In this document: one piece after another, positions 1 through 35,217 of the stretch
How the letters are laid out: each line of letters begins with the position of its first letter
How positions within the stretch are numbered: position 1 is the stretch's first letter
From: Atractiella rhizophila
Lineage: Eukaryota
DNA: 35,217 nt
Reading direction: 5' to 3'
NCBI GenBank assembly: GCA_021432655.1
Contig: MU271300.1
Coordinates: forward strand, 47,651 to 82,867
Program-made: the position numbers and the translations under genes
The notes under the pieces: generated by a model
The model's database searches: none
Told to the model about the DNA's origin: nothing
The model's input: the letters and a program-made list of their open reading frames with translations, nothing else

Positions 1-882
1 GGAAGGCGCTCTAGGACTGTTGCTTACTTGGGCTATCTCTGAGTCCCTGTGTCAGCTCATCAAGATATCTGTCGGACGACCACGTCCGGATCTTATCGAT
101 CGGTACTCCTTCCCAGTGTTAGGCCTACGTTCTTGCTGATGTTTGCGATAGCTGTCAGCCTGCCACGGGATCTATGAATGCGGCCGTCTACGGTCTCGTT
201 ACCGATGCAATCTGCACACGCACCGATTTGCTAAAGGACGGGTTCAGGAGTTTCCCATCCGGTACATACGATCCATCTCCTTCGGTTTCCATGAGCCCTA
301 CGCTAACTCATTTCTTGCGCGTTGTCGTTGTGTAGGACATAGTACTGGCGCTTTTTGTGGGTTCGGATACCTCTCGTTATACCTTGCTGGCAAATTCCAC
401 CTTTTCGACAAGAAAGGACACACCCTCAAAGCTTGGATCGCAGTCTTTCCTCTCTTCGGTGCGACCTATGTGGCCATTACGAGGACTGAAGACTATAGGT
501 TCGTATTTCCTCTCCATAAAGGCGAGGCGCTCAAAGTTCAAGGAAAAAGGCATCACGCCACGGACGTCATCGCTGGCGCTGTGCTTGGACTTGTTGTGGC
601 ATTCTTCTGCTATCATCTCTATTATCCAAGTTTGAACGAGAAAACCTGTCATCTCCCCTATTCTCCTAGGCATACACGGCATTCCCAAGGAAGGAATAGC
701 ATAGGAGAGGAAGAGGCTAGGCTGGGAGGGTTGTCTGACTACGAGTTCGATAATAGCAACCAATGTACGTTTCTCGTAGCAACTTCTTTTTATGTGTTTC
801 CCTTATAAACAGTACAAATGCTAACGAGGGGTCAGACGGTGTGCCGCTGGGAACACAACCACGCCCTAGTTCTAGCCTTTAA
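1..882 (+). CDS. PAP2-family lipid phosphate phosphatase (DPP1/LPP1-like), 5'-truncated by window edge; 4 introns visible
   Basis: Spliced translation has all three PAP2 motifs: KISVGRPRP (KxxxxxxRP), SFPSGH (across intron ~262-335) and TRTEDYRHHATD (SRxxxxxHxxxD-like, across intron ~499-549), with hydrophobic helices; last exon ends SSSL* at TAA 880-882. Confidence 0.9.
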
Positions 883-1391
883 TGCACCGCTTTCGTTGGA
901 GGGCAAACATAGGTCGTGGTAGGACGAGAACTGTTTTTTGGCGATGGATTCCATATGGCCCTGGCCTTCGACGTTCTTTTCGGATCTTTATTTTTCTTCA
1001 TTGTCAGTGGTCACATTCTCTTCGAAACCTCATGGACGGTCCTATTTAAACATTATTGGACGATACCTCTCTCTCTCGTTATACGGAGAAATACTACCTT
1101 CAAAACTACAAGTTAAACGCATCTGCCGCAACAGCCAAGCGAACATGAGTATCTTGACTTCAGCAGCTTTAATTCCATTTTCATGTGCACAAATTGATTC
1201 AAAATTGATACAGGCGTCGACCTGCATTCATCTCCTGGAATAGGTAACTTGAAGCATACACTGTCTTCCGCATTCCTCGGTCAAATGAGGGTACAACGTT
1301 GTTATTTAATTCCTTCGTATGAGTTACAAATCGGAAACAAGAATTTTACACTTCGACCGTCTATCTTTGCTTGCCGGAGTAGTGCAAAATT

Positions 1392-2902
1392 TTAAGCGCT
1401 GAGCTTCTGCCTGAGAATTCCTTTCAAAGTCTCAGCGTCCTCAGCGAATTTCTTAATACCCTCATGGAGCTTGTCAAACGCCATTTGATCCTCCTGTATA
1501 TACCGGTCAGCAAGGAGGAGACTTGTCAGTGGAATCGACGCACAAGAAGAGCCCAGCGGAAGTCAGACTCCTTATCGATGAAAGAAACCTTGGGGTGAGA
1601 TTCGGCTTTGGTCGCTAGGAGTACAGGAAATGAGGCGTCAGTGGATGACGGTGAAAGGTGAAGGATGTCACGCACCCGCTTCGGCAGAAAGCTTGACTTC
1701 GAGCTTCTCAGTTGACTTATGGAGTTCTTCGAGAAGGTTAGGTGAAATAGTAAGGAAATCGCAACCCGTCAATTCCTTAATCTCGCCAGTGTTCCTGAAA
1801 GAGGCGCCCATGACTGACAAACACGCGTTGTAAGAAAGAGTATGCACTGAAGCCTGAAGGTGACCTACCAATGGTCTTGTATCCGTGCTGCTTATAATAG
1901 CTTTTGGCACGTCAGCGTCTTAAATGGAGGCCGCGGATGAAATCGTACTTGTAAATCCTTTGGACACTCTTGACTCCAGGATCGTTGGCGCCATCGTAAT
2001 TTGCCTCCGGCTTGTTCTTCTTGTGCCAGTCAAGAATTCTCCCTGGCGTAACAATGAGTGCTCGCTTTAAGTGACGCTTGTGCGCAAACGCACCGACAAA
2101 GGGAGAGATGAGAGTAACGCCAGCTTCAGCACAGGCGACAGCCTGAGGGAAGCCGAAGAGCAGTGTCAAATTGCAATGGATCTGGTAGTCCCTCTCGAGG
2201 ATCCTAGCCGCCTGAATGCCTTCGAAAGTAGACGCAATCTTGATCAAGATTCTGTCTTTTTCGATACCGACAGATTTATAGAGCTCAATCAAGTGGCGAG
2301 CCTAAACCTCTCCTTAGCAAAATGTACAGTACTTAGTAAGAAAAGGACCTTTTCAACGTTGGCCTTCGTGTCGAAGGAGAAGCGAGCATCGACCTCGGTG
2401 GAAACGCGGCCGGGAACGATTTGAAGGATCTCCTTGCCAAATTCCACAAGCTGTTCTCAACTCAGTTCAGCACGGAGCGATTCGCCGTGAAGTAGCGAGA
2501 GAGACTGACGAGACGATCGAGAGTGTTATCGACCTGAGAATCAATATCTCTACACCCACATCCCATTATCACCTCATAACAACCACAGCGAAAAAAGCAC
2601 TCACCCTCCCTTCTCCTTTCCGTACTTAACGGCAACATCGATCAGCCTAGCATATTGGGGCTTCTTCACTGCTTGAAGGATCAGGGACTGAAAACAACAT
2701 AAGGTCAGTTTTATTGGGTCAAGAACTCAGTAGGAGGTCGCACGGGGTTGGTAGTAGCGTCCTGAGGCTTGTAGGACGCGATACCTTCAAAGATCGGGAT
2801 CAGCGCTGTCTGATCGGGAAGTCATTAGGACTCACTCTCAAAATCCCCAGTGTCAGAGACGACGGTAGTGTACTGCTTCAGTTGATCGAGAGCGCTGGTC
2901 AT
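1392..2902 (-). CDS. TAL1: Transaldolase (about 10 short introns)
   Basis: Spliced translation [61 protein letters not shown] (Schiff-base Lys)..[47 protein letters not shown]. Confidence 0.97.
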
Positions 2903-3184
2903 TTTGGATGAAATTTTATGGGTGGCGACTGGTTGCAGAAAGTGAGGTGGTTGTTGAGGTAATGCTGCCTTTTTGTGGTCAAATTACCCGGAGTTCGGTC
3001 ACGTTCTTCAACCCTACTCGTGAAGGGAACTTGCTTTCATGATAAGATGGCAGAGCGAAGGCCGTGGACAACATAGAAGAAGATACAATGCAAAATCAAA
3101 GAAGGTGCAGCAGCAGTATAAATGCACGGAATAGCGGGAAACCAGCAAACGGGACGATCTGATGCTAGCGCGACCTTGAACACA

Positions 3185-5690
3185 TCAATTTTTCCATCTT
3201 AAAATCCCCAGCAATGCCATCAATACCCTTGATAAGAAGAAGATGAGGATCACTTACATGCTAACTTTCCTGTCTTTGCCCCCACTTGCGACTTTATCAG
3301 CGATGAAATCCACGCAATAGACCTCATCAGTATGTCCCGGAAGGTCCATTTTAATCTTAAATGTCTTGAGGTCCCAGAGCTATGAATCGCGGTGATTAGC
3401 AGGTCAAAGGACTAGAAGGAATAACAAGACATACCTTCAGAGTGGAATCCTTGCTAGCACTGATGAGCATTCGAGAGTCCGCTGACCAGGCCAATCTATA
3501 AACTGCGGCAACATGCCCTCTGAGCGTAGCAACGAACCTATCACCAACGTTACATCAGTGCATATTCGCAACCTTCCGAGGAGCAACGCACTTCCCAGTC
3601 CTTCCATCCCAAAGCTTAACGTGATTGTCCCACCCAGCACTCGCAACGTACTTCCCATCAGGAGAGAACGAGACATGGTTGATTTGTTTTTGGTGTCCCA
3701 ATAGTCGCTCCAGAGGCTTTTTGGGGGTCGCACCCGTTTGCGAACCAACTTGTGGAGGCCAGACGAAAAGTGTGTGATCCTCCGAGCCTGAAATCAAGCG
3801 CTCCGATTGACCAGATTTGAGAAGGAAGTCATCATAACGCGCTTGAGCTTTCTTCCGTGCTTTTATACAATGTAAATGGCACAGGATCAGCATAGGAAGG
3901 ACACGCACCATCCTCATCGTCTAATGGTGGGATTCCCTTCTCATCAAACGGTCCAGTTCTCAACACAAACTCCGTGTTGAGTGCAAGAGTGTTAACCCAA
4001 TGGGCGTGCTCGCTCAAAGTCCTCAAAAGCTTCCCCTGTTATCAATCTCGTCAACTTTCACCATTAATGGTTAGAGATAGAAGATAGGAAACGCACATCC
4101 TTGCCATCCCAAACCTTGATCGTTCGATCACTGCTGGCCGTATAAATGACACCGCCGGGCATCCCAGCATCAGCACCTCCACCCCATCGCACACAATTCA
4201 CCTTGTCAGTGTGTCCGCCAAGCGTGAAGTCGAGCTGACGGGTCTTGATGTTCCATACTCGGACGGTGGAGTCCTTCGAAGAGGAAGCCAGACGAGGTGA
4301 GGAAGGATTCCTTCATGTGTCCAAATTAAGCATGCTATTGAGAAAGAGAAGGAATGGAGACAAACAGGTGTATCGGTTCCCACGCCAAGGAAGTGATCCA
4401 TTTGGTATGACCCTTCAAGGGCTCGTAGATGGACTTGCAGGTCTTTGGATCCCAAATCCTAATCTACCTTCCGATCCTCCTGTCAGACCGGTGCAAACAG
4501 ATAAATGACAAGCGTACAGTATTGTCATGGCTTCCAGTAGCAACAAGCCTTTCCCTTGCCTCCCACTCCGCGCAAAGCACCCAGCCTTTGTGACCCTCTA
4601 ATTTACCAGCAGGTAACTCTATCCCCATATCCCACAATCTAGCTTCATGATCGCCACTCCCAGTCACGAGCCATTTGCCTGTGGGAGAGAAGGTAGCGCA
4701 AAGGATTGGGCTGCCGTGGCCAGACAAGGAAGAGGAGAGACGGGTAACTGGGCGAACGCGGAACGGGACGGAAGGATGACAAGTGAGTGTGAGAACGGAT
4801 TCGACAGATGGGAGTGCGGGAGACGTGGATGTGGAGACAAGGTAAAGATCGTGGATGGAGGTCACGATGGGGAGAGAGGAGATGACATTTTCGTCTGGCT
4901 TTGAGGCTTTCGGCGGAGGGAGATTGAGTGAGAAGGTGAAAGGGATGGGATCATCTTGCTAGGTTACGCAGCTCAGCTTATCTCTTCTGCAAGCGGCAGA
5001 CTAAAAGAATAGTATGGCAAGAGACACAGAATTGTTGTAACAGTATGAGAAATTTCCGGGTGCCAATTTTTAATCTCATCCGCTATAATTTGGAAGAAAA
5101 TGAGAACGAGCAGCTCGGTTAGATTGACAACATCAATCAAGAAAATTATCCTCTGTGGGGACCTGCTACGGGCTGGTTTATGGTTGACAGCGTTAACCAT
5201 CACAGCTTGTCAAGGTGGACTAAGTTACACAGGATTCTTGCACCAGGAGTTCCAAGTTGAGCAGCGGAAGCTCCTCAATATATAAGAAGTACATGGCATG
5301 GTGCTACAACCAGAGAAATTTGGGATTGCTCAAGAAGATACAGGTTCAAGCAGCAATCGTTCAAACGTGCATGGCAGCTTCACGCACTCTTCAGAACGAC
5401 TTGCTCAATTCGAGCGTGCAGAGGTTGCAAAAGGTACGTATTCCACCAATCCAGCTTCAAGAAATACAACATACCTGTCCCCTCAGTTGATTCACAACCT
5501 GCTCCAATGCTCTGACGTCCGTATTAGCAGGCAATGCAACGCGATTCCCGATTTCTTTGCCGTCCAGCCCATCTTCAAAACGCACGATGACAACTGGCAC
5601 ATCTGCCTGTGCTTTGGACAAAAGTTCGTCGTCCGCTTTGACTTGTTCGCGTTTCTGACGCTTGGAAGGGGGTGGAATGAGCGTAGCCAT
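3185..5690 (-). CDS. RSA4: Ribosome assembly WD40 protein Rsa4/Notchless (NLE domain + WD repeats)
   Basis: N-terminus MATLIPPPSKRQKR typical of fungal Rsa4; WD repeats LSGHGSPILCATFSP..VTGSGDHEARLWD, EGHKGWVLCAEW, HAHWVNTLALNTEFVLRTG, ISGSEDHTLFVW, LLGHQKQINHVSFSPDG, DLPGHTDEVYCVDF..GGKDRKVSIWKN*. First intron 4959-5474. Confidence 0.95.
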
Positions 5691-5973
5691 GGGATGACTT
5701 GCTTAGATCTGTGCTGGAAATTTTTTGCTTGCTCAGGATGCGGAAGGCTCGATGTCGTGAGCTTAGTGAATCAGACTAAAAACGAACTAGAAAACTTCGG
5801 TGGGGAGATTATCGGCCGGAAGTGGCCGGAGCGGATTTGGCGGGCACGGTGTGTCGTGATCCGATTGCTCGGGATGACTTATCAGATCGCTTGCAAAAGA
5901 AAGAAAACGACCAGTCAGCTTTATTACGCCCATCAATATCACCTCTCATTGCTCCAGTCCAAGAGACAGTATC

Positions 5974-6991
5974 ATGTTGTTGCCAGCTGACGACTTTGCT
6001 CCCCCCGCAACAAACGGGACAAATGGGCATTCCAGTTCCCTAAATGGATCTTCCTCGAAGAAATCGACTCTCCTCGTTGGTTCTCTAACTCTTCCGGCAT
6101 ATACAGCTCATCTGTCCTCTTACCCTCCCAATGATTTGCCCGATCATTTTATGTACGATCGAATCATCACTCCTGGCATTACCTGGTTGCCACAAGAGCA
6201 CTACGAGGAGATCAAGCTCTTTTTGAACGCTGGGGAGGTGTCGCAGGCTTGGGACGTTTTGGTTGGTAGGGTTCAGGCGGCTTCCAAGAAAGGAGCGAAG
6301 GTGGAGTGGACGGTCGCAGGGGAAGCAGAGGAGTTGAAGAATCTGCTCAAAGAAGGATGGACCACTGAATTCAAGAGTGGCAAAAACGGAGAGACCATCG
6401 TGCGTACTGTTCCTTCAGCAAAGGTTCGATGTTAAAGGAAAACCTCGATGAAAGATATACTCTACTTTACTCTCCACTGCACCAACGAGCACCTCTGCTG
6501 TCCCTCTCAAACTTCGTTCTCGCAGCTCAAAGACAAACGGCAATGGAACCGCGAAGAAGAGCGCCTTGTGGTCCTTCACCACTACGACGTCTACGAACGG
6601 AAACGGAGACGGATTGATTGACGAATCGTCGCTACTCACATCATCCGACCTCGCTCGTCCAGCAAAGGAAGAAGCTTGCGAGCCACGACGGCGGAAGAAG
6701 GCGTGCAAGAATTGTACGTGCGGCTTGAGGGAGCTGGAGATCGAACTCGAGGAAGATGATTTGAATGAGAAGAAGGTGGAGCAGTTGAGGAGTGGCGGCG
6801 TGACGAGTAGCTGTGGCAATTGCTACTTGGGAGACGCGTTCAGGTGCAGTGGTTGTCCCTACCTTGGTATGCCTTTTCATCCTCAGCTCAACAATGAAGA
6901 AATTAATGGTCTGCAATGGACAGGTCTTCCGGCTTTCAAGCCTGGAGAGAAAGTCGAGATTCCCGTGGGAACAGATGATATCGATTTCTAA
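5974..6991 (+). CDS. DRE2: Fe-S cluster assembly protein Dre2/anamorsin (introns ~6400-6454 and ~6867-6923)
   Basis: C-terminal motifs [16 protein letters not shown] (Cx8Cx2CxC) and [31 protein letters not shown] (Cx2Cx7Cx2C), preceded by LIDESSLL. Confidence 0.95.
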
Positions 6992-7598
6992 ATGTCGCGT
7001 TCTATCGACCAACTTTCTCACAGAGAATTCGTTTCTCAAGTTCCTGTGTTTCCACCCTGTTCCTTCCCCTGTAGACTTGATACATAGTTTCTTTTGGACA
7101 ATATCCATCTATCTCTCATTCTGAACGCTTTTGCGTCCGTTCCTTTCCATCTATTCCCCTGCTGTGGCCTGTGGGAGCGTGAACATGCACATGAAGCAAT
7201 TTTTGCCAAGAATTGAGAGCCATGTTGTTCGATTAACTTTAGTGACCATCAACATAGATACCTCGACCACCTCCAGCGGCAAAATAGCCAACAGCTCCTC
7301 TCGGACGACACTGAAGCGGCCCTGAAGGCTGAGATAAGGTGAAAAAGGCGACCGAGGAGTTTTCCACGACGCCCTCAAGTGTGCTGTGTGGTAGTTAACT
7401 ACGGGGACAAAAGCTCAGCATTGCAGTGCAGTGCCACCGAGGCATTACTTTATTTTATACCGTACGCCCCTCTTTTGAACGTGCAAGGTCAAGCTGGAGG
7501 CTCCACGAGTCGTCGAACCGCCTGCGACCAGTGGAGTGAAGAAAGAACGGAGGGTCTCTCGTTCGCCGTCTATCGAAGTGCTCGCCTCGTCCTTTGAG

Positions 7599-7619
7599 CA
7601 GCAGCAGCAACAACAGCAG
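7599..7619 (+). repeat. (CAG/CAA)7 microsatellite just upstream of, and in frame with, the fusion gene ATG
   Basis: cagcagcagcaacaacagcag. Confidence 0.8.
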
Positions 7620-7664
7620 TCAGCGTCTTCAAATAATTCCAACAACTATTTATTGGAGAAAAGG

Positions 7665-10600
7665 ATGTCTCTCCGCTCTTATCTCACAGGTTCCTCCAAA
7701 TCCTCTTCTTCCCAGTCGTCTTCCTCTCAACCAGCTCCGAATTCGACACCGCCGAAGCCTCCAGCGCAAAAGACGATTTCGAGCAGCACGAGTGCGAGGG
7801 AGAGGATAGAGAGATTCAACCAACGTTCGCGGCCTTCATCCATCGTCGGTCCGCCTTCTTCCACTCCTCCCAATGGGACGAATGGAAATCCTATCCTCAC
7901 TTCACACAAAATAGCGGCCTCCTTATCAAGGAAGCCTTCGGTCAAGTCTTCCGTTCAGGCTATGAGTTCAAGTGCGAGCCCGGTCACGGAAATGAAGGAG
8001 TTGAAGGAAGAGGATTTTATCATGCCGAAGGAATTGAAGGGCAGTGAGCTCCCTCCTCTCGTCGTTTCTGCAAACGGTCCGGCGAACGGACAAATGCACG
8101 TCAGTGGGTCGTCGTCGTCCGCTCTCCCTCCTCCGTCGAGGAACGAACCAGCAAAGGAACTTGCTACTCCTCCGGTCCCTATTCCTGCTCCTGCGCCGAC
8201 GCCTGCTCCTGTTCCAACAACCGGCCTCACAATTCCAACAGAAGTATTTGTTCAAGCTCCAACACCTGTCGTCGAGCCGAAACCGTCGCTCCCAGCAGTT
8301 GCCCCTACAGCTCCCCCCACCACAGAAGAGAGACAACAAGACACCCTCTCTCCTGACTCACAGACGCAAGCTTCTCCTCAAACCCTTCAGCGATCGGGCT
8401 CTCTCTCACGCTCGGGCTCCCTTTCTCGCTCTGGCTCCCTCTCCCGCTCGCACCAAGGCCGTTCCAGCATCTCGTACAAATCCACACCATCGAACGTCGC
8501 AGTTCAACCCCCAGCTCACACACTTCCCGTCACCCCTCTTGCTCAGACTCAATCCCAGCCGCAGGTGGGTGAGAGTCACCCGATTACGTCGGTGATCGAT
8601 ATCTCAAAAGTGCATCCCGCTTCCTTTGTGGGCAGTCATGCCCACGACCACCATTCCGAAGCATCGACCAGCACAGCCGCCGAGGGTGGACATCAGTGGC
8701 TGGTGGTCATTATACCGCCGATGCATTTGCCGCACGATCCACCTGCCCATGGAGTTCACAGTCTGGGATATGGCCCCGCGGCGAAGTTTGGAGGAGGAGT
8801 ATTGCTCAGGCTGGAGAGGACTGTCCGTGTTCCTCCCTCTTTATGTGGAGGAGAAAGCTAACGCGAACAATTTCACGGCATAGATGAACCAACAGCTAAC
8901 GAGTATCGCTCGCGCTTTCTCCCTTCCATCAATCATGGGTGTCGCACTCTACCTTAGCCTTCCACCCCCAATGCCAATGTATCCAATGATGGGAATGGGC
9001 GGCGGGATGGGCGGGATGGATGGCATGAACATGGAGTTCGGATTGAAACCTCGGCTGAGTGAGGAGATTTGGTCCGCAGTTTGGGCTGGCCTCTGGGACG
9101 GAGAAGCAGAGGGAACAAGTCCTACCAAGGCTCCTGGCGCCGCAACTGCGATGGGAGGAATGGGCATGCACATGATGAACATGCAGCCGATGCAAGGGAT
9201 GGGAGGAATGGGAATGATGGGAATGGGATGGGGCGGATGGCGGATTCGTAAGTTCTTATGTTCTTTAGTTCAAAAGGCATGAGTTGACAATATTCCGTTA
9301 TGTGTACAACAGCGATCGTAGCACGTCTTGAATTTGACATCGACACTCGGAAAGCTCGCTGGTACGAGCAGTGGCTCGCCAACGCAGGTCCTCATCAGTC
9401 AATACCCCACCACCCTCAACAAGCTTACCCTCAGCACCCTCAATACCGAGCCTCTCGATCCACTTCTTCCATCTATCGCTCGTCCATGGACATGAGAGGA
9501 GCGAACGTGCATGGTGTCATGGGTGATGGCGAGATGCTGAACAACCACGATTCCCCTTCCAAGCGACACGATGGGCTCGTGCCTATCGGCGCTGGAGGAG
9601 GAGTGAGGAAGATGTATCTTACAGGGGAAGACGGCTCGCCGGATCTAAAAAGGAGCGGAAGCCAGAAGAAGCTCTCGCTCCTTGCAGCGGGCAGGGCCGC
9701 TTATCTTACACGGTCGGACAGTGGATGGGGGAGACGAGGTCATTCAAAAAATCCTTCCCTTCAGGAGGTTACAGAGCCCGACTCCGGATTTGTTGATACC
9801 GCTGGTACCACCACTGCGATGGATGGAATGACAATGCGCGACGTGGATGGGAAGAAGATTCCAATTTCAAAGGTGTGGACCGGCCCCGTCGCAGGTCCTA
9901 ACGGTGAAGAACTGGTCGATGAACTCCTCGACTCCTGGCCTCCCACTCCTGATTCCCCAGACCGTCTTCCATCTCCAGATCTTGCGGAAAGATTGATGGG
10001 AGCTCTCTCTACCCCCGCCTTGCTGAATATGAATGGGACGTTCGGAAGGCTGCACATGGACATGGTGGGTGAAGGAAGGAGGAGAGAACCTGAACTCGAG
10101 ACCCCCATCGAGACTAGGAGGAAATACTTAGCTTGGGAGCGCAGGCCAATGCATCTTGTTGGGGTTGACCGGGAAACAGAGAGCAGGATGAGGCAGTTGA
10201 AGGATATCAGTGAACCGACGCCGACTCCAAAGGAGAAAGAAGAGTTCCAAGAGGTTCAGAAGAGACAGCTGATGAAATTGGGAATGGTGGAGGAGGGAGA
10301 GGAACAATTGGTACAGGGAGAACATCAGCATGACAGGAGGACGAGCGCTGCCGAATATCCTAGGAATCTCTATGAGCTCTACTTGGCTCAGTATCCCAGT
10401 TTCAACCTCTATCCGAAAGGCATCGTCATTAATCTACCCTTCGACATGAAACAGAAGCAGTTCTTCCAACGATATCCCCTCAACCTCTACCTGACCTACC
10501 CACCAGTACGAGCATCTTTGTATCCGTTTACGGGACCCATCATCAAGGCACCAGATGTGCGATACATGAAAGTGATCAACTCAGAGACTCGCTATCCTCT

Positions 10601-13574
10601 TGATCTCTATCAGCTTTATCTTGGGGGTGCTCCAAAGCTCTACTATGTTCGAGGACCACTTTACCGCCAACCTCAAGGACCGCCGCCTCCCCCAAAACGG
10701 TACCCGCTTAACCTGTACCAAATCTATACGCCTCAGTTCCCTCGACTTTTCCTCATTCGCGGTCCCCTTGTTAAAATCCCCGACGTTGCCTACATGAAGG
10801 TGCATGCTTCTGACATCCGATACCCTCTAAACCTCTATTCCATCTATCCTGCTCCTTTCCCCACCCTCTTCAACGTTCGTGGACCTCGTATTGTACCCGT
10901 TCCGCCTGCACCACCAGTGAAGGATCGCCTTCCTTATCCCAGGAATTTGGACAACCTGTACCCTTCAGGCTACCCTAATTTCAAGCTCTACCCGAAACCT
11001 CGCGAGATCGACTTGCCTTTTGACATCAAACAGAAGCAATTCTTTGAACGATACCCTCTCAATCTCTATTTGACGTACCCACCAGTTCGACCGTCGCTGT
11101 ATCCCTTCACTGGACCAATCATTAAGGTGCCGGATGTACGGTACATGAATGTCATCAATTCTGGGACAAGGTATCCGTTGGATCTGTATCAGCTATACGT
11201 GGGATCTTCTCCAAAACTCTACTTCGTTCGAGGGCCCCTCTATTGCCAACCAAAGGGACCGCCCGCACCTCCAAAACGGTACCCACTCAACTTGTACCAA
11301 ATTTATGAACCCCAGTTTCCTCGACTGTTCCTCATTCGCGGCCCATTAGTCCAAATACCCGACATCTCCTACACCAAAGTCCATGCGGCCGATGTTCGTT
11401 ACCCTCTTAATTTGTATTCTATCTATCCCGCTCCATTCCCAACGCTCTTCAACGTTCGGGGACCACTTGTTGTACCCGTTCCCCCGGCAAAACCTGTCAA
11501 GGAGAAACTTCCTTACCCAAGGAATCTCTACAACCTTTATCCTGCCGGATACCCCAACTTCAAGCTTTACCCCAGTGGAGTAGTAATCAACTTACCTTTC
11601 GACATGAAACAAAAGCAGTTTTTCGAACGGTATCCTCTCAATCTCTACCTGACGTATCCGCCTGTGCGACCTTCGCTGTACCCCTTCACCGGACCGATCA
11701 TCAAAGTGCCTGATGTGCGATACATGCAAGTTGCAAATGTTCATGTTCGGTACCCCGTTAATCTGTATCAGCTTTACCCCGGATCGTCTATCTTTTTCAA
11801 TATTCGAGGCGCTCTCTACCCCCCAGTCGGCACCAGAATATCGACAGAAGCTGTTCCTGAATCTGCTGCGGAGAACGAAGAGTTGGAAATGGAGCCTCCT
11901 TCCCCGACCCGCCTCCCTTCTGCCGATCTAGCGGGCAGATTAGCGGGAAGTATCCCACCAACAGCAGTTCTAGACGGACACTTCCAAATTCCCGAGAAGC
12001 AATATCCTCAATACGAAGGTGCGCGGAAGGAGAATGACATGGAAGATCGCAAGTACAAGTGGAAGATGGTGGAAGCTGATGGGGAGGTAAAGCAAGTACC
12101 ATTAGCCATTCACTCGCTCGACACTCCAGATAGGGAGGCGGCAATGGAGCAGGAGCAGCGGAAGAATATGACGAAGATAATGGTAGATGACGGGGAAGGC
12201 ACAAATAGGCAGCTAGTCCTCAGTCCCGATGAGCCACGACCCCCCGTCCAACGTCCATTAAGCTCCAACAATCCCTATGCCAAGATGGTAGATGCTCCCC
12301 TGGAATCGGGGCATGTTCCAGAACCTCTGCGAGTGGAGATTGACGACAATCGAAATCCGTTTGACGATGACGCCGGACCGACAAGTGGAGTGGAAGAAAT
12401 CTCCTTTTCTCCGGTATGAAACTCTCCGTCTTCTCTAAAGTTTTTAATAAGTTACTAACTCCTCTCCTCAGCCCGGCACACCTGAAATCCCTTACAGTCA
12501 ATCACCTGATACCATTTCTGACGGTGTTTTAAGCGCCAACGATCCGCGTTTCCAGATGGGTCTCATGCAAACGTCGAACGGTCATCTTGACGTCGGCCCA
12601 TACGGTGCCAGCTCTAACGGGTTAACTTCCCCAAGATCACCAGGAGCCGATTCTGATGTTTCTCAATACGCCACGGTTTACCCAAGATCGGAAGAAGGTA
12701 TCACAGCTTCATCTGCAGAACTACCTCCTTTCGGGGATTACCCAGATCCAGTTGTCTTCTCTTTCAATCAACAAGATGAGCTCTCCGAAGCCCTCGCAGA
12801 ATTCGTGCTCGAAGCTCAAAATCAGTCCATCCGTCTGCGTGGGCGCTTCACAGTGGCCCTTTCCGGTGGCTCGTTACCCAAGCTGATGACTCCCGGACTG
12901 ATCGAGAATCCTCGAGTACAATGGGACAAATGGATTATCTTCTTTGCAGACGAACGCCTCGTTCCCCTAGATCATCCCGACTCCAACTACAAATCTTGGA
13001 TGGATCAACTTCTGGCTCACGTTCCTCTTGACGATTGGCAAATTCGCAACATCAGGCCTTACGACGAGCTGGAGACCAAACCGGGAGACGTTGCAGAGCA
13101 AGTTACTGAAGCTTATGAGGCTTCCCTCACCGAGGTGTTTGGAACCATGGAAAAGGCACCTGTTTTTGATCTAGTGCTTTTGGGGATGGGCGAGGATGGG
13201 CACACTGTGAGTTTCCCAATCAGGAATGAAAATTGGGGGCTAATGGCTTTATGAAGGCATCGCTTTTCCCTGGTCACCCCCTCCTTAAAGAGCAGGAATG
13301 GTTCGTCGTTTGGATTGGAGATTCTCCCAAGCCTCCGTCTTATCGCATCACCTTCACATATCCAATGATCAACAGTGCAAGACGAATAGCTTTTGTAGCC
13401 ACAGGTTCCGGAAAACAGGCTGCTCTCCGTGATGTGCTCGAGAATGATGAATCTCAGTTACCAGCGGCGATGGTTAGGTTGAGAAATCATCCTATCGTTT
13501 GGTTCGTAGACGAAGCCGCCAGCCAAGGGACGAACTACACGCTTTCTGCTTTTTGGGACGAAGAAGATCAGTGA
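7665..13574 (+). CDS. Giant (~1,891 aa) fusion protein: disordered Ser/Pro N-terminus + uncharacterised domain + Tyr/Pro repeat array + C-terminal 6-phosphogluconolactonase domain. Exons 7665-8822, 8884-9247, 9313-12413, 12472-13206, 13257-13574
   Basis: Four GT-AG introns all preserve frame (phases 0,1,0,0) and give one open frame of 5676 nt; intron 3 has a clear ACTAAC branch point and CAG acceptor. The 6PGL domain reads FTVALSGGSLP, DERLVPLDHPDSNY, FDLVLLGMGEDGH|TASLFPGH, DSPKPPSYRITFT, ATGSGK. The start codon is uncertain because the frame is open upstream to 7479. Confidence 0.8.
8391..8450 (+). repeat. 18-nt coding tandem repeat encoding (RSGSLS)3RS
   Basis: cgatcgggctctctctca cgctcgggctccctttct cgctctggctccctctcc cgctcg: codons differ, peptide identical. 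Confidence 0.85.
10356..11825 (+). repeat. Coding higher-order tandem repeat: 579-nt (193-aa) unit x ~2.5, each made of five 36-40 aa monomers starting YP[RLV][ND]L[YD]
   Basis: YPRNL starts at 10356, 10935 and 11514 (exact 579-nt spacing); monomer lengths 39+40+36+40+38=193 aa; 13 monomers in total, the last truncated. Confidence 0.97.
12740..13574 (+). other. 6-phosphogluconolactonase (SOL/DevB, glucosamine-isomerase fold) domain within the fusion gene
   Basis: Family motifs SGGS, DER..P..H..SNY, LLGMGEDGHTASLFP, PKPP..RIT and ATG..K are all present. Confidence 0.95.
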
Positions 13575-14029
13575 TCTAGGAAATGTTCTTGACTTGCATG
13601 ATGTTTGACGTTTGTACGCTTGATCACGCCTTCTGCTAAGTTAGACGTATTCGATTCTCTTTCACGTACCACTTTATCACTTTGACAAAAGTTTAACGAG
13701 TATATTGGAATGTAATTTTTTCGTCACAGCCACTGCCAATAAGTACCTTGAGGGTTGTGATCTTAAGGAAAGTCAACTTGATGTTTGAGAGTACCCTGAC
13801 CGGTTGTTTACTTTGGCAACACTTTCAACTGGAGGCAACCCGTAACTAGTTATAGCCTGACCTCCGACTCCTCACTCCCTCGGCACTCGAGGATTAATGT
13901 ATCCCCAATAAAGATCAACTTGTGAGAATACAAACACGTGGACTGAGAACAGGGTGAAAGAAGCTCATCCACCTTGCCAGTGGCATCAGTGATAGTTGGC
14001 GAAACCTGGGGGAAAAGGTCTAGAAGGTA

Positions 14030-16273
14030 CTAAAGACGAAATGGAAACGGGTCTTCTCCTCTTGCTTCGCACTCCCGGATATGCTTCCTCATGTCGATGG
14101 AAATTGCGATAGCTGTTCTCTTGATGGTGTTCCACTCCCTTCGCTTCGTCCTTTCGATCTCCAGCTCCGTCAACGAAATGTCTTTGCCTCGTGTTTGATC
14201 GCTACACATATCCGAAGCCTTGCGTTTCGTTGAAGAGGCAACCACCACGGAAATTGGAGAGTTGCCAATAAGTGTCCGAGGTTGGTGTGAATTTCTAACT
14301 TTAGACGTCATCTGTTCTCTCATCTGCTCCAGCCTCCTCTCCTCCCTTACATTAAACGCTTCGTCGCCTTCAGTATTTTCAACAAGATAACGGGTATCGT
14401 GCAGGTCTAGAGGATCAGCCACGCCATACTTGTTCAAAAACTCGTCCATCGTCTTCATGCTGGAAACATCAGATTCGAGTGCGGCGATCGCCCACTGGAC
14501 TCTTCCCGCTGCGTATTCGAGGGCTGCAATGTTCGCTCGCTTACGATAGGTTTCGATCCCTTCTTGAGCTTTCTCTTCGGCACATTCACGTCGCAAAGTC
14601 AGGTCGGCGCCAGGAGCGAGACAATCTTTGAAAAGGAGAGGAAGAGCTTCGTAGTCCATGTAGTGCAGGCGAGAGCTTATGGTATTAGGATACAGCGATG
14701 CGGGTTTGAAGAGTCTGACCAGATCTCTAAGTTCTGGAAGGGTCGAGTGCCGAGCTAACGGACAGCACTACTGAGTGGATCAGCTATCTTTCACCAGGAG
14801 TAAAGCAAACTCACCAAAGTGTCTGGCCAGGACAATCCAATCTCTCCAGATCTCCAACGCATCCTTAACTCCTCAAGTTCCTGCTTCTTCTTCTGAAACT
14901 CTTTTCTCCAGCTATCCCGTCCTCTGTCGAAGGGGGAAACGTAGACAATTCTTTCCTCATTTTCGTCCTTCGGGGCCAACTTCGTGGTTCCAGGCTCGCT
15001 CAACAGCTTTCCCTTTCTCCCCCTGCCCTTCATATCACTCACATGTTGCGCCGTGACTTCGTAGGTTCCCATTCCTTCCCCCCACACGGCGTCACACTTC
15101 CATTTCCTTTCGCAAGCATGAAAACGCGTTGATTTGCATGTACAAGGGCACGGGAATGATGGATATCCGCAGGAGCAGATTGAAGATGGCCCGGAAGCAA
15201 GATGCCGATGCGGTTTGGCACAGCAGAACTGGAGGGAAGAGAGCAAGGAGAGTGAGGGGTGGGAAGCGACAACTGAGGGTAGGTTGTAGAGGCTGTGCTT
15301 GTAAGGGTCCAGGTGGATCTAAACAAATGTCGGTAAGCTAGCTACGTCTGAAATAAAAAAAAACAGCTCAGACTTTTTCATCGAAGTGAAGGGATATGGA
15401 CGTCAAGATCTCCTCGTATCCAGGAGTCCAAGCGTTCAAGAAAAACTTGGTGTTAGGTGGATACAGTTCGATGAGGTGGACTAGATCGAGTGTTGCTTGT
15501 TCCTGTTCAGCGAATACCGTCAATCCTATTCGAGACTAATATCAAACAAATAAAACCTTTGAAACAAGCTCCTGGTTGCAGAGCACCATACTGGTGTCGA
15601 GATAGATCTTGTCCAGAGTCTTCGATCCCTTGGTGGCAAGATAACGCGCAACAACCGGATTCTTGGAAAGGTAACGGAGGAGATGAGGTTCAGCGCGGAC
15701 ATCGCCAGTATAAAGTACTGCCTTGTTCTTCCACTCGAATAAGAACATGACAGCGCCGACCATATGATTCGCGTCTATCTTCAGATATCAGTTTACGCGA
15801 TGGAGGCATGCCAGAAAAAGCAGAAAAATACAAACCTAAGAGCGTGACAAACAAGGACTCGCCGTCCAGCTCCAACTCATGTCTCCTATCCTTTTCCAGA
15901 GCCCACAGCTTCTTTCCGCCACTCCTTCCCTTCCTTTCCTTCAGATGCCCATAAAGCCTTTTCCCCTTTGTCGCTCCTTCCATCCCTTCAAACCACTTCA
16001 CGCGCTCTTGAGCAGACTTCAACTCGGGAAGCATTTCAGCCGTCTCGTGGGAGCAGAAAATTTGTCCATGGAATGCAGTGCTCTCCAGGCCAGTTAGATG
16101 GTCGCTGTGGACGTGAGAGAGAAAGAAGAAGTGGATTGGTGCAGAACTTGGCGCGATTGTGAAGTTGTCGACCTTGATTCCGGGAATTTCGCGAACTGCC
16201 CCAGTTGTGTGATGAGATATTAGGAAAGATGGTAAGAATGTAGAAACTCACTAATCCCGTCAAAAGTGGACAT
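14030..16273 (-). CDS. Metallo-beta-lactamase/beta-CASP nuclease, Artemis (DCLRE1C)/SNM1-like
   Basis: Spliced N-terminus MSTFDGI|IREIPGIKVDNF..FFLSHVHSDHLTGL (HxHxDH), DANHMVGAVMFLF, LYTGDVR, IYLDTS, FFLNAWTPGYEEIL; first intron 16196-16251; stop at 14030. Internal exon boundaries only partly resolved. Confidence 0.88.
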
Positions 16274-16360
16274 GGCAAGTGTTTGTGAGAAGAGAGAGAA
16301 GGGTATGACTATATCATTACTGGGCAAACAAAAGTGATTATGTAATGAACGACAACTACT

Positions 16361-16379
16361 ACGTTGTCTAAGACAACGT
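16361..16379. promoter_or_regulatory. Perfect inverted repeat ACGTTGTCT-A-AGACAACGT (X-box/RFX-like) ~90 bp upstream of the Artemis-like start codon
   Basis: 9-bp perfect arms seen directly; the core GTTGTC-N3-GACAAC resembles the RFX consensus GTNRCC(N0-3)RGYAAC. Regulatory role is inferred. Confidence 0.5.
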
Positions 16380-17052
16380 CGTTACCCTCCGATTGTGAGC
16401 GGAAGCTACCGCAGGATCGCGGGGTCCAGCTTGTTTATTCAGCTGTTTTGTTTGAATTGAGGGTGAATTGAGGTGCATAAACCTTCGATGCCAGGCAGTC
16501 AGACATTAGCGCAACAGCACGTATTGATGGGCTTCGAGAATGTATCCGAGTCCCTCTACACTTGAAGGAGCAAGTTATGCCCGAATACGACATTCTTCGT
16601 GACATTGCAACTTGAAGGAAATTGATGTCGAAATGAGTGAGCAGGATCTATTTTATCTCCCATTCAACTTTGTTCAGAACGGCTTCAAGTCCCTCGTGAC
16701 CCTCGTATTATTTTCATTATCAGCTTCATTTGGCAGATGCTAATCGCATGCATGAAAGCATTTTTGAAAAGTTGACCTTTACGAACAGCATCATGTATTG
16801 CTATCGTAAATCAATGTCTTGTCTCTCCCATCCCCCCACATCCAGAGCAGAAGCATTACCTCATTCATGTCACTGTGCAATCGAATTTGTCACACCCCTT
16901 CCTTGCATCTGCTAAGTGCCCGCTTTCAGCTGCTTCAAGGTTCGTAGCCTGAATGCCAAATGCAGGAGTAATGCGAAATTGTATACATTTGGAGAATGAG
17001 GGAAAGCACGGAAATAAATACAGTAATGACTTTTCATGGGGCTTCAATAGTT

Positions 17053-18070
17053 TCAATCCTTGAGCTCCATTATTTGTTTATATACCTTGATGTTCTCTTC
17101 CGCAGTTCCTCTCCACTCTGTGTTTTCTGCTATACATGCCTTCCAAGTAGGCATGTCCCTAGCAGCTGCTAGAACACTCTTGATGTCGTTATCACTGAAC
17201 CTGATAGTCGTGAAACCTGGAGCATCGGGAGGGAACGTACGAGTCAATGGTGGAATGGATGACGGGACGGAGCTGAAGGAATCAGCACTGCTGTCAACAC
17301 CGTCGCCCCTGCTGCCAGAAGCACCAAAGCTAGATGGAGGGATAGGAGGGTTTTGGTTGAGATTCCCATCGACAACAAAACCGCATTGGTAAACCCAGTC
17401 CTGATAAAGTGGATCCGCTGCGATGTTGATGTCGGGATCGACAAAAGGCCATTGACCTCTAACTCTTGCCTCGTGTATAAGGAAGATTGACACAAACGGG
17501 GCATAACGGTGTGCAGGTTGGATAGGCAGAGCCTTTCCATGGTAAGCAGCTAAACTGCTGATTCGCCCGTAATTTATTAGAACATATTTTTGGCTCTTCA
17601 TAACTATCAGCAATGCCCTGTTTGAGAGAAGTTAACTTACTTGGGGAAGAAACCGAATGAAAACTTTGTATTTATCAAACCACTGATGGTGGGTTGAGCA
17701 CAAGAGTAATCCATTTCTCGGTTCATGAATGACAGTCTTTGCGTTTGGAGGAACGTAACCGTTGTCCATTAACTCATCCCACTAATAGTCCTCCACATTA
17801 GCTTCGCCTGCCAGAAAAAAAGAAGCATACAGTATGTTCCTCTGCTTCTGGAATGATATGGGCATGCTGGAGGGCCGCAGCTATCGCCTCATCACCACAA
17901 ACCAAACAGCGACCCCGGCCACTGAAAGAATCTCTTTGATTGATACCGGTTATGAAAGCGGCGGTGTGAGAAGATGTTGTCGATGGATTTGACTGTGTTG
18001 CTGGGGCATATTGGGGTGGGGGTTGAGCTGGCAGTGGTAAGACGAATGGACTAAGGCGGATTGTAGCCAT
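17053..18070 (-). CDS. HNH endonuclease-domain protein (fungal HNH_2-like), ~307 aa; introns 17782-17830 and 17596-17640
   Basis: Spliced translation RD..GRCLVCG..LQHAHIIPEAEEHT|WDELMDNGYVP..HEPRNGLLLCSTHHQWFDKYKVFIRF: CxxC, HII, N-x4-C-x2-HH-x2-FD pattern. Both introns preserve frame. Confidence 0.8.
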
Positions 18071-18254
18071 GACACAATGGAGGGTGCGCTGCGCCGAGTT
18101 CTGAGTGCGCCAGGCAATGATAAACCAAAGTCATAGCCAACATCAACCAGAATAACAATAATATTGCGTTCTATGACTCGTAGATCCCGTATCATTAACT
18201 CGCATCAACTCAGGAAAGAATTGGAAGACGAAGAAATTCGCTATAATAGCCATC

Positions 18255-20987
18255 ATGAGCAGCCAGAACTACCAGGGAGGGTCCCACAATGACGATCCAT
18301 ACAGCAACTACGGGTATGGGGAAACGAGCGACTGGCGTGGAGGTCATAAGAGGCACTATGATGACGCGGGTGGGCACTACGGGGGAGGCTTCAAAAGAGG
18401 ACGGTATGAGGACGTGAGTTCTGCAAATACGTCCCACCTTGTCAATTGAGAGGTTGAACCGGTGTTCTCTTTTTCAAAGGATCAACCCTCATATCGAGAT
18501 CGAGGAGAGCGTGATTTTGGACGGGGTGACTTTGGGGAAGGAAGGGGTCGAGGAGGTGGGAGGGGGAGGGGAGGGTACAAAGGAAGGGGAAACCCTTCTC
18601 TTTGGATGCAGGACCAACAGGCTTTCCAGCCTGAGGGACCTTACTCCAACGACCGTTCAGATGCCAAAGGCCGTGATCGTGACCGACATGACCTCTCTCC
18701 TCCTTCTCAATCAGTCATCTTCCTCGGTCTCCCAATAACAGTCGATTCTGAGCAACTCCGACAATATCTTGAATCTCTTGGCGCGGTTGTCGACTCTACA
18801 GTCATCATTGTGGACAAGATGACGGGACTTTCGAAGAGGTTTGGTTTCGCCAAGTTTGGCAGCGTCGAGCATGCGAGAAGCTTCGTAGAGCCCAATTACC
18901 CTTTTATTAACTGGCCAGATGAACTGGGAGAGAATTGTAGGGTAAAAATTGACTACTCGCAAAGTCAGGAGAAGGGCCCGAGAGGAGTGATGGTTGGAAG
19001 TCACGGTGAAGGAGTGTTGCGACCTGTTGCGGGAACAGAGGATATTCCAGGTGCGCTATTGCTGTCTCACTCCTTATTCGAACTACAAGACGTATGCAGA
19101 GGGTGCTGTCGATCGAACGCTGCTTGTCAACGATGGGACGAGGGATATCGGCACTGCCCCCAGCCATGTTCTCCTTGTTCGTGGCCTTGATCCTCTGACT
19201 ACCGACCAAGAAATCTGCGATTCCATTCTTGGAATAACTCAACTGGAAGCCATACGGAATGGAGGCTTGAAGCAGATTCGGGTGATCAAGGACAGAATGA
19301 CGCGAGCGAGCTGGGGGTACTGTTTTCTCGTATTCACTGATGTTCAAGTCCGTATCCCTCTTCGTTTCTCTTTTACCCCTTAAAACTATTGTGGATAGCT
19401 CGCATCTCAAGTACTGGGCTTCATCCTCAATCCCCAAGCATTTCCTACAGGATTCCGAGTTCGCCAATCACCCGTCGCCGTTTCGTTTTCTCACGGCAAT
19501 TCCTTCATCCCGGTTTATGCCTACACCGATCAAGCTTTCAACTACAACGGCACGATGCTTCGCTACTGGGATGAGAAGGCCATGACGTCCATCAAGAATC
19601 TGGTAGAGGATGCAGCTCCCAAACCGAAGCCCAAACCTGCAGAGGAAGACGACGACCTTGCTGCGCTCCTCGACGAGTTGGACGATCTCCCACCTCCTCC
19701 AGCAGTTCCAGCGAAGGAGACAGAGCCATTGAGTCTCGAAATCGTCGGTGGCATCAAGAGTTCTGTTCCTATCGGACCCGAGATCCCTCTGAGCCGAATA
19801 CCTCCTCCTCCTCCATCCACGGCCGACATTCCCCCTCCTCCTCCAACCGCAGTGACGCAGCCGCCAGCCATGCAGGAACCGAAGCCGGTCGTAGAGAAGA
19901 TGCAGCCTATCAAGCTGACTGCGAAAACCACAGACCCAACAGCGACACCGAAAGGTTTGTCCTTGATTTAAGTATTTCGAGCCCTAGGCTCATGAGGTTT
20001 TTTCTAGTAGCGGAGAAGAAGGCAAAACAACCTGCAGCGGATAAAGAGCAGATGGTCGGTGCGCGCAAGGTTAGCACAGTCTGCTTGATTGTTTGAGAGC
20101 AGATAGTAACTCCTTTGGGACAGACTGCGGCAACGATCAGCAAGTGGAATACTAAGAAGCAAGAGTTGGCTTCGAAGCCAACGGGCAGTGGGAAGCCCAG
20201 TGGATCTATAGTAGTCTTCCAAGCGTCGCCCCTTCCGAGTTCTAACGTTCGTGCCTGTCACTCAGCCGACCGTTGCTCCTTCCTCCTCGAACGCTACACC
20301 CATTGGCTCCAGCTCGACTCCAACAGCCGAAGACGAATTCGAATACGCTGATACCAGCAAAATGTCCTGCCTCCTTTGCTTACGACAGTTCAAGACGCTC
20401 CCCGAGTTGAAGAAACACAACGAGCTTTCTGCTTTGCACAAGGCGCGTTCATTCCTGATGCTATGATCGTTCTAATACCATTCGCACAGACTAACTTGCA
20501 AGACGCATCCAAGGTATCTGCAGCAAAAACCCGCAAAGGGAACGTGACACCAAAAACAGAAGCTCCAAAGTACCGTGATCGTGCTTTGGAACGGCGAGAG
20601 GCTTATGGTCAGCCTGACAAACCGGAGATTGAAGCAAAGTCGTCGAAGCGACAAGAAGCCCCTCCACCGCCTCCCGTGCAACCCAATAAAGAAGGTATCG
20701 AGGAAAATAACAAGGGAAGTAAGATGCTTGAGGCGATGGGTTGGAATAAGGGACAAGGACTCGGAAGTACACAAAGCGGCAGAGTGGATCCCGTCATGGC
20801 TTATTCCCATGCTCAAGGAGTCGGTACGTCCATTGCCACTCTTTGGTTGAAGGCTTTGTTCATGGAATCGGTGCCAGGATTGGGAGCTGTTAAGCCGACG
20901 TTGGCTGGACAGTATGAAGACACTGCACGAGGGTACAGCCAGAAATCGAAGGATAAGGCGAGGGAGCGGTTTGAAAATACATCTTAA
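18255..20987 (+). CDS. RBM5/RBM10-like splicing regulator (2 RRM + C2H2 zinc finger + G-patch), multi-intron
   Basis: RRM1 SVIFLGLP..KRFGFAKF; RRM2 HVLLVRGL..SWGYCFLVF; CLLCLRQFKTLPELKKHNELSALH; KYRDRALERR; G-patch NKGSKMLEAMGWNKGQGLG; ends ARERFENTS*. Confidence 0.92.
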
Positions 20988-21069
20988 TTGACGAATCTGT
21001 TGCTATCTTTACACTGAAGCGCTATAATACATGGTATTCTCATGTTTGAATTCACAGTAACCTTGCTCT

Positions 21070-22389
21070 TCATTGTGACTTGACGTCTCCCTCCTTCTCC
21101 GTCTGAAACAACATTCTTTCCAGATTAGCCCAAACCTTTGCTCTGTTCTCCTTTACCCTGCCCCAAGCATTAGGATCAACAACTTTGTAAGGATTCCATA
21201 TCGTGTTTCTTGCAAAATGGATTCCGAGTTGCTTGCCCACCGGATTTGCAGCCTGTTGAAAAGAACCATCAGAGCTGATCATAATCAAATATTCTTCCCC
21301 AGAACTGTTCAGACTTCGAGGACATACCAAGAAAATGCGAACATCTGCAAACTTGTTGGGCGATTCACGGGTTAGGAAAGAAAATACAGGAAGCAGTGAG
21401 GCGCTCAGTTGGGGGATGGGGAAAGGGAATCCCATATTCGATGCTGCCTTTGTTGCTTGCTACGAGTGAAGCACATATGGGTGCGGGATATGACAAAGAA
21501 ACAGACGTCGGTAACGTACTATTCCAGGGAATAGATGAATGGCTTTCAGATGTGGAAATCTTTCGTTGAATTCCTTTGTTGGGTGTCAGATCGAGCTTGT
21601 CAGTGAGCAGAGTATCAACGTACCAATGTCATGGCATCTGTGACGACACCATCTCTCCGCGCAGAAGCTAAAATATGACTGATGGGACCAAGCTTGTAGG
21701 ACTGTCTGACCTTCCTCAGGTCCAAGTCATCCCCATCAAATTTCTCAGTCTTTCCTCCAGGATCTGCGAGGGAGGCTACTGATTCTTTAAGCGTGCCTGA
21801 AGATGCGAGCAGGTATGGCAAGGCGAAACGAGACAGAATTTGAACTGCAAAACGCTTCGGACTGTCAACCTTCGACCTTAACTGAGGGACTTCCTACGCA
21901 CATGTTCTAGGCCATCAACAGTTTCTTTCCACTGTCCATTTGGCGGACCACCTTGGGTTTGGAAAAGGAAGTGTATTCCACGGTTCCCACATCGTTCCGA
22001 GAGTACTGCTGCCAACCGCTTCATTTCGGATATTTCACTGCAGACGAGTCTGAGTGCATGTATCGTGCAAACTGCCTGCCAATGCACACCTCAAATCGGC
22101 AGGAAAAAACTCGAATGTTTGTACTGATTCGTCGCGAGCTACTTCTCTCATCTGTCGAATGACCTGGTTTCCGAGCTCTTTATTGCGACCAATTATGATA
22201 ACGTCCGACCCAAGAGATGCAAGTCGGATGGCAATCGCTTCTCCTATGCCCTTCACACTGTCCGTTAGAACAATTTGGTGTAAAACTCCTAAAATGGCTC
22301 ACCTGAGTTCCTCCCACGACAGCACTTTGCTTCGAGGAAAGATCAAGGGCATCATTGCTTCTCTTGATGTCTGCGTTACAATTTGCCAT
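21070..22389 (-). CDS. Short-chain dehydrogenase/reductase (NAD(P)-binding Rossmann), substrate unknown
   Basis: SAVVGGTQ|GIGEAIAIRLA..VIIIGRN..EFFPADL; FAVQFLSRFALPYLL; AIHLFPG. Confidence 0.82.
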
Positions 22390-23029
22390 TTCTCTGGATG
22401 ATAGGTGCTGTATTCTGAAATTTAGTTCAGAATGGCACAGTCCAACTTGAAATTTCAAAATGCCTACGGTTAAAATGAGACCTTTGATTCCGAATTACCA
22501 TGTTGTCAATATTAATACCCCGAAGTCAAAGTGACCACAGGATCATTGAACGAACAGGAAGCTTTACAGTTGCTTCACGTTGGAGATTGAGTTGTTCGCT
22601 TCACGATCAACTGAAGTAGACAAGATATGTTAATCTAATGAAACGATTCCCACGTTTGACTTCTCCATTCGTCCAGCTGATCGTTTCTTTAAAATGCAAC
22701 TCAGTTGGCTCAGCCACAATAATTATGCGATACAGGACATCAGTAGATATGTGTAGCATTTGTACTTCGACCTTTCCAGTTCGTCATTCATGGAGGTAAT
22801 ACCATTGCGGTTGCCTGGTGGTTGAGAGAAGACGTCGGTAGAATTGCATAGGGATGTCGTACATATGAACATGAAAGGAAACTATACTGGTGCCTGCTGT
22901 TCCTACGACACCCTGTTGGGGCATTGAACAAATAGCTTGATTTGGTTGCTTGGAAAATGTTACAAGCAGTGGGCAACGAATTTGAATCGCTTGATAAACG
23001 TTAAATAGAGACAAACTTCTGCGGGTGTT

Positions 23030-26000
23030 TCACCGTCGCGACTTTTTGCTAGGAGATACTGTTGGGTTTTGAGAGGACGGTAGGGACTTTGTCCGCACTG
23101 TTATTGCGGGGGTCAAAAGGGACTTTAACCGTGATACGGAAGAGTCAACGCACCCTGCTCATCAGACGATGGAGTCCTCTTCCGTTTCCTCTCCTCTAGC
23201 CCCCTCAGCAAATCCACATTCGATCCTTGGGGGGTCTCTGGTACGATAGTGCTCCCAGGACTAGCATCTGCTTCCCTCCTAGACTCAGTCCCACTTTCAT
23301 CTGATAGGGTTCTCTGAGTATTTTCGGTTCCCAATCGTCGAGGGGTGGGAGGGAAAGGGATCTTGCTACTAGCCGACACAGACCGAGGAGGAATGTAGCT
23401 GCCCAATTCAGGAGAAGGTGGCGGAAGCGTCGAGAATGGGTTCGAGATGTCTGCTTCTTGTTGTTCTGGCGTGCAGAGTATTTCCAGTGTCGAGGGCGAA
23501 CAAGCAAGGCTGAGCCGCTGAGCCGGTGGGAGCACAGTTTCGTCTTGGGACTGGGACGTGTTGGAGGGTAGGAGTTGCGTGTCTAAAAAGGAGCCTTCCT
23601 ATAACAGAGGACTTAGAGAAGATAAAATAAGATAGAGAGAGACTGACATAAGCAAAGGAAGGAAGGAATGAAACATGCAAGTCTGTAAACGGTGGCGTTC
23701 TCTTGATGCCTGCGAGGATCTGGCGGAAAGAGATTGGACAATCGACAGGCTCAGTTAACTTTGCAAAGGTGCTCTGCCAAAAGTCAAAAAAGACATGGGC
23801 AAGTTTTGGATCCAAAGATGACTGGGAAGGGAACGGCGCCGAAAGGAGAGAAATCTCTTGCAGAAGCGACGGCGAATCGACGTTGACAAAAGATCGAAGC
23901 ATTCGACAGGCCGAGACGTAAAGTTGGGCTCGAGCTTGGTACTGCTCGTCTGTTTCGCTGTCGCTCAGAGGCGACAGGATCCTGAGAACATGGTCGCGAA
24001 GAGTGTTAAATGCTGAGCTTTTTTGAACCCGATCAAAACTCGCGAACGCGTCCAAAGAAGCCTTGAGGAGTGAGGAAGACAGCGCCCACCATCCGTTGAT
24101 CTGCTTCTTGAACAACGTATCACACGTATCCGCCACCGTACTCACGATTTCGGGAGGCATGTCGATCGTCTTAGTTGTTGCGGTTTCCAGAGCCGCCTGA
24201 ATAAAAAAGACGGAGCAAGAAGATGCGTTGACTTCTTCGAAAAGCGAATCTAACCGTCCAGCATCGGCAATGCAAATCATCAACTCTTGGACATGCATCT
24301 GCATGTTGTGATCATGCGTTTGATCGAGATCAACCCTTTTGATTCCCCAACGGATGAGGTCGATGAGGAGACTGATCGTCTCCTCTGATTTTGAAGCGAG
24401 AAAGTCTTCCCCGCCACTGGCGTCGTACCACGCACACAGGAATAGACTCCAAGTGCCTCCCATCTCTCCTAGCGGCCGCTTCTGCGCTGTGGCATAGCGT
24501 AAGAAGTCCCCAGTCAGCTTCCTGAGGACATCGAGACCTTTGTAGACATCCATCCAATGCGAAACAGTTAGGAAAAGCTCTCGATATCCGATATTCTCGT
24601 AGTCCTTTTGCAAGAGTTGCCCCAAAGCAGTTATGAAGTGCTCTGCCATCCTGCTCAGTCATGTTGATTGGGAATAACAGTGACTAACCAAAATCTCCAG
24701 CAGTTCCTCTCTGACGATCATAGTAATCACCCTTCAGCTCGGAAACAGCGCCACCAAAGAGCAGATCGATAATATTAAACTCAGCTTTGCGTCGCTCGGT
24801 TCGTGTCAGGCCAATACTTTGAGGGGACGTCGTTTTGAGAGCAGCGATCATATCGTTGAGGAACTTTGACACGTTTTCGAGAGCTTCGTCAACTTCTTCC
24901 GCTAAATGATCTATATTTTCAGTCAGTATGCAGGGACTGCGAGAGGATCTGGATATGTACCGTAGCTCATTGCTTCCGTGATACAGCGAAGGATAGCGAG
25001 CCAAAGCGTATTACATGCCTTGAGACAGAAAGGTTTCTTCTCGGCCGTCATCCACTCGCAGTCTTTGTCGTTCACCTTCAGATCCGCGCAGTGGAGAGTC
25101 TCCTTGAACAGCTCCAAAACCCACTTCATCCTCTTCAAGATCCACCTCAAGTCCCAGGACGGAACATCCACGCCACTCGGAGACATATCCCAAGCGTTCT
25201 TTGCCACCGAATCTCCCATTCCCTTCATCCCCATATTCAGCAGCCCACCTTCAAGAAATGTACGACAAATAAGATTCGACATATTCCAAGACGCACCGGA
25301 GTCGGCCGTTTGGTCCATCATGGCGATAAGAATGTCGAAAGTGGTTTTCTTAACAAATCCAAAGGTGCAGCGCAACATCCCTGGGAAGTGTTCAGCAACC
25401 AGGGACTTCCACAACTTGTCATAGTATTGAACATGCTTGGGACTGATGGGATGGTTTGGGTCAACATCGATTTGGTCGTTGTCGGGAAGGAGGACAGGGA
25501 GATTTTGAATCATCCCCGAGTAGCCATACATGATGCCAGCAACGACTTTAACGCGCGACTGGAACTCCATCGCATGGCGTTTTTGGCCCTTGCCTGATTT
25601 CGCTGGCCAGGTGGAAGTCCCTGAAGAGAACTGGTTGATCAGGTCGAAGAGATTGTTGTCGAAGGCACGGAGCGTGGGAGCGCGATGTAGAGAATAAATG
25701 CTCTTGAATATTACTGCGTAGAGAAGATGATTCCACGCTCGATGCTATAACAGAATATCATGGGATAACTCATGAAAAAAAAAAGATAAACGAACCGAAA
25801 GCATTTTCACGTTCTCGTTCTTCGACGAACGGAGAGACTCCATCCTTTCTGACCAAAACTTGGTAGGATGGATAATCTTCAGACCCTCTGGTGCGAGGAT
25901 GAGAGGCATCAATCCGACGAGAGACAGAGCCCAACCAACTACTCTACATAAGATACAGGGGTAGGTAACCAGTCAGCACACTCACCATCCTTCTCTTCCG

Positions 26001-28763
26001 CAGCCTCCAGAAATTCATCCAACACATCCAACCTGCTTCCCTTTCCAGGAATATTCTTCGTCCAATGTGCCCACGTCCTCTCGGACACTTCCTCCTGCAA
26101 CTTTCTCCTCTCTTTCTCGTCCAAACTGTCCTCTTCGCCCCACGGCGTCACCAGACCGTGAACCACGAGCGCGAGAGCATTCATGCTCCTCATCCGAATC
26201 GTAGGGATGTGATGTGTCAAGCCATCCAAAACGGCTGCACACAGCCACTCTGCATGAGTTTGGGTGAAATGGCGACGATAATCCCTCGCGAGGACGGTAA
26301 TGGCCTGTAAAGTCTCCATGAAGATCCGCGTGCTCTTCTTTCCAGCTGGCACTGTGCAGGATATGGCCTTGCTGAGGGCGGAAGCGATGCGAGGGAGCAA
26401 GGGGATAATAATGTCATGTGGGAGACGTTGGGAGTAGAAGAGCCATGAGGGATAAGCTAGGATTTCCTTTCTGGATTTGACCTGAAGATGAGGGGCTTCA
26501 GCGACCTGTAAAACCGCGTCCAAGAGCGTGTTGATTTCTTCTTCTACTCTCTCAGTCCGTCAACCCACTCCTGTAGGTAAAAGAAGATGAGAGAAAAAAC
26601 TTACCATCCCACATTTTCCACAGCTCTCCTTCATAGAAGAAAGTCCCCAAACACTTCACAGCGGCCATTGCAGCTCTCGTCTCCTCGCCATTCCTCCTCA
26701 CCAAAATCGCCGAGCTCCCTCTCCGTTTCTCTTTCTTCGCCGACTCCGGTTTAACTTTCAAAGGGGAAGCATGAACATCCTCCCTCCTTTCCATCCTCAC
26801 AAAGATGCTTTCATCGTCTCCATCCCCCTCCTCATCCCCCAAAACCTCCTCTTCCTCCTCGGGTAAAGGAGAAACCAAGTTCTTGAGTTCCCTCAAGATA
26901 CATCTAGCGAGACGAGAAGCGAAAGGTTTGAGTTCCTCCAACAGCCTCTCTTTCCCACGCCAAAACATTCCCTTTTCGTCCGCTTTGAAGGTCTGCGCCT
27001 GCTTGACGAGGGCTGCACAAGCCCATAGCTTTCTCACGAGGGTCTTGTATGCTTGTTCGACCTCTACGAGTGAGATAGGGACCTGGGATGGGCCGACAGG
27101 ACGGGAATCGGACGGTGAAGCTCCTGGGAGAAAGCGGGGGAGGATGGTCGTTGCTCTGGAAGGAGAGGCGGGGAGGAAGGTGGAGGATGATTGGAGGTCT
27201 GAAATCTCTAGAGTCATGAGAGCGGAACGAAGGATGGTGAGTAGTTCCTGTTCGTCTCCATCCTCTTCCTCCGGTTCATCCGCATCATCGTTGTCTTCTG
27301 AATCAGAGGGGGACGGAGGAGGTCCAATACTGCTCTTTCCGGTTCCTTCTCCCGGCGTCTCCCTCTCCCCTCCTGTACTCCCCCACCCTTCTTCGTCCTC
27401 ATCCTCTCCCTCCGTACTCTCCACCCTCCTCCCACCCTCTTCTTCGCCCATAAGTCGACCGACAACCTTCCACTTCCCCTTCTCCAACCTCCTCCTCTTC
27501 ACCTCCACCACCACATCCAGGCTTTCCAACGCCCTATCCCTCTTTCCTCCATTCATCGCCGTCGCCTCACTTGTCCTTCTCACCAGGAAGGCACTAGGAG
27601 AAGACCCGGCTGGAGGACGGCGGAGGATGCCTCGAAGGACGAGTGGGGAACGAGATGGTGATCCGTCATTGTTGATGCGAGTGCTGGGAAATTGAACCGG
27701 TGTGCGGATGAGGGCGGTGGGGGAGGAGCGGGTTGAGATGGGGAAAATGGGAGAACGAGAAGAGGATGGTGGTCTAGAAGGAGTAGATGGATGGGAAGGG
27801 AATGGAGTCGAGAGGAGGGAGGCGGCAACGATCTCGTCGTCGGACAACGGTTCATCTTCTCCATCGGACTCTCGCTGAGGGAACAAGATCGACTTAGGCC
27901 CAAACTCGAATGCAGGTCCCAATCCCAGACCTGCAAACAGTCAACTCTTCCGCTCCTTCACCAGGAACGAAGAGAAAAGTAGACGCACCTTTAAGCGGCG
28001 TCCTCTTCGCTTCTCCATTCCCATTCACTGTAAAAGTGAACCCAGAAACCTGTCTCGCTCTCTCCCTCCTATTCTTCGTTGGACTCGACGGTGCCTTCCT
28101 CGGACTGATCCACCCTTCTCCATTTCGTTGTCTCTTCCACTTCGATGCAGAGTTTGTGACGACCTTGCGCTCCTTCCGATGAGACGGCAGACTGCGAGCT
28201 GAGGCCAATTTGAGGGAAGAAAAGAGGACGGTGCGTTTCCGCTTCTTAGGGTTTGTACTTGTGATCGGGAGGATGCGCGAAGGTGAAGTCTGAGGATGAG
28301 GATGAGGACGGATAGGAGACGAATTGGACTTTTCTCGTTCGAGGAAGAAAGAATCTTCGGCGTCGGCATCTGCACCATTGCTGGACGAAGCGGAAGAGAA
28401 GGGAGATCCGAACAGCGCGACTGGAGAGACGGAGGGAGGAGGAGAAGCCGAAAAGGAAAAGTTCTTGGACGCGTCCAAATAGCTCAGTACGCGTCCGACA
28501 CCGCTCCCACTCACATTTCCGCTTTTAAACTTGCGATCCTCGCTCCCGCTCACCTCCTTTTCCCCTTTCAGACTCGCAATAGAACCTCCTGACACCTTCC
28601 TGGGAGAGCATACGCGTGGTTCAGCGTAGGGAGAGAAGTTCTCCTTGGCTGGTGATGTCGTTGTTGACTTGGGAGTTGACGGCGGCTGGAAGAATGGCAG
28701 AGCAGTGGAGGTTGGCGTCTTCTTGCTGTGAGATGTAGGCGACGGCGGCAGAATGCTCTGCAT
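23030..28763 (-). CDS. RIF1: Rif1 (Rap1-interacting factor 1)-like protein: disordered N-terminus with PP1-docking motifs + HEAT-like Rif1_N domain; alternative in-frame ATG at 28850
   Basis: RVxF-like KRTVLF and SILK/GILK-like KSILF and RGILR in a Ser/Pro-rich N-terminus; long helical region (AMAAVKCLGTFF, WLFYSQRLP, RAWNHLLYA) resembling fungal Rif1_N; intron ~27931-27989 joins the first two large ORFs; last exon ends SPSKKSRR* at 23030. Confidence 0.72.
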
Positions 28764-28914
28764 GCTGATATCCAAGCGTAAAGTAACCAACTCTTGTTTA
28801 TCAACAGCAGCAGCACTTGGTTCTTTGACTCCTTCCGTACCTCCGTACATCAGCAGTCATCAACTCGCCACAGCATATACCAACGGCCATCCAGCTTCAC
28901 AAGCCAGACGCATA

Positions 28915-29695
28915 ATGGTACGTCCTGCTACCTCCCATGCGAGCGATAGAGCTAACGCAATGGGCGGATAGTCTACCGCCTCACGTCGACGTCTCATCCG
29001 CGACTTCAAGCGCCTAACGGCGGATCCGCCAGGTGGGATCTCTGGCGCTCCTTGTGCGGATAACATCATGTTGTGGAACGCTGTAATCTTTGGTCCTGGT
29101 GTGTCTCTTTATCTGTTCCCTTCATACGCCATTCATACGTCGTGGGGTTGTGTGGGAATGTCGTTTGACAATGGTGAGATGGTTGAATTGCGCTGCGCTA
29201 TAGAAGTCCTAACAACTTCCTCGTTTCTTTCTTCTTACCAATGTCTCTTCACTCTCAACCGTTCTTCTTCCTAACTCCATTACAATCATAAACCCGATCA
29301 TCACGCTAACTCCTATCTGTCTGTTCCCAAAAGCCGAAACACCTTTCGAAGACGGCACCTTCCGTCTCCTCCTCACCTTCGACGAGTCCTACCCAAACAA
29401 GCCACCATCCGTGCGCTTCGTGTCCAAAATGTTCCATCCCAACGTCTACGGCGACGGCAACCTCTGTCTGGACATCCTCCAAAACCGTTGGTCGCCAACC
29501 TACGACGTCTCCGCCATCCTCACCTCCATCCAATCCCTCCTCCACGACCCCAATCCCAACAGTCCCGCCAACGTCGAGGCCGCCCAGCTGTACAGGGAGA
29601 ATAGGAGGGAGTACGAGAGGAGGGTCAGGGAGGTGGTCGAGCTGAGTTGGGTCGATGAGGAGGACAAGACGGCGGAAGGGAACGCTAAGGCTTGA
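28915..29695 (+). CDS. RAD6: Ubiquitin-conjugating enzyme E2 Rad6/Ubc2; introns 28918-28971 and 29099-29333
   Basis: [87 protein letters not shown]. Confidence 0.97.
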
Positions 29696-30179
29696 CGATT
29701 CTTCACGTTCACGCTTGATTCAGGTGATGGTGTGATGCAAGTAATGCTCGACAGTGAGCATTCGTTGGTTTCGTGACTTACTAGTAGTTGTCCGGAGTGG
29801 GAGGGGTAGAAACCTGCTTTGTTCTTTGTACAGTATCGGACCTGTACTTGTTTAGCAGAGTACAATCAGTATCATTCATTAGCTCGCTATCCATCGCATC
29901 GCCGTCATCGGGAATTATAACTCGTCTCATTAAGACTAAACGGACATATCAAAGTTATACAGTATTGTACCTAAATATTCACGCAACCAACTCCACGTAA
30001 AAATTTTATCTCCTCTACTCTCTCTACCTTCCCTCCCAGCAGGGCATTCAAACTCAAACTCAAACAATTAGTCAGAACACAACGAAAAGAGTCTGAAAAG
30101 TCTCTCATCTCTCCGAGATCACACCACAACCTTCGTACTTTATTACTTTTCCCGTCTCTCCACCTCTACAAGGACCTCC

Positions 30180-31324
30180 TCACCAAAACCTCAGGGCCAT
30201 CCAAATCAGTCCACCAGCCAACACCGGGATGGTCAAATTATCGTCGGCGCCGGCCAGGTCCAATCCCTCCGCAATCGCGCCCGCGAAGCCGCAGACGAGA
30301 GCGAGCAAGAACAGGGGCATATTGGATTCCGGTCTTGGGAGCACGGGCAGGAACGTGGGTTGGGGAGGCAGAGAGCGCGGTGGGAGAGGTTGAGACGACC
30401 AGGAGAGGTCCGATGGGTTTCCGAAGGAGGAGAGAGGGAAGAACAGGAGGGCAGAGAGCGCGCCGGCGGCTGTTACGCAATCATGGAATGTCAGTAGAAT
30501 GAACGGGAAACTTGGTGAGGAAAGGGGGATAGGTGGGATGTAGACGCACCGAATGCGCCTAAGAAACCGGCGAAGGACTTCTTTGCGCCGAAGGGGAAAG
30601 GGAGCTTCGGTGTGTAACGACCGTATAGGCGACCGAAAACGGAGGCGGAGGTATCGCACCAGGAGAGGATGAGGATTGCCAGGGTGGCAATGTCTAGAGG
30701 GAGGGTGGAGAGTACCGCGAGGACTCCTGGACAATTCCAACATACAACCGTCAACACCAAAAGACCCAGAGGAGGGAGAAACAAACCGATCAAGTAGAAG
30801 ACGACCCCGTTCGGCCCTTTCTTCTCACTCTCTCGCATCAAGGGACCCAAGACGCGCTCATAGATTTTCTCAAAGGAAGGAGAACGCAGACGCAGAATGT
30901 CGGCGCTGCCTATGACGACGAGAGCAGGGAACAGGGTGAAGATGATGGATCGGACTGGGGTGCGGTAAATGTACAAGCCGAGGGTTACGAATCCTTTATC
31001 CCAGATTACCCTTTACTCTCTCACCGAGGGATAAAGAAAGAAAGACGTACCAATGCTAGAATGCAAGACTTTGCGAGGAACCTCGTAAACCTCCCACCAG
31101 CCGTTCTTCGCCTTCTCCTTCTTCACCACCTCCGGCAGCCCACTCAGCCTCCGGGTCTTCTCGAGCGTGACCCTCCTCTGCAACAGCTTTCCCTCGCCGG
31201 CGCTGTTGCCGCTGCCTTTGCGTCTGCCATGTGCTGGGGTCGCCGGGAGATGGGTGAACGTCGGCGTTGGCGTTGACGGAGGCGAAGGGGACGACGGAGG
31301 TGGAGACGAGAGACGCCTGAGCAT
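30180..31324 (-). CDS. DGK1: CTP-dependent diacylglycerol kinase (cytidylyltransferase family); start codon uncertain
   Basis: EVPRKVLHSSIG, LMRESEK..NGVVFYLIG, ILSWCDTSASVFGRLYG, KKSFAGFLG, DDNLTIPV motifs. Confidence 0.9.
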
Positions 31325-31676
31325 CGACGGGCTGCTTTCTAGTAAGGCCGAGGTGGGACGCTTGGAGTTGGACTGGGAGAAGCGACGCTGGGTTGAAATG
31401 AGAAGGGGCGGGTCGTGCATTGACATTACTCCTGCATCATCGTCATACCATCCGATATTAATAACCATTCCACTTATATTTTGCAGAGATAAATACGCAC
31501 CTATGCCTGAACCTGGAGAGCAGCCTGTGGATGGCAAGCGACAGCTGGGAAGGGAAAGGGAAAGGGTCGTGTGAATTCGTCGATATTGCGAAATTGCGAA
31601 CTCTTCCTCATCCGGCATTACACGGACTCACAACGTACTAGCTGGAGCTAAACTTTAAAGGTGACTGTTTTCTTTG

Positions 31677-32314
<638 letters not shown>

Positions 32315-32777
32315 TCTCGTCTATCTATCCTCTACTCTATGTTCTATTATGGTATGTGGATCCCGTTTGTTTTCTCAAACAAAGCACTGACGCCGAGTTT
32401 GTTGTCCAGATCACCATCTCGTCCAATTGTGAACACCTTCGTCCTTTCCATGTCTATATATCCGCGCCTATGCGTCTCGACAGTATGAAATGTTGATTAT
32501 GTACCCCACATTGCTTTTCACGGTAAAGTGCCAGCATGCAGACCCTGTGACCCTATTGGTATCTGCCAAGTTCAACAGAGATGCCATGAGCGTAAAGTGC
32601 AACCTGCTTTTCACTTGATAGTTATTTGAGTTCCTTGTGGTAATTATGTCGTGGACACTGAGGGCGTCATTTGATACTAATACATTTCATTGTCAGCACT
32701 TGGATAGCAGGTTACACGCTTTGTTCGCGAGCCTTCTAATGACTGCTGCTGTAACAGTCATATTGTTCACAAGCCAC

Positions 32778-34063
32778 TCATGTGTTGCGATGCACAACTT
32801 GAGCCGACTGCATATGCCAATCCTCAATCAGCTCTTGTTGGGAGAAGGAAAGTGCAGAGGGGACGTACAGCTTGCGCACTGGGGAAGACGAGGACTTCAG
32901 CAATGTTTACTCTCTGCATCCATTCACATGTTGAGTAAATCTATCCAAATGAAGGTGAAATGGGAATACAAACCTCAGGCCGTGAAGCAACCCAGACAAT
33001 CTCCTCCGCAATGTCCACAGGCGTGAGAGGCTCTAAACCTGTTCGCACACCACAAATAATTTCAACGTTTTCCTCTTCCGTGCACTAGAGAAACACTAAC
33101 CAGAATAAACGTTATCCGCCTTTTGCTTATCACCCCTAAACCTCGTCACAGAAAAGTTTGTCTCGACCATACCCGGCTGGACCTCCGATACTCTGACATT
33201 GTAAGAGACAAGCTCTTTGAGGAGCGAAGTCGTGAATGCTCTTACTGCGTGTTTGGTGGCGCAGTAGATGGAGCCACCGGCATATGCTTCGCGGCCGGCG
33301 ATCGAGCCTAGTTGGATGATGTGGCCTGAGTTCCGAGCCTTGAATTCTAGGAAATTTGGTTGAGTGACGGCGCAGAGAGTCAGGAATGAAGGAGCACTGA
33401 CGATTCACGAAGAGTTGGGTGATATGAATCAGACCGAGGACGTTGATGTCTGCATGTGTAGTGTGAGAAGAGTAGGGGGGAAGGGGAGAGGACACACTGA
33501 ACATAGTTTCAACGTCGCTATCGGTGACTTCTCCCACCTTCTCCACTCCAAAAACGAGACCAGCATTGTTCACCTATTCACGTAAACGGTCAAAAATCAC
33601 ATCAGTCTTCACTACAAGCGTGATCGCTGATTCAGCTCAACAAAGAAGGAAACGCACCAGAATATCCACAGGGCCAAGCCCTGCCTCCTCGATCTTTTTA
33701 GGCAATGCATCCGTCGATGCCTTATCCGACACATCGTGCTCCAAGCAAAGAGTTTTCACACCTTCAATCTTTGCTGCTACCTTCTTCAACTCCTCCAGCC
33801 TCCTCGCAGTGAGGACGACATTCGAGCCTGCCTAGCAGCACGATGCTTTCAGCTCGATTGAAAGGCGTGCAAAGGAGGAAGGGACAGGTACCTTCCCAAA
33901 TAATATAGCTGTCTCTGCACCAATCCCGCCAGAGGCACCTAACAGCCAATATCTCAGCTCAGATGCTCTAACCCCAAGCCCAAAAGTAATTTGCAATGAT
34001 CGAGCACTCACCAGTTACGAGCACGGTCTTTCCTTGCAATCTGCTCGTGTTAAACACAGACAT
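32778..34063 (-). CDS. Classical SDR, YdfG/YMR226C-like NADP-dependent 3-hydroxy acid dehydrogenase; multi-intron
   Basis: MSVFNTSRLQGKTVLVTG|ASGGIG, ARR, VNNAG, GSIAGREAYAGGSIYCATK (YxxxK), QPGMVETNFSVTRFRGD, PLTPVDIAEEIVWVASRP, VNIAEVLVFP..HRNT*. Confidence 0.92.
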
Positions 34064-34249
34064 CGTACTGTTATATCTCCTAACGAGCGATCCGTAAGCT
34101 CTTAATCTCCTCAAAGAGAAATGTTGAAGGGAGAAATGCTGCAATGGATGTCTCATAAAGCACGATATCGCGATGGTGCATTTCGTGGGGGTTGTTCGGC
34201 CCGGGATCCGATACATGATGGCACAACATCTGGTGTTGGACCGTTGACT

Positions 34250-35217
34250 ATGGAAAGCGAGAAGATTGTCCTGCCTGGCCAGCCCTTGAGCCCTGATAAC
34301 GGCGCGAGTGGCCAATGTAAAGGTGGAAGTGGGACTTTCACGAGGGATGGACGAGTTTTCAGTAGTTTGTTCGGGAGAGCGAGAAAGGTTGGAGAGGTGA
34401 GTCGTTTGTCTGTTCTGTAATTGAGGGATGCGTTGTAATTTTTATGAGCTGTGCCGTCATTTGCTCAGAAATTATAGGCATTTGTGCTGTCTTTAAGGGA
34501 CATCATAATGGCTCAAGGTGACTGCCAGCTCACCAATCCATGTGTGCAATACATTCAACTTGGTGTTGCATTACAGTGCCTGTTACACTTTTGAAGTAAT
34601 CGCATCCAGACGCTGAACGAAGTAGACCATGACAAAGCACTCGATAGGCAACTATGCGTGATGGGACTTCCTGCGCGATCTTATCCATCGAAATGTGTTT
34701 CTCAGACTCTTAGTTTAGACTCCTTATCCTTCTACAAAGGTTTCAACGAAAATTTTTCCTCGTATGGGCACTCCCTTTGATCGTGCCCCCGCATCTCATG
34801 CTCCTCTTCCTGAACATGGCTCCAGCATACTTTTTGTCTACTGCTTGCCCTTAGAGCACGTACGATCAATGCATAACACTCCAGCTTGATCTGCTCGTTG
34901 CTGACGATGACTTCATTAGACGGTCACAGTAATGACTCCTCGCACTACACTCTCAGTATCAGCCATCCCGACACCAGGCAGTCTGATATCAGGACAAGTG
35001 ACTCGCCTCTCCCGCCGAGATGCAACATTGTTGATCCTAACAATTGATGGGATTCCTGTACCAATTGGCAGCGAGTTCATAGGAGTGATCAGGATCAACG
35101 ATGTAAGAGAGACGGAAAAAGACAAGATCAAGATTTGGAACTGTTTTCGAGGGGGAGATACGGTGAGGGCCAGGGTAGTAAGTCGTTGTTCTCGTGTGCT
35201 TTTGCGAGAAGAGATGT
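34250..35217 (+). CDS. CSL4: Exosome cap subunit Csl4/EXOSC1, 3'-truncated by window edge; intron 34397-34919, next intron starts ~35178
   Basis: IVLPGQPL..GSGTFTRDGRVFSSLFG; S1 domain PTPGSLISGQVTRL..EFIGVIRINDVRETEKDKIKIWNCFRGGDTVRARV. Confidence 0.92.

What the first reader, a model, noticed from the sequence alone, without database searches (positions are those of the whole stretch)
7665..13574. Giant repeat-scaffold protein fused to an intact 6-phosphogluconolactonase domain
Seen: five ORFs that the track lists separately join into one ~1,891-aa frame through four canonical, frame-preserving introns. The key junction is a 58-nt intron at 12414-12471 (GTATGA...ACTAAC...CAG), after which 28 codons run in frame into the 12556 ORF. 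Established: 6PGL is normally a ~250-aa stand-alone enzyme, and its well-known fusions are to G6PD (Plasmodium GluPho, animal H6PD). Here the partner is ~1,600 aa of non-enzymatic sequence (disorder, unknown domain, aromatic repeat array), while the SGGS, DER and DGHTAS motifs are retained. Inference: a pentose-phosphate enzyme tethered to a structural or condensate-forming scaffold, or a 6PGL fold co-opted as a metabolite sensor. I know of no characterised protein with this architecture.
Basis: partly seen in the sequence, partly recalled or inferred. Interest (0 to 1): 0.85.

Follow-up and report, generated by a model that had tools for sequence, protein, structure and literature searches.

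The report
Giant scaffold protein ending in 6-phosphogluconolactonase
A root-associated fungus splices a normally small, free-standing sugar-metabolism enzyme onto the end of a 1,600-residue repeat-rich protein of unknown function, and similar joins in other fungi hint that this unstudied protein family works with that pathway.

Summary
Five + strand exons (7665-13574) join through four GT..AG introns into one 1,891-aa frame. All four introns, including the key 58-nt one (12414-12471), are removed in RNA-derived contigs. The key junction is spliced in 3 of 4 runs laid, each from a different study.

The last 258 aa are a full-length 6-phosphogluconolactonase (6PGL) with its conserved motifs. 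This domain branches where a Pucciniomycotina housekeeping 6PGL should. The window matches Atractiella rhizophila, whose public annotation has only a 319-aa stand-alone 6PGL starting inside exon 4. No database protein covers exons 1-3.

The N-terminal 1,540 aa are not an orphan. They belong to an uncharacterised, Pfam-less Basidiomycota family with an N-domain, "SPDRLPS" modules and YP-rich repeats. Four named Agaricomycete members lack 6PGL. Two environmental relatives carry it: one intact and placed before the repeats (P0160), one degenerate and C-terminal (P0151).

Not tested: whether a shorter 6PGL-only transcript also exists, whether the genome has a second 6PGL gene, and what the scaffold does. 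I rate this a new architecture of a known enzyme, of moderate to high interest.

The parts
7665..8822 (+). Exon 1 (aa 1-386). A Ser/Pro-rich region (aa 1-339) followed by the start of the conserved N-domain.
   Evidence: ORF and ATG. The 3' end is set by the spliced X1 contig. Composition S 20%, P 15%.
8823..8883 (+). Intron 1, 61 nt, GT..AG
   Evidence: Skipped in a contig of X1, 1 of 4 runs. The exon 1 / exon 2 join fits the N-domain alignment.
8884..9247 (+). Exon 2 (aa 387-507, plus 1 nt). The middle of the N-domain, with two Met/Gly-rich insertions.
9248..9312 (+). Intron 2, 65 nt, GTAAGT..CAG
   Evidence: Skipped in contigs of X1 and X2, 2 of 4 runs.
9313..12413 (+). Exon 3 (aa 508-1541). 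Holds the end of the N-domain, disordered stretches, two SPDRLPS modules, the YP-repeat array and the first part of the linker.
   Evidence: Open frame. No Pfam family. Family matches.
8682..9386 (+). Conserved N-domain of the scaffold family (aa 340-532, across introns 1 and 2)
   Evidence: In-box blastp of the spliced protein: aa 340-532 against P0162 96-228, E 6e-20; P0163, 5.5e-18; P0161, 5.9e-17. Alignment A4. An AF2 model of the P0163 homologue has pLDDT 61.8 and only weak ubiquitin-like/PB1/RA fold matches, best E 0.08.
9930..10226 (+). SPDRLPS module 1 (aa 714-812): the motif DSWPPTPDSPDRLPSPDL, then a second conserved patch ending in SEPTPTP
   Evidence: Alignment A2 has 15 invariant columns over 6 sequences. 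82% identity to P0160 over 22 aa.
10353..11825 (+). YP-repeat array (aa 855-1345): 13 units of the type (R)YPxNLYxxY, arranged as three copies of a 579-nt (193-aa) super-repeat, the third copy partial
   Evidence: Regex count of 13 units; P 18%, Y 12%. Direct repeat with 579-nt spacing at 100/74/62% identity. Matches to the YP repeats of P0149-P0156.
11892..12125 (+). SPDRLPS module 2 (aa 1368-1445)
   Evidence: blastp to P0160 932-1028, E 3e-6. Motif found at aa 1370.
12126..12747 (+). Acidic, Ser/Pro-rich linker (aa 1446-1633) that crosses intron 3
   Evidence: Composition. The listed strain differences at 12522, 12546, 12615, 12654 and 12690 are all synonymous.
12414..12471 (+). Intron 3, 58 nt, GTATGA..ACTAAC..CAG. 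This is the junction that makes the fusion. If it is not spliced, the frame stops at TGA 12417-12419.
   Evidence: Sequence. Skipped in contigs of X1, X2 and X8, 3 of 4 runs and three studies, with 94 to 255 nt on the shorter side of the joint.
12472..13206 (+). Exon 4 (aa 1542-1786): the rest of the linker and the first part of 6PGL. The public 319-aa model starts at the Met at 12565.
   Evidence: PF01182, E 4.6e-39, profile 2-142. P0029 is 100% identical over 87% of the exon.
13207..13256 (+). Intron 4, 50 nt, GTGAGT..AAG, inside the DGHT|AS motif
   Evidence: Skipped in X1, X2 and X8. The Pfam profile continues without a break across it.
13257..13574 (+). Exon 5 (aa 1787-1891) and the TGA stop
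   Evidence: PF01182, E 3.8e-25, profile 143-225. Contigs run on to 13660-13684.
12748..13571 (+). 6-phosphogluconolactonase domain (aa 1634-1891, across intron 4)
   Evidence: An HMM built from 116 stand-alone 6PGLs hits aa 1633-1885, E 1e-102. Full-length match to 16 solved 6PGL sequences, best 3oc6_A at 4.7e-30.

Best explanation
This is one gene of Atractiella rhizophila. Its mRNA encodes a 1,891-aa protein in which the organism's ordinary, catalytically competent 6-phosphogluconolactonase (second step of the oxidative pentose-phosphate pathway) is the C-terminal domain of a member of an uncharacterised Basidiomycota scaffold family.

The scaffold consists of a small folded N-domain (possibly ubiquitin-like), long disordered stretches carrying conserved SPDRLPS-type short motifs, and a Tyr/Pro-rich repeat array.

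Shown here:
- the spliced, in-frame mRNA;
- the intact 6PGL domain;
- the family membership of the scaffold;
- the recurrence of 6PGL or 6PGL-like domains on relatives of this scaffold.

Inferred:
- the full-length protein is made;
- the lactonase still hydrolyses 6-phosphoglucono-delta-lactone;
- the scaffold places the enzyme at a site or complex set by its N-domain and linear motifs, which would mean the scaffold family as a whole works with the pentose-phosphate pathway or its lactone or 6-phosphogluconate intermediates.
For: - Splicing of intron 3 appears in contigs of 3 of 4 runs laid, from three studies. One contig has 653 nt of exon 3 joined to 420 nt of exon 4.
- The single 1,891-codon frame has no internal stop.
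- 33 of 40 listed strain differences are synonymous in that frame, including 2 of 2 upstream of the annotated Met.
- The public 319-aa model carries about 65 residues before the domain. Other 6PGLs do not match this stretch: hits cover about 62% of exon 4, and stand-alone basidiomycete enzymes are 257-260 aa.
- The 6PGL domain is full length and the SGGS, DER, DGHTAS, RIT and GxxK columns align with solved 6PGLs.
- The domain branches with Pucciniomycotina 6PGLs (Leucosporidium and an environmental sequence, SH-aLRT 95), as an orthologue of the housekeeping enzyme would. It is the only Atractiella sequence among the 120 best of 1,790 hits.
- Scaffold family: N-domain E 6e-20 to P0162; modules and repeats shared with P0149-P0164.
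- Recurrence:
  - P0160 (1,343 aa, one open frame) has an intact 6PGL followed by four YP units and the DDWPPTPPSPDRLPSPDL motif. Its near-identical contig L001 holds both parts on one strand.
  - P0151 (898 aa, one open frame) has YP repeats and RLPS modules followed by a 6PGL-like start, HMM E 3.5e-9, blastp 3e-9.
Against: - No protein-level evidence exists.
- All runs laid are assembled contigs. They cannot show transcript starts, ends or rare isoforms, so a 6PGL-only mRNA from an internal start is not excluded.
- X1 and X2 are only guessed to be RNA.
- The public annotation treats 6PGL as a separate gene.
- 4 of 4 named Agaricomycete family members end without 6PGL, and most basidiomycete 6PGLs are stand-alone, so the link is not obligatory.
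- The two intact fused 6PGL domains are not each other's nearest relatives (AU p 5e-8; the group was named after the tree was seen), and the domain order differs. Common descent of the fusion is therefore not supported.
- Database 'long' 6PGL models fused to unrelated domains are common and look like annotation merges, so fused models alone are weak evidence.
- The scaffold's function is unknown. Its folded state could not be modelled.
Confidence: 0.7

Rival explanations
1. These are two functionally separate genes. The scaffold gene normally ends at the TGA at 12417-12419 when intron 3 is retained or the transcript ends there, and 6PGL is mainly made from its own promoter as the annotated 319-aa protein. 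The spliced exon 3-4 form is a read-through (conjoined) by-product.
For: - The public annotation has a stand-alone 319-aa model.
- An in-frame stop lies 4 nt into the intron.
- In X1 the contig over the 6PGL part has a higher mean word depth (17.7) than the one over 11511-12253 (8.39). The tool states that such figures cannot rank parts of a gene.
- Stand-alone 6PGL is the rule in fungi (PMC3148214 passages).
Against: - The spliced form is what was assembled in all 3 runs that cover the junction, and no contig with the intron retained was listed. Contigs drop rare variants, so at this junction the spliced form is probably not the rare one.
- The frame is kept across the intron, and the 28 codons before the first Met are open.
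- The differences listed there are synonymous, 2 of 2.
- The 65-aa leader of the 319-aa model has no counterpart in other 6PGLs.
- The same two kinds of sequence are joined in single open frames in P0160 and P0151.
Confidence: 0.2
2. The fusion protein is real, but the 6PGL fold serves as a sugar-phosphate binding or sensing module, or as a Sol1/Sol2-like non-catalytic module, not as the cell's lactonase. A second, free 6PGL gene elsewhere in the genome does the metabolic job.
For: - The relative P0151 carries a 6PGL-like domain in which the SGGS and DER columns are replaced (PPQL, TDQS), so a non-catalytic use of the fold exists in this family.
- From recall, not from any call: yeast Sol1/Sol2 are 6PGL paralogues without detected activity.
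Against: - All conserved 6PGL columns are kept in the Atractiella domain.
- It sits at the species-tree position expected for the housekeeping orthologue, with an end branch (0.69) that is not among the long ones.
- No second Atractiella 6PGL is among the 120 best of 1,790 hits. This is weak evidence, because the other 1,670 hits were not listed and the genome could not be searched.
Confidence: 0.08
3. The fusion is an artefact: a mis-assembly of the window, or chimeric contigs in the RNA assemblies.
For: Logan contigs are short and come from mixed samples (root and soil metatranscriptomes), and k-mer assemblies can make chimeras.
Against: - The same joint, at exact GT..AG borders and with a branch-point ACTAAC, appears in three runs of three studies, with 94-255 nt on the shorter side.
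- The other three introns of the same gene are removed in the same data.
- The genomic window itself carries both parts 58 nt apart in compatible frames.
Confidence: 0.02

Closest known systems
Stand-alone fungal 6-phosphogluconolactonase (yeast Sol3/Sol4 type; Pfam PF01182; solved examples 3oc6, 3ico, 2j0e)
   Same: The C-terminal 258 aa match over the whole domain with the conserved motifs. Identity to basidiomycete enzymes is about 50%, and the domain sits in the expected place in the 6PGL tree.
   Different: Those enzymes are 250-290 aa and free-standing. Here about 1,630 aa precede the domain in the same spliced frame.
G6PD-6PGL bifunctional proteins (Plasmodium GluPho, Giardia/Trichomonas fusions, animal H6PD; PDB 8em2; PMC3148214)
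   Same: A 6PGL domain fused to a larger partner. H6PD is among the sequence hits, E 1.4e-24.
   Different: In those proteins the partner is the preceding pathway enzyme. Here no G6PD domain or any other Pfam family is found in exons 1-3. The passages of PMC3148214 read state that the 15 fungi surveyed have unfused 6PGL.
Uncharacterised Basidiomycota proteins P0161-P0164 (Rhodocollybia butyracea, Trametes coccinea, Hermanssonia centrifuga, Phanerochaete carnosa; 1,263-1,645 aa, 'hypothetical protein')
   Same: They share the N-domain (E 6e-20 to 4e-10), RLPSPD-type motifs and arrays of YP-rich repeats, in the same order.
   Different: They have no 6PGL domain, 0 of 4. P0162 and P0163 end in the same short C-terminal motif and P0164 in a close variant; P0161 is a partial model that ends inside the repeats. 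Their repeat units are of the YPxFDIYPAVYP type. They lack the Met/Gly-rich insertions.
Environmental relatives P0160/P0006 (contig L001) and P0151
   Same: 6PGL or a 6PGL-like domain sits in one open frame with YP units and SPDRLPS modules.
   Different: In P0160 the 6PGL lies before the repeats, and it branches inside the rust-fungus 6PGL clade. P0151's domain has lost the SGGS and DER columns, and the model stops after about 100 aa of the domain.
Yeast Sol1/Sol2 (6PGL-like proteins with N-terminal extensions and no detected lactonase activity; recalled, not from any call)
   Same: A 6PGL fold with extra N-terminal sequence and a possible non-metabolic role.
   Different: From recall, the extensions there are tens of residues, not 1,600. 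The Atractiella domain keeps the catalytic-type columns.

Membership tests
6-phosphogluconolactonase (PF01182, 6PGL branch) | Full-length match to the family profile | tested here: met
   Pfam profile positions 2-225 of 225 over exons 4 and 5, E 4.6e-39 and 3.8e-25. An HMM of 116 stand-alone 6PGLs matches positions 10-258 of 260, E 1e-102.
6-phosphogluconolactonase (PF01182, 6PGL branch) | Conserved substrate-binding and catalytic columns: SGGS, DER, G(D/E)DGHTAS, RIT, GxxK. Their roles are recalled from the T. brucei and T. maritima structure papers, not read here. | tested here: met
   All are present in the sequence and aligned to the same columns of 3oc6, 4tm7 and 3ico.
6-phosphogluconolactonase (PF01182, 6PGL branch) | Closer to 6PGL than to glucosamine-6-phosphate deaminase | tested here: met
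   All 16 solved sequences with E <= 1e-10 are 6PGL, DevB or H6PD. The named hits listed are 6PGL/Sol homologues.
6-phosphogluconolactonase (PF01182, 6PGL branch) | Lactonase activity | not testable with these tools
   Needs an enzyme assay or sol3 sol4 complementation.
G6PD-6PGL bifunctional enzymes (GluPho / H6PD) | A G6PD domain (PF00479/PF02781) in the same polypeptide | tested here: not met
   No Pfam family at E <= 0.01 in exons 1, 2 or 3.
Basidiomycota YP-repeat / SPDRLPS scaffold family (unnamed, no Pfam) | Conserved N-domain ending in the (I/V)EFDID..ARWY motif | tested here: met
   aa 340-532 against P0162, P0163, P0161 and P0164, E 6e-20 to 4e-10. Alignment A4.
Basidiomycota YP-repeat / SPDRLPS scaffold family (unnamed, no Pfam) | WP(P/S)TPxSPDRLPS module followed by an LIExD...PL..S.PSP patch | tested here: met
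   Two copies, at aa 714 and 1368.
Basidiomycota YP-repeat / SPDRLPS scaffold family (unnamed, no Pfam) | Array of Tyr/Pro-rich ~20-40-aa units (YPxxLxxIYPxxYP type) | tested here: met
   13 units. blastp to the repeats of P0149, P0150 and P0154-P0156, E 1e-15 to 1e-8. The unit consensus differs from the Agaricomycete type.
Ubiquitin-like beta-grasp folds (PB1 / RA / UBL) for the N-domain | Fold match to solved beta-grasp domains | tested here: inconclusive
   Model of the P0163 homologue: pLDDT 61.8, pTM 0.62. Foldseek finds no match at E <= 0.001. The listed rows are dominated by USP7 UBL, PB1, RA and FERM F1 domains, best E 0.08, TM about 0.4.

The most novel reading that the evidence does not exclude
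The YP-repeat/SPDRLPS proteins found across Basidiomycota are dedicated organisers or regulators of the oxidative pentose-phosphate pathway, for example a docking platform that gathers G6PD, 6PGL and 6PGDH, or a sensor of lactone or 6-phosphogluconate. On this reading, 6PGL has been captured onto this scaffold at least twice independently (C-terminal in Atractiella, before the repeats in a rust-like lineage) and has decayed to a ligand-binding pseudoenzyme in a third lineage. In Atractiella the cell's only 6PGL would then exist solely as the tail of a ~205-kDa protein.
Probability: 0.15. Interest if true: 0.8.

Novelty: new variant of a known kind. Interest (0 to 1): 0.58.

Why it matters
- **New kind of 6PGL fusion.** 6PGL is treated as a small, soluble housekeeping enzyme. 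Its known fusions are to G6PD, the neighbouring pathway enzyme (PMC3148214, passages read). An RNA-supported fusion to a 1,600-aa largely disordered, motif-rich scaffold is a different kind of join.
- **A functional lead for an unstudied family.** The same two components are joined in other lineages in a different order, and once with a degenerate domain. By Rosetta-stone reasoning this gives a first testable lead for a Basidiomycota-wide protein family that has no Pfam model and no annotation.
- **An annotation gap.** The public record seems to keep only the 319-aa tail, and no database protein covers the 4.7-kb upstream coding part. Comparative studies that rely on that protein set would miss the gene.

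Tried and rejected
- **Own genome**: none is held, so the number of 6PGL genes in the genome could not be counted.
- **Run X12**: it has contigs over exon 3 up to 12408 and none over 12604-13708.
- **Contig depths**: not used to rank the two halves, for the same reason.
- **phmmer of exon 3 against 1.84 billion representatives**: 10 hits at E <= 1e-3, none at <= 1e-10, and no self hit. Useful only as leads.
- **ESM Atlas with exon 3**: no usable hit.
- **ESM Atlas with the N-domain of P0162**: only unnamed Basidiomycota clusters.
One of the two (L002) is a high-GC prokaryote-like contig and a false positive.
- **AF2 of two super-repeats of the YP array, without an alignment**: pLDDT 35.7. This says nothing about fold or disorder.
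- **Alignment A3**: it held one row in the wrong frame, was discarded and was replaced by A4.
- **Fused 6PGL models P0001-P0005 and P0007-P0012** (porphobilinogen deaminase, Arf, PXA, beta-helix, myosin partners): each occurs in one or two records with unrelated partners. I took them as likely annotation merges and did not use them as support.
- **P0157**: a faint 6PGL C-terminal match (E 0.44), dismissed as chance.
- **Earlier notes of this scan**: nothing on this genome or sequence.
- **Complex prediction**: not used, because there is no specific binding claim to test.
Full report
**1. What is in the sequence**

On the + strand, five open frames (7479-8861, 8884-9282, 9288-12419, 12451-13254, 13230-13574) are separated by short stretches with fungal splice signals. 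The exons are 7665-8822, 8884-9247, 9313-12413, 12472-13206 and 13257-13574. Joined, they give 5,676 nt, which is 1,891 codons with a single terminal stop.

The key intron (12414-12471, 58 nt) reads GTATGA...ACTAAC...CAG. Without splicing, the upstream frame would stop at TGA 12417-12419.

**2. Is it spliced like that?**

One search for sequencing runs listed 22 runs. I laid four of them: X1 and X2 (kind only guessed to be RNA) and X8 and X12 (on record as metatranscriptomes). All four are assembled contigs.

| Intron | Length | Runs that skip it (of 4) |
|---|---|---|
| 8823-8883 | 61 nt | 1 (X1) |
| 9248-9312 | 65 nt | 2 (X1, X2) |
| 12414-12471 | 58 nt | 3 (X1, X2, X8; three studies) |
| 13207-13256 | 50 nt | 3 (X1, X2, X8) |

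- All four joints have GT..AG ends.
- An X2 contig of 1,073 nt joins 11760-12412 to 12471-12890. X8 joins 12270-12412 to 12471-12651.
- X12 has no contig across introns 3 or 4, so it says nothing about them.
- No contig retaining intron 3 was listed. Contigs cannot show rare isoforms, transcript starts or transcript ends.

Three further checks agree with the model:
- The Pfam 6PGL profile is cut exactly at intron 4: positions 2-142 in exon 4 and 143-225 in exon 5.
- The end of exon 1, exon 2 and the start of exon 3 tile, in order, a domain that is continuous in Agaricomycete relatives.
- Of the 40 listed differences between the window and the contigs, 33 are synonymous in the fused frame. These include both differences (12522, 12546) in the 84 nt that the public model would treat as untranslated leader. 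One search did not show 35 further differences.

So the fused reading frame is transcribed, spliced and evolving as coding sequence.

**3. Whose gene, and how is it annotated?**

Exon 4 is 100% identical to a 319-aa NCBI protein named 6-phosphogluconolactonase of Atractiella rhizophila. That protein starts at the Met at 12565. The next-best hits are only 47-53% identical.

Two searches should have hit a protein covering exons 1-3 if one existed: phmmer against 1.84 billion cluster representatives and a profile search of the 5.8-billion set. Neither returned one. The public protein set therefore seems to hold only the tail of this gene.

The 319-aa model has about 65 residues ahead of the domain with no counterpart in other 6PGLs. 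Stand-alone basidiomycete enzymes are mostly 257-260 aa.

**4. The enzyme part**

- Residues 1634-1891 match an HMM built from 116 stand-alone 6PGLs over positions 10-258 of 260, E 1e-102.
- They also match 16 solved 6PGL, DevB or H6PD sequences over the full domain, best 3oc6_A at 4.7e-30.
- The SGGS, DER, DGHTAS, RIT and GxxK columns are kept. Their catalytic roles are recalled, not read here.
- In a tree of 43 6PGL domains (quick IQ-TREE; 39 rows picked by hand from the 120 listed, plus the 6PGL parts of the window's protein, P0160, P0005 and P0008), the Atractiella domain groups with Leucosporidium and an environmental sequence (SH-aLRT 95). This group sits next to the rust-fungus clade, which is where a Pucciniomycotina housekeeping orthologue belongs.
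- No second Atractiella 6PGL is among the 120 best of 1,790 hits. The genome itself could not be searched.

**5. The partner**

Pfam finds nothing in exons 1-3. The weak hits, read in full, share three features with the window's protein:

- an N-domain ending in (I/V)EFDID..ARWY;
- a module WP(P/S)TPxSPDRLPSxxLxxRL, followed about 50 residues later by LIExD...PL..S.PSP (two copies here, at aa 714 and 1368);
- arrays of Tyr/Pro-rich units.

A profile search then found named members in Rhodocollybia, Trametes, Hermanssonia and Phanerochaete, 1,263-1,645 aa, all labelled hypothetical protein. The spliced Atractiella N-domain (aa 340-532) matches these at E 6e-20 to 4e-10.

An AF2 model of the Hermanssonia N-domain is of middling confidence (pLDDT 61.8, pTM 0.62). 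Foldseek gives no match at E <= 0.001. The weak rows are dominated by ubiquitin-like, PB1, RA and FERM-F1 domains, best E 0.08. That is a lead, not a result. Atlas look-alikes of the N-domain are unnamed Basidiomycota clusters.

The Atractiella repeat array (aa 855-1345) has 13 units of the type (R)YPxNLYxxY. They are arranged as three copies of a 579-nt super-repeat at 100, 74 and 62% identity, the third copy partial. The rest of the scaffold is Ser/Pro/Gly/charged-rich. A single-sequence AF2 run on the array was uninformative, pLDDT 35.7.

**6. Is the join to 6PGL seen elsewhere?**

- It is not seen in the four named Agaricomycete proteins: 0 of 4 have a 6PGL match. P0162 and P0163 end in the same short C-terminal motif, and P0164 in a close variant.
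- Two environmental relatives do carry it.
  - **P0160** (1,343 aa, one open frame, cut at both ends; found as the cluster mate of P0006) has an intact 6PGL (E 2e-90). It is followed by four YP units and DDWPPTPPSPDRLPSPDL, which is 82% identical over 22 aa to the Atractiella module.
  - The near-identical metagenome contig **L001** carries both parts on one strand, though with a frame break at about 1666-1679.
  - **P0151** (898 aa, one open frame) has YP repeats and RLPS modules. It is followed by the first ~100 residues of a 6PGL-like domain (HMM E 3.5e-9; blastp 3e-9; Pfam only 0.061), in which SGGS is replaced by PPQL and DER by DQS.
- P0160's 6PGL branches inside the rust clade next to Phakopsora (SH-aLRT 87, within a clade at 100).
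- A tree forcing it together with the Atractiella domain is rejected (AU p 5e-8). The caveat is that I named the pair after seeing the tree.
- With the opposite domain order, independent joins are the simpler reading. An old fusion with rearrangement is not excluded.
- The Melampsora 6PGL models are flagged partial and the Phakopsora model runs about 70 residues past the usual end. I could not read those genomes.

**7. Caution about fused models**

The search for long proteins with a 6PGL domain returned 28. Most have unrelated partners in one or two records each: porphobilinogen deaminase, Arf, PXA, a beta-helix region, myosin. These look like merged gene models. A fused model alone therefore proves little.

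The case here rests on four things: spliced RNA contigs, the preserved frame, the synonymous pattern of differences, and recurrence of the same partner family.

**8. How it most likely works**

Shown:
- one spliced mRNA encoding scaffold plus 6PGL;
- an enzyme domain with nothing missing;
- a partner with one small folded domain, conserved short motifs in long low-complexity stretches, and a repeat array.

Inferred:
- the 1,891-aa protein is made;
- its tail hydrolyses 6-phosphoglucono-delta-lactone;
- the scaffold fixes where or with whom this happens.

Recurrence of the join, including a version with a decayed active site, suggests the scaffold family has a working relation with this pathway step or its metabolites.

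The main rival (about 0.2) is that 6PGL is mostly made from an internal start and the spliced form is read-through. The data here cannot measure isoform ratios.

**9. Comparison with what is known, and novelty**

Known 6PGL fusions are to G6PD: Plasmodium, Giardia/Trichomonas, animal H6PD. The passages of PMC3148214 read say the 15 fungi surveyed have single, unfused genes.

Four full-text searches found no description of 6PGL joined to a non-enzymatic scaffold or of this scaffold family. For one search only the 10 best of 647 rows were seen. Supplements were not consulted. The 13 listed of 15 papers that mention Atractiella rhizophila (listing only) are community surveys or taxonomy.

I class it as a new variant of a known kind: a known enzyme in a new, RNA-supported architecture, attached to an undescribed family.

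**10. Verdict**

- Observation: confirmed.
- Interest: 0.58. It stays above ordinary because of the recurrence, the pseudoenzyme relative, the annotation gap and the handle it gives on an unstudied Basidiomycota family.

Noticed in passing
window 7665-12413: No protein in the two large collections corresponds to exons 1-3. There is no self hit in the phmmer search of 1.84 billion representatives or in the profile search. The 319-aa tail is present as an NCBI protein. About 4.7 kb of coding sequence seems to be unannotated in the public record.
   Followed up: partly
window 8968-9240 (aa 415-505): There are two Met/Gly-rich insertions (runs of MGGMG-type sequence; G 17% and M 12% over aa 340-532) inside the conserved N-domain. 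They are absent from the four Agaricomycete homologues.
   Followed up: no
window 8394-8450: An 18-nt tandem repeat of 3.2 copies encodes SGSLSR three times in the Ser/Pro-rich N-terminal region.
   Followed up: no
window 10392-11849: The YP array is a 579-nt (193-aa) super-repeat in three copies at 100, 74 and 62% nucleotide identity (the third is partial), each complete copy holding five YP units. This points to array growth by tandem duplication within this lineage.
   Followed up: partly
P0055, P0078, P0082 and P0160: The two Melampsora 6PGL models are flagged 'partial' (no Met), and the Phakopsora model is 377 aa with about 70 extra C-terminal residues. The fused environmental protein P0160 nests in this rust clade. 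Rust 6PGL genes may be parts of larger genes.
   Followed up: no
P0001-P0005, P0007, P0010: Public fungal and oomycete annotations hold several long models in which 6PGL is joined to unrelated domains (porphobilinogen deaminase, Arf GTPase, PXA, beta-helix, myosin). These are probably merged neighbouring genes. The 6PGL part of the Tulasnella model P0005 is nearly identical to a 298-aa stand-alone environmental protein.
   Followed up: partly
L002: The second locus returned by the motif scan is a high-GC, prokaryote-like contig. Its match to the SPDRLPS alignment (31% identity, E 8e-6 among candidates) is a false positive.
   Followed up: yes
window 152-808, 18450-19190, 20352-20987: Neighbouring open frames carry PAP2, RRM and G-patch/RED domains. 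None belongs to the pentose-phosphate pathway. Seven other large frames had no Pfam match as single-exon translations.
   Followed up: no
window 7479-7664: The frame of exon 1 stays open for 62 codons upstream of the ATG at 7665 (Ser-rich, with a poly-Gln run), and run X2 has a contig somewhere in 7300-7520. The true start could lie in a further upstream exon.
   Followed up: no

What the first reader, a model, noticed from the sequence alone, without database searches (positions are those of the whole stretch)
10356..11825. Higher-order Tyr/Pro-rich protein repeat (5 monomers x 2.5) under strong purifying selection
Seen: 13 monomers with consensus (R)YP[LR][ND]LY-x-[LIT]Y-x4-P-x-[LF][YF]-x2-[RT]GP, arranged A-B-C-D-E with an exact 579-nt period. 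Monomers B and D share the tail K/Q-x-PD[VI]xY[MT]xV, and C and E have proline-rich tails, pointing to nested duplications. Copies 2 and 3 share the identical 33-aa stretch RYPLNLYLTYPPVRPSLYPFTGPIIKVPDVRYM (starts 11049 and 11628), yet by hand count 17 of the 33 codons differ, all synonymously. The repeat is therefore old and conserved at protein level, not recent slippage. I do not recognise the family. Inference: a new small repeat module, possibly self-assembling or a multivalent binding platform; tyrosine cross-linking or phosphorylation is possible.
Basis: partly seen in the sequence, partly recalled or inferred. Interest (0 to 1): 0.8.

Follow-up and report, generated by a model that had tools for sequence, protein, structure and literature searches.

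The report
Tyr-Pro repeat array in fungal scaffold protein
The repeat is real, expressed and strongly conserved; it is an expanded form of a short tyrosine-proline motif shared by an unstudied family of large mushroom-type fungal proteins, and here the protein is spliced onto a sugar-metabolism enzyme.

Summary
There are 13 monomers of 36-40 aa in an A-B-C-D-E order with an exact 579-nt period. dN/dS between units is 0.05-0.07 and silent sites are near saturation. The identical 33-aa stretch differs at 17 of 33 codons, all silently.

Three points are new.
1. The 1039-aa ORF is only exon 3 of a longer gene. RNA-library contigs show GT..AG splices that add two upstream exons. A 58-nt intron holds the apparent stop codon. 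Its removal joins the repeat protein in frame to a complete 6-phosphogluconolactonase domain, giving a model of at least 1891 aa.
2. The monomers derive from a 20-aa motif, YPxxLxxIYPxxYPxFxLYP. This motif is shared with large "hypothetical proteins" of many Agaricomycetes. These proteins also share an N-terminal ubiquitin-like domain and an RLPS motif.
3. No Pfam model or paper describes the family.

The array is probably a multivalent docking or self-association platform in a largely disordered scaffold. That mechanism is inferred, not shown. Extracellular tyrosine cross-linking is unlikely.

This is an undescribed motif family with a lineage-specific higher-order repeat. Interest is moderate.

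The parts
7665..8822 (+). Exon 1 as modelled, from the first ATG. The frame is open from 7479, so the true start may lie upstream. It is Ser/Pro-rich and ends with the start of the ubiquitin-like domain (8688-8822).
   Evidence: Frame analysis. GT..AG joint 8822>8884 in one contig of run X1. Domain profile hit at residues 342-412.
8823..8883 (+). Intron 1 (61 nt, GT..AG)
   Evidence: Joint in X1; phase fits.
8884..9247 (+). Exon 2: the middle of the ubiquitin-like domain, interrupted by two Met/Gly-rich inserts
   Evidence: Profile A4 hits residues 342-412, 438-470 and 506-530 of the spliced model, with inserts between them.
9248..9312 (+). Intron 2 (65 nt, GT..AG). It contains the ATG at 9300 that heads the mechanical ORF.
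   Evidence: Joint 9247>9313 in X7 (metatranscriptome RNA) and X1.
9313..12413 (+). Exon 3: the end of the ubiquitin-like domain (to 9380), a linker, the first RLPS motif, the repeat array, the second RLPS motif and an acidic tail
9936..9992 (+). First WPPTPDSPDRLPSPDLAER motif (family 'RLPS' motif)
   Evidence: Invariant columns in alignments A2 and A3; regex.
10356..11825 (+). Tyr/Pro-rich array: 13 monomers, 490 aa, residues 856-1345 of the spliced model. Composition: P 18%, Y 12%, L 12%.
10356..10934 (+). Higher-order unit 1 (A1-E1)
10935..11513 (+). Higher-order unit 2 (A2-E2)
11514..11825 (+). Partial unit 3 (A3, B3 and a shortened C3)
11904..11939 (+). Second RLPS-type motif (PTRLPSADLAGR)
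   Evidence: Regex on the spliced model
12414..12471 (+). Intron 3 (58 nt, GTATGA...TACTAAC...CAG). The ORF's apparent stop codon (12417-12419) lies inside it.
   Evidence: Joint 12412>12471 (cut +1) in X11 (root metatranscriptome RNA) and X1; sequence.
12472..13206 (+). Exon 4: a 100-aa linker, then the first half of the 6-phosphogluconolactonase domain
   Evidence: Pfam PF01182, E 4.6e-39, profile positions 2-142. In frame with exon 3.
13207..13256 (+). Intron 4 (50 nt, GT..AG)
   Evidence: Joint 13206>13257 in X11 and X1
13257..13574 (+). Exon 5: the second half of the 6-phosphogluconolactonase domain and the stop codon
   Evidence: Pfam PF01182, E 3.8e-25, profile positions 143-225

Best explanation
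The array is a lineage-specific higher-order expansion (five diverged monomer types, copied about 2.5 times) of a family-wide 20-aa tyrosine-proline motif, YPxxLxxIYPxxYPxFxLYP. It sits in a large, mostly low-complexity scaffold protein that is probably from an Agaricomycete. The protein has an N-terminal ubiquitin-like (PB1-like) domain, RLPS motifs and the YP array. In this genome it is spliced to a C-terminal 6-phosphogluconolactonase domain.

I read the array as a multivalent interaction platform. Each monomer would present one aromatic-proline docking site, and the tails would add subtype-specific contacts. Many copies of a partner, or of the protein itself, could then be gathered, which would position or concentrate the attached enzyme.

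Shown here: the repeat, its purifying selection, its expression, the gene structure, the enzyme fusion, and the homology of the monomers to the family motif. Inferred: that the motifs are binding sites, what they bind, and any effect on the enzyme.
For: - Repeat and constraint: dN/dS is 0.05-0.07 with silent sites near saturation. Cores and tails are both constrained, at 0.063 and 0.078.
- Variation between strains or species: of the 26 listed variants in exon 3, 22 are silent. Within the array, 11 of 12 are silent. The call notes that 31 further variants were not listed.
- Expression and gene model: four GT..AG joints appear in RNA-library contigs. The join to the enzyme exon is seen in 2 of the 4 runs laid. 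The spliced frame is open for 1891 aa.
- Family motif: a profile of 28 motif instances from 8 other proteins finds 13 of 13 monomers. A-type monomers match at full length, with i-E from 5.5e-10 to 7.9e-8.
- Family breadth: a profile search gives 21 hits. Eleven are NCBI hypothetical proteins of Suillus, Leucogyrophana, Rickenella, Hydnomerulius, Agrocybe, Paxillus, Melanogaster, Hohenbuehelia, Laetiporus and Armillaria, 1256-1821 aa long.
- Motif-island pattern typical of docking motifs: in 7 of 7 pairs of related proteins the motif cores are better conserved than the linkers, for example 67% against 24%. Copy number differs between two Suillus species, 13 against 8 strict matches.
- Interaction-type N-terminal domain: the AF2 model has pLDDT 72.4. 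All the best fold matches are beta-grasp domains, with PB1 domains first (Z 7.5, rmsd 2.9 over 78 residues).
- Link to the enzyme in other lineages: P0005 runs from YP motifs into a diverged 6PGL-like start (BLASTP E 3e-9). P0036 has a 6PGL domain (41% identity, E 7e-40) followed by four YP motifs and an RLPS motif.
Against: - No partner is known and no binding was shown.
- In this protein the linkers between motifs are almost as constrained as the cores. The family-wide spacing of 36-48 aa is regular. Mean hydropathy is 0.47, slightly on the 'folded' side of the charge-hydropathy boundary of 0.44. All three points fit a folded repeat domain as well as they fit a docking array.
- The core-versus-linker comparison can be inflated by aligning non-equivalent repeat copies.
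- RNA evidence comes from short contigs. No single contig spans both the array and the enzyme, so a separate shorter enzyme transcript is not excluded.
- The 11 named relatives carry no 6PGL domain: 21 of 21 hits have no precomputed Pfam domain. The enzyme link is therefore not a family-wide property.
Confidence: 0.45

Rival explanations
1. Folded repeat domain. Each monomer of about 40 aa is a structural unit (short beta strands separated by prolines), and the units stack into a solenoid- or propeller-like domain. The five monomer types occupy non-equivalent positions.
For: - Tails are as constrained as cores (omega 0.078 against 0.063).
- Monomer length is regular at 36-40 aa, and the family-wide spacing is mostly 36-48 aa.
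- Hydropathy is just above the disorder boundary.
- Aromatic and aliphatic residues are abundant.
- The low-confidence AF2 model shows only short strands.
Against: - Proline is 18% of residues.
- In relatives the linkers vary strongly in sequence and length, with spacings from 25 to 275 aa.
- Copy number changes between congeners.
- No confident fold was obtained, but that run had no alignment, so this point is weak.
Confidence: 0.25
2. Homotypic condensate former. The array acts as a sticker-and-spacer sequence. Tyr-Pro and Tyr-Arg contacts drive self-coacervation, as reported for the RNA polymerase II C-terminal domain, and so concentrate the enzyme domain.
For: - Composition is P 18%, Y 12% and R 7%, with a net charge of +36.
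- Tyr-Pro contacts are reported to drive phase separation of the Pol II CTD (PMC10519987; abstract and passages read).
- The rest of the protein is low-complexity, including Met/Gly-rich inserts.
Against: Sticker-spacer sequences usually tolerate substitutions as long as composition is kept. Here 33 residues are identical across copies with saturated silent sites, which points to specific recognition.
Confidence: 0.17
3. ESCRT/Bro1-domain docking. The YPxxL cores are YPXnL motifs bound by ALIX-type proteins (PalA/Rim20 or Bro1 in fungi).
For: - 13 of 13 monomers contain YPxxL.
- Fungal PalA is described as binding YPXL/I motifs in PacC (recalled; papers seen only as a search listing).
Against: - The motif is short and degenerate.
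- The conserved second, third and fourth YP dipeptides are not explained by this reading.
- The residue before YP is R in 10 monomers, P in 2 and E in 1. It is never the L of the LYPXnL form (that form is recalled).
- In the named relatives the commonest form is YPxFxLYP, with different spacing.
Confidence: 0.08
4. Secreted or wall-bound structural protein hardened by tyrosine cross-links.
For: High Tyr and Pro content resembles extensins and adhesive proteins (recalled resemblance only).
Against: - There is no hydrophobic N-terminal or membrane-like stretch. The highest 19-residue hydropathy is 1.49, and the first 40 residues are hydrophilic.
- The protein has an intracellular-type ubiquitin-like domain and is fused to a pentose-phosphate enzyme.
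Confidence: 0.03

Closest known systems
Unnamed family of large Agaricomycete 'hypothetical proteins' (for example the Suillus hirtellus BDR06DRAFT_1006101, Hydnomerulius pinastri HYDPIDRAFT_23631 and Rickenella mellea BD410DRAFT_758810 proteins, as named)
   Same: - The N-terminal ubiquitin-like domain is shared; the profile hits the window protein in three pieces.
- RLPS motifs are shared.
- Arrays of YP motifs lie at a spacing of about 40 aa.
- None has a Pfam domain.
   Different: - The window protein uses the 6-2-4 spacing of YP dipeptides, whereas most motifs of the named relatives use 4-2-4.
- Its monomers have diverged into five types arranged in a higher-order repeat.
- It lacks the C-terminal KTHxxLH, LVLQRxRA and PWxHVWPY motifs of the named relatives.
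- It ends in a 6PGL domain.
Unnamed metagenome or Logan proteins P0002-P0010, P0036, P0039 and P0044 (the closest subgroup)
   Same: - They share the WPxTPxSPDRLPS motif, the LIExD...SEPSP motif and the 20-aa 6-2-4 YP motif (alignment A3).
- P0005 and P0036 are also joined to 6PGL-like sequence.
   Different: - They have only 1-6 strict 6-2-4 motifs each (P0036 has four further YP motifs of another spacing) and no five-type higher-order unit.
- In P0036 the enzyme domain comes first.
- In P0005 the 6PGL-like part is strongly diverged (26% identity; Pfam E 0.061, below threshold).
RNA polymerase II C-terminal domain heptads (YSPTSPS)
   Same: It is a tandem Tyr/Pro-rich repeat that works as a multivalent platform. 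Tyr-Pro contacts are reported to drive its self-association (PMC10519987).
   Different: Its period is 7 aa, not 36-40 aa. There is no sequence similarity, the protein context differs, and no homology is claimed.
YPXnL late-domain or PalA-binding motifs
   Same: A YPxxL core is present in every monomer.
   Different: The motif here is 20 aa long with four YP dipeptides. The upstream Leu is absent. Binding was not tested.
Known 6PGL fusion proteins (G6PD-6PGL of Plasmodium and chordate H6PD)
   Same: A 6-phosphogluconolactonase domain is fused to another polypeptide (PMC3148214; search listing and start of abstract only).
   Different: The partner here is not a pathway enzyme. It is a scaffold-like region of about 1,640 aa carrying repeat motifs.

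Membership tests
Agaricomycete YP-motif scaffold family (unnamed, no Pfam) | N-terminal conserved domain of about 135 aa (LVVViPP...IAREFnFPS...EFDIDxxKARW) | tested here: met
   A profile of 10 relatives (A4) hits the spliced window protein at 342-412, 438-470 and 506-530, with i-E 1.9e-16, 1.7e-4 and 1e-9. Two Met/Gly-rich inserts lie between the pieces.
Agaricomycete YP-motif scaffold family (unnamed, no Pfam) | RLPS motif (SPDRLPSxxLxxR) | tested here: met
   Two copies, at residues 723 and 1372 of the spliced model. The columns are invariant in A2 and A3.
Agaricomycete YP-motif scaffold family (unnamed, no Pfam) | Repeated 18-20-aa YP motif | tested here: met
   A profile built without window sequences finds 13 of 13 monomers. 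Three match at full length, and the rest match over the first 9-14 positions.
Agaricomycete YP-motif scaffold family (unnamed, no Pfam) | C-terminal KTHxxLH and LVLQRxRA motifs, and PWxHVWPY repeats, of the named relatives | tested here: not met
   Regex: 0 in the window protein. Among the 14 group-B relatives they occur in 9, 11 and 11. The window protein therefore belongs to a separate subgroup.
6-phosphogluconolactonase (Pfam PF01182, Glucosamine_iso) | Full-length match above the curated threshold | tested here: met
   Exon 4 scores 135 bits (profile positions 2-142) and exon 5 scores 89.5 bits (143-225). The cut-off is 27 bits.
6-phosphogluconolactonase (Pfam PF01182, Glucosamine_iso) | Lactonase activity | not testable with these tools
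   Conserved stretches such as SGGS, FADER and GxDGHTASLFPG are visible in the translation. Their role is recalled, not tested.
PB1 / ubiquitin-like beta-grasp domains | Beta-grasp fold | tested here: inconclusive
   The AF2 model of a relative's domain has pLDDT 72.4 and pTM 0.67. The Foldseek best match has E 7.6e-3 and is a PB1 domain. The VIA best match has Z 7.5, rmsd 2.9 A over 78 residues, and the listed top rows are beta-grasp domains. A Z under 8 can be a common arrangement. The PB1 acidic or basic interaction motifs were not examined.
ALIX/PalA-binding YPXnL motif | YPXnL core | tested here: met
   13 of 13 monomers contain YPxxL.
ALIX/PalA-binding YPXnL motif | Binding to a Bro1/V-domain protein | not testable with these tools
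   No partner sequence from this genome is available, because no genome is held.
Any described protein repeat family (Pfam-A) | Profile match | tested here: not met
   0 families at E<=1 for the 1039-aa ORF. The 9 nearest relatives gave none either, apart from one sub-threshold 6PGL hit.
Repeat-induced point mutation (RIP) as the cause of silent divergence | Excess of C>T and G>A transitions between copies | tested here: not met
   Transitions against transversions are 73/76, 47/54 and 55/54.

The most novel reading that the evidence does not exclude
The YP-motif array, together with the ubiquitin-like domain, defines an undescribed Agaricomycete scaffold system that is functionally coupled to the oxidative pentose-phosphate pathway. 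The same motif set is physically joined to a 6-phosphogluconolactonase(-like) domain in three sequences, and in both domain orders: the window and P0005 have scaffold then enzyme, and P0036 has enzyme then scaffold. This would be a Rosetta-stone signal that the scaffold tethers or condenses this enzyme, and perhaps its pathway partners, at a particular site in hyphae.
Probability: 0.2. Interest if true: 0.7.

Novelty: new variant of a known kind. Interest (0 to 1): 0.45.

Why it matters
The family occurs across several orders of mushroom-forming fungi as proteins of 1,250-1,800 aa. It has no Pfam model, and I found no paper on it in the library searched. A defined motif, a domain map and an expressed gene model make the family tractable.

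The window's version is useful for experiments in two ways. Its 193-aa unit is sharply defined and strongly constrained. Its fusion to a pentose-phosphate enzyme gives a concrete functional handle through activity, localisation and partners.

If the enzyme link is functional, it would be a new way of organising a central metabolic step. If it is not, this remains a well-conserved fungal repeat protein of unknown role.

Tried and rejected
- Own genome: none is held, so paralogues, a second 6PGL gene and synteny could not be checked.
- Earlier findings of this scan: nothing by place or by sequence.
- Word-indexed protein search with the array (residues 340-850): no hit among the 8000 candidates scored.
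- ESM Atlas: no usable hit.
- Two metagenome locus scans, one with unit alignment A1 and one with family alignment A2: patterns matched 502 and 597 stretches, and none was confirmed. No DNA context of relatives was obtained.
- AF2 of the whole array without an alignment: mean pLDDT 39.5, no usable fold. No fold search was run on it.
- Complex prediction with three copies of the 193-aa unit: verdict 'no answer', score 0.00, partner fold uncertain. This counts neither for nor against self-assembly.
- Profile of the N-terminal domain against PDB sequences: 0 hits at E<=10.
- Cluster look-up of the nearest relatives: no organism names.
- RIP as the source of silent divergence: rejected, because transitions and transversions are about equal.
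- Recent slippage or gene conversion: rejected, because silent sites are near saturation.
- Non-coding or spliced-out region: rejected.
- Literature: nothing relevant from the motif strings, 6PGL with N-terminal extension or Basidiomycota, 6PGL fusion with Agaricomycetes, or YP / Tyr-Pro repeat terms.
- Coverage gaps of 25-58 nt between the listed RNA contigs inside the array are not evidence of anything; 16 further pieces were not shown.
Full report
**Observation**

The window holds a 1039-aa ORF at 9300-12419 on the + strand. A pattern search finds 13 monomers beginning YPx[N/D]L, with the Y at 10356, 10473, 10593, 10701, 10821, 10935, 11052, 11172, 11280, 11400, 11514, 11631 and 11751. They form the order A-B-C-D-E, A-B-C-D-E, A-B-C'. 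The repeat finder recovers three copies spaced exactly 579 and 579 nt, with 74% and 62% nucleotide identity.

Nei-Gojobori counts:

| Pair | Codons | pS | pN | dN/dS |
|---|---|---|---|---|
| Units 1 and 2 | 193 | 0.681 | 0.119 | 0.072 |
| Units 2 and 3 | 104 | 0.748 | 0.192 | 0.049 |
| Units 1 and 3 | 104 | 0.825 (saturated) | 0.203 | not computable |

- Between units 1 and 2, 115 codons differ. Of these, 79 differ only silently and 36 change the residue.
- The 33-aa stretch at 11049 and 11628 is identical, with 17 of 33 codons differing, all silently.
- If the same 149 nucleotide differences are placed at random, a mean of 93 residues change (minimum 80 in 1000 trials), against 36 observed.
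- Differences fall 34/15/100 over the three codon positions. Transitions and transversions are about equal (73/76, 47/54, 55/54), so there is no RIP-like signature.
- Monomers of the same type are 66-90% identical across units. Between types, B-D is 48%, C-E 45% and D-E 46%, and the other pairs are 28-37%.

**The gene is larger than the ORF**

I laid contigs of three metatranscriptome RNA runs (X5, X7, X11) and one run guessed to be RNA (X1) on 7300-13400. This gave four GT..AG joints:

| Joint | Runs |
|---|---|
| 8822>8884 | X1 |
| 9247>9313 | X7, X1 |
| 12412>12471 (cut +1) | X11, X1 |
| 13206>13257 | X11, X1 |

- The first two joints attach two upstream exons. The ATG at 9300 lies inside intron 2.
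- The third joint removes a 58-nt intron (12414-12471, GTATGA...TACTAAC...CAG) that contains the ORF's apparent stop codon.
- After splicing, exon 3 continues in frame into 12472-13206 and 13257-13574. Together these exons cover Pfam PF01182 (6-phosphogluconolactonase) from profile position 2 to 225, at E 4.6e-39 and 3.8e-25.
- From the ATG at 7665 the spliced frame is open for 1891 residues. The frame is also open upstream to 7479, so the true start is uncertain.
- The array occupies residues 856-1345 of this model.
- Listed RNA-library contigs cover nearly all of the array, leaving gaps of 25-58 nt. The call notes that 16 pieces were not shown. No joint or indel lies inside the array in any of the 4 runs.

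Caveats: these are short contigs. None spans both the array and the enzyme. A separate enzyme transcript starting near 12556 is not excluded.

Of the 26 listed sequence variants in exon 3, 22 are silent. Inside the array, 11 of 12 are silent (31 further variants were not listed). Constraint is therefore also visible between strains or species.

**The monomers belong to a wider motif family**

- Pfam finds nothing in the ORF at E<=1.
- An exhaustive phmmer scan of 1.84 billion cluster representatives gave 9 hits at E<=1e-3 and none at E<=1e-10.
- All nine hits share three islands with the window protein: WPxTPxSPDRLPSxxLxxR, LIExD...SEPSP, and a 20-aa motif YPxSLxxIYPxxYPHFDLYP.
- A profile of these islands (A3) found 21 proteins among 8000 candidates scored. 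Eleven are NCBI hypothetical proteins of Suillus (2), Leucogyrophana, Rickenella, Hydnomerulius, Agrocybe, Paxillus, Melanogaster, Hohenbuehelia, Laetiporus and Armillaria, 1256-1821 aa long. All 21 lack any precomputed Pfam domain.
- A profile built from 28 motif instances in 8 relatives, with no window sequence, recognises all 13 monomers:

| Monomer type | Motif positions matched | i-E |
|---|---|---|
| A | full length | 5.5e-10 to 7.9e-8 |
| D, E | 1-14 | 3e-5 to 6e-5 |
| B | 1-12 or 1-13 | 1.4e-3 |
| C | 1-9 | 0.093 |
| C3 | 1-10 | 1.6e-4 |

- The named relatives mostly use a 4-2-4 spacing of the YP dipeptides (123 strict instances in 14 proteins). The window's subgroup uses 6-2-4.
- Successive motifs in relatives are mostly 36-48 aa apart, the same as the window's 36-40-aa monomers.

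So the ~40-aa YP unit is a family property. What is special here is the divergence into five types and the old, stable higher-order unit.

**The rest of the protein**

- The named relatives share an N-terminal domain of about 135 aa. Its profile (A4) hits the spliced window protein in three pieces (342-412, 438-470, 506-530), separated by Met/Gly-rich inserts. This independently supports the exon 1-2-3 model.
- AF2 on a relative's domain with a 10-row alignment gave pLDDT 72.4 and pTM 0.67.
- Foldseek's best matches are PB1 domains, Atg8/GABARAP and Ras-binding domains, with a best E of 7.6e-3.
- VIA-align's best match is a PB1 domain (2o2v_B; Z 7.5, rmsd 2.9 A over 78 residues). Other beta-grasp domains fill the list.
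- A ubiquitin-like fold is likely. PB1 membership is unproven.
- The window protein lacks three motifs common in the named relatives (KTHxxLH, LVLQRxRA, PWxHVWPY).
- It has no signal-peptide-like or membrane-like stretch.

**The link to the enzyme recurs**

- P0005 (898 aa, a single ORF) runs from YP and RLPS motifs into a diverged 6PGL-like start. BLASTP gives E 3e-9 and 26% identity over 107 residues. Pfam gives E 0.061, below threshold.
- P0036 (1343 aa, a single ORF) begins with a 6PGL domain (41% identity, E 7e-40). Four YP motifs and an RLPS motif follow it.
- The named Agaricomycete relatives show no such domain.
- Published 6PGL fusions that I could find are with G6PD (PMC3148214; listing and start of abstract only).

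**Mechanism**

Evidence for a docking or self-association array in a disordered scaffold:
- In 7 of 7 pairs of related proteins, the motif cores are better conserved than the linkers, for example 67% against 24% and 54% against 15%. Misaligned repeat copies could inflate this.
- Copy number differs between two Suillus species.
- The protein carries an interaction-type N-terminal domain.

Evidence against, favouring a folded repeat:
- In the window protein the tails are nearly as constrained as the cores (omega 0.078 against 0.063).
- Spacing is regular.
- Mean hydropathy (0.47) lies just above the disorder boundary (0.44).

Structure prediction of the array failed (pLDDT 39.5 without an alignment). 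That failure decides nothing.

A condensate role through Tyr-Pro contacts has a precedent in the Pol II CTD (PMC10519987; abstract and passages read). It fits poorly with residue-exact conservation.

A YPXnL/Bro1 reading rests only on a short core that is present in 13 of 13 monomers.

I put the multivalent-platform reading at 0.45, the folded repeat at 0.25, the condensate at 0.17, Bro1 docking at 0.08 and a cross-linked wall protein at 0.03.

**Novelty and verdict**

- The repeat is genuine, expressed and under strong purifying selection.
- It is a lineage-specific higher-order variant of an undescribed motif family whose members already sit in databases as hypothetical proteins.
- No Pfam model matches, and four literature searches found no description. 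These searches cover only the held library.
- The unexpected finding is the spliced fusion to 6-phosphogluconolactonase and its recurrence in two other sequences.
- Interest is moderate, at 0.45. The family and the enzyme link are worth a targeted follow-up, but nothing yet shows a new mechanism.

Noticed in passing
window 12414-12471: The stop codon that ends the long mechanical ORF lies inside a 58-nt intron, GTATGA...TACTAAC...CAG. An ORF-based or unspliced annotation would split one gene into a 'hypothetical protein' and a separate 6-phosphogluconolactonase.
   Followed up: yes
window 8962-9036 and 9136-9240: Two Met/Gly-rich low-complexity inserts (the segment is G 16%, M 13%) interrupt the ubiquitin-like domain compared with the named relatives. 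Their role is unknown. Methionine-rich low-complexity regions are known elsewhere as redox-sensitive (recalled).
   Followed up: partly
window 8391-8450: A short peptide repeat, SGSLSR x3, lies in the Ser/Pro-rich exon 1.
   Followed up: no
P0036 (1343 aa) and P0016 (519 aa), from an unnamed JGI source: A relative with the reverse domain order: the 6PGL domain comes first, then four YP motifs and a WPPTPPSPDRLPS motif. A 90%-cluster mate ends early, at 519 aa.
   Followed up: partly
P0005 residues 797-898: The 6PGL-like start has lost conserved stretches seen in the window protein (SGGS and DER positions in the alignment). It may be a non-catalytic domain, as in yeast Sol1/Sol2 (recalled).
   Followed up: partly
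window 18606-20987 (+): A neighbouring multi-exon gene has an RRM (PF00076, E 6.3e-6) and a G-patch (PF01585, E 6.2e-13), so it is a splicing-factor-like protein. It is unrelated to the finding.
   Followed up: no
window 7479-7664: The reading frame of exon 1 stays open upstream of the first ATG, and an RNA-library contig (X7, 7567-7762) runs through it. The true N-terminus may lie further upstream.
   Followed up: no
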